From: PVC group bacterium
GTDB taxonomy: Bacteria; Auribacterota; Erginobacteria; Erginobacterales; Erginobacteraceae
Direction: 5' to 3'
DNA length: 46,418 bases
NCBI GenBank assembly: GCA_003561965.1
Contig: PWXJ01000317.1
Coordinates: 1-46,418 of the forward strand
Part shown: positions 1-46,418 of the stretch, piece by piece
How positions within the stretch are numbered: the first letter of the stretch is position 1
Layout of the letters: the number at the start of each line of letters is the position of its first letter
Made by a program: the position numbers and the translations under genes
The notes under the pieces: model-generated
Seen by the model: only the letters and a program-made list of their open reading frames with translations
Databases searched by the model: none
Told to the model about the DNA's origin: nothing

Positions 1-771
1 GACCAGCCCGCCGGCCGCCGCTTTCTCGACGAAAGCCGCCACCCGGGCCGGGTCGATTTTTCCCAACGCCCCGACGTAGGACTGCCAGGTGGTGGAACCG
101 CAATCCAGGCGGGCGCGGAAGATCTTTTCCGTCGCCTCCCCCCGGGCGGCGTCGGTGAACCAGCCCAGGTTGAAGATCAGGGCGTCATAGAGGCCGCTTC
201 CGGCCAGGACGGCGGCCGTCTCCTCCAGGCAATCCTGGTTCTCCTCGGAGACCACCGTCACCGACTTGACCAGGAGGCGACCGGACGGGTCCGTCCGGCC
301 GAGTTCCCGCAGACGTTCCAGGCCCGCCGAAAGGGCGGCGAAGGTCCCCTCCATCCCCCGGATCCGGTCGTGGATCTCCGGGGGACCGTCCACCGAGACG
401 TCGACCCCGCCCACCCGGTGAGAGACCAGGGCGGGGGCGAATTTTTCCAGGAGCACGCCGTTGGTGTTGATGACCACGTAGTGCCCCTGCCGGTGGAGCC
501 CGGAGAGCAATTCCTCCAGGTGGGGGTAGAGCAGGGGCTCTCCGCCCCAGAGGTAGATCTTCACCCGCCCGGGAGGCAGCCCGGAAAACGCCTCCAGCAG
601 AACCCCGGCGGGGAGGACCTCGCCCCGACTGGAATCCGGCCGCCGCCACTGTCCGCACATCCGGCAGCGGAGGTTACAGCGGGCGGTTAAGTTCACGCTG
701 ACCACCCGCGGCGGCGGCGCGCTATCCCGCCGGGATGATACCCGCCGGGCCCAAAAACCGCCGGTTCTCAT
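1..771 (-). CDS. radical SAM domain protein (N-terminal 257 aa; C-terminus lies beyond the window start)
   Basis: Absent from the supplied ORF track because it has no stop codon in the window. My reverse-strand translation from the ATG at 771-769 reads MRTGGFWARRVSSRRDSAPPPRVVSVNLTARCNLRCRMCGQWRRPDSSRGEVL...KIYLWGGEPLLYPHLEELL...VVINTNGVLL. It has the canonical CxxxCxxC motif (CNLRCRMC) and a GGEPLL motif. The frame stays open to base 1 (771 nt = 257 codons). Confidence 0.8.
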   Translation of the reverse strand, partial: MRTGGFWARRVSSRRDSAPPPRVVSVNLTARCNLRCRMCGQWRRPDSSRGEVLPAGVLLEAFSGLPPGRVKIYLWGGEPLLYPHLEELLSGLHRQGHYVVINTNGVLLEKFAPALVSHRVGGVDVSVDGPPEIHDRIRGMEGTFAALSAGLERLRELGRTDPSGRLLVKSVTVVSEENQDCLEETAAVLAGSGLYDALIFNLGWFTDAARGEATEKIFRARLDCGSTTWQSYVGALGKIDPARVAAFVEKAAAGGLV

Positions 772-841
772 CCGGAGCCAATCCCGGGCGGCCGCCGGAT
801 GGCGGAGGGCCAGCTTGATTTTTTTTCCTGACGGCATCGGT

Positions 842-1675
842 TCAGAGACGGCCGGGGGCCGCCCCGGCCTCCCCGGTTCCCTCTTTCCGAAGCAGAAAGA
901 TCCAGGTCGAGCTTAACACCTCCGGCAGCCTCTGGGAGAGGGAAAAATCCCGGCGGGCCCACGATTCCGGCAACCGGCGGGCGGAGAAGAGCGACTCGAA
1001 AAGAGTCCAGAGGAAAAAGATCCGGTAGAAGCGGAGAAGGCGGAGCCGATTGTTCCGGAAGAGGGCCGCCAGCCGGTCCCGGGTGAAAAAATGCAGGTGG
1101 GGGGTGTCCGGGTTGGCGGTGGTCAGCTCCCGGGCCCCGAGGATCCGCCGGACGCGCCGGATCAGGGCGAAACCCCGGCCTTGTTTCTTCAGCCGGTAGG
1201 CCGGCCGGAAAAACAATTCCGAAATCCCCCAACCGTTGGGAACGGTCAAAAGCAGCAGCGCGCCCGGGGAAAGACGGCCGGCCAGGTCGGTGAAAAAACG
1301 ATCCGCGTCCGGGATATGCTCGAGAACCTCGGTCAGGATCACGACGTCGAAAGCCGAGATATCCTCTTCCTCCATCGGCCGGACCGCCAGGGTGAGGTTG
1401 GGGAAGATGTTTTTCTCCTCCGCCGCCTCGATGGAAGCGGGGTCGATATCTATCGCCCTGACCCGGTAGCCCAGGCCGGCCAGGGGGAGGCAGACGTTGC
1501 CGGTGCCGCAGCCGACCTCCAGTATTCTCACCCGGGCCGGTTCCGGGTAGAAAAGCTCGAGCGAGTCCACCAGGCAGGACAGACGATTCCGCTGTAAGGG
1601 ACTCCGCCGGAACTCTGTGTACCGGAGGTAGCCGCCGGCCTCGGGTTCCGAGTAGGCTAATCTTTCCGCTTTCAT
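842..1675 (-). CDS. class I SAM-dependent methyltransferase
   Basis: 277-aa ORF with motif I ILEVGCGTGNVCLPLAGLGYRVRAIDID and a downstream acidic/VILTEVLEH block. GAGGGA RBS upstream of the ATG. Confidence 0.85.
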   Translation of the reverse strand: MKAERLAYSEPEAGGYLRYTEFRRSPLQRNRLSCLVDSLELFYPEPARVRILEVGCGTGNVCLPLAGLGYRVRAIDIDPASIEAAEEKNIFPNLTLAVRPMEEEDISAFDVVILTEVLEHIPDADRFFTDLAGRLSPGALLLLTVPNGWGISELFFRPAYRLKKQGRGFALIRRVRRILGARELTTANPDTPHLHFFTRDRLAALFRNNRLRLLRFYRIFFLWTLFESLFSARRLPESWARRDFSLSQRLPEVLSSTWIFLLRKEGTGEAGAAPGRL

Positions 1676-1789
1676 CTGTGAGTCCCTCTACCGCCGTTTG
1701 GCGGGGCCGGGAAGGATCGAACCCCCGGGACGAACCCCGGCCGGGGGATCAACCGCCGGCCCGGGGGTGGTAATGCCGAAAGCCCCGAC

Positions 1790-1823
1790 AAAAAAAATCC
1801 CCCTCCTCGGCGGATAGGGGATT
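1790..1823 (-). terminator. candidate rho-independent terminator downstream of the FG-GAP repeat gene
   Basis: On the minus strand the stem AATCCCC (1796-1802) / GGGGATT (1817-1823) has a 14-nt loop and is followed by a run of 8 T (A-run 1790-1797 on the plus strand). Confidence 0.5.
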
Positions 1824-1990
1824 CTCTCTCCCGGTTGATTACCGGATATCGATCAGACGCCACCGGGCCCGGTGAGGAACGAACTTCAAGCCAAGGGCAA
1901 TCGGCCGGCCCCGGAACACCGGGACCGGCCGATCTCCCGCTTCCCCGGTCCGGACCCGCCCGGCCCCGGGGAAATTCCCTTCCAAGCGGC

Positions 1991-3619
1991 TTAAGGTACC
2001 AGGGCGACGGACGGGTTGATCGAAAGCCCGGCGACCGGGATATCGCCTTCTATACCGAAAAAGGCCCGGGTCACGCCCCGGATCGCCCAGAATCCGTTAT
2101 CCGGCCGGAAGATCCCGACCTCATCGGGTAGAAAGCCGGTGAAATTCCCCAGGACCGGCTGATCCCCTTCCCGGCCGAAATAAACCCGGGGGCCGCCCAG
2201 GAAAGCCCAGAGGGCGGTGGAGGGACGGAAAATCGCCGGCGAAGCGGAATAAGCGCCCGGGGCGAAACTGCCGAGGAGCGGCTGATCGCCGGCCCGACCG
2301 AAGAACTCCCGGGGCATTCCCGGAGAGGCCCAGAGGCCGGTGGAGGGACGGAAGATCCCGATCCGCTTCGGGGAACCCCGGCCGTCAAGGTAGAAGGGGA
2401 CGGGGATATCCCCTTCCCGGCCGTAAAATGTCCGGGCTCCGCCCCGGACCGCCCAGAGGCCGGTGGAGGGACGGAAGATGGCGACATCAACCGTTCCATC
2501 GCCGGTATAGTCTCCGGGAACCGGGATATCGCCTTCTCTTCCATAGTGGACCCGGGTCACGTCTCTCACCGCCCAGAGGGCGCTGGAAGGACGGAAGACG
2601 GCGATATCGGTGGTCCCGTCGCCGCTGAAATCACCCGAAGCCGGGATATCGCCTTCTCTCCCGAAGTAGGCCCGGGTAACTCCCCGGATCGCCCACAAGC
2701 CGGAAGAGGGACGGAAGACGGCGATTTCCGAGGTGCCGTCCCCGGTATAGTCGCCGGAGTCGATGACCGGAGAAATATCCGCGGTCCCGTAACCGATATC
2801 CACCTGAACCACCTTGCAGGGATTGCAGGTCAGGGCCCAGAGGTACTGGCCGTCAAAAGCCAGGTCGAGAAAGGCGGCCTTGCTGCCGAAGGTTATCCCG
2901 TGTTCCACCCGGTTGGTGATCTCGATCGTCTTCCCGGTCGGGGTTCCGTTCAGGTAGAATTCGCTGACGAAGTTCCTCCCCGACCTCTCCCCGGTCTCAT
3001 ACCAGTTGGAGATCCAGAGCCGGTCGTCGATCCGGACGATCCCGATGGTGTGGGGCGAGGAATAGGGAAAATTTACCTCAAAGGCGTCGATCAGGGTCCC
3101 GGGGGGGCTGTAACGGTAAACAATGCTCCGGAGGGCGTCGACCACCCAGAGTTCATCCTCCGGCTCGTAGTAGTGGAGCCCGCCGCAATTTCTGACGTTG
3201 AACTTCCCCGAGGGCCGCCGCCCCCCGGTCAGGCGCATAGTGGCGATCGTCGGGCTGTAGTAGGCGTTGCTGATCCAGAAGACTTCCTCCGGCGGCTCGC
3301 CGGGGCCGCGGTCCAGCAGCCCCCAGCTTAAACCGTGGACGCCGGTGCTGGGATGGCTGGGCCAGGGGATCGAGATCTCATCGACGACCGCGCCGTCGCT
3401 GACCCGCCGCTTCCAGATCCGGCTGGTCTTCCGCCAGGATTCGTAAAAATGGTCCGGGTCGTCGGGGAAGAAGGTAATCCCCCCGGCATCCACCGGCCGG
3501 CCCCGCATAAATTCATACACTTTGAGAAACTCCCCGAACTCGCCGCGGGAAACGTTGAATTCCCCGAGCAGGGCCAAAACAAATACGGCCGAGGCCGCGA
3601 CCAGAACAACTTTTTTCAC
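1991..3619 (-). CDS. exported or membrane-anchored protein with an N-terminal beta-rich domain and six FG-GAP-like repeats
   Basis: The ORF is open from 3667. I prefer the GTG at 3619 because an AAGGAG RBS lies 7 nt upstream and the product then begins VKKVVLVAASAVFVLALLG, which looks like a signal or anchor. The C-terminal half is six 40-aa repeats, GD[YF][TS]GDGTx[DE]IAVFRPSxGLWAxRGVTRxxFGREGDIPxx. Confidence 0.8.
   Translation of the reverse strand: MKKVVLVAASAVFVLALLGEFNVSRGEFGEFLKVYEFMRGRPVDAGGITFFPDDPDHFYESWRKTSRIWKRRVSDGAVVDEISIPWPSHPSTGVHGLSWGLLDRGPGEPPEEVFWISNAYYSPTIATMRLTGGRRPSGKFNVRNCGGLHYYEPEDELWVVDALRSIVYRYSPPGTLIDAFEVNFPYSSPHTIGIVRIDDRLWISNWYETGERSGRNFVSEFYLNGTPTGKTIEITNRVEHGITFGSKAAFLDLAFDGQYLWALTCNPCKVVQVDIGYGTADISPVIDSGDYTGDGTSEIAVFRPSSGLWAIRGVTRAYFGREGDIPASGDFSGDGTTDIAVFRPSSALWAVRDVTRVHYGREGDIPVPGDYTGDGTVDVAIFRPSTGLWAVRGGARTFYGREGDIPVPFYLDGRGSPKRIGIFRPSTGLWASPGMPREFFGRAGDQPLLGSFAPGAYSASPAIFRPSTALWAFLGGPRVYFGREGDQPVLGNFTGFLPDEVGIFRPDNGFWAIRGVTRAFFGIEGDIPVAGLSINPSVALVP
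2030..2749 (-). repeat. six tandem 120-nt coding repeats (FG-GAP-like blades)
   Basis: The repeat period of 40 codons is visible in the translation of 1991-3667. The first three copies are nearly identical and the last three are more diverged. Confidence 0.8.
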
Positions 3620-3727
3620 TACAACACTCCTTTGCTTTTCGCCGCTTCGAAGAGCGGACGTTTTCAAGGGTTGGAACCCAACTTCGGGTTAATCTACAAC
3701 CGGAAGGGGCGGGAATCAAGGAAAAAA

Positions 3728-4462
3728 TTAATTAATTTTCCGGCGGCTGACCTCCGGTCCATTTCGCTCGCTTCCGGCCCTTCCGCCAATCGACCGGGCT
3801 CTCGCCTCTCTCCCCGGACTCTTGACGCAGACAAACAGGATGTCCGGCAGGGGAATACCCCGATCGGCGGGGATGACCGTCAGGGAAAATCCCAGGGACC
3901 GCAGGAAGCTCTTCCAGGCGCCGGGCCGGCGGAAGTTCTGCCGCCGGCCGAAATTCAGAACCCGGTCGATGACCAGGTGAGCGTACCATTTCCAGCGGGG
4001 CCGGTCCCCGACGTCTTCAATCAGAAGCAGACCGCCCGGGGCGACGATTTCCCGGCAATGGCGCAGAAGTTCCTCCTGTTCCCCGTAGCTCAGGTGATGG
4101 AGAAAATCGGTCATAATCACGCAATCGAACTCCGACACTTCCAGGTCCCGGCTGTCCCGATAGCGGAATTCGATGTTGGTTCTCCCCCGGACCGTGGCCT
4201 GGGCCGCCCGGATCCGGGTCTCCTGCTTGTCGATCCCCACCACCCGGCGGCCGGGGCCGGTCAGAGCGAGATAATTCGCCAGCATCCCCCGGCCGCAGCC
4301 GATATCAACGATCCTTCCCGATCGGGGAACCTGCCCGGCGATAACCAGAAAGGGGCAGAGCCGCCAGCGGAGGCGGACGTGCCAGCGCTGCCAGAAGGCC
4401 AGGTCCGAATAAAGCCGGTAGAGGTCTTTCGGTATCGGGGGTAAAGGCCTGGGTATCCTCAT
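3728..4462 (-). CDS. class I SAM-dependent methyltransferase
   Basis: 244 aa with motif I IVDIGCGRGMLANYLALTGPGRRVVGIDK and a later VIMTDFLHHL block. Confidence 0.85.
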   Translation of the reverse strand: MRIPRPLPPIPKDLYRLYSDLAFWQRWHVRLRWRLCPFLVIAGQVPRSGRIVDIGCGRGMLANYLALTGPGRRVVGIDKQETRIRAAQATVRGRTNIEFRYRDSRDLEVSEFDCVIMTDFLHHLSYGEQEELLRHCREIVAPGGLLLIEDVGDRPRWKWYAHLVIDRVLNFGRRQNFRRPGAWKSFLRSLGFSLTVIPADRGIPLPDILFVCVKSPGREARARSIGGRAGSERNGPEVSRRKIN

Positions 4463-4465
4463 TAA

Positions 4466-5530
4466 TCAGCCGGCTCCCATATCCCGGGGCGAAGGCCGGT
4501 ACTTCCGGACCAGCCACCAGAACCCCTGGATTACCCCCAGGGACCAGGATATCTTGGTGATAAACTCGAAGGGCATCATTAAAATATATTTAAATCCTTT
4601 CTTCATCGACCAGACCGTCATCCGGAGATGGCTGAGCAGGGAGAGGGCCAGCAGGGCGAGGAAGATCGCCGGGTACCGGAAAAGCAGCGGCAACGAGAGG
4701 AGAGTGAGGAGATGGACCGCCAGTTTGAAATATTCCCCGGGGCTCCCCCGGTGATCGGTGAATTTCCCCGCCCGGCAGACATAGAGGAACTTGTGGCGGG
4801 CGGTCTTGAAGTGCCGCCGCAGGTGCTTGACGACACTGTCGCGGAAATAGTGTTGGACCCGGACGTCCTTCAGGATCTTGATCGTGTATCCGGCCCGGAC
4901 CACCCGGTAGGCGAAATCCACGTCCTCGACCAGGGGCAGGGTCTCGTCGAAGTAACCGACCTGGTCGAAGATCTTCTTCTTGATCGCGAAACAGTACCCC
5001 CAGAAAAAATCCGGCTCGACGAGGTTGCGGACGAAATACTCGTAACCCCGGAAGATCAGGGACGCCACCAGGTTCTCCGGGTTGCTGATATCCCACCAGG
5101 CCATAACCGCCCCCCGCCGCGGATCTTCCACCAGCGGCTCCACCATCCGGCGGATCAGGTCGCCGGGCACCTTGAGGTCGGAGTCCATCGTGATGATGAT
5201 CTCGCCCCGGGCGGCCCGGATCGCCCGGTTGCGGGCGGCCGAGATCCCCAGGTGGGGGTTGGTGATCAGTTTCACCGGGTAACGCCGGACGACTTCCGGG
5301 GTGTCGTCGGTCGAGCCGTCGTCGACCACGATCACCTCGTAATCCGGGTAATCCTGAGGGAGGAGGCTCTCCAGGCATTCCCCGATCATCCGGGCGTTAT
5401 TGTAGATCGGAGTGACCACGGTCACTCCGGGTAAATAGTTATTTTGGTTATCCAAGTCGCGCGCTCCTGAAGATTTATCCCGGTTTTCGGCCCGGGCGGG
5501 GTATTCTAAATCAAGCCGCCGGAAAATCAA
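4466..5530 (-). CDS. glycosyltransferase family 2 with C-terminal transmembrane segments
   Basis: VTVVTPIYNNARMIGECLESLLPQDYPDYEVIVVDDGSTDDT, an ITMDSDL (DxD-like) block and a hydrophobic C-terminus. The stop lies 3 nt upstream of the next gene. Confidence 0.9.
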   Translation of the reverse strand: MIFRRLDLEYPARAENRDKSSGARDLDNQNNYLPGVTVVTPIYNNARMIGECLESLLPQDYPDYEVIVVDDGSTDDTPEVVRRYPVKLITNPHLGISAARNRAIRAARGEIIITMDSDLKVPGDLIRRMVEPLVEDPRRGAVMAWWDISNPENLVASLIFRGYEYFVRNLVEPDFFWGYCFAIKKKIFDQVGYFDETLPLVEDVDFAYRVVRAGYTIKILKDVRVQHYFRDSVVKHLRRHFKTARHKFLYVCRAGKFTDHRGSPGEYFKLAVHLLTLLSLPLLFRYPAIFLALLALSLLSHLRMTVWSMKKGFKYILMMPFEFITKISWSLGVIQGFWWLVRKYRPSPRDMGAG

Positions 5531-5603
5531 GGGAAAGAAGAAACAATGCCGCCGGGCCGGGAAGTCGGAAGAGAATCCGCCGGGCCGCCGGAGGGGAGGG
5601 CGG

Positions 5604-6557
5604 CTACCCGAACCGGCGCCGGAACCATTTCACCGTCTTCTCCAGCCCCGCGGTCAAGCCGGTGGAGGCCTTCCACCCCAGATCCCTGAGGGCTTTTTCC
5701 TGGTTTCCGACAAGCCGGAATAATTCATTTTCCCGGTATGGCAGTATCCTGTCGTCGAGGACGATCTCGGTCCGGAGCGCGGCGGCCACGGCCCCGATCA
5801 GACCGCGGAGGGAGATCTCCCCGCCGCCGCCCAGGTTATATACCTCCCCGGATTTCCCCCCGCGGGCGGCCCGGAGAAAACCCTCGATAACGTCATCGAT
5901 ATAGGTGTAGTCCCGGGTCTGTTCCCCGGCGGTCATCCGGAAAGGCCGGCCGGCCAGCCCGGCCTCGATCAACTGGGGGAGAAAACGCTCCCTCCCCTGG
6001 CCGGGACCGTAAACCAGGAAGAGGCGGAGAACGGTGACCGGGCAACCGCAGGCGGCCGCCCAGTGCCGGCAGAGAAGGGTGGCCGCCGCCTTGGAGAGGG
6101 AATAGGGAGAGACCGGGTCCGGGGGCATATCTTCCCGGAAGGGGGCGGGGTTCCGGCCGTAGATCTCGGCCGTGTCAACCGCGACCAGCCGGTCATAATC
6201 GAGGTTTTCCAGGGCCCGGAGCAGGTTGAGGGTTCCGGTGAAGTTGACCTCCAGGCAACGATCGAGCCCGTCCCGGGATCGGGAAGGATCGGTAACGGCG
6301 GCCAGGTGGAAGATCAGCCGGGGCCGGAAGCCGGCGGCCAGCCGGGCCAGTGGTTTTTCCTCCCGGATATCGAGGGGCCGGATCCCGATCCGGCCTTCCA
6401 GGCCGGATAAACGGGAGAGGTCGGCCCCCGGGCGGACCAGTCCCTCGATCCGGGCCCCCCCGGCCGCCAGACGGCGGACCAGGTGGGAACCGATAAAACC
6501 TTCGGCCCCGGTGACCAGGACCGGGATGCCGGAAAATGATTTCACGGTTTTCGCCAT
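5604..6557 (-). CDS. NAD-dependent epimerase/dehydratase (extended SDR)
   Basis: VLVTGAEGFIGSHLVRRL Rossmann motif and catalytic YSLSK (YxxxK). Confidence 0.85.
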   Translation of the reverse strand: MAKTVKSFSGIPVLVTGAEGFIGSHLVRRLAAGGARIEGLVRPGADLSRLSGLEGRIGIRPLDIREEKPLARLAAGFRPRLIFHLAAVTDPSRSRDGLDRCLEVNFTGTLNLLRALENLDYDRLVAVDTAEIYGRNPAPFREDMPPDPVSPYSLSKAAATLLCRHWAAACGCPVTVLRLFLVYGPGQGRERFLPQLIEAGLAGRPFRMTAGEQTRDYTYIDDVIEGFLRAARGGKSGEVYNLGGGGEISLRGLIGAVAAALRTEIVLDDRILPYRENELFRLVGNQEKALRDLGWKASTGLTAGLEKTVKWFRRRFG

Positions 6558-6630
6558 TGCGGATCAGCCCCCCGGCGCCAAGTAATCGGACGAGTCGAAC
6601 CAATCGGAGGCGGCGGACCTGATCGAACGC

Positions 6631-7641
6631 TCAGGACGGGTCGGTCCCGGCGGACGGCGGGGGTTGACCCTGCAGGAACTCCCGGTACCAGGCGATCGTC
6701 TCTTCCAGCCCCTGTTCCAGGGTGAAGAGCGGCTTCCAGCCCAGGACCCGGCGGGCCTTGGCCGAGTCGAGGTACTGGTGCTTGATCTCTCCCCTGACCC
6801 GGTCGAGAATCCGGGGCTCGATATCTTCCCGCCCCATCAACCTGATGATCAAGGTCACCAGTTCCAGCACATCGGCCTGGCGCTCGTCGCTGAAATTGAA
6901 GGCCTCCCCCCGCACCCCGGGTTCGGCGGTCTTCTCCCCCTGAAGGAGATAGCCTTCGACGGCGTCCCGGACAAAGAAATAATCCCGGATATACTTCCCG
7001 TCGCTCCGGATAACCGGCGGCTCCCCGTTATGGACCGAGCGGATCGTCCCCGGGATGATCCGGTTCCAGTTCAGGTCCCCGCCGCCGTAGAGGTTGCCGC
7101 AGCGGGTAACGGAGACCGGAAGATCGTAGGTTTCGAAGTAGGCCCGGGCGATCAGGTCGGCGCAGCTCTTGGAGACGTCGTAGGGGTGGCGGCCCTGGAG
7201 AGGGGCGTCCTCGCCGTAGGGGAGTTTCTCGTGGGAGCCGTAGGCCTTATCGCTGGAAGCGACCACGATTCTCTTCACCGTCTCCACCCTCCGGCAAGCC
7301 TCGAGGAGGTTCCAGGTCCCCCGGATATTGGCTTCGAAGGTGGAGAGGGGATTCCGGTTGGCGATCCTGACAATGGTCTGCGCCGCCAGGTGGAAGACGG
7401 TGTCGATCTCGTACTCGTTGAGGGCCCGCTCCAGAAGGCGGTAATCCTCCACCTCCCCGCGGACGATATTGATCTTCCCCCAGCAGCCCAGCCCGTTCAA
7501 GTTTGACCGCGGAACCAGGTCCCGGATCAATCCGGCCACGTCGCCCCCCCGGCGGACCAGGGCGTCGGTCAGCCAGGATCCGAGGAGACCGGTGCAGCCG
7601 GTGACGAAAACCCTTCGATCCTTCCAGAAATTCTCATTCAT
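6631..7641 (-). CDS. rfbG: CDP-glucose 4,6-dehydratase-like SDR
   Basis: The N-terminus [23 protein letters not shown] resembles the RfbG signature FWxGKRVFVTGHTGFKGSWL. Also present are FHLAAQ, SDKAYG, PYDVSK and [10 protein letters not shown] blocks. It lies immediately downstream of rfbF. Confidence 0.7.
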
Positions 7642-7642
7642 T

Positions 7643-7670
7643 GTTTACTATCCCCTATTCCCCATTCCCC
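7643..7670 (-). repeat. composite heptamer element (GGGGAAT)2-AGGGGAT-AGTAAAC at the rfbF/rfbG junction
   Basis: The minus strand reads GGGGAATGGGGAATAGGGGATAGTAAACA and then the rfbG ATG. It has the same internal order as the element at 33203-33278. It encodes the last codons (SGNGE) and the stop of rfbF. Confidence 0.7.
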
Positions 7671-8452
7671 GATCTCTTCCAGGGGGCCCGGCCCGAGGAC
7701 CAGAGTTGGTTGAGGCTCTCCATATCCCGGTAGGTGTCCATACAGTGCCAGAAGCCCTCGTGGCGGTAGATCGCCAGCTGGCCGTCCCGGGCCAGCTTCT
7801 CCAGCGGCTCCTTCTCCAGGGAGCAGTCGTCGGTCAGGTAGTCGAAGACCCCCCGCTGGAAGACAAAGAACCCGCCGTTGATCATCCCGGTCTTGACCTG
7901 GGGCTTTTCCCTGAACTCCCGGACCAGGCCGTCTTCCACCTCCAGCTCCCCGAACCGGGTCATCGGGTGGACCCCGGTGACCGTGGCCAGTCTCCCCATC
8001 TTCCGGTGGTGGGCGAGGAGACGGTCGAGATTGATATCCGCCACCCCGTCGCCGTAAGTTACCATAAAGGTATCTTGATCGATATGCGGCTCGATTCGCT
8101 TGATCCGGCCCCCGGTCAGGGTCGACTCCCCGGTCTCGGCCAGGGTGATCCGCCATTCGGGGTGGCGCCGGGTGTGGGGGGTGATCACCTTCCCCGCTCC
8201 CAGGTCGATGGTGAAGTCGTTGGTGTAGTAGTCGAAGTTGAGGAAGTAGTCCTTGATCATCTCCCCCTTGAACCCCAGGGTGAGGATGAAATCCCTGAAC
8301 CCCCAACCGGAATAAATATCCATTATGTGGGTCAGGATCGGACGGGAGCCGATCCTGACCATCGGCTTGGGGCGGTACTCGGTCTCTTCGACCAGACGGG
8401 TCCCCCGTCCGCCGCAGAGGATCACGACCTTGATCGGGCTTCTTTCTTCCAT
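7655..8452 (-). CDS. rfbF: glucose-1-phosphate cytidylyltransferase
   Basis: KVVILCGGRGTRLVEETEYRPKPMVRIGSRPILTHIMDIYSGWGFRDFILTLGFKGEMIKDYFLNF matches the RfbF N-terminal signature. The length is about 265 aa. Confidence 0.9.
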   Translation of the reverse strand: MEERSPIKVVILCGGRGTRLVEETEYRPKPMVRIGSRPILTHIMDIYSGWGFRDFILTLGFKGEMIKDYFLNFDYYTNDFTIDLGAGKVITPHTRRHPEWRITLAETGESTLTGGRIKRIEPHIDQDTFMVTYGDGVADINLDRLLAHHRKMGRLATVTGVHPMTRFGELEVEDGLVREFREKPQVKTGMINGGFFVFQRGVFDYLTDDCSLEKEPLEKLARDGQLAIYRHEGFWHCMDTYRDMESLNQLWSSGRAPWKRSGNGE

Positions 8453-9159
8453 TCCCTCAACTCCTTCCCGAAACGATACCGGGCGATATTCTTCAGAAAC
8501 TCAAATATGGTGCGCGGGGTGACACTGGAACTTCCACCCTCCCTCTTCAGGAAGGTGATCGGGACTTCCGCCACCGAGAGACCGAGAAACCGGGATTTTA
8601 TCATAAGTTCCGCGTCGAGAAACCAGTCCCGGGATTTAAGCTGAAGCCTATCCAGCAATTTCTTCCGGAATATCCGGGGGGTGGCGTTGATATCGTAAAA
8701 CGGCAGTCCGAAAGCCAGGCACAACAGCATCACGTAAACATTGGAGATCCAGGCCCGGACAAAACCATCCTGACGCTGTTTTCTCCGAACCTTGATCAGG
8801 TCGTACCTCTCTTCCCTCAGGTTGAGCAGTTTTACCACGTCGGCCGGATCGACCTGGCCGTCCCCGGCCATATAACCGACCCAGACGCCTTCCGCCGCCG
8901 ACAGCCCGCTGATCACCCCCCAGCCCAGTCCGAGGTTTTCCTTCACCGTGACCTTCTTCAGCCGGGGGTCGGACCCGGTCAGATCCCCGATCAGCCGCGA
9001 GGTCCGGTCCCGGGAACCGTTATCGACCAGGATCAGGTTGAAATCGAACCCGGCCCCTTCCAGGGTGGAGACCAGGTCGCCGACCACCCGGACCACGTTC
9101 TCTTCCTCGTCATAAAACATCAGGACCAGGGAAAGATCAGGTTCTCGATCGGACTTCAT
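8422..9159 (-). CDS. glycosyltransferase family 2 (polyprenyl-phosphate sugar synthase-like)
   Basis: LSLVLMFYDEEENVVRVVGDL...LILVDNGSRDRT and a DGQVDP block. Its 3' end overlaps the rfbF start by 31 nt. Confidence 0.85.
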   Translation of the reverse strand: MKSDREPDLSLVLMFYDEEENVVRVVGDLVSTLEGAGFDFNLILVDNGSRDRTSRLIGDLTGSDPRLKKVTVKENLGLGWGVISGLSAAEGVWVGYMAGDGQVDPADVVKLLNLREERYDLIKVRRKQRQDGFVRAWISNVYVMLLCLAFGLPFYDINATPRIFRKKLLDRLQLKSRDWFLDAELMIKSRFLGLSVAEVPITFLKREGGSSSVTPRTIFEFLKNIARYRFGKELREWKKEARSRS

Positions 9160-9310
9160 TGTCTTGTCTCCGGCCCCGGAAACGAACCCCCCGGGTCGGG
9201 TCGTTCTCCGGCGCCGGACCGGTCGGATTTTTCGCCCGATCCTGACTCCGCCCCAGTCACCGCCGATGTCTTTCCGGAGAAATCGTCAGGTTTTCCCCGG
9301 CGGATTGAGA

Positions 9311-10669
9311 TCACATAAAGATCCCGGCGATGGTCCCGGTCATAAAGGCGGCCAGGGTGCCGCCGATCATCGCCTTGAAGCCGATCCGGGCCAGGTCGTG
9401 GCGGCGCTTGGGGGCGATCCCGCCGATCCCGCCGATCTGGATGGCGATCGAGGAGAAGTTGGCGAATCCGCAGAGCGCGTAGGTGGCGATCACCACCGAC
9501 CGCTCGTGAAGCTCGACGCCCGACTCGAGCAGACGGGCCAGGTTGGCGTAGGCGACGAACTCGTTGATCGCCGTCTTCTGCCCCAGGAGCTGGCCGATCG
9601 TCTCGCAGTCCGACCAGGGGACCCCCATCACCCAGGCCAGGGGGGCGAAGATCCAGCCGAGCAGGGTGTCCAGGCTCAGGTTGCTGGTTATCCCGAAGAT
9701 CCAGTCCAGGAGGAACCCGAACTGCTGGATCAGGTAGTTGGCCACGGCGATCAGGGCAATGAAGGCCAGGAGCATCGCCCCGACGTTGAGGGCCAGGGTC
9801 AGGCCGGTCCCGGCCCCGGAGGCGGCGGCGTCGATGACGTTGACGTTGGTCTTGGGCAGCTTGACCCGGACCCCGCCCATCGTCTTCGGGACCTCGGTCT
9901 CCGGGTACATCAGCTTGGCCATCACGACCCCGGCCGGAGCCGACATAATGCTGGCCGAGATCAAGTGCCCGGCGATATCCGGGAAGTAGTGCCTCAGCAT
10001 CCCCACGTAGGCCGCCATCACCCCCCCGGCCACGGTGGCGAACCCCCCGACCATCACCACCATCAGCTCGGAGACCGTCATATCGTTGACGTAGGGCCTC
10101 ACCACCAGGGGGGCCTCGGTCTGGCCGACGAAGATGTTGGCCGAGGCGGAGAGGGTCTCAGCCCCGCTGGTCCCGAGAAACTTCTCCATAATCTTGGAGA
10201 AGAAGGCCACTATCTGCTGCATCACCCCCAGGTAGTAGAGGACCCCCATCAGCGAGGAGAAGAAGATGATGGTGGGCAGGACGTTGAAGGCGAAGTAGGC
10301 CCCGGTCCGGGCCATCCTCCCCGGAACCTCCACCAGCCTCCCTTCCGGTCCGACCTCCATCACCGGGACATCGTTGCGGACCAGGTTGCCGAAGATGAAC
10401 TCGGAGCCTTCCTCGGCGAAGCCCAGCAGCTTGATCACGGCGTCGTTCATCGTGGCGAAGAAGACCTCCCCGGGGGCGGTCTCGACGCCGAAGCTGGACT
10501 TGATCAGCAGATTGAGGGGGCTGTTGGGAAGGATGATGATCGCGAAGAAGACCTGGAGGGCGATCCCCAGCACCAGGACCCGGAAGCTGATCTTCTTCTT
10601 GTTGTTGGAGAAGAGAAAGGCGATGAGAATCAGGACCAGCATCCCGGACAGACTGACCAGTCGATACAT
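9311..10669 (-). CDS. nupC: NupC/CNT-family concentrative nucleoside transporter
   Basis: 452 aa and polytopic. The C-terminal signature is CGFANFSSIAIQIGGIGGIAPKRRHDLARIGFKAMIGGTLAAFMTGTIAGIF. Confidence 0.85.
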   Translation of the reverse strand: MYRLVSLSGMLVLILIAFLFSNNKKKISFRVLVLGIALQVFFAIIILPNSPLNLLIKSSFGVETAPGEVFFATMNDAVIKLLGFAEEGSEFIFGNLVRNDVPVMEVGPEGRLVEVPGRMARTGAYFAFNVLPTIIFFSSLMGVLYYLGVMQQIVAFFSKIMEKFLGTSGAETLSASANIFVGQTEAPLVVRPYVNDMTVSELMVVMVGGFATVAGGVMAAYVGMLRHYFPDIAGHLISASIMSAPAGVVMAKLMYPETEVPKTMGGVRVKLPKTNVNVIDAAASGAGTGLTLALNVGAMLLAFIALIAVANYLIQQFGFLLDWIFGITSNLSLDTLLGWIFAPLAWVMGVPWSDCETIGQLLGQKTAINEFVAYANLARLLESGVELHERSVVIATYALCGFANFSSIAIQIGGIGGIAPKRRHDLARIGFKAMIGGTLAAFMTGTIAGIFM

Positions 10670-10690
10670 AACCTTCCCCCTTTGAAACGG

Positions 10691-11482
10691 TTAGCTCTCG
10701 GAAATTTCCTTTCGGGAATGGCGGCAGATTCCCCGACGGGCCCGGCGGACGAAATCGACGAGTGCATCGGCCCCCGGGCCGAGGTTCTCCTTTTCGATCT
10801 CGGCCGCCGCCTGGCTGGTGTTGAGCCCGGAGTGGTAAAGCAATCGATAGGCCCGCTTCACCTGCCGCCGGTCGGCGGGCGAAAACCCGGCCCGGCGGAG
10901 GCCGACCAGGTTCAGGCCCATCACCAGCGACCGCTCCGCCACCATCATATAGGGCGGAACCGACTTGGTCACCCGGGCCCCGCCCCCGAGCATCGTCAGG
11001 GTTCCGATATCGCAGAACTGGTGGATGACGACGTTGCCGGAGATGAAAGCCCTGTCTTCGACGTGGACGTGGCCGGCCAGAAGCGCCCCGTTGGCGACGA
11101 TCACCTCGTTGCCGAGCACGCAGTCGTGGCCGAGATGGGAATAGGCCATCAGGTAGTTGTTGTCCCCGACCACCGTGGCCGAACCTTCCTTCGAGCCCCG
11201 GTGGATCGAACAACCTTCCCGGATGGTGTTGCCCTTCCCGATCCGGAGGAAAGACTCCGCCCCTTCGTAGGAGAGGTCCTGGGGAGCGTTTCCGAGAACG
11301 GCGAAGGGATGGATTTCGTTATCCGGCCCGATCTCGGTATTGGAGGTGACGTAAACGTGGGCGATCAGCCGGGTCCCGGCGGCGATCTTCGCCTTCCCTT
11401 CGACGATCGAGTAGGGACCGATCTCGGCCCCGGGGTCAATCTTGGCGGCCGGATCAACGACTGCCGTCTGGTGGATAGCCAT
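10691..11482 (-). CDS. lpxA: acyl-ACP--UDP-N-acetylglucosamine O-acyltransferase
   Basis: IHQTAVVDPAAKIDPGAEIGPYSIVEG hexapeptide repeats, a HLGHDCVLGN block and the C-terminal helical domain GLNLVGLRRAGFS...AYRLLY. Confidence 0.92.
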   Translation of the reverse strand: MAIHQTAVVDPAAKIDPGAEIGPYSIVEGKAKIAAGTRLIAHVYVTSNTEIGPDNEIHPFAVLGNAPQDLSYEGAESFLRIGKGNTIREGCSIHRGSKEGSATVVGDNNYLMAYSHLGHDCVLGNEVIVANGALLAGHVHVEDRAFISGNVVIHQFCDIGTLTMLGGGARVTKSVPPYMMVAERSLVMGLNLVGLRRAGFSPADRRQVKRAYRLLYHSGLNTSQAAAEIEKENLGPGADALVDFVRRARRGICRHSRKEISES

Positions 11483-11590
11483 TACAACGCCTCATAACCG
11501 TAAACGGTCGGGTCAAAAGAAGACCATAATAACAGAACCTTCACCCCCGCCAATAAAAAACCAACCTAAAAAAACCAAACTCGGAAAAAG

Positions 11591-11624
11591 ATTACCCATT
11601 CCCAGGGGCATTAAATCGGGTAAT
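11591..11624 (-). terminator. weak hairpin plus T-tract after the paralog operon
   Basis: On the minus strand ATTACCC (11624-11618) pairs with GGGTAAT (11597-11591) across a 20-nt loop, followed by CTTTTTCC. The stem is short and the loop large, so this call is tentative. Confidence 0.3.
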
Positions 11625-12642
11625 GGTCCGGCTGCTTCTTCGAGATATTGAAACTGATATCCACCGCCACCGCCTCGTAGGTCCGCTTCCGGTCGGTGAT
11701 CCGCAGCAGGCGGCCCTCCAGCCAGATCCGCTCCCCCTCCCAGTACTCCCCCCGGACCGAACCGTCGTAACAGACCACCCGGATATCCTCCCGCTCCTTC
11801 CCGTTGAGGAAGACGTCCTTGAGCTCGAGGATGATCGGGAGGTAGGCGTTGTGAGTATCGTCGGCGATGGTCCCGCTCACCGTGACGTCATCTTCGATCA
11901 CCGAGATCTCGGCCTCGGAGAGGGGGACCTCGTCCCAGTCCTGATAAACGAAGAAGGGGCAGAGAAGAAACCCGTTGTGATAGACCCGGATCGGCCAGTA
12001 ACGGCCGAATTCGAAGACCCGGCGGTCGGGCTCCTCGGACAACCGGTGGAGCCGGTCGCGGACCCGGAGGTTCTCCTTCAGGGCGCCCATAAAGATCACG
12101 TCGAAATCCATATCCTCTTCTTCGATCTTCCCATAGGCCAGCGATCCGGTCACCCCCATCTTTTCCAGGGGAAAGTCCATCAGGTCGGCGGCCTGATCCG
12201 CCCAGGGCCTGACGGTATCGGGATACATCTCCCGGCAGAGCTGGAGGGAACGGGCGGGATCGAAATAGCCGACGAAATCCTCGATCGGGAACTCCAGGGT
12301 ATAATCGGCCACCAGCGGCCGGGGCTTGTCCGGGTCGAGCGAGGGATCGACCTCGTACTGCTTGACGATCTGGACATCGTTCATTATCGCCACGTGCTCG
12401 CCGTCGACCCAGGCCTTGTGCATCGCCTGGTAGCGACGGCCCCAGATATCGGAGTCTCCCTCGGCCAGGGGGTAGTAGATGATCTTACCGATGAAATAGC
12501 CCGGGGTGGGATGGTAATAGCCGTGCGAAAAGACAAAACACCCGTCCTTTCGGAGAAAATACAGTGAATCCTTGATCCGGCCCTTCAGGTCGGAGATCGG
12601 GTTGAGAAATTTCTCCATTATCTTTTCGAATTTATCGGCCAT
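11611..12642 (-). CDS. uncharacterized protein, paralog 3 of 3; putative Pol-beta-superfamily nucleotidyltransferase-like core
   Basis: 343 aa with a GAGGAGAGG RBS. It shares many blocks with the two upstream ORFs. The central motif is GVTGSLAYGKIEEEDMDFDVIF (aa 163-184, nt 12091-12156). Confidence 0.85.
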   Translation of the reverse strand: MADKFEKIMEKFLNPISDLKGRIKDSLYFLRKDGCFVFSHGYYHPTPGYFIGKIIYYPLAEGDSDIWGRRYQAMHKAWVDGEHVAIMNDVQIVKQYEVDPSLDPDKPRPLVADYTLEFPIEDFVGYFDPARSLQLCREMYPDTVRPWADQAADLMDFPLEKMGVTGSLAYGKIEEEDMDFDVIFMGALKENLRVRDRLHRLSEEPDRRVFEFGRYWPIRVYHNGFLLCPFFVYQDWDEVPLSEAEISVIEDDVTVSGTIADDTHNAYLPIILELKDVFLNGKEREDIRVVCYDGSVRGEYWEGERIWLEGRLLRITDRKRTYEAVAVDISFNISKKQPDHYPI

Positions 12643-12662
12643 AACCTCTCCTCATCGAATTA

Positions 12663-13745
12663 TCAAACCTCCGCCCGGGCTTCCCTGTCGCTTTCGACGG
12701 CCTCCGGGGAGGAGGGAACCGACTGCCGGGCGGGGTCCTCGCCGATTTTTTTGATGTTATCCCAGAGCGTGACCAGCAACGCCGGAAAACTATCCCCCAG
12801 CTGATTGACTTCGACCAGGCGGGCTTGCATCTTCAGGAAATCGCCGTTGAAGTACTCGCCCCTCAGGGCGCCGTCGTAGATGATCAGGGGCAGCGGTTCG
12901 GCGGTTTTACCGTCAATCGTCAGATCCTCCAGGGGAAGCAGCGGCGGCATATAGTTGGTGTGGGTGTCGTCGGCCACCACCCCGGAAGCCTCGACGTCTT
13001 CCCGGATCACCTCGACGGAGAAATCCCGCAGGGGCGCGTCCTCCCACCGCTCGTAGGTGAAGAAGGGGCAGATCAGGTACCCCCCCTGGTACATCCGCAT
13101 CGGCCACCAGCGGCCGAACTCGATCACCCGGTGCTCGGGGAGGACCGAGAGGGAACGGATGGTCCGGTAGACCCGGCGGTTGTCCTCGATCGACCCGGGG
13201 ATGACCAGGTCGAGGTCGTCGTCGCCCTCCTCGTGTCGGCCGTAGGCCAGCGAGCCGGTCAGCCCGAGTTTCTCCCAGGGAACCCCCAGGGCCTCGGCCG
13301 CCATCCGGGTCCCTTCGCCGACCCAGGGGTAGAGGTCGAGGCAGGCCCGGAGGGAATGGACCGGGTCGAAAAAACCGACACAGTCGGCCAGGGGAAACTC
13401 CATCTCGTACTCGACAAAGACCGGGCGGGGGGCGTCGGGGTCGAGCGAGGGGTCGATCTCCCCGTGAGCCCGGATCTGCTCGGGGTGGCCGATGTAGATG
13501 CACTCGTCCCCGACCATCTTCTTCGTGGTGCAGCCGTACTCCCGTCCGAAGATATCGATATCCCCGCCCGGCTTCGGGTAATAGATAATCTTGCCGTACA
13601 TCCCGCCTTCCGGGTGGCAGTAACCCTCGGTAAAGATGAAACTGCCGTCCCGGCGGAGGAAGTAGAGGGAATCGGTGGCCCGACCCCCTTCCAGTTCCGA
13701 AAGCGGGCGCATAAACTTCTCGATCATTTCCTCGAAATTCCGCAT
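12663..13745 (-). CDS. uncharacterized protein, paralog 2 of 3; putative nucleotidyltransferase-like core
   Basis: 360 aa. The motif is GLTGSLAYGRHEEGDDDLDLVI. Shared blocks include LYFLRRDGSF, DPSLDPDAPRP, EFGRWWPMRMY, DDTHTNYMP and YDGALRGEYFNG. It has an extra acidic C-terminal tail. Confidence 0.85.
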   Translation of the reverse strand: MRNFEEMIEKFMRPLSELEGGRATDSLYFLRRDGSFIFTEGYCHPEGGMYGKIIYYPKPGGDIDIFGREYGCTTKKMVGDECIYIGHPEQIRAHGEIDPSLDPDAPRPVFVEYEMEFPLADCVGFFDPVHSLRACLDLYPWVGEGTRMAAEALGVPWEKLGLTGSLAYGRHEEGDDDLDLVIPGSIEDNRRVYRTIRSLSVLPEHRVIEFGRWWPMRMYQGGYLICPFFTYERWEDAPLRDFSVEVIREDVEASGVVADDTHTNYMPPLLPLEDLTIDGKTAEPLPLIIYDGALRGEYFNGDFLKMQARLVEVNQLGDSFPALLVTLWDNIKKIGEDPARQSVPSSPEAVESDREARAEV

Positions 13746-13766
13746 CGTTCTCTTCTGGTCAATTGC

Positions 13767-14774
13767 TTAATTTTCCTTGTTGATCTGGTCGCTCAGGGTG
13801 ACCAGTAGGGCTTCTTCTTCGCTCCCCCCCTTCTCGATCAGGATCCGGCGGGCGACGAACTTCAGGTAATCCCCGTTGAAGTACTCCCCCCGGAGCGATC
13901 CGTCGTAAATCACCAGGTTGAGGTCGGGGGATTTCTTCCCGTTCAAGAGCAGGTGAGAGAGCCGGACAATCGAGGGCATATAGATCGAGTGGGTATCGTC
14001 ATCGACCATCCCCACCCCCTTGACATCCTCTTCCAGAACCTTGATCCGGCAGTCCCGGAGGGGGATCTCTTCTTCCAGGCGGTAGTTGAAGAAGGAGCAG
14101 ATCATCATCTTCTTCCAGTAAAACCGGATCGGCCACCAGCGGCCGAACTCGAAGACCCGGTTGCGGGGATCCCGGGTCAGCTCCCGGATTTTCGCCAGGA
14201 CTTCCCGATTCTCGGCGAGCGTCCCGTACCAGACCAGGTCGATGTCGTCGTCGGGGTCCTCGAACTTCCCGTAGCAGGTGGAACCGGTACAGCCGAGCCG
14301 GGAGAGGGGAACGTCGAAACCGGCGCGGATGTCGTCGATGGAATTCTTCACCGTGGGATAGATCTCCATCGCCGTCCGCAGGGAGTGGCGGTGTTCGAAG
14401 ACCCCGGAAAAATCGCCCAGGGGAAACTCGACGTGATATTCCTCGTAAACCGGCCGGGGACGGGAAGGGTCGAGGCCGGGAGAGAGCTCAAACTGGAGCC
14501 GGAGCTGTTCGGGATGGGGGATCAGGACCAGTTCCCCGTCCACCACCTTCTTGTAGCTGGAGCGGAACTTTCTCCCGAAGATGTCGGTATCTCCGGCCGG
14601 GTCGGGGGAGAGCATCACCTTGCCCATCAGCCCCCCTTGAGGATGGAGATAACCCTCGGTGAACACGAATGCCCCGTCTTGCCGGAGAAAATAATAGGCG
14701 TCCCCCACCCCCATTTCCAGGCTGGAGAGGGGCTGGAGAAAACGTGAAATCATCTGTTCATAGAGGTCGTTCAT
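13767..14774 (-). CDS. uncharacterized protein, paralog 1 of 3; putative nucleotidyltransferase-like core
   Basis: 335 aa with a GAGGTAAG RBS. The motif is GCTGSTCYGKFEDPDDDIDLVW. Shared blocks include YYFLRQDGAF, EFGRWWPIRFY, DDTHSIYMP and YDGSLRGEYFNG. Confidence 0.85.
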   Translation of the reverse strand: MNDLYEQMISRFLQPLSSLEMGVGDAYYFLRQDGAFVFTEGYLHPQGGLMGKVMLSPDPAGDTDIFGRKFRSSYKKVVDGELVLIPHPEQLRLQFELSPGLDPSRPRPVYEEYHVEFPLGDFSGVFEHRHSLRTAMEIYPTVKNSIDDIRAGFDVPLSRLGCTGSTCYGKFEDPDDDIDLVWYGTLAENREVLAKIRELTRDPRNRVFEFGRWWPIRFYWKKMMICSFFNYRLEEEIPLRDCRIKVLEEDVKGVGMVDDDTHSIYMPSIVRLSHLLLNGKKSPDLNLVIYDGSLRGEYFNGDYLKFVARRILIEKGGSEEEALLVTLSDQINKEN

Positions 14775-15005
14775 ATAATAATCTTACCTCGCGGTTACTG
14801 CCGGGGCCGGAAACTTCGTGAGCGAAATCGAGGGCTGGCATCAGAAACAGGGGGGTAATTTAGGCGAGCCGATCCTTCCTGTCAATCTTAAAATCCCGGG
14901 GCCGCCGGTCTGTCTCCAGGGAGAATTTTTTAATTTTTTCCTACCGGAACCAGAGTCGAAGGGGATATACTCGGAACAATCTGAACGGGTAAGGAGGCAT
15001 CGAAA
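14775..15005. promoter_or_regulatory. divergent intergenic region between the paralog operon and the L,D-transpeptidase gene
   Basis: A 231-nt non-coding gap between divergently oriented genes. An AAGGAGG RBS precedes the 15006 ATG. No specific -35/-10 boxes are assigned. Confidence 0.4.
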
Positions 15006-15773
15006 ATGAAAATTCACCTGGTAGCGATTTGCTGTATCCTGGCGGCCGGCTGCGCGACCCACCGGCCCGAATTTCCTCCGTTGCCGGAACCGGCGGATCC
15101 CCTGGAGGTGGAGATTGAAGAGCGGGAGGGGGTGATCGTCGATCCGGTGGAGATCGAGGAAGCGGTCGAGATCGTCGACCCGGAACTTGAACCGCCGGAA
15201 CCGCCCCGGGAAGACCTTTCCTGGAAGGAGATCGCCGAACTGGGCGAGGAATATACGATCGCCCCCGGGGACACCCTGAGCGGGATCGCCGCCCGCTACC
15301 GGGTGGGGACGGGACTGCTGGTCCGCCTCAACGATATCCCCGACCCGGACCTGATCCGGCTCGGGCGGAAGCTGACCGTAATCGAGGGTCCTTTCCGGAT
15401 CGAGGTCGACAAGGGAGCGAGAACCCTGAGCGTCTTTCTCGGAGATACTTTCATCCGCTCCTACCCGGTCGCCCTGGGGAAACGCGACAGCACCCCGGAA
15501 GGCGAGTTCGAGGTCCTGCGGAAGCTGGAAAACCCGCCCTGGACCGACCCCTACCACCGGACCATCGTCACCGCCGACGACCCGGAATACCCGCTGGGAA
15601 CCCGCTGGATCGAGTTCATCCCCCCGCCGGGGGCCTACGGGATTCACGGATCGAAGATCGAGGAGGAGATCGGGACCGAGGCCTCCTTCGGCTGCGTCCG
15701 CCTCCTCCACCCGGCCGAGGAGGAGGTCTACGACTTCGTCACCATCGGCTCCCCGATCCTGATCCGGCCCTGA
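15006..15773 (+). CDS. LysM domain-containing L,D-transpeptidase (YkuD family) lipoprotein
   Basis: Lipobox MKIHLVAICCILAAGC, LysM YTIAPGDTLSGIAARYRVGTGLLVRLNDI and the YkuD catalytic block YGIHGS...ASFGCVRL. Confidence 0.9.
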   Translation: MKIHLVAICCILAAGCATHRPEFPPLPEPADPLEVEIEEREGVIVDPVEIEEAVEIVDPELEPPEPPREDLSWKEIAELGEEYTIAPGDTLSGIAARYRVGTGLLVRLNDIPDPDLIRLGRKLTVIEGPFRIEVDKGARTLSVFLGDTFIRSYPVALGKRDSTPEGEFEVLRKLENPPWTDPYHRTIVTADDPEYPLGTRWIEFIPPPGAYGIHGSKIEEEIGTEASFGCVRLLHPAEEEVYDFVTIGSPILIRP

Positions 15774-15795
15774 CCCCATAACCAGAAAAAGATTT

Positions 15796-15970
15796 TTCAC
15801 CGCAAAGTCGCAAAGAACGCAGAGGGACGCAAAGGGAGATTAGAGTTTCAGTTCGAAAATCCAAGCCCCTTCTATAATTACAGTAGCGTCGCATTGTTAT
15901 TTCTCTCGGATAAATAAATCAATAAATTCCTCTTTGCGCATCTTTGCGCCCTTTGCGACTTTGCGGTGAA
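15796..15970. repeat. 175-bp inverted-repeat element built from CGCAAAG-type motifs around an AT-rich core
   Basis: The left arm is TTCACCGCAAAGTCGCAAAG at 15796-15815 and continues imperfectly to about 15835. The right arm is its exact reverse complement, CTTTGCGACTTTGCGGTGAA, at 15951-15970 and continues imperfectly from about 15931. The arms have 20 perfect bp plus 13/20 further matches, and the core of about 95 nt is markedly AT-rich. It lies between convergent gene ends. Confidence 0.75.
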
Positions 15971-15987
15971 TATTTATTCCTGGGGGG

Positions 15988-16794
15988 TCAGCGGGGCTGG
16001 TAGTACTGGAGGGCCTCGGGCATCAGCTTCCGGATCTCCCGGATCCGCTTCGAGGTGGTCGGGTGGGTGGAGAGAAACTCGAGGAATCCGACTTCCCCCT
16101 GCTCCTTCATCCTCTCCCAGAAAGGAATCGCCGCCCGGGGATCGTAACCGGCCCGGGCGGTCAGGATCAGCCCGATCCGGTCGGCCTCGTACTCCTGGGT
16201 CCGGCTGTAGGGGAGGATCAGGCCGACCGAGGCCCCGAGCCCGAAGGCGGTCAGCCAGAGTTCCCGGGTGGTCTCCGGCTCCCTCCGCAGGGCGAGATCG
16301 AGGCCGGTATAACCCAGCTGGAAGAGCAACAGCTGGCTGAGCCTCTCCCGCCCGTGGTTGGCCAGGGCGTGGGCCACCTCGTGACCCATCACCACCGCCA
16401 GCCCCTCCTCGTCCCGGGTCAGGGGCAGGATCCCGGTATAAAAGGCGATCTTTCCCCCCGGCATCGCCCAGGCGTTGACCGTCTGGTCGTCGTCGATCAG
16501 GGTAAACTCCCACTCGAAATCCCCCGCCCGGTCGGCCAGACCCTGATCCCGGAGGAACTCCTCGGCCGCGGCGGCGATCCGCCGGCCCACCCGTTCGACC
16601 ATCTCGGCCTCCGGGGTCGAGGTGAGAACCTTGGAACCGTCGATCACCTCCCGGTAGGAGGAACGGCTCATCTCCATCACTTCCCGGTCGGGCATCAGGG
16701 CCAGCTGGGTCCGCCCGGTATAGGGAACCGTGGCGCAGCCGGAGAGGAGCCCGGCGGCCAGGACCGGGAAGACGAAAAATCGCGGAATTCTCAT
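15988..16794 (-). CDS. M48 family zinc metallopeptidase lipoprotein
   Basis: Lipobox VLAAGLLSGC, the HExxH motif in VMGHEVAHALANH, and a downstream EYEAD block. Confidence 0.9.
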   Translation of the reverse strand: MRIPRFFVFPVLAAGLLSGCATVPYTGRTQLALMPDREVMEMSRSSYREVIDGSKVLTSTPEAEMVERVGRRIAAAAEEFLRDQGLADRAGDFEWEFTLIDDDQTVNAWAMPGGKIAFYTGILPLTRDEEGLAVVMGHEVAHALANHGRERLSQLLLFQLGYTGLDLALRREPETTRELWLTAFGLGASVGLILPYSRTQEYEADRIGLILTARAGYDPRAAIPFWERMKEQGEVGFLEFLSTHPTTSKRIREIRKLMPEALQYYQPR

Positions 16795-16855
16795 CGGCAG
16801 TTTTTTCTCCCCCTGTTTGCCCTATCAGACGGGGCCGGAGAAATAATATTCAATC

Positions 16856-18304
16856 CTACCGCAGGGGCAGGATCCGGCTGCTGATCTGGTGGACCCGCCG
16901 GGAGAAGAGGGTGAGGAGGATGATCTTCAGGTCGAGAAAGAGCGACCAGTTCTCCAGGTAGTAGAGGTCGTACTTGACCCGCATCCGGATCGAGGTATCC
17001 CCCCTGAGGCCGTTGACCTGGGCCCAGCCGGTCAGGCCGGACTTAACCTGGTGCCGGGACATATACCGGGGGATCGACTCCTTGAACCGCTCGACAAAGA
17101 CCGGCCGCTCCGGCCTCGGACCGACCAGGCTCATATCCCCCCGGATCACGTTCCAGAGCTGGGGAAGTTCGTCGAGACTGAACCGGCGGAGGAGCTTCCC
17201 GACCGGGGTCGCCCGGGGGTCGTCCCGGCAGGGCAATACCGGTCCGCTGCTTTTCTCGGTATCGACCGGCATCGTCCTCAACTTGTAGAGCTTGAACCGC
17301 TTCCCGTTCTCCCCCAGCCGCTCCTGCCGGTAGAAGACCGGCCCCCGGGAGGTGAGCTTGACGGCCGCCGCGCAGAGCAGGAGCACCGGGGCGGTGAGGA
17401 TCAGGCCCAGGGACGCCCCGACCAGATCGAAGGCTCTCTTCATAAAACGGTTCCAGGCCGAGTGGAGGGGGAGCGTCTGGAGACCGACCAGCGGGACACC
17501 GTCGAGGTTGACCACCTCGACCTGGCTGGTCAGGATCGAGAAGACGTCGGGAACCAGCCTGACCGCCACCAGGTTCTTCTCGCAGGTCAGGATGATCTCC
17601 ATCCCCCGCCGGTGGGGAAGATCGAGCCGGGTAATGATCGCCTCATCCACCGGGATCCGGCGGATGATTTCCTCGAATTCGTCGACCGTACCCAGCACGG
17701 GGATAGGGTATGATTCCGCCGGGTCTTCCTCTCCGTTCAGTCTCAGTATCCCGGCCACCTCGGCGCCCCAGCGGGGATTGGAAGAAAAATTATCGGCCAG
17801 CCGCCGGGCGATCTCTCCCCCTCCCAGAAGGATAATCTGCCTGAACTTCTTGTTCCGCTTCCAGACCTGCGTCTCCAGCTTGTCCAGTACCCTCCGGGAG
17901 ACGGTGAAAAGAATGATGCTGAAAAGCCAGCTGTAGGCCAGCATCCGACGGGAATAGGTGAAATCCTCCCGGTAGAGGAAGGTCAGGGCCATCAGGCTGA
18001 AGAGGGCCACGGTGACCGCCTTGACGATCGTGAAGAAGTGCCAGGAAGAGGAGTAATAGGTCTTGCGCCGGTAGAGGTGGAAGGACTTGAAGACGACCAG
18101 GAAGACCGCCAGAATCACCGGGTAAGCCTGCTGATAGGCAGCCAGGGGAGGAATACCCTTGGTAACCGGAAAGATCTCGGTCAGGGGAGAGAAAAAGCTG
18201 ATCCAGAACGCGGCGACCATTGAAGCGTAGAGGATCAGGCCGTCGACGACCAGGGTGATCAGGGTCAAGAAAGCGGTATGGCGGCGGATCTGGGTCATTT
18301 TCAT
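16856..18304 (-). CDS. polyprenyl-phosphate glycosyl-1-phosphate transferase (bacterial sugar transferase, WbaP/EpsB-like initiating enzyme)
   Basis: The track ORF extends to 18529, but its first 75 aa are Pro/Arg/Gly-rich and overlap the upstream GT4 gene. The ATG at 18304 lies one base after that gene's stop codon (18306-18308) and gives [22 protein letters not shown], a TM start. The C-terminal signature is KRAFDL...[25 protein letters not shown]...[24 protein letters not shown]. Confidence 0.88.
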
Positions 18305-18305
18305 C

Positions 18306-19439
18306 TCACCCCGGCGGCGGCGAGCCGGGGGTCTGGCGTTTCCTGGCCGCCTCGACGGCGGCGGCGAACTGTTCCTTGAAAATCTCCCGGCCGAACCTCC
18401 GGGCGTGTTCCCGGATCTTCCGGGGGTCGAAGTCCGACTCCCGGTCGAGAAAGTGCCGGACGGCCCCGGCCAGGGACTCCGGCGTCTGTTCGGGGAAGAA
18501 CACCCCGGTCGGGGACCGGCCGCCGTCACCCGGCCAGGGAACCGTGGTCTCGGCCAGACCTCCTTCTCCGAACCCGATCACCGGACGGCCGCAGGCCTGG
18601 GCCTCCAGGGGCACGATCCCGAAATCCTCCAGGCCGGGGAAGACCAGGGCCCGGCAGTTCCGGTAGAGTTCCCGAAGTTCTTCGTCTTCGACCCAGCCGA
18701 AAAAATCAATTCCCTCGCCGGCCTGTTTCTTTAGCTTCCCGGCTTCCGGCCCGGTCCCGGCGATCTTCAGCGGCAGCCTCAGCCGCCGGAAGGCCTCGAT
18801 CGCCAGGCCGATTTTCTTATAGGGGACCAGGGCGGAGACGACCAGAAAATAATCACCTTCCGGAGAACCGGGGGTGAAGAATTCCGTGTCCACCGGGGGA
18901 TAGATTACCCCAGCTTTCCGATTATAGACCCGGTCGATCCGGTCGGCAACCGTTTTCGAGATGGCGAGAAACCGGCCGACCCGATCGGCGGAACGGAGGT
19001 CCCAGCGGCGGAGATAGTCGAAGACCGGTTTCAGCAGAAGTTTCCGGGCCCGGCCGGCTCCGAAGTAGTCCCGGTAGAAGAACCAGAGGTAACGCATCGG
19101 GGTGAAGCAGTAGCAGATCGAAAGCGCCGACGGCGGGGGGCGACAGCCCTTGGCCACCGCGTGGCTGGTACTGATCACCAGGTCGAACCCGCCGAGATCG
19201 AAACTCTCGATCGCCCGGGGAAAGAGGGGGAGGTAATAGCGGTAGCGCCGGCGGGAGAGGGGGAGTTTCTGGATGAAGGAGGTGTGGATGGTCATCCCCC
19301 GGATCCGGGGGGAGACCTTCTCCTCCTCGAGCAGGAGGGTGAAGATCTCCGCCGATGGGTAGAGCTCGCAGAGGACCTCCAGAACTTTTTCCCCCCCGCG
19401 CATCCCGTTGAGCCAGTCGTGGACCAGGGCGATCTTCAT
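18306..19439 (-). CDS. glycosyltransferase family 4 (GT-B)
   Basis: MKIALVHDWLNGMRGGEKVLE N-terminus and the C-terminal blocks EDFGIVPLEAQACGRPVIGFGEGG. Confidence 0.85.
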   Translation of the reverse strand: MKIALVHDWLNGMRGGEKVLEVLCELYPSAEIFTLLLEEEKVSPRIRGMTIHTSFIQKLPLSRRRYRYYLPLFPRAIESFDLGGFDLVISTSHAVAKGCRPPPSALSICYCFTPMRYLWFFYRDYFGAGRARKLLLKPVFDYLRRWDLRSADRVGRFLAISKTVADRIDRVYNRKAGVIYPPVDTEFFTPGSPEGDYFLVVSALVPYKKIGLAIEAFRRLRLPLKIAGTGPEAGKLKKQAGEGIDFFGWVEDEELRELYRNCRALVFPGLEDFGIVPLEAQACGRPVIGFGEGGLAETTVPWPGDGGRSPTGVFFPEQTPESLAGAVRHFLDRESDFDPRKIREHARRFGREIFKEQFAAAVEAARKRQTPGSPPPG

Positions 19440-19493
19440 TATTTCCCCACTGCTATCGGGGTTTTCCCGTCATCAGGACCCCGGCCGGAGGCG

Positions 19494-20663
19494 TCAGCCA
19501 TCTTCCTCCGCCAGCTCCCGGTAGACTTTCAGGGTCTCCGAGGCGGTCTTCTCCCAGGAGAATTCCGCCGCCCGGGCCAGCCCCCGCCGGCGGTATTCCC
19601 GCCGGAGCTCCGCGGAGTCCCAGAGCCTTTCGATGGCGGCGGCCAGCGCCTCGGTACTCTCCGGATCGACCAGGAGCCCGGCCTCCCCCACCACCTCGGG
19701 GAGGCTGGCCCGGTCGGAGACGATAACCGGGGTACCGCAGGCCATCGCTTCCAGCGGCGGAAGGCCAAACCCCTCGTAAAGGGAGGGGAGGACCAGGGCC
19801 CGGGCCCCGTTGTAGAGGGCGACCAGTTCCTCTTCCCCGACCCCGTCGAGAAAAACCACCCGCGATCCGAGTTGGAGTTCGGCGACGGCCTCGGCCGCCT
19901 CGGGATAGCGGGGGTCGGGGTGCCCGGCCAGGACCAGCCGGGGCCGGTCGGACCGGTTCCGGCTGAATCCGGCAAAGGCCCGGACCAGGCCGGCCACGTT
20001 CTTGTAGGGGTCGAACCGTCCGACATAGAGTAGATAGGGATCGGCCGACCCCAGTTTTCTCTTCACAATCCGGACCATCTCTTCCTTCTCCAGCGGCCGA
20101 TAGGCCGGGTCGATCCCGTTATGGATCACGGCGATCTTCTCCGGGGGGAGGCCGAGGTCGGCGACCAGGTCCCGGCGGGTATGGCGGGAGACGGTGATCA
20201 CCCGGTCGGCCCGCCGGGCCGAGCGGTTCAGGACCCGGCGGAAGACCGGGTGAAAGCGGGTCTTCCAGGCCCGGGGGGTGAAATGGGGAAACTTCAGGGG
20301 GATCAGGTCGTGGACGGTCGCCACCGCCTTCACCCCCGGCCGGAGAAAAAGCGGAAGAAAGTAATTGGTCGAATGGAAGATATCCAGCTCCAGCTTCTCG
20401 ATCCGGGAGGGCATCCCCCACTGGCCGCCCGGGGAGAATATCCCCCAGGGAACCGGGATCGGGCGGATCCGGGGGTTATCCCCCCAGCGGCGGGAATACT
20501 TTTCCCGGAGGACGGGGTCGGAAAAGAAGACATAGTAATGATTTTCCCGGTCGATCGTCGAGAGATGGGTGATCAGCTTCTCGGTCACCCGGCCGACCCC
20601 GGAGATCGCCGGGAAGATCCAGCGGCCGTCGATCCCGATTTTCAGGGGAGAGGGACTCTTCAC
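19494..20663 (-). CDS. glycosyltransferase family 4 (GT-B)
   Basis: [34 protein letters not shown] signature. Confidence 0.85.
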
Positions 20664-20669
20664 GGCATT

Positions 20670-21821
20670 TCACCCCGGGGCGGACCCGGAACCGGCGGCG
20701 GAGCGGTAGACCTCCAGGGTCAGGTCCGCCGCCCGTTCCCAGGTGAAACGGGCCGACCGGCGCCGGCCTTTCTCGACCAGGCCGGCCGCCAGCTCCGGCC
20801 GGGTGAGGAGGGCTTCGATCGTCTCGGCCATCCGGCCGGGATCGCCGGGGTCGAAGTAAAGGGCCGCCTCGCCCAGCATCTCGGGGAGGGCGCCGGCCCG
20901 GGAGGCCGCCACCGGGACCCCGGAAGCCATCGCTTCCAGGGGCGGGAGTCCCTGCCCCTCGTAAAGCGAGGGATAGATGAATCCGGAAGCGCCGCGATAG
21001 ACCGCCGGGAGGGCGGAACGGGGAACGTACCCCAGGTCCATCACTCTCCTCCTTCCGGCCTGGTTGCGGAATTTCTGCTCGATCTCCCCCCGGAGCCAGC
21101 CCTTCGGGCCGGCCAGGACCAGCTTGTAATCCCCCAGCTTCCCCGCCGACTGGAGGCCGGACCAGGCTTCCAGCAGCCGGACCAGGTTCTTCCGGGGCTC
21201 CCAGGTCCCGACGGTGAGAAGATACTTCTCGGGGAGATGAAAACGGTAACGGGTCCGGAGCAGTTCGTCCTCGGTCTGCGGCCGGCGGAAGGCGTCCTCG
21301 ACTCCCCCCTCGACCACCGTCAGCTTGTTCGGCGGTACCCGGTAGAGGGTGGTCAGTTCATTTTTCGTGAACTCCGAGATCACGATCACCCGGTCGGAAC
21401 GGTCCAGGCTCCCGGGGAGGGAGGCTTCCAGGTACTTCAGGTTCTTCGGCTCGATGAACTGGGGAAAACGCTTGAAGGCGAGATCGTAAACCGTGGTGAT
21501 CACCGGCTTCCGCCGGACCGGGCGGGCGACGAAATCGGGAAAGTGGTAGACGTCCATCCCCGGGATCAGCCAGTCGACGGAGGGGAAACCGAGTCTCTTC
21601 CAGCCCAGGCTGAGCAGTCTCCCGGGGATTCTCCGGTCGCGGGGCGCCATCTTCCGGTAGACCAGGGCCGGCAGTTCGACCGAATCGCGGAAGCTGAAAT
21701 AAAAAGGGGTTATCCCGCCGGCCCCGGCCCGGCCGGCCAGCGCATCCAGCAGTCCCCGGGTATAGTAACCGACCCCGGTCAGGGGCCGGGAGAGGCACTG
21801 GATATCAATCCCGATCTTCAT
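20670..21821 (-). CDS. glycosyltransferase family 4 (GT-B)
   Basis: [34 protein letters not shown]. The ORF is open from 21866. I prefer the ATG at 21821 (MKIGIDIQ...), which is a typical GT4 start with GGAGG upstream. Confidence 0.85.
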   Translation of the reverse strand: MKIGIDIQCLSRPLTGVGYYTRGLLDALAGRAGAGGITPFYFSFRDSVELPALVYRKMAPRDRRIPGRLLSLGWKRLGFPSVDWLIPGMDVYHFPDFVARPVRRKPVITTVYDLAFKRFPQFIEPKNLKYLEASLPGSLDRSDRVIVISEFTKNELTTLYRVPPNKLTVVEGGVEDAFRRPQTEDELLRTRYRFHLPEKYLLTVGTWEPRKNLVRLLEAWSGLQSAGKLGDYKLVLAGPKGWLRGEIEQKFRNQAGRRRVMDLGYVPRSALPAVYRGASGFIYPSLYEGQGLPPLEAMASGVPVAASRAGALPEMLGEAALYFDPGDPGRMAETIEALLTRPELAAGLVEKGRRRSARFTWERAADLTLEVYRSAAGSGSAPG

Positions 21822-22004
21822 AGCAGGCGACGCCTCCGATAAACAATGGATAACCGGAAATTTCAAGATATATCTTCGGGGAATAAATTTACAGTATTTT
21901 CTTGCCCGGCGGCCCGACCGGGGTTTATAATTGACGGCGGTGTCCCGACTCTATTCCCCTATCGGCGGTCCGAACCGAATCCGCGAGCGGGAAACAACGA
22001 TAAG
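21822..22004. promoter_or_regulatory. divergent intergenic region between the GT4 operon and the two-component genes
   Basis: A non-coding gap between divergent genes with locally lower GC (AAATTTCAAGATATATCTTCGGGGAATAAATTTACAGTATTTTCTTG). No boxes are assigned. Confidence 0.4.
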
Positions 22005-23153
22005 ATGAATAATCCCACCCCCTCCCGAGAGGAACTGGTCCGGGAAGTCGCCCGGCTCCGGCGGGAGCTGGAACGACTCCGGGGAGGGGAGGAGGACGGG
22101 ACCGACGATGACCCCTCCTCACCCGGCGAACCGCCGGCGCTCCAGCTGGAAAAGATGTTCGCCGCTCTCCCCGACGTGGTTCTGAGCCTGGACGGCGAGG
22201 GGAGATACCTCAAGGTCCTGGCCCGGAGGGACGAACTGCTGGCCGCCCCTCCCGAACAGCTGGAAGGGAACCTGCTGGAGAATTTCCTCGATCCGGAGGC
22301 CGCCGAACTCTGCCTGGCGGTGATCGCCCGGACCATCGAGACCGGAAAGGAACAGACCGTCGAGTACCGCCTGGAGACCCTGGAGGGCTGGAAATGGTTC
22401 GAGGGCCGGACCGCCCCCCTGCCGGAAGCCGACGGCCGGATGGAAAAGGTCCTCTGGATCGCCCGGGATATCACCGCCCGGAAGGACGCCGAGACGGCGG
22501 TGGAGAACGCCCTGCGGCAGAAGGACCTGCTCCTGAAGGAACTCTACCACCGGGTCAACAACAACCTCCAGATCATCATCAGTCTCCTCAAGCTCCAGGC
22601 CGAGTACGCCCCCGACGGGGACACCCGGGCCCTGCTGCTCCGCAACCGCAACCGGATCTCCTCGATGGCCCTGGTCCAGGAGATCCTCTACTCCAGCGAG
22701 GACCTCGACCGGATCGACTTCGGGCGGTACCTCGAAACCCTGGTCAATTATCTCTTCGAGCAGTATTCCCCGGCCCCGGGGGCGGTCAAGCTGGAGACCG
22801 AGGTCGGCCGGACCAGCCTGGACATCTCCATCGCCATCCCCTGCGGGCTCTTTCTCAACGAACTTCTGACCGCTTCGCTGGAAGGATCGTCTTCCGCCCC
22901 GCCCCGGGGGACAATCCGGACCGGGCTCCGCCCCCGGGAACCGGACCAGGTCGAGATCTTCTTCGCCCGGCGGGGGGAAAATTTCCCCGACATCCCCCCC
23001 GGACCCGACGCCCCCTCTTTCGGCCGGGAACTGATCCAGACCCTGGCCGATCAACCGGGGGGCCGGCTGGAAACCAGGAGCGGAGAATGGACCACCTGGA
23101 AGATTATCTTCACCCCGTCCGCTCAACAAGGCGAGAGGGAGGACAGCTTATGA
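22005..23153 (+). CDS. PAS domain sensor histidine kinase, HisKA_2-type, with a divergent ATP-binding domain
   Basis: I prefer the ATG at 22005 ([15 protein letters not shown]...), which begins with a coiled-coil. The PAS block runs [17 protein letters not shown]...[15 protein letters not shown]. The H-box is [20 protein letters not shown]. The C-terminal domain is [12 protein letters not shown]...RRGENFP...GRELIQ. Confidence 0.8.
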
Positions 23154-23758
23154 CCGGCAGGAAGATCCTGATCGTGGAGGACGAGGGGATCGTGGCCCGG
23201 GATATGAAAAATATCCTCACCCGCCTCGGTTACCCGGTCGTCGCCGTCGCCTATTCCGGACCGGAAGCCGTCCGGCTGGCGAAAACGGAAAAACCGGACC
23301 TGGTCCTGATGGATATCGTCCTCCAGGGAGAGATGGACGGGATCGAGGCGGCGGAGAAGATCCGGGACCGGAACGATATCCCGGTAGTTTACCTGACCGC
23401 TCACGCCGAACCGCCGGTCCTGGAGCGGGCCGGGGTCACCGGGCCTTACGGCTATCTCCTGAAGCCCTTCCGGGAGCGGGAACTCCACGCCGCGATCGAG
23501 ATCGCCCTCTACAAGCACGCCGCCGACCGGGAGCGGGGGCGGCTGCTCGGGGAACTCCGCCGGACCCTGGAGCGCCTCCGGACCCTGGAGGGCCTATTGC
23601 CGATCTGCTCCCACTGCAAGAAGATCCGCGACGGGGGGGGCCGCTGGCACGAGATCAGCCTTTATATCAGCAACCATTCCCGGGCCGATTTCACCCACGG
23701 GATCTGCCCCGACTGCCTGAAGGAGCATTACTCTCCGGAAGACCTTCCCGCCGGCTGA
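23150..23758 (+). CDS. response regulator: receiver domain plus a C-terminal Cys/His-rich domain
   Basis: The start ATG overlaps the kinase stop codon (ATGA at 23150-23153). The REC domain is [15 protein letters not shown]...[15 protein letters not shown]...YLLKPF. The tail is [45 protein letters not shown]. The track ORF start at 22394 is an artefactual upstream extension. Confidence 0.88.
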
Positions 23759-25135
23759 TCAGGCCGGGGGATCCCCGGAGAGGAGGAAATCCCGGAAGGA
23801 AGCGTAGTCCCCGGAGAGCGGGATCGGCTCGCCCTTCCGCCGGTCGAGATCCCGGAGGCCGGGGGGCACCGGGGGATGGACCCCGAGCAGGGACTCGATC
23901 TCCTCGGGGAACTTGGCCGGGTGGGCGGTCTCGACCGAGATCGCCAGACAGTCATCCCCCTCCCGCTTCCGGTATTCCTCCAGGCCCTTCCAGCCCACCG
24001 CCCCGTGGGGCTCGAGGATCACCCGGTGGCGCCGGTAGACCTCGACGATGGTCTGCCGGGTCTCGGCGTCGCTGACCGCCAGGGAGAAGATCCGTTTCCG
24101 CATCCGGTCGAGGTCGGGCGGACGGATGACCTCGCCGGTCCGGTCGAGGCTGCCGCCGTAGATATCGAAGAACCGGGCCAGGTTGCTCGGGTGGCCGACG
24201 TTCATCGCGTTGGAGATGCACTTCCGGGAGGGTTCGACCTTCCGGTAAACCCCGGTTCTGAGGAAATCCGGAAATTCGTCGTTGGCGTTGGTCGCCATCA
24301 CCAGCCGGCGGACCGGCAGGCCCATCCGCCGGGCCAGCTCGCAGCCGAAGGCGTTGCCGAAATTCCCCGAGGGGACCGAGATCACCGCCTCCTCTCCCTT
24401 CTCGGCCAGCTGGGCGTAACTCCAGACGTAGTAAACCGACTGGGGGAGGACCCGGCCGATGTTGATCGAGTTGGCCGAGGTCAGGTTCAAGCGGGCCAGG
24501 TCGGGGTCGAGAAAAGCCCGCTTGACCAGGTTCTGGCAGTCGTCGAACTTGCCCTTCACGACCAGGGCCCGGACATTTCCCCCGATGGTGTCGAGCTGCC
24601 GCTTCTGCCGGGGGCTGACCTCCCCCTCGGGGTAGAGGATGTAAACCTCGACCCCGGCCACCCCCTTGAAGGCCTCCCCGATCGCCGAACCGGTATCCCC
24701 CGAGGTCGCCACCAGGACCTTTAGCCTCCCCCCCCCGGAGTGAAAGTAACTCATCAGCCGGGACATCAGCCGGGCGGCGAAGTCCTTGAACGAGGCGGTC
24801 GGGCCCCGGTCGAGGCGGAGGATATGGCGGCGGCCGTCAACCGGTTCGATCGGGACCTCGAAGTCGTAAGCTTCCCGGACTATTCTTTCCAGGTCGCCGG
24901 CGGGGATGGAATCTTCCCAGTAAAGCCTTCCCACCAGCCAGGCCGCCCGCCAGTAGGGTTCGCCCTTCAGCGAGGATATCTCCTCCGGCGCGAGCCGGGG
25001 GATCCGGTCGGGCATAAAAAGTCCTCCGTCCGGGGCCTGGCCCATCAGCAGGGCTTCCCGGAAGCCGACCCGGCCGGTGAAGGGCTTCAGGCCCGGCCCG
25101 GTCCGGTGACGATTGGTGCTGTAGTACCTGATCAT
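23759..25135 (-). CDS. thrC: threonine synthase
   Basis: I prefer the start at the ATG at 25135 (MIRYYSTNRH...VGFREALLMGQAPDGGLFMP). The PLP-lysine block is PTASFKDFAARLM, followed by VATSGDTGSAIGEAF. The stop directly abuts the response regulator stop (convergent, no spacer). Confidence 0.9.
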   Translation of the reverse strand: MIRYYSTNRHRTGPGLKPFTGRVGFREALLMGQAPDGGLFMPDRIPRLAPEEISSLKGEPYWRAAWLVGRLYWEDSIPAGDLERIVREAYDFEVPIEPVDGRRHILRLDRGPTASFKDFAARLMSRLMSYFHSGGGRLKVLVATSGDTGSAIGEAFKGVAGVEVYILYPEGEVSPRQKRQLDTIGGNVRALVVKGKFDDCQNLVKRAFLDPDLARLNLTSANSINIGRVLPQSVYYVWSYAQLAEKGEEAVISVPSGNFGNAFGCELARRMGLPVRRLVMATNANDEFPDFLRTGVYRKVEPSRKCISNAMNVGHPSNLARFFDIYGGSLDRTGEVIRPPDLDRMRKRIFSLAVSDAETRQTIVEVYRRHRVILEPHGAVGWKGLEEYRKREGDDCLAISVETAHPAKFPEEIESLLGVHPPVPPGLRDLDRRKGEPIPLSGDYASFRDFLLSGDPPA

Positions 25136-25237
25136 AGACAACCTGACTGGCGGATTGAACCGATACCGAAACCGGAGAATAAACGGGAATTGTCCCGGAG
25201 ACAAGAGGAAAAGAGATGGTGACGCGGGAAGGGCGGC

Positions 25238-25969
25238 TTAGTAGCTGACGGCCCGGCCGTCCTCGTAGATGACCATCGTCAAGGGATTACCTTCCGCGTC
25301 CCAGAAGATCCAGCGTCCGTCGGGGCGGTCGCCCCGGTAAGACCCCTCGGCCATCTTCTGGCCGTTGTCGAACCAGGCCTCGAAGGAACCTTCCCGGCGG
25401 CCGTCGGAATAATCGATCCGGCTCTTGATCTGTCCGGCGCGATACCGGGTCTCGTGGACCCCGGTAAATTCGGAGAGGTCCGCCCGGACCGGTTCGGCGC
25501 CGGGGTCCCCGATTCTTTGAACGGCGAAATAGATCCCGGCCGCCAGGCCGAGGGCGATTAATATCCCCGCACCGAAAACGATGATTTTTCTCTTCGCTTC
25601 CGCCCGCCGGAATTGTTGCTCCAGTCCCCCCCGGAACTCCTTCCAGGAATCCGGGATACCCGCCCCGCTGAAGATCCGGTCCAGGGCCTGCTTGATTTCG
25701 GCGTTCGGGCGGAAGCGATAGGCCCGGGTCTGGTCAACGCCCTTGATCTCCCCGGAGAGCACTCCGGCCTCCTCAAGCTCCTCCAGGGCCCCGGAGACCA
25801 CCTTGATATCCTCCCGCTTCATCTTCCCCGCCATTTCGATGGCGTCGAGTGCTCCTTCGGGGTTATCCTGCCAGTAGGCGACTATGTCCGCCTGGAGCGG
25901 GGTCTTGATTACCCCCCGGAGCGGGGCGAACCGCCCGGCCCCCGCGTTTTTTTCTCCCGGATCGATCAT
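25238..25969 (-). CDS. single-pass membrane protein with a C-terminal MORN-variant (YwqK-like) repeat region
   Basis: Central TM segment IIVFGAGILIALGLAAGIYFAV. The C-terminal region is RIDYSDGRREGSFEAWFDNGQKMAEGSYRGDRPDGRWIFWDAEGNPL. The function assignment is weak. Confidence 0.6.
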   Translation of the reverse strand: MIDPGEKNAGAGRFAPLRGVIKTPLQADIVAYWQDNPEGALDAIEMAGKMKREDIKVVSGALEELEEAGVLSGEIKGVDQTRAYRFRPNAEIKQALDRIFSGAGIPDSWKEFRGGLEQQFRRAEAKRKIIVFGAGILIALGLAAGIYFAVQRIGDPGAEPVRADLSEFTGVHETRYRAGQIKSRIDYSDGRREGSFEAWFDNGQKMAEGSYRGDRPDGRWIFWDAEGNPLTMVIYEDGRAVSY

Positions 25970-25995
25970 TGCTGTCCTTCAGGGTTGCCGTTTGA

Positions 25996-26901
25996 TCAAC
26001 GCCGCTCCTGCCACCAGCTCTCCCAGCGGCGGATGGCTTCCCGCCGCTCGGCGTCGGTGCCGTGAGGGTCGAAGCCGAAATCCTCCCCGGTCGCCTCCCG
26101 GAGAAACTCGGCCGCCTGGGCCCGGACCATCTGGTCTCTCTCCCGGGCGGTCGATTCCAGGTTCCGGATCAGAACCGGGATCCCGGCGTTGTCTCCCAGG
26201 AGGGCCAGGGCCCGGGCGGCGGCGTTCCTGACCCAGAGGTTCCGGTCGAAGAGACTGCTCCTCAGGTCGGGGATGGCGGCCTCATCGCCGATCCGCCCCA
26301 GAGCGTTGGCGGAGGCCGAACGGACGAAGGAACTGGAGTCCCTCAGCCCGCTGACCAACCGGGGATAAGCCTCTTCGGCCCGGAGGGCGCCCAGGCTTTC
26401 CGCAGCCGCCCAGCGGACATAGGAGCTTTCGTCCCGGAGCGCCTCGATCAGGGCCCGGTGGACCCGGCGGTCATCCATCCCGCCCAGCGCCAGGGCGGCG
26501 TCGTAACGGACGTAATCGCTCTCGTCGCGGGTGGCGCGGATCAGGGCGGGGATCGCGCTGTAACAGCCGATCCGGCCCAGGGCCCGGGCGGAGTAACGCT
26601 GGTACATCTCCCGCGGCTCCGCCAGGGCCTCGATCAGGTAGGGGACGGCGACCACGTCGTTCTCGTCCACTACCCGGGAAAGCTCCTCGGCGGCGGTGAC
26701 CCGCCGGAGAAAGTCGCCCCGGACCAGCTCGGAGACGTAGCTGACGACGTCATCCTCCATCGGTCTCTCCCCGCAGCCGGTGACGGCAGCGGCCAGGATC
26801 GCCCCGAGGCCGATCAGGACAGGGAGAAACCGGGCGGACGGGGAAAATCCGCCAACGGAGGAGAGATAATCCGCCTGTTTGTTACTCATCAGCAACCTCA
26901 C
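25996..26901 (-). CDS. HEAT-repeat (PBS lyase-like) lipoprotein
   Basis: Lipobox ILAAAVTGC and repeated units such as VRYDAALALGGMDDRRVHRALIEALRDESSYVRWAAAESLGALR. Confidence 0.8.
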   Translation of the reverse strand: MRLLMSNKQADYLSSVGGFSPSARFLPVLIGLGAILAAAVTGCGERPMEDDVVSYVSELVRGDFLRRVTAAEELSRVVDENDVVAVPYLIEALAEPREMYQRYSARALGRIGCYSAIPALIRATRDESDYVRYDAALALGGMDDRRVHRALIEALRDESSYVRWAAAESLGALRAEEAYPRLVSGLRDSSSFVRSASANALGRIGDEAAIPDLRSSLFDRNLWVRNAAARALALLGDNAGIPVLIRNLESTARERDQMVRAQAAEFLREATGEDFGFDPHGTDAERREAIRRWESWWQERR

Positions 26902-27063
26902 CGGCAGGGGTCGAATTCTGGGGACACTCTAACAGAACCTGCCGATCCCGTCAAGAAAACTTTTCCCGCTAACTGTCAATGAATTTATTAGAACTTGACG
27001 GCCCCCGCCCGCGGTGGGATATTTACCTCTCAATCCCGGCCCCGGCGGCCCGGAACACCCTCT

Positions 27064-27492
27064 ATGCAGAAGAAAAATCAAGATTCCATCCGGGTTCCCG
27101 CCCGGCTCGAGAGCCTGGAGAAACTGGTGGAGTTCGCCCTCGCCGCCCTCCGCCGGGCCGGAATCGGGGACCGGGATGCCGCCCCGGTCCACCTGGCCAT
27201 CGACGAGGCCTGCACCAACTGCATCAGCTACGCCTATCCGGAGGGTCAGGAGGGGGAGATCGAAATCTCCTGCCGGAACGAACCGGGAGAAATCGTCTTC
27301 ACCATCCGCGACTGGGGCCGTCCCTTCAACCCCCTGGAAGCCGAACCCCCCGACCTCTCGCTGGGTATCGAGGATCGCCCGGTCGGCGGCCTGGGGATCT
27401 GCCTGATGAAAAAATCCTGCGACCGCCTGGAATACCGGCGGCAAGAAGGGACCAACGTCCTGACCATCCGGAAAAAGATCAGTAAGCAGTAA
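27064..27492 (+). CDS. anti-sigma regulatory factor-like Ser/Thr kinase (RsbW/SpoIIAB-type GHKL ATPase)
   Basis: Start at the ATG at 27064 (MQKKNQDSIRVPARLE...). Blocks are AIDEACTNCISYAY (N-box like), IRDWGRPFNP and GGLGICLMKK. The stop TAA lies inside the heptamer repeat. Confidence 0.7.
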   Translation: MQKKNQDSIRVPARLESLEKLVEFALAALRRAGIGDRDAAPVHLAIDEACTNCISYAYPEGQEGEIEISCRNEPGEIVFTIRDWGRPFNPLEAEPPDLSLGIEDRPVGGLGICLMKKSCDRLEYRRQEGTNVLTIRKKISKQ

Positions 27493-27573
27493 GTAGTAGG
27501 CAGTAGGCAGTAGGCAGTGGGCAGTAGACAGGGAAACAGAATCTGCTCACTGCTTACTGCTCACTGTTTACTA
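27480..27573. repeat. inverted pair of heptamer arrays: (CAGTRRG)x7 at 27480-27528 facing (CTYACTG-type)x4 at 27546-27573
   Basis: The left array reads CAGTAAG CAGTAAG TAGTAGG CAGTAGG CAGTAGG CAGTGGG CAGTAGA. After a 17-nt spacer the right array reads CTCACTG CTTACTG CTCACTG TTTACTA. It fills the whole gap between two convergent genes. Confidence 0.8.
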
Positions 27574-27576
27574 TAC

Positions 27577-28269
27577 CTAATCCCCGCAGACCAGGGCCCG
27601 GAAACGTTCCCGGGCGGTCGCGGCCGGTTTCCCGGCCCGCTTCAGCCAGGCGATCACCTCCGGCTGATCGGTCCTCAGGTAGGGGTTGATCCGCCGCTCG
27701 TCGCCGATGGTCGAGGCGACCGGGGGCGGCTGGTACATCCGCCGGAACTCTTCCCGGTCGCGGTTGCCGGGCTCGATCTCCGCCGCCCGGTTAAGCGAGC
27801 GTTCGGTGTAATCGTGCCCGGGATAGACCGCCGTCTCCTCCGGGAGGGCGAGGAGCCGGTCTAACGACCGGCGGAAGACCGCCAGGCGGCCGGGGGGGCA
27901 GTTGCCGGCGTTGGCGATGAAGAGCGTGTCCCCGGTGATCACCCAGCCCGGATAATAAAAAGCCACCGAATCGGGGGTATGCCCCGGGACCGGGATCACC
28001 TCGATCCCCTCCCCCTCCAGCCGGAAATCGCCGCCGCCGGGGGAATCGACGACTTCGGCCCCGGCGGCCCCGGCCAGGGAACGGTTGCCCCCGGTGTGAT
28101 CGCTATGGGAATGGGTGTTCCGGATCTCCTTCAGGATTAGTCCGCGACGCCGGAGATACTCGATAACCGGCCCCGCCGGTCCCGGATCGATCGCCGCCGC
28201 TTCCTTTTTCCCGTGGACCAGGTAGCCCAGGTTGTCCTCCCCGTAAGGGAATTGTCTGACCTCGAGCAT
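27577..28269 (-). CDS. MBL-fold metallo-hydrolase (hydroxyacylglutathione hydrolase/glyoxalase II-like)
   Basis: THSHSDHTGGN (HxHxDH) and a PVPGHTPDS block. It lies adjacent to the glutathione biosynthesis genes. Confidence 0.75.
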   Translation of the reverse strand: MLEVRQFPYGEDNLGYLVHGKKEAAAIDPGPAGPVIEYLRRRGLILKEIRNTHSHSDHTGGNRSLAGAAGAEVVDSPGGGDFRLEGEGIEVIPVPGHTPDSVAFYYPGWVITGDTLFIANAGNCPPGRLAVFRRSLDRLLALPEETAVYPGHDYTERSLNRAAEIEPGNRDREEFRRMYQPPPVASTIGDERRINPYLRTDQPEVIAWLKRAGKPAATARERFRALVCGD

Positions 28270-28308
28270 ATTTTTCCTCCTCTTTCTCCGGGAAAAGTAC
28301 TACTGTAA

Positions 28309-29292
28309 TTGTCAGTGAATCCGCCTCCGGACAAGCCGCCGAGATCGCTCTGGATCCTCGATCCCTGGGAACAGCTCCGGATCGAGCGCGATACCTCGGT
28401 CCTGCTGATGAACGAGGCCCTCCAACAGGGCTGGCCGGTCCACTCCGCCTCCGACCGGGAGATCTACCGGAACAACCGCGGCCTCTTCGCCCGGGCCCGC
28501 CGACACGGGGAACCGATAACCCCGGCGGTCGCCGGCCGGCCGGCGGCCGGGGAGGAACTCGACCTGGAGGGGTTCGACCTGGTGATCATCCGCAAGGACC
28601 CTCCCTTCGACGAGACCTACCTGGCGCTGCTGCTCCTCCTGGCCGGGCTGCGGCGGCCCCGGGTCGTCAACCCCCCGGAAACCCTGCTGGCCTGCAACGA
28701 AAAACTCTCGATCTTTTTCTTCCCCGATTACATCCCGCCCACCCTGGTCACCGCCTCCCCGGACCGGATCGGGGATTTCCTCCGGCAAGCCGGCGGGGCG
28801 GCGGTCCTCAAACCGCTCTTCTCCTGCAGCGGCCGGGGGGTCCACCTGCTCCGCTCCGGCGCGACCGGGCTGGAAGAGACCCTCGCCGCCGCCACCGCCG
28901 GGGGCCGGCAGGCGGTGATGCTCCAGCGCTACCTCCCGGCGGTGACCGGGGGGGAGACCCGGGTCTTTCTCCTCGGCGATCGGATTCTTTCGGTGATGAA
29001 GAAAGTCCCCGAACCGGGCTCGTTCAAGGCCAACTTCGACGCCGGCGCCCGGGGGGAACCCCACCGGCTGACCGGCCGGGAGCGGGAGATCTGCTTCCGG
29101 GTCGGGAAATTCTGCCGGCGCCGGGGGATCGCCCTGGCCGCCCTCGACCTGATCGACGGCTGTCTCTCCGAGTTCAACATCACCAGCCCGGGGCTCCTGG
29201 TCGAATCCAACCGGGTCAACCGGACCCGGTGCCAGGAGGAGGCCGTCAGATTCTTAAGCTCTCGAGCAGCGAATCCGGCCCCCCGGCCCTGA
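28309..29292 (+). CDS. gshB: glutathione synthetase (prokaryotic ATP-grasp type)
   Basis: TTG start as given by the track. Blocks are ILDPWEQLRIERDTSVLLMNEA, IIRKDPPFD, VVNPPETLLACNEKL, VLKPLFSCSGRGV and GETRVFLLGDRI...FKANFDAGA...DLIDGCLSEFNITSP. Confidence 0.85.
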   Translation: MSVNPPPDKPPRSLWILDPWEQLRIERDTSVLLMNEALQQGWPVHSASDREIYRNNRGLFARARRHGEPITPAVAGRPAAGEELDLEGFDLVIIRKDPPFDETYLALLLLLAGLRRPRVVNPPETLLACNEKLSIFFFPDYIPPTLVTASPDRIGDFLRQAGGAAVLKPLFSCSGRGVHLLRSGATGLEETLAAATAGGRQAVMLQRYLPAVTGGETRVFLLGDRILSVMKKVPEPGSFKANFDAGARGEPHRLTGREREICFRVGKFCRRRGIALAALDLIDGCLSEFNITSPGLLVESNRVNRTRCQEEAVRFLSSRAANPAPRP

Positions 29293-30457
29293 AGGCCCGG
29301 AGGGCGGCATCGGCCGGGGCGGTCCCCTCCCGGATCAGCCGGTCGACCGGGTCGAGAAACCGCCGGTCCTCCCGGTCCAGGTTCGCCCGGGCGGCGGCGG
29401 CCAGCTCGGCCGGCCCGGCCAGGGGGGAGAACTCCCGGCCGGAATAAAAGACGCCCTTAACCAGCGCGGCGATCGCCGCCGCCAGCTCGGGGCGGTTGCT
29501 GTCGAAGACCCTGACCTCCAGGGTGGTGTTGTTGAAACGGACCAGGGAGAAGATGGTATTGAGATGCCGGCGCCAGTCTTCCAGGTCGGGGAACCTTCCC
29601 CCCAGTCCCCGGTCGAGAAAATCCCCGAAGGTGAACCTCTCTTCCAGTTCCTCCAGCCGGCCGTCCCGGAGGATAAAGAGCATCGGGACCGAGAGGGCGT
29701 AATCCACGTAATCGGCGAAAGAGCCGATCCTCCCCCCGCAGCCGGCGGGGATCCCGCTCCTTTCCCGATCGGTCCGGCACCAGATATTCTTCCGGAAGCT
29801 GCCGGTGCAACGGTACTCCCCCTGGTAGACCGGGGAGTTGGCGAAGATCCCGGTCAGGACCTGGGAGAGGGAGACGGCGGTGGCCAGCTTGGCGACGGCG
29901 TCGGCTTCCGAGTTGTAGTCGATACTGACCTGGACCGCCGCCGTCTGGGTCATCATATGGTGACTCAAATCCGCCCGTCCCTCCCAGTAGCGGCGCATAA
30001 TCCGGTAGCGGCGCTTGGGGACCCAGGGGACCTCGGCGAAGGGGGTGACCGGGTCGGCCCCGGCGGCGATCAAGACCACCTCCGATCCGGCGGCTTCCCG
30101 GAGCCGGGAGAGGTATAGATCCAGACCGGCCGAAAACTCCGCCGCCGAGCGGCAGGGCGGGAAGGAGGCCTCGAGCTGACCCCCGGGCTCGATGCTGACC
30201 GAGTAGTCCGGGTGATCGATCCCGACGATCCGGCCGTCCTCCTCGACCGGGCTCCCCCCGCCGATCGCCAGCAGCCGGGAGAGGAGCCAGCCGATCCCGG
30301 GGACTCCCTCGTAACCCAGCCGGCGGCGGGATTCGGTCTCCAGGCAGAAGAGTTCGTACTCCACCCCGATCCGGTTGGCTTCCGCCGGCACCACCGCGGA
30401 GCGGAAATAGCCGACCAGGTCATCCCGGGTCAGCCGGGGTTTGGTTTTGTTCATCAT
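29246..30457 (-). CDS. gshA: glutamate--cysteine ligase (plant/GCS2-type)
   Basis: Blocks match plant-type GCL: IGVEYELF, SIEPGGQLEAS, PKRRYRIMRRYW, MMTQTAAVQVSIDYNSEADA, FANSPVYQG and NIWCRTDRERSG. Its 3' end overlaps the gshB 3' end by 47 nt. Confidence 0.85.
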   Translation of the reverse strand: MMNKTKPRLTRDDLVGYFRSAVVPAEANRIGVEYELFCLETESRRRLGYEGVPGIGWLLSRLLAIGGGSPVEEDGRIVGIDHPDYSVSIEPGGQLEASFPPCRSAAEFSAGLDLYLSRLREAAGSEVVLIAAGADPVTPFAEVPWVPKRRYRIMRRYWEGRADLSHHMMTQTAAVQVSIDYNSEADAVAKLATAVSLSQVLTGIFANSPVYQGEYRCTGSFRKNIWCRTDRERSGIPAGCGGRIGSFADYVDYALSVPMLFILRDGRLEELEERFTFGDFLDRGLGGRFPDLEDWRRHLNTIFSLVRFNNTTLEVRVFDSNRPELAAAIAALVKGVFYSGREFSPLAGPAELAAAARANLDREDRRFLDPVDRLIREGTAPADAALRAFRAGGPDSLLESLRI

Positions 30458-30570
30458 TGTTCTCCGGGGAAATTATCCTTTGGCCGCTTGACGATATACA
30501 CTATATTACAAAAACCTGACGGCGAAAAAGGAAATCCCCTCCCCAACGGCAGCATAACGGGAAAACCGGG

Positions 30571-30867
30571 TTGAAGCATCTGGTAAAAATCGTCTGGCTG
30601 GGCCTGATCGCGGCGCTGGTAGCCTTTTTCGGCTATCATTCCTACCACAAGTTCGTCGAACTCCAGACGCTCCGGCGACGGCAGATGGTCTACGAGGAGC
30701 GGATCGCCCAGCTCGAGACCCGGGTCGCCGACCTGGCCCGGGAGATCGAGGAGATCCACCACGACCCGGAACGGCTGGAGAGGCTGGCCCGGGAGCGGCT
30801 GGGGCTGGCCGGAGAGGACGAGAAGATCTTCATCATCGAGACCGGGCCGACCCCGGCCGGAGAGTGA
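30571..30867 (+). CDS. septum formation initiator family protein (FtsB/DivIC-like)
   Basis: 98 aa with a TTG start. It has an N-terminal TM helix (IVWLGLIAALVAFFGY) followed by a coiled-coil and a PERLERLARERLGL block. Confidence 0.6.
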   Translation: MKHLVKIVWLGLIAALVAFFGYHSYHKFVELQTLRRRQMVYEERIAQLETRVADLAREIEEIHHDPERLERLARERLGLAGEDEKIFIIETGPTPAGE

Positions 30868-30877
30868 ACCGCCGCCG

Positions 30878-32344
30878 ATGACCTTCGCCCCCCTCGACTA
30901 CCTGGTCCTCCTCCTCTACTTCGGAACGATCGCCGCGATCGGCCTCTGGTCCGGGAGGAAGGAAAAGTCAACCGATGATTACTTTCTCGGGGGGCGGGCG
31001 ATGCCCTGGTGGGCGGTCACCGGCTCGATCCTGGCCACCGAGGTCTCGGCGGTCACCTTTATCGGCGCCCCCGGCTCCTCCTACCGGGGCGACTACACCT
31101 ACCTCCAGTTCGCGGTCGGCTCGCTCCTGGGAAGGATCCTGATCGCCCAGCTGCTCCTCCCCGCCTTCTACCGGGGACGGGTGACCTCGATCTACCAGTT
31201 CCTCAGCCAGCGGTTCGGGGAGAAGTCCCGGCGGACGGCGGTGATCTTCTTCTTCTTCAGCCAGCTGCTGGCCGCCGGGGTCCGGCTGCTCCTGGTCTCC
31301 CTGGTCCTGAGCGTGGTCACCGGGCTGCCCCTGGGGGGGATCATCGCCGCGGTGGCGGCGATCGCCCTGGTCTACACCCTGATCGGGGGGATCAAGGCGG
31401 TGATCTGGACCGACTTCTTCCAGTTCATCATCTTTATGGGCGGGGCCTGGCTGGTGATCTACTTTATCCTCCAGGCGATCCCCGGGGGATGGACGGGGAT
31501 GCGGGAAATGGTGGACCCGGAGAAGTTCCGGGTCTTCGACTTCCGCCTCTCCCTGACCGCCACCACGGTCTTTTTGATCGCCTTCATCAACGGCTGCGTC
31601 CAGACCTTCGCCGCCCTGGGTACCGACCAGGCGATGACCCAACGGATGCTGACCTGCAAGAACCTGAAGCAGGGCCGCTGGTCGCTGATCCTGACCGGGA
31701 TCATCGACTTCCCGATCGTGATCACCTACCTCCTGATCGGGACCGGGCTCTACGCCCTCTACGAGATCGTCGGGCCGGCCCTTCCCGCCGCCGCCGCCGC
31801 CGACCCCGACCTGATCTTTCCCCACTACATCGTGACCGCGCTCCCCCCGGGGGTCCGGGGACTGCTGATCGCCTCGATCTTCGCCGCCGCGATGTCGAGC
31901 CTCGACTCCTCGATCAACGCGCTGTCCTCTTCGGCGGTGATGGATATCTACCGCCCCTTCATCCGCCCGGGGAGGTCGGAGAAGCACTACCTGGCCGCTT
32001 CCCGGGTCTTCGTCGCCGGCTTCTGCCTCCTCCTGATCGGGGCCGCCCTGGCCCTGGAACAGATCCCCGGCGGCAAGCTCTGGCTCGGCTTCAAGGTCAC
32101 CGGTTTCACCTACGGGGCCCTGCTCGGGATCTTCCTCCTCGGGGTCCTGACCCGGACCACCAACGACCGGATGAACATCTTCGCGATGGTCACCAGCCCC
32201 CTGATCCTGCTGGCCTTCACCCTGGCCGAGCGCTTCCTCTTCCCGGGGAGAACCCTCCTGGCCTGGCCCTGGTACGTCGTTGTCGGGACCGGCTGGACGT
32301 TTTTCTGGGGGTGGTTCTTCGCGCGAAGAGAAAGTAAACAGTGA
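30878..32344 (+). CDS. sodium:solute symporter (SSS) family transporter
   Basis: 488 aa and polytopic, with the YFLGGRAMPWWAVTGSILATEVSAVTFIGAPG signature. The stop TGA lies inside a heptamer repeat. Confidence 0.85.
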   Translation: MTFAPLDYLVLLLYFGTIAAIGLWSGRKEKSTDDYFLGGRAMPWWAVTGSILATEVSAVTFIGAPGSSYRGDYTYLQFAVGSLLGRILIAQLLLPAFYRGRVTSIYQFLSQRFGEKSRRTAVIFFFFSQLLAAGVRLLLVSLVLSVVTGLPLGGIIAAVAAIALVYTLIGGIKAVIWTDFFQFIIFMGGAWLVIYFILQAIPGGWTGMREMVDPEKFRVFDFRLSLTATTVFLIAFINGCVQTFAALGTDQAMTQRMLTCKNLKQGRWSLILTGIIDFPIVITYLLIGTGLYALYEIVGPALPAAAAADPDLIFPHYIVTALPPGVRGLLIASIFAAAMSSLDSSINALSSSAVMDIYRPFIRPGRSEKHYLAASRVFVAGFCLLLIGAALALEQIPGGKLWLGFKVTGFTYGALLGIFLLGVLTRTTNDRMNIFAMVTSPLILLAFTLAERFLFPGRTLLAWPWYVVVGTGWTFFWGWFFARRESKQ

Positions 32345-32352
32345 GCAGTCAG
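32333..32352 (+). repeat. short (CAGTRAG)-type heptamer element overlapping the SSS transporter stop codon
   Basis: AGTAAA CAGTGAG CAGTCAG. It encodes the terminal ...SKQ and the stop. Confidence 0.6.
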
Positions 32353-32416
32353 AAGAAAAGGCCATTCTTCGGGGTGGAGGCGAAGGCGGGGCCGGGGGCA
32401 CACAGACAAGAATGTG

Positions 32417-33199
32417 CTACAGGCGGCCCTGGAGGCGGTAGGCGAGGATGCCCAGCCACTCGTGGAGGCAGCGGGTGGAGACCAGGAGGGCCTGGGCCGC
32501 GGGGTAGAACGCCAGGGGAGAGCCGGCCGGACTCCCGTAATCGTAGTCGGCCGGGGCCGGGACCGGGTCGAGGCCGGCCTTCCTCGCCGTCAGGACCGAC
32601 CGGAGCATATGGGAGGATGAAGTGACCAGGATCACCCGGTGGGGGGCGGCCCCGGGGAACTCCCGGTCGAGGATGGCCCGCGACTCCCGGACGTTCTCGT
32701 GGGTGTTGCGGGAGATCTCCTCGAACCGGAAGTCCTCCTCCGGAATCCCGATCGCCAGGGCGTAATCCCGGGAGAGGAGGCCCTGGCCCGGCTCCGGGTC
32801 GAAGGGGTCGCCGCTCCCCCCGGAGAAGAGGATCGGCACTTCCCCGCCCAGTTCCCGGTAGATCTCGATCCCCCGCCAGAGGCGCCGCCAGGTCGGTCCG
32901 GATAGTTCGGAGAAGGGCCGGGCCCCGCCCGCCCTCCGGAAACCGCCGGCCAGGATGACGATGGCGACCGGCTCCCCTTCCCCGGCGGGCTGGGGTATCG
33001 CCCTCTCCAGGGACCGGCCCAGGTAATAGGCCGTCGGTTCGATCGAGAGAAGATAGTACCCGAACAGGGTGACGGCCAGAACCCGGACCGTCCACTTCCC
33101 CTTCTTCCGGACCGCCAGGATCAGGGCCGCCGCCAATCCGAGCAGGACCAGGCCCGGGGGGAGGAAGAACGGCTTGATTAATTTCAGGAAGGTGAACAT
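32417..33199 (-). CDS. YdcF/ElyC family (DUF218) protein
   Basis: N-terminal TM helices, VAIVILAGG, and a VILVTSSSHMLRS block. Confidence 0.8.
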   Translation of the reverse strand: MFTFLKLIKPFFLPPGLVLLGLAAALILAVRKKGKWTVRVLAVTLFGYYLLSIEPTAYYLGRSLERAIPQPAGEGEPVAIVILAGGFRRAGGARPFSELSGPTWRRLWRGIEIYRELGGEVPILFSGGSGDPFDPEPGQGLLSRDYALAIGIPEEDFRFEEISRNTHENVRESRAILDREFPGAAPHRVILVTSSSHMLRSVLTARKAGLDPVPAPADYDYGSPAGSPLAFYPAAQALLVSTRCLHEWLGILAYRLQGRL

Positions 33200-33202
33200 T
33201 TT

Positions 33203-33278
33203 GGGGAATGGGGAATGGGGAATGGGGAATAGGGATTGGTAAGCAGTAAGCAGTAAGCAGTAAGCAGTGAGCAGTGAG
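33203..33278 (+). repeat. composite heptamer tandem-repeat element (GGGGAAT)x4-AGGGATT-GGTAAG-(CAGTAAG)x3-(CAGTGAG)x2
   Basis: GGGGAAT sits at 33203, 33210, 33217 and 33224. CAGTAAG sits at 33244, 33251 and 33258. CAGTGAG sits at 33265 and 33272. The element occupies essentially the whole 85-nt spacer between the rlmB stop and the DUF218 start. Confidence 0.9.
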
Positions 33279-33284
33279 CGGTGT

Positions 33285-34031
33285 TCAGCGATCCGGGCTT
33301 CCAGACCTGGTTAATTCGTAGATCAATATTCCGGCGGCGACGGCGACGTTGAGGGAATCCACCTTCCCGCTCAGGGGGATCCGGACCAGGGCGTCGCACT
33401 GCTTGAGAATCACCGGCCGGAGCCCCTTCTCCTCGGAGCCGAGAACCAGGACCCGGGGAGGGGGGAGGTCGATCCGCTCCGGGGGCTGACCCTGGCCGGA
33501 ATCCGCCCCGATCACCCAGTAACCCGCCTTCTTCAGCCGTTCCAGGGTCCGGGCCAGGTTGCCGACCCGGGCCACCGGGAGGTGGGCGGTGGCCCCGGCC
33601 GCCGTCCGCTCCGCCGCCGGGGTCACCGGGGCCTGGCGGTCCCGGGGGATTATCACCCCGCCCGCCCCCAGAGCCTCGGCCGAGCGGATGACCGCTCCCA
33701 GGTTCCGGGGGTCCTGGACCGAGTCCAGGGCCAGGAGCAGGCCGCGGCTTTCCCCGACCTCCCGGACCAGCCGGTCGAGCCCGGCGTAGTCAAAGGGATC
33801 GAGGACCGCCGCCGCGCCCTGGTGGCGACCGCCCCCGGCGATCCGATCGAGAGTATCCCGCCCGCTGAAAACCACCTTCACCCCCCGCCGGCGGGCAGCT
33901 TCGGCCAGGGCTTTCAGGTCCTTGCCGACTCCTCCCTCGGCGAGGTGGAGGCACCGGAGACGCGTCCCCGACCGGAGGACTTCCCCGACCGCGTTGCGAC
34001 CGATCACCACCCTCTGCTCTCCGCCGCTCAT
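33285..34031 (-). CDS. rlmB: 23S rRNA (guanosine-2'-O-)-methyltransferase, SpoU/TrmH family
   Basis: LALDSVQDPRNLGAVIRSAEALGAGGVIIP and IPLSGKVDSLNVAVAAGILIYE motifs, with an N-terminal substrate-binding domain. Confidence 0.85.
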   Translation of the reverse strand: MSGGEQRVVIGRNAVGEVLRSGTRLRCLHLAEGGVGKDLKALAEAARRRGVKVVFSGRDTLDRIAGGGRHQGAAAVLDPFDYAGLDRLVREVGESRGLLLALDSVQDPRNLGAVIRSAEALGAGGVIIPRDRQAPVTPAAERTAAGATAHLPVARVGNLARTLERLKKAGYWVIGADSGQGQPPERIDLPPPRVLVLGSEEKGLRPVILKQCDALVRIPLSGKVDSLNVAVAAGILIYELTRSGSPDR

Positions 34032-34113
34032 TGCCGCAGGGTAGCATAACCGGCCGGCCGCGGCAAGAGAGCCGCCCGGAAGAACCCCCTTTCCCGGGGA
34101 GGCGGCCGCCGGA

Positions 34114-34584
34114 TCACTTTTCCGCCCAGTCCCGGAGTTCCCGCTTGATCTTCTCCTCGATCCTCCGGCTGATCTCCTTCCACTCCCCGTCGTCCCCTTT
34201 CTTCTCCTCGTTCAGCCAGTCGGCGATACCCCGGCGGATCTTTCTCTCCACCTTCTCCCCGATCTCATCCCACTCCTTCTCGGCCGGACTTTTGGATTGC
34301 CAACCGGCCTTGAGGCCCCCCCCGAAGATGACGGCGACCCCGAGCAGGAAGCCGAAGTCATACCAGCTGCCGGTATTGCTGACTTCGTAGATCCGGACCG
34401 CCGGGCTGAAGAGCCCGATGATAAAGGTTACCGGGCTGATCAGCCCGTGCCAGAGCCCGGCCCAGAATCCGGCCGGACTTTCCCCGAACCGGGATCCTTC
34501 CCCGGCCGCGCACCCCGCGATCACCAGCAAGGCCGCAAAAATCAGGGCGGTCGCCGTCAATTTTCCCTTCGATATTCGCATCAT
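34114..34584 (-). CDS. hypothetical membrane lipoprotein with a charged, internally duplicated C-terminal tail
   Basis: Lipobox ALLVIAGC and two or three TM segments. The tail has two similar units of about 20 aa (EWDEIGEKVERKIRRGIADW and EWKEISRRIEEKIKRELRDW). Confidence 0.6.
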   Translation of the reverse strand: MMRISKGKLTATALIFAALLVIAGCAAGEGSRFGESPAGFWAGLWHGLISPVTFIIGLFSPAVRIYEVSNTGSWYDFGFLLGVAVIFGGGLKAGWQSKSPAEKEWDEIGEKVERKIRRGIADWLNEEKKGDDGEWKEISRRIEEKIKRELRDWAEK

Positions 34585-34771
34585 TACCTCCCCGGCTCCC
34601 GGAGCCGACGATTAAAGATTTTTGATTATATAATTTACGTTTTAGAGAAAGATAGAACAATTTTTAGAATAATTTTCCTTGAATTCAGCTTTCCGAATAA
34701 TTATTATTCTTACCGGAAACGTTTTTCGGAATATAGCGCCGTAATCAGTGTCAACCGAACCGGAGGTCCCG
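34585..34771. promoter_or_regulatory. AT-rich divergent promoter region with repeated GAATAATT / TTCSGAATA motifs
   Basis: GC content drops sharply compared with the flanking sequence. GAATAATT occurs twice about 29 nt apart. TTTCCGAATAA and TTTCGGAATAT both occur, as does the inverted repeat TTTCCG...CGGAAA. A GGAGG RBS precedes the ATG at 34772. Confidence 0.45.
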
Positions 34772-35833
34772 ATGAAAAGAAACACCGGATTGACCCTGAA
34801 ACTGCTTGGTGTTTTAGCCGGGGTGCTGATCCTCTCCGGATGCCGTCCGGCTCCCCAACCGGTGGGGCAGCTGGTAATCTTCAACTGGGAAGACTACCTG
34901 GCCCCGGAGACCATCCCCGCCTTCGAGCGGCGGTATCGAGCCGAGGGGGTGGTGGAGACCTTCCCCGATGAGAGAACACTCCTGGAAGAACTGCAACAGG
35001 GGGAGAGAAACTACGATCTGATCGTGGCCGGCAACGCCCTGGTGGAGAAAATGATCCGGCTCGGCCTGCTCCAGCCGATCGACCTGGCGAACATTTCCAA
35101 TTACCCCAACCTGGACCCGGGTTTCCAGAGCCTCCACTACGACCCGGGGAACCGTTACTCCATCCCCTATATGTGGGGGACAACCGGGATCGCCCTCAAC
35201 CGGGATAAAATCACCCGGGAAGCCGACAGCTGGTCGATCCTCTGGAACCCGGAGTACCGGGGGCGGCTGGCGATGCTCTCCGACCCGGACGAAGTGATCG
35301 GGGCGGCGCTGAAATACCTGGGATACAACATCAACACCATCAACCACGCCCAGCTGGAGGAGGCCCGGGCCGCCCTGGTGGAGCAGAAACCCCTCCTGGT
35401 CGGTTACCTCGACCCCCAGCAGATCAAGGACGGGATGATCGCCGGGGAGATCTGGGCCGCCCAGCTCTACAGCGGGGACGCGATGATGGTCGCGGAAGAG
35501 AAACCGGAGGTGGTTTACCTGATCCCCCGGGAAGGAACCGACCTCTGGGTGGATAATTTCGCCGTCCCGGCCGGGGCGGTTAATCGGCGGGGGGCCGAGC
35601 TCTTTATCAATTTCTGCCTGGAGCCGGAGATCAGCGCCGCCAACGCCAACTATCTCCGTTACGCCAACACCAACCGGGCCGCCCGTCCCCTTACCGACCC
35701 GGAAATTCTCGCCGATCCCGGACTCTACCCGCCGCCGGAAGTAATCGAACTCTTGGAGATCACTTCCCTGGAGACCTTTCCCGAGATCCGGGAGATCCGG
35801 GCCGGGATCTGGGAAGAACTGGTTGGCGAATAA
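34772..35833 (+). CDS. PotD/PotF-like polyamine ABC transporter substrate-binding lipoprotein
   Basis: Start at the ATG at 34772 (MKRNTGLTLKLLGVLAGVLILSGC lipobox). LVIFNWEDYLAPETIPAFE and IPYMWGTTGIALN blocks. No permease or ATPase genes lie adjacent. Confidence 0.8.
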   Translation: MKRNTGLTLKLLGVLAGVLILSGCRPAPQPVGQLVIFNWEDYLAPETIPAFERRYRAEGVVETFPDERTLLEELQQGERNYDLIVAGNALVEKMIRLGLLQPIDLANISNYPNLDPGFQSLHYDPGNRYSIPYMWGTTGIALNRDKITREADSWSILWNPEYRGRLAMLSDPDEVIGAALKYLGYNINTINHAQLEEARAALVEQKPLLVGYLDPQQIKDGMIAGEIWAAQLYSGDAMMVAEEKPEVVYLIPREGTDLWVDNFAVPAGAVNRRGAELFINFCLEPEISAANANYLRYANTNRAARPLTDPEILADPGLYPPPEVIELLEITSLETFPEIREIRAGIWEELVGE

Positions 35834-35868
35834 GATATGGTTATCGGCAAACTGCCGGGAGGATTACT

Positions 35869-36618
35869 ATGCGGATTATAACGATCGGAATAACCTGTCT
35901 CGGTTTGCTCCTGGCGGCGACGGCCGGCAGTTCCGTCCGGGGAGCGGAAGAACCCGGACGGCCGCTCTCCTTCGGGGCGGAAGCCGGGATCTACTCCCGG
36001 TATATCTGGCGGGGGCTGGAAGTGAACGACCAGGGGGTCTTTCAGCCGGAAGCCTGGATTTCCCTCGCCGGTTTGCAGGCGGGGATCTGGGGCAACCTGG
36101 AGTTGACCGACACCCTGGACAACCGGGGGAAGTTCACCGAGCTGGATTACTTTTTCTCCTACACTCACGACTTCGACTTCCTCTCCGCCACCCTGATCTA
36201 CCTCTACTACGACTACCCCAACACCGACGAGGAGAAAACCCAGGAGATCGGGATCGTCCTCGAGTCCGGGGAGCGACTCCTGGCGGGAGCGGAAGTATTC
36301 TGGGATTTCGACCAGGCCGACGGTTTTTACGCCAAAGCCTCGGTCGGTTACGCCCTGGAAGCCGGCGAGCTGCTGCTGACCCCGACGGCCGGGATCGGCT
36401 GGGCGAACCGAAAGTATAACGACTATTATTTCGGGGCGCGAACAAACTCCCTGGTCGACGCGGAGATTTTGCTCACGGCCGAGGCCGATCTCTACCGGGG
36501 CCTTTACCTGACCCTGACCGTCGGGTATTTCAACCTGCTGGACAGCGACCTCCGCCGGGAGATCGAAGCCGCCCGGGACGGCTTCTGGGGCGGCGCCGCC
36601 CTGGGGTTCGCTTATTGA
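35869..36618 (+). CDS. outer-membrane beta-barrel protein (TIGR02001-like family)
   Basis: A signal peptide, alternating amphipathic strands, YSRYIWRGLEVNDQGVFQPE and the C-terminal ...GAALGFAY with an aromatic terminus. Confidence 0.7.
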   Translation: MRIITIGITCLGLLLAATAGSSVRGAEEPGRPLSFGAEAGIYSRYIWRGLEVNDQGVFQPEAWISLAGLQAGIWGNLELTDTLDNRGKFTELDYFFSYTHDFDFLSATLIYLYYDYPNTDEEKTQEIGIVLESGERLLAGAEVFWDFDQADGFYAKASVGYALEAGELLLTPTAGIGWANRKYNDYYFGARTNSLVDAEILLTAEADLYRGLYLTLTVGYFNLLDSDLRREIEAARDGFWGGAALGFAY

Positions 36619-36656
36619 GCAACCATCCGGAACTGGAGTGTAATCGGAGAATAATA

Positions 36657-37043
36657 ATGGGAAAGATCAAGATCGCGGTTATTGACGATGAAGAAGCCGT
36701 CCGACGGAGCCTGAAAAATATCCTGGAAGCCGACGGAACCTACGATGTCCTGACGGCTGAGGACGGCGCCCGGGGATTGAAACTGGTGAAGAAACGCCGC
36801 CCCGACCTGATCCTGCTCGACATTATGATGCCCGGGATTGACGGTTTTGAAGTTCTCAAGCGCCTGAAGGCGGACTACAAGACGATGTCGATCCCGGTGA
36901 TCGTCCTCAGCGCCTGGGCCAGCGAAGAGAACCGGATCAAGGGCTCCCGGCTCTATACCGACCTCTACCTCGCCAAGCCGATCACCCCCGACGAACTGCT
37001 GGAGAAAGTCGCCCAGGTCCTCCGCCGGAAGAATCTTATTTAA
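36657..37043 (+). CDS. single-domain response regulator (CheY-like receiver)
   Basis: Start at the ATG at 36657. KIAVIDDEEAVRRSL, DLILLDIMMPGIDGFEV and YLAKPI blocks. Confidence 0.88.
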   Translation: MGKIKIAVIDDEEAVRRSLKNILEADGTYDVLTAEDGARGLKLVKKRRPDLILLDIMMPGIDGFEVLKRLKADYKTMSIPVIVLSAWASEENRIKGSRLYTDLYLAKPITPDELLEKVAQVLRRKNLI

Positions 37044-37047
37044 AGAT

Positions 37048-38940
37048 TCAAGTGCCTGTTCGGCTAAGCAAGAATCGGCGGTAGAAGTCGTACTCGGCCT
37101 CCAAGGACCGCCGAATCGTCTCCGCCGACCGGAAGCCGTGCCCCTCCCCGGGGAAGTAAACAACCTCCGCCGGGATGTCTTTCCGCCGCAGCGCCGCGAC
37201 CATCCCTTCCGACTGCTCCGGGGGGACGACCCGGTCCTCCTCCCCCTGGAAGAATATGACCGGGGCGGCGATCCGGCCGGCGAAATTGACCGGGGAACGG
37301 GCCCGGTAGAGGTCGGAGCGTTCGGGATAGGGACCGACCAGCCGGGAGAAATAGCCCGATTCGAACTTGTGGTCGTCCGCGGCCAGCAGTTCCAGGTCGC
37401 TGACCCCGTAATAGACCGCCCCGGCCCGGAAGGGACTCTCCCCGGCCAGGGCGCCCAGGGCGGTGAACCCGCCGGCGGAGGAACCCCGGATCGCCATCCG
37501 GCCGGGATCGACCATCCCCTTCCCGGCCAGCCACCGGGCCCCGGCCCGGCAATCCTCGGCGTCGGCCACTCCCCAGAGACCGTCCAGCGCCTCCCGGTAT
37601 CCCCGACCGTAACCGGAACTCCCCCGGTAATTGACCTCGAGGACCGCGAACCCCCGGCTGGTCCAGAACTGGGTCTTTGATTTCAAGACCGGTGAGGCGG
37701 CTCCGGTCGGCCCGCCGTGGACGGCGACCAACAGGGGCGGCAGCTCTCCGGTGGGGAGCCGGAAGGCCGGGTTGCGGGGCGGATAGAAGAACCCGTAAGC
37801 GGTCTTGCCCCGGCCGGCAGGAAACTCGATCGCGGCCGGGGCGGAGATCAGGCCCGGATCGATCGCTTCCCCCCGCTCCGGGCGGATGATTTCCAGCCGC
37901 CGCGAACCGGGAAAATATTCGGCAACGGCGGGCAATGACCGGGGAGAGGCGCCGAGAAAGACCGCCGAGCCGGGGCGGGCCCGGACCGAGGCGATCTCGG
38001 TATAACCGGCTTCCACCTCCTCGAGCCGGTTATCCTCCAGGGAAATTATTCCCAACCTCCAACTCCCCTGCCGGCAGAAGGCGGCGGCGAGCCGGCCGGG
38101 ACCGGTGAAGGCGTAGGTGGAAGCGCCCAGCGACCAGAGCGGCACCCCGAACTCGGCCTCCATCGGACAGACGGAAAAGATCTTTCCGGCGGCCAGGCGG
38201 TAGATATTCCACCAGCCGGTCCGGTCGGAGACAAAAAACAATTCTCCCCCGGGGGACCACTCCGGTTGGAAGATCGATTCGCCCCGGCCCCCGGCGACCG
38301 GACGGGACGCAGCCGGACAACCTTCGCCGTCAAGATCCGCGATATGGAGTTCGGTCCCGTCCCAGGGCATATCGGGAAGATCCCAGCAGAGGAAGGCCAG
38401 GCGTGTTCCGTCCGGGCTCGGCCGGGGAGAGGCGTAGAAATCCCTCCCGGAGAAGAGGACTTCGACCGGCCGGCGGCCCTTCCCGTCGACGGCGACCAGG
38501 GTGTTGACCGGAGGACCGGGGGAGGTGTGGTCTTCCCGGACCGCCAGAACCCGGTCGCGGCGTAAATCGTAAAACAGGTCGCCGTAACGGAATTCCCCTT
38601 CCGGGGTGATCGGCCGGGGACTCCCCTCCGGGTCGAGCCGGTAGATCCGGCTGTCGGCTCCGTTGGAGAAGTAAACCGCGCCCCGGCAGACGACGTAAGC
38701 TCCCCCGCCGTACTCGTGGACCCGGGAGCGGGCGCTGAAGGGAGGGGGGAGGAGGTCGGAAATCTCCCCGGAGGGCTCCCGCCTGACGATGACCGAACGG
38801 CCGCCCTCGGCGGGCCGGGACTCGATCCAGCAGGTATCCGGACCGTCCAGCCGGATCTCGCCGGTGGCGGCGGCGGCCGACGCCGCCAGGGCGGCGGTGA
38901 TCGGGGAATCCCAGAGCCCGGCGGGGGCGGTCTTTACCAT
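37048..38940 (-). CDS. S9 family serine peptidase (prolyl oligopeptidase/acylaminoacyl-peptidase-like)
   Basis: An N-terminal beta-propeller region. The C-terminal hydrolase has the nucleophile elbow IRGSSAGGF, a GEEDRVVP block and GEGHGF. Confidence 0.88.
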   Translation of the reverse strand: MVKTAPAGLWDSPITAALAASAAAATGEIRLDGPDTCWIESRPAEGGRSVIVRREPSGEISDLLPPPFSARSRVHEYGGGAYVVCRGAVYFSNGADSRIYRLDPEGSPRPITPEGEFRYGDLFYDLRRDRVLAVREDHTSPGPPVNTLVAVDGKGRRPVEVLFSGRDFYASPRPSPDGTRLAFLCWDLPDMPWDGTELHIADLDGEGCPAASRPVAGGRGESIFQPEWSPGGELFFVSDRTGWWNIYRLAAGKIFSVCPMEAEFGVPLWSLGASTYAFTGPGRLAAAFCRQGSWRLGIISLEDNRLEEVEAGYTEIASVRARPGSAVFLGASPRSLPAVAEYFPGSRRLEIIRPERGEAIDPGLISAPAAIEFPAGRGKTAYGFFYPPRNPAFRLPTGELPPLLVAVHGGPTGAASPVLKSKTQFWTSRGFAVLEVNYRGSSGYGRGYREALDGLWGVADAEDCRAGARWLAGKGMVDPGRMAIRGSSAGGFTALGALAGESPFRAGAVYYGVSDLELLAADDHKFESGYFSRLVGPYPERSDLYRARSPVNFAGRIAAPVIFFQGEEDRVVPPEQSEGMVAALRRKDIPAEVVYFPGEGHGFRSAETIRRSLEAEYDFYRRFLLSRTGT

Positions 38941-38947
38941 CTTCCCC

Positions 38948-40063
38948 TCACCCCACCAACCCCTTTTCCTTCAGTTCGGCGGTGGCCCGGTCGGAAAAGT
39001 CGCGGGCCTCGGCGGTGGCCGACCACTCGATCAGTTCCCGGAACCCTTCTTCCAGGCTGGTCCGGGGCTCGAAACCGAGGTCCTCCCGGATCCGGGAGAT
39101 GTCGGCGAAGCAATGGCGGACATCGCCCTTGCGGAAGCGGCCGACGACCTCGGGGTCGATATCCTTCCCCAGAAGCCCCTTCAGGGTCCGGGCGATCTCC
39201 AACACCGAGACCTGGCGGCCGGCCCCGACGTTGTAGATCTTGTGATCGGCCTTTGGACTCTCCATCGCCAGGATGTTGGCCCGGACCACGTCGTGGACCG
39301 AGATGAAGTCCCGGCTCTGGAGCCCGTCCTCGAAGACGGTCGGTTGGTGGTCGTTGAGGAGCCGGCTCAGGAAGATCGCCGCCACCCCGGTATAGGGGTT
39401 GGAGAGCGACTGCCGGGGGCCGAAGACGTTGAACCGGCGCAGGGCCGTCACCGGGAGCCCGTAGGTCCGGCCGAAGAGCATCACCATATCCTCCTGGTCC
39501 TTCTTGGCCAGGGCGTAGTAGGAGTTGATCTCCTGCAGCTTCGACTCCGGGGTCGGGACCGGCCGGGCGGGCTTTCCGCATTCCGGGCAGTAAACCTCGA
39601 AGTCGCCTCCGGCCATCTGCTCTTCGGTCCTCAGCGGGGGGGCCACCCGGCCGCAGGAATCGCAGTCGTAGGCCCCTTCCCCGTAGGTGGACATCGAGGA
39701 GGCCACCAGGAGCTTGGTGACCCGGTTCTTCCGGTTGGCCAGGATGTCGAGGAGGTTGGCGGTGCCCAGGGTGTTGACGTCCATATAGCGCCGGATCTGG
39801 TACATCGACTGCCCGACCCCGACCATCGCCGCGTCGTGGCAGATCACCTCGACCCCTTCGACCGCCCGGGCCAGGGCTTCGTAGTTTCGCATATCCTCCC
39901 GGATGAACTCGGCCTCCGGGTTGAGATAATCCGGGACCTCTCCCCCGGGATGGACCTGGGGCTCGATATTGTCGAATATCCTTACCTGGTGGCCCTGCCG
40001 GACCAGTTCGTCCACCAGGAAACTGCCGATAAAACCGGCCCCGCCGGTACAGAGGATCTTCAT
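38948..40063 (-). CDS. NAD-dependent epimerase/dehydratase (extended SDR) with an internal zinc-ribbon insertion
   Basis: MKILCTGGAGFIGSFLVDEL, SSMSTYG and YALAK (YxxxK). A CDSCG...CPECG insertion lies between the catalytic Ser and Tyr (aa 131-175). Confidence 0.85.
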   Translation of the reverse strand: MKILCTGGAGFIGSFLVDELVRQGHQVRIFDNIEPQVHPGGEVPDYLNPEAEFIREDMRNYEALARAVEGVEVICHDAAMVGVGQSMYQIRRYMDVNTLGTANLLDILANRKNRVTKLLVASSMSTYGEGAYDCDSCGRVAPPLRTEEQMAGGDFEVYCPECGKPARPVPTPESKLQEINSYYALAKKDQEDMVMLFGRTYGLPVTALRRFNVFGPRQSLSNPYTGVAAIFLSRLLNDHQPTVFEDGLQSRDFISVHDVVRANILAMESPKADHKIYNVGAGRQVSVLEIARTLKGLLGKDIDPEVVGRFRKGDVRHCFADISRIREDLGFEPRTSLEEGFRELIEWSATAEARDFSDRATAELKEKGLVG

Positions 40064-40120
40064 CGCAACTCTCCTTCAGGCAATAAGATTTTTATCATTC
40101 CCGCGGCCAAAACTCGTACT

Positions 40121-40174
40121 TCGTACTCGTACTCGAGGTGAGCAAGGCCTTGCAGGATTCGAGTACGAGTACGA
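40121..40174 (-). terminator. 16-bp perfect hairpin built from GTACTC hexamer repeats, with a nested palindrome in the loop
   Basis: TCGTACTCGTACTCGA (40121-40136) pairs with TCGAGTACGAGTACGA (40159-40174). The 22-nt loop contains the palindrome GCAAGGCCTTGC. It lies 32 nt downstream of the stop at 40206 and upstream of the start at 40063. The trailing T-tract is only weak. Confidence 0.5.
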
Positions 40175-40205
40175 GAAAAACAGGATACCCGGATCCGAAA
40201 AAAAG

Positions 40206-41126
40206 TCAAACCGGAGTTGTCATCTCCGGCGGGGGAAGAGCGGCCAGGGTTTCCTCGATCGGCCCGGGTTCGGACCCGGGGAAGGGAACGTCAGGGAAGA
40301 GTTCCCACTCTTCCCGGTGCTCGACCGAGTCTCCCGGGGAGAGCGGGACCAGGGGGGAGAGGGACTCCATCTCCAGCATCGCGGCGTTGGCGTAGGTCTC
40401 GTAGGAACATCCGAAGTCGGGGTAGCGGGCCCCGGGGAGGTGACGGTGGAGCTTGCGGAAGAACCTCCCCCGGTTGAAGTAACCCGCCCAGCCCGGGTAG
40501 TTGGGCAAACCCAGCTTGATCGGGCCGGCGGCTTGCCCGTCCTGCCGGAGCAGGATAAACCGGCCGGCCAGGACCAGCCGCGGATCGTCGAGCCGGCTGT
40601 AGGGCCAGAGAGCGAGCAGCCGGTCGGGGAGGAGCCCCTCGGCCGGTTCCGGCTGGGGGATCACCTCCCGGCCGCCGGGGGCCATCACCGTGATCGCCCA
40701 GGCCGCCGGCTCCACCGGCCACGGACCCCGGTTGGTCAGCCGGTGGAGCAGGGTCAGCCGGCTCCCCGAGGGGGCCAGGGTCACCTCCAGCTCCTTCTCG
40801 ATCCCGGTCGCTTCCTCCACCGGCTGTCTCAGGGCCGCCCCGCCGGGGATCTCCCGGACGGCGAGGGGGCGGTTGTCCGGCTGATAGGTCCGGAAGCGGT
40901 CCTCGGGGCTGTGCCAGAGGCGGTGACCTCCGTAGAGCCGCCACTCCTCGCCGCCGGTCCGGCCCCGGTCGGCTTCGTCCTCGAACAGTTCGTTAGCCCC
41001 GCCGGCCAGGCCGTAACGGATTACCCGGGGACCGACCGCGGTCGTCAAAACCGCCTCCACGGTGCCGTTAGTCAGACGTATACACCCCTCCCAGCCGCCG
41101 TATTCGATTTCTTCTCTGCTGAACAC
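40206..41126 (-). CDS. hypothetical protein, possibly with a galactose-mutarotase-like fold (DUF4380-like)
   Basis: 306 aa with a GTG start that shares one base with the upstream stop (TAGTG). It is embedded in the sugar-gene operon. The family assignment is from memory only and is weak. Confidence 0.55.
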   Translation of the reverse strand: MFSREEIEYGGWEGCIRLTNGTVEAVLTTAVGPRVIRYGLAGGANELFEDEADRGRTGGEEWRLYGGHRLWHSPEDRFRTYQPDNRPLAVREIPGGAALRQPVEEATGIEKELEVTLAPSGSRLTLLHRLTNRGPWPVEPAAWAITVMAPGGREVIPQPEPAEGLLPDRLLALWPYSRLDDPRLVLAGRFILLRQDGQAAGPIKLGLPNYPGWAGYFNRGRFFRKLHRHLPGARYPDFGCSYETYANAAMLEMESLSPLVPLSPGDSVEHREEWELFPDVPFPGSEPGPIEETLAALPPPEMTTPV

Positions 41127-42259
41127 TAGACCTTGATCCCATAGGTCGTGAATATATCCCGGAGGCGGCGGGAAAAAACGGTCCGGGAGAACTCCTCTTC
41201 CGCCCGGCGGCGGCCGGCCGCGCCCATCTCCTCCGCCCGCTCCCGGTCCTCGATCAGGGAGGTGATCGCTCCAGCCAGCGCCTCGGAGTTGCCGGGTGGA
41301 ACCAGAAATCCGGTGGCTCCGTCGACCACCATCTCCGGGATCACCCCGACCGCGGTGGCGGCCACCGGGCGGCCGGAGGCCATATACTCCCCCACCGCCC
41401 GGGAGTTCTCCTCGCTGCCCAGTGATGAAGCGACGCAGACCGAAGCGGCGGCCAGAAGCCGGGGGATATCAGCCCGCCGCCCGGTCAGAACCACCGACCC
41501 GGCCAGCCCCAGTTCCTCGATCTTCCGGTTGACGACCTTCTCCTGTCCCTCAAAGAACCCGCCGACCAGGACCAGGGCCGCCCCCGGAATCCGACGGAGG
41601 ACCCCGGCCCAGGCCTCGAGCAGCACCGGGTGGCCCTTGATCGGGGCCAGCCGGGCCACGTTGACCACCAGCGGAGCGTTCCGGGATACGCCCAGCTCTT
41701 CGTAAAGGACCGGGTCGAGGGCCGCGGGCCGGAAGCGTTCCGTATCCACCGGGGCCAGGAGCCGGTGGACCCGGTCCGGGGGAAGTCGGAGACCCCGGGT
41801 CATCCAGTCTTCGATCCCCCGCGAAGAGACGATCACCCCGGAGGTCAGTTTCCGGTAGAGGATCCGGTTGCCCGGGTGACGGTAGGGCTTCTTGGCCCCG
41901 CCCCGGAGATGGAGCAGGGGGGCCCGGCGCCGGGCGGCCAGGGCGGTCAGGAGATGACCGGTGGCCCGGCAGGCGTGGAGGACCTGGAATTTCTCCGCTT
42001 CGATCAGGTCCGAGAGCCAGCGAAGATCGCGGAAGAAATCCCGGGGAGACGAGGAAGGCCGGGGACCCGGCAGTTCCCGGTAACGGACCGACCCGGCCAA
42101 TTTCCGGGCCAGGATGCTGGCCCGGGGCGCGACCAGAGTGACCCTGAGCCCCATCTCCACCTCGGCCCGGAGCACCCCGGTGGCGTACTCCGTCTCCCCG
42201 TTCCAGCGGCGGGAATGGGTGACCAGGAGGGAGGAGACCGGTTTTCCCGGGCCGGTCAT
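41126..42259 (-). CDS. glycosyltransferase family 4 (GT-B)
   Basis: The track ORF extends to 42583, but the first 108 aa are Pro/Arg-rich and overlap the upstream GT2 gene. The ATG at 42259 overlaps that gene's stop (ATGA) and gives MTGPGKPVSSLLVTHSRRWNGETEY. The C-terminal block is SLGSEENSRAVGEYMASGRPVAATAVGVIPEMV. Confidence 0.85.
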   Translation of the reverse strand: MTGPGKPVSSLLVTHSRRWNGETEYATGVLRAEVEMGLRVTLVAPRASILARKLAGSVRYRELPGPRPSSSPRDFFRDLRWLSDLIEAEKFQVLHACRATGHLLTALAARRRAPLLHLRGGAKKPYRHPGNRILYRKLTSGVIVSSRGIEDWMTRGLRLPPDRVHRLLAPVDTERFRPAALDPVLYEELGVSRNAPLVVNVARLAPIKGHPVLLEAWAGVLRRIPGAALVLVGGFFEGQEKVVNRKIEELGLAGSVVLTGRRADIPRLLAAASVCVASSLGSEENSRAVGEYMASGRPVAATAVGVIPEMVVDGATGFLVPPGNSEALAGAITSLIEDRERAEEMGAAGRRRAEEEFSRTVFSRRLRDIFTTYGIKV

Positions 42260-43038
42260 CGGGTCTCGCCGCCCTTCGGGGAACCGGTACCGTCCCGCTT
42301 CTTCCGGGAGATTTCCCAGAGCCGGGCGTACTTCTCGGCCACGTAAGCCGAGCTGAGCACGCCGCTGATCAGACCCCGGGCCCCGTCGAGAAATCCGAGC
42401 CGGAAGAAGTAATTCCAGGTGAAGTTGAAGACCGGGTGGAAGAAGGCCCGGGCGGCGTAACCCCGCCGGCCCCGGGAATAATATTTCTCCGCCCCGGCGG
42501 CGGCGTAGCGGTGGGACTTTTCGATGAATTCGTCCAGGGAACGGTGGGTATAATGTATCAGGGGGTGGCGGAACCAACCGCACTTATCCTCCGGGAGGAG
42601 AAGCTCGTGGACCTCCTCGGTGTATTTATACCGCCCGCGGCGGAAGAGGAAGTAGTTGGAGTCGGTGGCCCAGGCCCCGAATCTCATCTCCCGGCCGAGA
42701 AAGACCGCCCGGCGGCGGACCCGGTAGCAGTCGAAGCGGGGGGACTCGAGTTCCCGGCGGACTTCCCGGGCCAGTTCCCGGGGAACCTCCTCGTCGGAGT
42801 CGACAACCAGGATCCAGCCGTGGGAGGCCCGCTCGACGGCCCAGTTCTTCTGGGCGCCGGGTGAGAGGTACTCCCGCTGGTAGAATCGGTCGGCCCACTT
42901 CCCGGCCAGCTCCGGGGTCCGGTCGGTACTGAAGGAATCGACCACGATCAGTTCATCGGCCCAGCGGAGACTCTTCAGGCAGCGCTCGATCTCCCCTTCC
43001 CGGTTATGGCAGGTGACGATGGCGGATATTTTTTCCAT
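42256..43038 (-). CDS. glycosyltransferase family 2 (LPS core-type)
   Basis: ISAIVTCHNREGEIERCLKSLRWADELIVVDSFSTDRT and a VVDSDEE block. Confidence 0.85.
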   Translation of the reverse strand: MEKISAIVTCHNREGEIERCLKSLRWADELIVVDSFSTDRTPELAGKWADRFYQREYLSPGAQKNWAVERASHGWILVVDSDEEVPRELAREVRRELESPRFDCYRVRRRAVFLGREMRFGAWATDSNYFLFRRGRYKYTEEVHELLLPEDKCGWFRHPLIHYTHRSLDEFIEKSHRYAAAGAEKYYSRGRRGYAARAFFHPVFNFTWNYFFRLGFLDGARGLISGVLSSAYVAEKYARLWEISRKKRDGTGSPKGGETR

Positions 43039-43119
43039 CTCGACTTCCCGGTTTTTCCCCGAAACCGAACCGGAGTATAGCTCAAACCGGGGGGGGAATC
43101 GAATAAATTCATCCGGGGA

Positions 43120-44511
43120 TCAGAGCCGGATCCGGCCGGCCAGGACTTTCTCCAGCCGGGGGACCACCACCGGGATGTCCTCCCGCTTCTTGACCGGGAA
43201 GAAGCGGCCTTCGGTCTTGACCGCCAGGGGCTGCAGCAGCCGGGTCAGGTCGCCCTGGAGGCGCTCGAACTGGACCACCGGGAGCGGCGGACGGTCCGGA
43301 CGCTTGAGTTCCTTGATCGCCACGTAAACCGGGAGGCGGTCGGTAACCGCCTTCACCCGGGCCGCCAGTTCCTCCCGGGACGCCCCGGCCAGGCTGGCCC
43401 GGTCGAGTTCAAAGATCGCCAGCAGGTCGGACACGGCCACGGTGTAGGCGGCGTTGTTGAACTCGGGGATCCGGTCCTGGTCGAAATCCAGCGGGAAGGC
43501 GAACTCCTCGATCAGCTGGCACCACTCCCGGTCCTGCTCCGGATCGTAAACCCGGGCCAGGGCCCCGCCCTTCTGGCCCGGCGGCTTGACGCTGACCTCG
43601 CAGAGAATCCCCGCCCCCTCACCCCTCCGCAGCGAGAGCAGACCCGGCAGGGCGGGATCGACCAGCGCCCCCAGGTTGTCGATATTCGAGATCATCAGGT
43701 ACTCGACACCCAGTTCCAGCATCTTCAGCAGCGGCCGGGACCGGTCGAGGATCAGCCAGAGGGTGGTGTCGAGGTGGCCGGGCGGGTTGTAGCGGTCCCT
43801 GCCCGCCTCCTCGCCCAGCTCGTCCCCGGCCCGCCCGGCCAGTTCCCTGATCCAGGAGGCCAGCGAGGTTTCCAGCTGTTTCTTCTCTTCCCGGACCTGT
43901 TCGAATTCGGGGCCGGGAACCGTCCGGTCGAGCTTCTTCTCCAGCTTGCCGATCGCCTTCCCGCAGTGGAGGAGGAGGTCGGCTTCCGAGGGGATGACCC
44001 GCTTCATTATCCCCTGGCAGTAGGTATAAAGATCTTCCTTGCCGTAACCGCCGTTCTCTTCAAGGATCTCCCGGGTCCGGTCCTCGGTGAAGTAACTGTT
44101 GAGGATCCAGGCCGGGATCGCCCCCCCGTATTCCGCCGCCGCCGCCCGGGAGTTGGCGATCTTCAGCTCCATAAAACTCCGTTCCCGCCCTTCCAGCTCC
44201 ATTATCGGGAAGGCCCCCTTGGGGAGGTTCTCCCCCGGTTTCTGGAAGCGGGTGGCGGCGCCGCCGTTCATAAAGATCAGGCCGAGTTTGCCGGCGGCGA
44301 TGATCTCCCGGCCGCGGGCGGCCTCGGGACTATCCGGGGAAGGGAAATCGACGCTGTCCGAGGGGAGGGGGGGACGGACTTGCCAGGAGTTATTGTAGTT
44401 GATCAGGTTGCTCCGCAGGCTCAGTTCTCCCGCCCGGTAAGCGGCCTGGAGGGATTGAAATTCCGCCTGGTTGAAGCCGTATTTTTCCAGCAGGTTCGGG
44501 GCCATAATCAT
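43120..44511 (-). CDS. UDPGP-family UTP--sugar-1-phosphate uridylyltransferase (eukaryotic-type)
   Basis: The ATG at 44511 overlaps the upstream stop (ATGA), giving MIMAPNLLEKYGF.... Blocks are GLIFMNGGAATRF and MISNIDNLGALVDP, resembling the LNGGLGT and SNIDNLGA signatures of UGPase. The track extension to 44958 is Arg/Pro/Gly-rich and overlaps the upstream gene. Confidence 0.7.
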   Translation of the reverse strand: MIMAPNLLEKYGFNQAEFQSLQAAYRAGELSLRSNLINYNNSWQVRPPLPSDSVDFPSPDSPEAARGREIIAAGKLGLIFMNGGAATRFQKPGENLPKGAFPIMELEGRERSFMELKIANSRAAAAEYGGAIPAWILNSYFTEDRTREILEENGGYGKEDLYTYCQGIMKRVIPSEADLLLHCGKAIGKLEKKLDRTVPGPEFEQVREEKKQLETSLASWIRELAGRAGDELGEEAGRDRYNPPGHLDTTLWLILDRSRPLLKMLELGVEYLMISNIDNLGALVDPALPGLLSLRRGEGAGILCEVSVKPPGQKGGALARVYDPEQDREWCQLIEEFAFPLDFDQDRIPEFNNAAYTVAVSDLLAIFELDRASLAGASREELAARVKAVTDRLPVYVAIKELKRPDRPPLPVVQFERLQGDLTRLLQPLAVKTEGRFFPVKKREDIPVVVPRLEKVLAGRIRL

Positions 44512-45065
44512 TCCTCGGGTTTTGGATTGTCCTCTGTGCCCGATTCCCGGCCGAGCTTCTCGGCCTCGATCAGCTCCCGGACCTGTCCCTGGACCTCCTC
44601 GACCTCGGCCAGGCTGAGTCGGGGGTCGCGGATCAGGTAGGTCTCCCCGGTATCGGTATGCTCGTAGACGATCACCCTGTTCCCCTCCCCGTCCCGGATC
44701 TCCTCCCGGAGGACGAAGACTTTCTTCCGCTCCTCGAGGAGGGCGAGGATATAACAGAGGTTGACGTGGGCGGGCTGTTCGGAGTCGAGGTAGCGGGCCA
44801 GCAGCCGCTCGATCACGTCCCGCCGGATCTTCTCCTTTTCCGGCGGCGGGGTCAGCCGCCGGAAGCGGCTCTGCCAGTAGGCCGCACCCTCCCGGGGATT
44901 CCCGGCGGCGGCGGAGACTTCTTTCCAGCAGCGCGAACAATGGTCCCGCCGGTCGCACTCCTCTCCGGAGATCTCGAGCAGGGTGTGGTAGGTCTGGCCG
45001 GTTTCAAAGGGCTGCTGGCAGGCCGAACAGTTCCGGCCCCGGGCCCTGATCTCCCAGTTTCTCAA
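44508..45065 (-). CDS. hypothetical protein with an N-terminal CxxC...CxxC zinc-ribbon-like motif
   Basis: 185 aa. The motif is NCSACQQPF...DHCSRCW. It is translationally coupled to the UDPGP gene. Confidence 0.65.
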   Translation of the reverse strand: MRNWEIRARGRNCSACQQPFETGQTYHTLLEISGEECDRRDHCSRCWKEVSAAAGNPREGAAYWQSRFRRLTPPPEKEKIRRDVIERLLARYLDSEQPAHVNLCYILALLEERKKVFVLREEIRDGEGNRVIVYEHTDTGETYLIRDPRLSLAEVEEVQGQVRELIEAEKLGRESGTEDNPKPEE

Positions 45066-45093
45066 GGTATAATTTCCCGTCCGGTTGAGTCAG

Positions 45094-45114
45094 CTCACTG
45101 CTTACTGCTTACTG
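45094..45114 (-). repeat. (CAGTRAG)x3 heptamer element overlapping the DUF1844 stop codon
   Basis: The minus strand reads CAGTAAG CAGTAAG CAGTGAG. The TAA stop of 45109-45585 lies within the first unit. Confidence 0.7.
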
Positions 45115-45585
45115 ATCACTTGTTCCCTTCCTCCCCTCCTCCTCTGCCTCCGGAGTCGGGGTGACGATCGGCCCGGAACCGGTTTTCTTCCCGGCGCCGG
45201 GTTCTTCCTTCCCGGGCTCCTTTTCCCCGGCCGCCGGTTCCGGGGCGGGAGGTTCCTCCTGCTCTGTCTTTTCTTTCCCCTCCGGGGCCGACTCGGGCTT
45301 ATCCTTCTCCCGGACGAAGTTGAGCTGGAGGTCGGAGACGGTCGAGGCGATCAGCCGCTCTTCCTCTTTGGTCAGGTTGCCCTCGGTCTTGGTCTTGAGC
45401 ATCACCAGGATATCGATGAAGCCCCGGGCCGCGTCGAGGTCGCGCTCGATCTCTCCGGTTGCCGGGTTGGCGATCTTGCCCATACTCGAGTAAGCCGAGG
45501 AGGCGAACATCGAGACCAGGGAGATGAACCGGACCGTATCCATATCCCGCGAAGTGGGCTGGCGGTCTTTCTCTTCCATAATCAA
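45109..45585 (-). CDS. DUF1844 domain-containing protein
   Basis: FISLVSMFASSAYSSMGKIANPATGEIERDLDAARGFIDILVMLKTKTEGNLTKEEERL matches my memory of the DUF1844 consensus. It has an acidic/Pro-rich C-terminal tail. Confidence 0.7.
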   Translation of the reverse strand: MIMEEKDRQPTSRDMDTVRFISLVSMFASSAYSSMGKIANPATGEIERDLDAARGFIDILVMLKTKTEGNLTKEEERLIASTVSDLQLNFVREKDKPESAPEGKEKTEQEEPPAPEPAAGEKEPGKEEPGAGKKTGSGPIVTPTPEAEEEGRKGTSDQ

Positions 45586-45600
45586 TCCTCCTTTCCGTTA

Positions 45601-46418
45601 TCAGTAGCCGGTTTCAGGGGCAGTTAAATCGCCGTCTTCATCACGGTCGTCTTCCCCGATCGCGGGTTCGACGATCGCCACCGCCTGATCTTCCCCGGTA
45701 AAGTACTTCCGGGCGGCCCGGGCGAGATCTTCGTCGGTCAGGCCGGAGATCCGCTCCCGGTAGAGCCGCCAGTTATCGTAACCGAGCCCGTAAAGTTCGT
45801 CGAGGGCCGCGGCGAAGGCCCGCTGGCCCGCGGTCTGCCGACCGAAACTGAACCGTCCCAGGAGCCGGTCGCGGACCCGCTCCAGTTCGCCGGGGAGGAA
45901 CTCACCCCGGCGGGCCCGCTCGGCTTCCGCCCGGAAGGCCTCCAGGACCTCCTCCTCCTGGCCGGGGACGGTCCCGGCGTAAAAGACGAAGGCCCCGGGG
46001 TCGAGCCCCAGGATCTGGTAAGCCCCGACGTAGTAGGCCATCCCGCCTTCAATCCGGACCCGGGCGAAGAGCGGGGAGGCGAGTCCGGAAAAGACCGACC
46101 CGAGGAATTCCAGGGCGTAGCGGTCGGGGTCGCCGACGGCGGCCCCGCCGAACCCCTGGAAGACCACCGACTGGGTGATATCCTCCTTGGCCAGAACCTT
46201 CAACCGCTCCCCGGAAGGCGGGGAGGGGTGGCGGCCGGCCGGTTGGAGCCGTTCCCCGGAGGGCAGGTCCCGGAAGAGGCCGGTGATCACCGCCAGGACT
46301 TCCTCGGGATCGGTATCGCCGTAGACGGCCAGGACCCCGTTGGAGGCGGTCAGGACCCGGTCCCGGAAGGCGGCCAGTTCTTCCCGGGTCAGGCCGGCCA
46401 CCCCCTCGGCCGTCCCCA
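45601..46418 (-). CDS. M16 (pitrilysin/insulinase) family peptidase, C-terminal part (N-terminus beyond the window end)
   Basis: The frame is open to base 46418 upstream of the track's GTG at 46401. It has typical M16 C-terminal domain blocks (LAVYGDTDPEEV, GGMAYYVGAY). Confidence 0.7.
   Translation of the reverse strand, partial: GTAEGVAGLTREELAAFRDRVLTASNGVLAVYGDTDPEEVLAVITGLFRDLPSGERLQPAGRHPSPPSGERLKVLAKEDITQSVVFQGFGGAAVGDPDRYALEFLGSVFSGLASPLFARVRIEGGMAYYVGAYQILGLDPGAFVFYAGTVPGQEEEVLEAFRAEAERARRGEFLPGELERVRDRLLGRFSFGRQTAGQRAFAAALDELYGLGYDNWRLYRERISGLTDEDLARAARKYFTGEDQAVAIVEPAIGEDDRDEDGDLTAPETGY

Follow-up and report, generated by a model that had tools for sequence, protein, structure and literature searches.

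What is encoded by three adjacent, evidently related genes that match no characterised protein family, and why would a genome keep all three? The window that we analysed (the whole stretch of DNA, 46,418 nucleotides) carries on its minus strand gene A (13767–14774, 335 aa), gene B (12663–13745, 360 aa) and gene C (11611–12642, 343 aa), separated by spacers of 21 nt (A–B, 13746–13766) and 20 nt (B–C, 12643–12662), exactly as an initial sequence-only reading had described them. That reading also gave each gene a purine-rich ribosome-binding site of its own, and an RBS-like stretch indeed precedes every start: GAGGTAAG ahead of A, and GAAGAGA (for B) and GAGGAG (for C) within the two spacers. It is plausible that the cassette forms a separate transcript, because candidate signals bound it on both sides–a promoter-like site upstream of A, a hairpin and T-tract after C, and a second promoter-like site before the next gene, lpxA. 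The first of these is a sigma-70-like candidate (TTGACA-17 nt-TAAATT, 14857–14885, minus strand) that lies some 83 nt upstream of A and matches at 10 of 12 positions in a consensus scan, a pattern match that says nothing of function. Between C and lpxA (11560–11610, minus strand) a terminator-like scan finds a weak hairpin (11610–11593; 5 pairs, 3 of them GC) followed by T-rich tracts, possibly a terminator or an attenuator; such terminator-like sites show no enrichment over shuffled sequence (7 found versus 4.2 ± 2.1).

The three proteins are 43–49% identical to one another in pairwise alignments, with 114 invariant columns that include every shared motif listed in the earlier reading, and on sequence grounds their homology is far beyond chance. 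A survey of related genomes, which the same reading had proposed, found the A-B-C cassette in 12 genomes of Candidatus Auribacterota/PVC bacteria, where the triple is always complete and its gene order unchanged, and a second triple in 7 further genomes. Orthologs of each gene in other genomes are 62–94% identical. The orthogroups of A (family HMM E = 2e-143) and C (E = 5e-145) both span 12 genomes, and the exact protein A is also encoded on two public contigs. Estimates of dN/dS, measured at unsaturated distances, are 0.11–0.20 across the cassette (0.11–0.14 for gene A against its close orthologs and 0.12–0.20 for gene C), which indicates from the sequences that all its copies are under purifying selection. 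The triplication is thus old and maintained, as had been supposed, and it predates the split of the 12 or more sampled genomes; "deeply diverged" is apt only in a relative sense, given the identity that the paralogs retain. Each genome has at least 4–6 paralogs, made up of the triple, single genes and a doublet that is conserved in Wallbacteria too. Residues that are conserved in a paralog-specific manner are few and conservative (23 positions), so they do not clearly point to substrate pockets that differ between the paralogs.

Searches of Pfam, NCBIfam, PADLOC, PHROGs and PDB sequences with the window proteins were empty or below threshold, which agrees with the initial view that no characterised family fits them. 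That view had also placed a nucleotidyltransferase (NTase) core of the Pol-beta superfamily at their centre, and several lines of evidence now point the same way. The Pfam model for such domains, PF01909 (NTP_transf_2), has a curated gathering cut-off of 21 bits; protein B reaches 15.5 bits over residues 159–190, and A and C do not match it. Across the family, 27 of 58 members match PF01909 at E ≤ 1, all below threshold (best E = 7.4e-5). Two distant relatives, P0228 and P0188, score above the gathering cut-off (27.9 and 27.3 bits), and they are tied to the window family by profile searches and by an hhalign match that covers all three domains (98.9%, E = 3e-17). The catalytic-motif segment of B (13119–13256, minus strand) comprises G164-S165 (13251–13256), D177 (13215–13217), D179 (13209–13211) and E209 (13119–13121), the last of them 30 residues past D179. 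The segment shows the pattern characteristic of the Pol-beta superfamily, an hG-S turn with D-x-D on the strand after it, and the order of elements in the B model (helix-strand-GS-helix-strand(DxD)-helix) fits the NTase fold. Foldseek with the B model gave no match at E ≤ 0.001; the core has a weak one to a solved NTase, the aminoglycoside enzyme ANT(2'')-Ia (5cfu; E = 0.047, probability 0.82, TM (target) 0.32). The retention of the motif by all copies extends well beyond the cassette: G164, S165, D177 and D179 are invariant in all 91 family ORFs (18 orthogroups), and E209 is conserved in 90 of them.

An AlphaFold2 model of gene B (pLDDT 93.7, pTM 0.90) divides the protein into an N-terminal beta domain (residues 1–127; 13365–13745), a minimal NTase core (residues 128–235; 13041–13364) and an OB-like barrel (residues 236–340; 12726–13040), all on the minus strand, followed by a low-confidence acidic, helical tail; A and C have the same three-domain layout. 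The sequence-only reading could place neither flanking domain. This stands for the N-terminal domain, which is modelled well by itself (pLDDT 92.3) and has no significant match in a fold search of the PDB. The C-terminal domain, by contrast, has been resolved by fold searches, and shows the topology of an OB barrel. Its best local matches are 7f2n, 7vum, 6cqo and 1eqq (probability 0.8–1.0, TM (target) at most 0.65), among which 7vum has a TM of 0.65 and a probability of 1.0; viral single-stranded DNA-binding proteins (SSBs) also match, and the E-values of all these matches are marginal (0.002–0.05).

The nucleoside transporter gene nupC had been taken as a hint of nucleotide-related function, but as a clue it is weak: the surroundings of the cassette are those of an envelope-glycan region, and nupC and lpxA adjoin the cassette in one clade only. 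Genes for nucleoside, purine and nucleotide metabolism do recur near family members (nupC; PNP_UDP_1 and Xan_ur_permease; two Phosphodiest genes), and the Wallbacteria loci have Q_salvage, DUF5591, NUDIX, AAA_18 and guanylate kinase genes nearby. Overall the neighborhoods are heterogeneous, with envelope glycan genes, Tol-Pal, PCMT, CoaX, UbiA and GatB; this nucleoside theme could partly be due to synteny or chance.

Further context comes from a sister family of approximately 345-aa "predicted nucleotidyltransferases" (alignment A4), which is larger than the window family and occurs in Bathyarchaeota, Anaerolineae/Chloroflexi and other uncultured lineages. It has no NCBIfam model, and a literature search found no paper on it. 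The two families align over 283 columns with the same three-domain layout (hhalign 98.9%, E = 3e-17) and share the motifs GYxHP, GxTGS, DxDL and YxG...G, at only about 20% identity. In that alignment E209, the putative third metal-binding carboxylate, has no clearly conserved acidic counterpart in the sister family, and on the neighboring strand an invariant Cys226 in the window family corresponds to an invariant His at the same position. Sister-family genes lie in operon-like arrays within islands for H4MPT/methanofuran-linked C1 metabolism and methanopterin biosynthesis, and 38 of 76 loci have two or three members. Their partners are RimK-type ATP-grasp ligases (20 loci), CitG (15), FwdC (14), FTR (13), FwdA (8), DHPS-like proteins (7), MCH (7), GHMP kinases (6) and DUF447 (5); the neighboring CitG is a true CitG (269 bits). 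For the window family, in contrast, a tblastn search (E ≤ 1e-3) of 46 Auribacterota/Wallbacteria loci, 739 kb including the window, found none of the sister-family partners CitG, FTR, MCH, DHPS-like, GHMP, DUF447 and LarB/C, and Fwd/Fhc genes and H4MPT/methanopterin islands were likewise not found beside the window family. Nor did a literature search find methanopterin use reported for Auribacterota metagenome-assembled genomes.

The explanation that we tentatively favor, at somewhat short of an even chance, is that A, B and C are catalytically active and transfer a group to a small metabolite or cofactor derived from a nucleotide, working one after another or as a hetero-oligomer. The three would be expressed together as one unit, each catalytically competent, with the Pol-beta-type core set between the N-terminal beta domain and the OB-like barrel. 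Two Mg2+ ions would be held by D177 and D179 together with E209 or a neighboring residue, and a triphosphate donor would supply a nucleotidyl or phosphoribosyl-type group to a hydroxyl on the metabolite or cofactor precursor, with release of pyrophosphate, in an acceptor pocket made by the two flanking barrels. The paralogs might take successive or alternative substrates, or assemble into one hetero-oligomer. We infer the small-molecule role from the partner genes of the sister family, the nucleotide-gene contexts, the acidity of the proteins, which is unlike that of SSB-type binders, and a faint sequence match between the OB-like domain of the sister family and the heme chaperone CcmE (E = 0.15), which offers a precedent for ligand-binding OB folds. 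That several paralogs operate together is suggested by the complete and ordered triple, by the sister loci with two or three members, and by purifying selection on all copies. Since the partner genes were not found in the 739 kb of loci and methanopterin use is not reported for Auribacterota, the cofactor role is carried over to it across a distant relationship.

A more speculative extension, which we consider improbable, is that the whole superfamily is an unrecognised class of cofactor-assembly transferases, serving the methanopterin side chain in the sister family and a nucleotide-derived cofactor or metabolite in Auribacterota and Wallbacteria. We know of no enzyme assigned so far to the ribosyl-phosphate/hydroxyglutarate side-chain steps of methanopterin; the sister clade together with the CitG homolog would build this side chain. 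The 4–6 or more paralogs of Auribacterota and Wallbacteria, including A-B-C, would assemble or remodel a cofactor, possibly as a hetero-oligomeric machine, and a candidate product would be an unconventional C1 carrier where the Wood-Ljungdahl pathway's methyl branch seems incomplete.

The competing explanation that survives best, though we think it rather unlikely, is that the proteins modify nucleic-acid 3' ends, the OB-like barrel binding single-stranded RNA, tRNA or DNA while the core carries out untemplated nucleotide addition (as tailing, as repair or in a CCA-like manner). The paralogs would then be specialised by nucleotide or target, as in the split CC-adding and A-adding enzymes, and several paralogs with intact active sites fit such stepwise addition. 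Poly(A), CCA and TUTase enzymes use the Pol-beta NTase core as their catalytic module, and the C-terminal domain finds its best fold matches among OB folds of the SSB/RPA type. Those matches, however, reach only E ~0.01, with TM values of 0.4–0.65 to small targets, and the OB-like domain of B, where SSB-type binding would call for a basic or aromatic surface, is strongly acidic (pI 4.2, net charge −11). The whole A, B and C proteins are acidic too (pI 4.6–5.1; the family median is 5.46, and other proteins of the window range from 4.3 to 10). Moreover, no RNA-processing genes recur near family loci, and the operons that contain the sister family are for cofactor biosynthesis rather than RNA metabolism.

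We regard as distinctly unlikely the proposal that the acceptor is a protein, through AMPylation or UMPylation as by GlnE and GlnD or through attachment of a phosphoribosyl prosthetic group of the CitX/MdcG type, possibly linked to protein maintenance. A gene for protein isoaspartate methyltransferase (PCMT, 226 bits) comes immediately downstream of the triple in clade II, and in clade I and Tritonobacter it is also close by, but pcm has a housekeeping role and its position there may reflect synteny. Similarly, one of the distant relatives carries a fused SAM methyltransferase, but this is of the generic class I type and not PCMT. The adjacency of CitG to the sister family mirrors the CitG-CitX and MdcB-MdcG pairs, which serve to activate citrate lyase and malonate decarboxylase; against this, hhalign gives either family a probability below 1% of matching Escherichia coli CitX, and the neighborhoods show no recurring acyl-carrier protein or other candidate target.

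Two further roles seem very improbable. Nucleotide synthases for anti-phage defence or signalling (CD-NTase/CBASS-like, or from other conflict systems) would share the Pol-beta core, the several paralogs and the lineage restriction, but there are no PADLOC or PHROGs matches (PADLOC, 0 families for all three proteins), no effector, transmembrane, nuclease or TIR genes were seen nearby, the domain layout is unlike that of CD-NTases, GC content is close to that of the flanks, and position and gene order are stable, with purifying selection and apparently vertical inheritance across the phylum. In favor of antibiotic resistance of the ANT/Lnu type, no solved NTase other than ANT(2'')-Ia appears among the top fold matches; the proposal is hard to reconcile with at least 4–6 conserved paralogs per genome in core chromosomal contexts, two additional conserved domains, no mobile-element context seen and no sequence similarity to ANT families.

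If our preferred reading of A, B and C as small-molecule transferases is right, a new Pol-beta architecture, present in several paralogs per genome across a candidate phylum, has gone without a name in the databases. The context of its sister family (CitG, RimK-type ligases, DHPS-like) provides a testable hypothesis for a long-standing gap, the enzymes that attach ribosyl-phosphate and hydroxyglutarate in methanopterin, and the Auribacterota substrates could reveal a novel nucleotide-derived metabolite or cofactor in an uncultured lineage. Even as tailing enzymes or regulators of an ordinary kind, the proteins would still define a new family, one whose N-terminal fold is new as well.

Among known systems, ATP-dependent ligases and capping enzymes follow a common logic with the window family, a nucleotidyl-transfer domain and then an OB domain, but their catalytic fold is different. 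We considered the N-terminal "LRxDG" as a counterpart of the covalent-NTase motif I (KxDG) and rejected it, because it varies within the family (FMRRDDS, FLTSRDN, FLGKDG); neither the invariant nor the near-invariant residues include R31, D33 or G34. The OB folds of SSB, RPA and CcmE resemble the C-terminal 100 residues, which match SSB-like barrels best, but SSBs are basic whereas the OB-like domain here is acidic and fused to an enzyme core. CitX and MdcG, the phosphoribosyl-dephospho-CoA transferases that work with CitG and MdcB, resemble the sister family in gene context only (compare citG-citX), and resemble our proposed chemistry in that a triphosphoribosyl-activated group is transferred and pyrophosphate released; the window family differs in domain architecture and in having no CitG near the cassette. 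Homology to CitX was not detected by hhalign, with probabilities of 0.2% for the window family (alignment A2) and 0.6% for the sister family against the E. coli protein, a single-sequence target that limits sensitivity. The minimal NTases of the Pol-beta superfamily (PF01909; MNT, kanamycin NTase and ANT(2'')-Ia) are like A, B and C in hG-S, D-x-D, a downstream acidic residue and the order of secondary structure. No HEPN partner and no helical C-terminal substrate domain were detected in the window family; its core is instead sandwiched between a 127-residue N-terminal beta domain and an OB-like barrel, a predicted layout that, if our reading is right, would be a new domain architecture inside the known Pol-beta superfamily.

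The cassette consists of three consecutive minus-strand ORFs, exactly where the sequence-only reading had placed them: gene A (13767..14774, 335 aa), gene B (12663..13745, 360 aa) and gene C (11611..12642, 343 aa). The A-B and B-C spacers are 21 and 20 nt long, each with a purine-rich RBS-like stretch. The three proteins are 43-49% identical and align from end to end with 114 invariant columns, which include all the shared motifs listed in that reading. A promoter-like TTGACA-17-TAAATT lies 83 nt 5' of gene A, a weak hairpin and T-tracts lie 3' of gene C, and upstream of lpxA there is another promoter-like site; a separate A-B-C transcript is thus plausible. Long plus-strand ORFs (9164-11497, 11623-12567, 12825-13808 and 13953-14747; up to 777 aa) run antisense to nupC/lpxA and the cassette. 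Their translations are rich in Pro, Gly and Arg, and they look like artefacts of high-GC DNA (60% GC), not genes. Across the whole window (1-46418) there is no tRNA or tmRNA gene, and no Rfam family reaches its gathering threshold.

A protein identical to A is encoded on a JGI contig from soda-lake sediment (SL_1KL_011_SEDDRAFT_10002325) and in the MAG GCA_007134385.1 (SLKX01000205.1), and the order A-B-C-lpxA-nupC is common to both contigs. The source of the window itself is an organism of soda-lake sediment, and among named genomes Candidatus Erginobacter occultus is the closest (89% amino acid identity in B). Among 5.8 billion proteins searched there are only 89 relatives, and in 1.84 billion representatives an exhaustive search with a profile gave only 319 matches at E <= 1e-3. 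The 89 relatives are 301-398 aa long (most 330-360) and have no precomputed Pfam domains; the few that are named by organism come from Candidatus Auribacterota/Aureabacteria, Euphemobacter and Wallbacteria. A one-genome-per-species scan, in which a single peptide pattern was used so that paralog counts are lower bounds, yielded 35 loci, all from Auribacterota/PVC-group or unclassified MAGs. When a family HMM was applied to these loci, the A-B-C triple was found in unchanged order in 12 genomes (clade I), a second triple in seven other genomes (clade II), and singletons in what we call the D groups. There is also a conserved doublet, E/F, with Wallbacteria counterparts at 48-51% identity. With its triple, singles and doublet, a genome carries at least four to six paralogs. 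Identity matrices do not resolve which gene of the clade I triple is orthologous to which gene of the clade II triple. Comparison with orthologs gave dN/dS values of 0.11-0.20 where dS is unsaturated. A, B and C are real, conserved genes that stem from an old triplication, and each of them is maintained individually.

No curated library names these proteins, as had been expected: scans of Pfam, NCBIfam, PADLOC and PHROGs gave nothing at threshold (on B, Pfam NTP_transf_2 scored 15.5 bits versus a threshold of 21), and searches of PDB sequences with family profiles gave nothing meaningful. We modelled B with AlphaFold2 from 58 homologs (pLDDT 93.7, pTM 0.90). Residues 1-127 form a beta-rich domain (pLDDT 92.3 when modelled alone) for which the best Foldseek match in the PDB was not under E = 0.5, with faint similarities to avidin-, Sm- and SH3-like barrels. 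Residues 128-235 are modelled as helix-strand-GS-helix-strand(DxD)-helix, the order seen in minimal Pol-beta nucleotidyltransferases (NTases), and residues 236-340 as an OB-like barrel, matched best by SSB/RPA-type folds. A Foldseek search of the PDB and viral libraries with the full model gave no full-length match; apart from local similarity to OB folds there was a single weak match to an NTase, and the sole solved NTase among the top matches was ANT(2'')-Ia (E = 0.047). Of the two flanking domains previously described as unplaceable, the N-terminal one thus still has no significant structural relative, but the C-terminal one is OB-like. The domain architecture is new and the family uncharacterized, within the known Pol-beta NTase superfamily.

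The proposal of an NTase-like core whose catalytic residues are kept in all three copies was upheld. In B numbering, G164, S165, D177, D179, R217 and C226 are invariant in 91 of 91 family ORFs, and E209 is present in 90 of them. NTP_transf_2 matches 27 of 58 members (best E = 7e-5), and two distant relatives linked through profiles, P0228 (27.9 bits) and P0188 (27.3 bits), exceed the curated Pfam threshold. E209, suggested earlier as the third carboxylate, is a candidate for that role; it has no clear counterpart in the alignment with the sister family, a set of distant homologs reached through P0188. The invariant C226 (13068-13070) is on the long strand that follows the DxD strand. In the sister family the aligned residue is a histidine, also invariant (H236), and this position could hold a metal ligand or catalytic residue, where a third carboxylate often sits. 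Conserved residues that differ among the paralogs are few (23 positions) and conservative, with no clear pocket signal, so they do not discriminate between functional models. An analogy to ligases and capping enzymes was rejected, since the RxDG stretch varies across the family. The observation made from the sequence is confirmed and, with refinements to the two flanking domains, E209 and the nupC argument, its interpretation is essentially borne out.

We tentatively favor A, B and C as enzymes of small-molecule or cofactor-type nucleotidyl or phosphoribosyl transfer that act one after another or as a hetero-oligomer. The main alternative, which we consider doubtful, is that they modify RNA or DNA 3' ends without a template, using the OB-like domain to engage the nucleic acid. 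The proteins are acidic (pI 5.1, 4.6 and 4.8 for A, B and C; net charge -13 to -25), as is the OB-like domain of B (pI 4.2); the family median pI is 5.46, and other proteins of the window range from pI 4.3 to 10. This acidity argues against an SSB-like role, though it would be compatible with specific RNA recognition. The sister-family profile showed a faint echo, in a search of PDB sequences, to the heme chaperone CcmE, whose OB fold binds a small ligand.

The cassette of the window, like that of its close relatives, is set among envelope-glycan genes (window ~3700-24800). Upstream of it are three GT4 glycosyltransferases, Bac_transf, an M48 peptidase and LysM-YkuD; downstream are lpxA, nupC, a GT2, a sugar-1-P nucleotidyltransferase, two epimerases/dehydratases, a second GT2 and a methyltransferase. 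The nearness of nupC had been taken to fit a nucleoside-related function, and the adjacency does hold in one clade but not beyond it, so the argument is weak. Before the clade II triple come PNP_UDP_1, a xanthine/uracil permease and CstA. In both Auribacterota clades a gene for PCMT (protein-L-isoaspartate O-methyltransferase, 226 bits) is directly 3' of the triple, as in clade II, or near it (L002 9053-9775; L042 10221-10835; L014 9842-10696), a recurrence that may reflect synteny or a functional link. This adjacency, and a CitX-like logic, leave some room for protein nucleotidylylation as the activity of A, B and C, a reading that we regard as improbable. The D singletons have two Phosphodiest genes as flanking neighbors. 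Wallbacteria-like contigs carry three or four paralogs interspersed with Q_salvage (PF10343), DUF5591, FTCD, NUDIX, AAA_18 kinase and guanylate kinase genes (L001 3595-11843; L041 3877-10044), which suggests a 7-deazapurine, pterin or guanine-nucleotide theme; the DUF5591 there is standalone, with a PCSKEKPY motif. Around the more divergent doublets and singles we found only heterogeneous housekeeping neighbors (CoaX, UbiA, GatB, Omp85, TPR, histidine kinase). A nucleoside, nucleotide or purine flavor recurs around the family, with no tight operonic link. One distant member, on a contig of 33% GC, has a class I SAM methyltransferase fused at its C terminus (533 aa), with two radical-SAM genes upstream, one with SPASM, and an MFS transporter downstream; this group (L045 4872-10797) looks like a small biosynthetic cluster. 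A role of A, B and C in antibiotic resistance is unlikely, and a defense system, likewise unlikely, was rejected on the lack of any PADLOC match, the stable vertical synteny and the absence of effectors.

The sister family comprises 476 proteins from protein searches and at least 577 metagenome stretches, with members of ~345 aa; the few named by organism are from Anaerolineae/Chloroflexi and Bathyarchaeota. It has no NCBIfam model, and JGI labels some members 'predicted nucleotidyltransferase'. Profile-profile comparison aligns it with the window family over 283 columns and all three domains (98.9% probability, E = 3e-17). We located 120 members in 76 loci (L047 5984-8035 and L051-L130 are examples of its H4MPT/methanofuran islands), often as tandem pairs, and 38 of the 76 loci have two or three members. 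Their neighbors are strikingly consistent: a RimK-type ATP-grasp gene (20 loci; same strand, median 30 bp away), CitG (15), FwdC/FhcC (14), FTR (13), FwdA/FhcA (8), a DHPS-like gene (DUF6513 plus pterin-binding; 7), MCH (7), GHMP kinase (6) and DUF447 (5), together with LarB/LarC-like, ECF transporter and SSF transporter genes. Gene orders, with [NT] as the sister-family gene, include FwdA-FTR-FwdC-RimK-[NT], CitG-[NT]-LarB-LarC-SSF-[NT], RimK...CitG-DUF447-GHMP-[NT]-[NT] and GHMP...DHPS-like-MptA-like-[NT]-[NT]. In L080, L083, L092 and L099, two sister-family genes beside CitG enclose LarB-like (AIRC) and LarC-like (Ni_insertion) genes, and an SSF transporter and AP_endonuc_2 come next. This set of genes matches the islands for H4MPT-linked C1 transfer and methanopterin biosynthesis known from methylotrophs and archaea, which comprise CitG-like orf7, DUF447 orf19, DHPS-like orf20, an RFAP-synthase-type GHMP kinase and ATP-grasp ligases.

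A search of 739 kb of Auribacterota/Wallbacteria loci for the sister family's partner genes found nothing beyond two distantly similar ORFs of the window: a RimK-like ORF (28309-29292, plus strand; 25% identity, E = 1e-8), which at ~14 kb from the cassette implies no linkage to it, and an SSF-like ORF (~25% identity, ~17 kb away). A published analysis of Auribacterota MAGs does not mention methanopterin either, and we therefore conclude that the window cassette is not a methanopterin gene set. What may carry over is the type of chemistry, that of a conserved metal-dependent transferase whose substrate is a small molecule resembling a phosphoribosyl compound or a nucleotide and which usually works as two or three paralogs, and this is why we prefer small-molecule or cofactor transfer for A, B and C. 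The window family has expanded, and is conserved, throughout a candidate phylum, and the sister clade is a concrete candidate for steps of methanopterin biosynthesis that have no assigned enzyme, among them a side-chain step. Literature searches on the family, COG1665 and an NTase in methanopterin biosynthesis, mostly outside subscription journals, found no relevant paper.

CitG enzymes convert ATP to a 5''-triphospho-alpha-ribosyl adduct, and their known partners CitX and MdcG pass this group on to a hydroxyl, releasing pyrophosphate. To our knowledge, no enzyme has been assigned to the equivalent transfer of a triphosphoribosyl-activated methanopterin intermediate to its acceptor. No homology to CitX was found (probability <1% when either family was compared with E. 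coli CitX by hhalign), and the likeness of CitX and MdcG to the sister family is one of gene context only; by analogy with these partners of CitG, the sister family could transfer the activated methanopterin intermediate to its acceptor.
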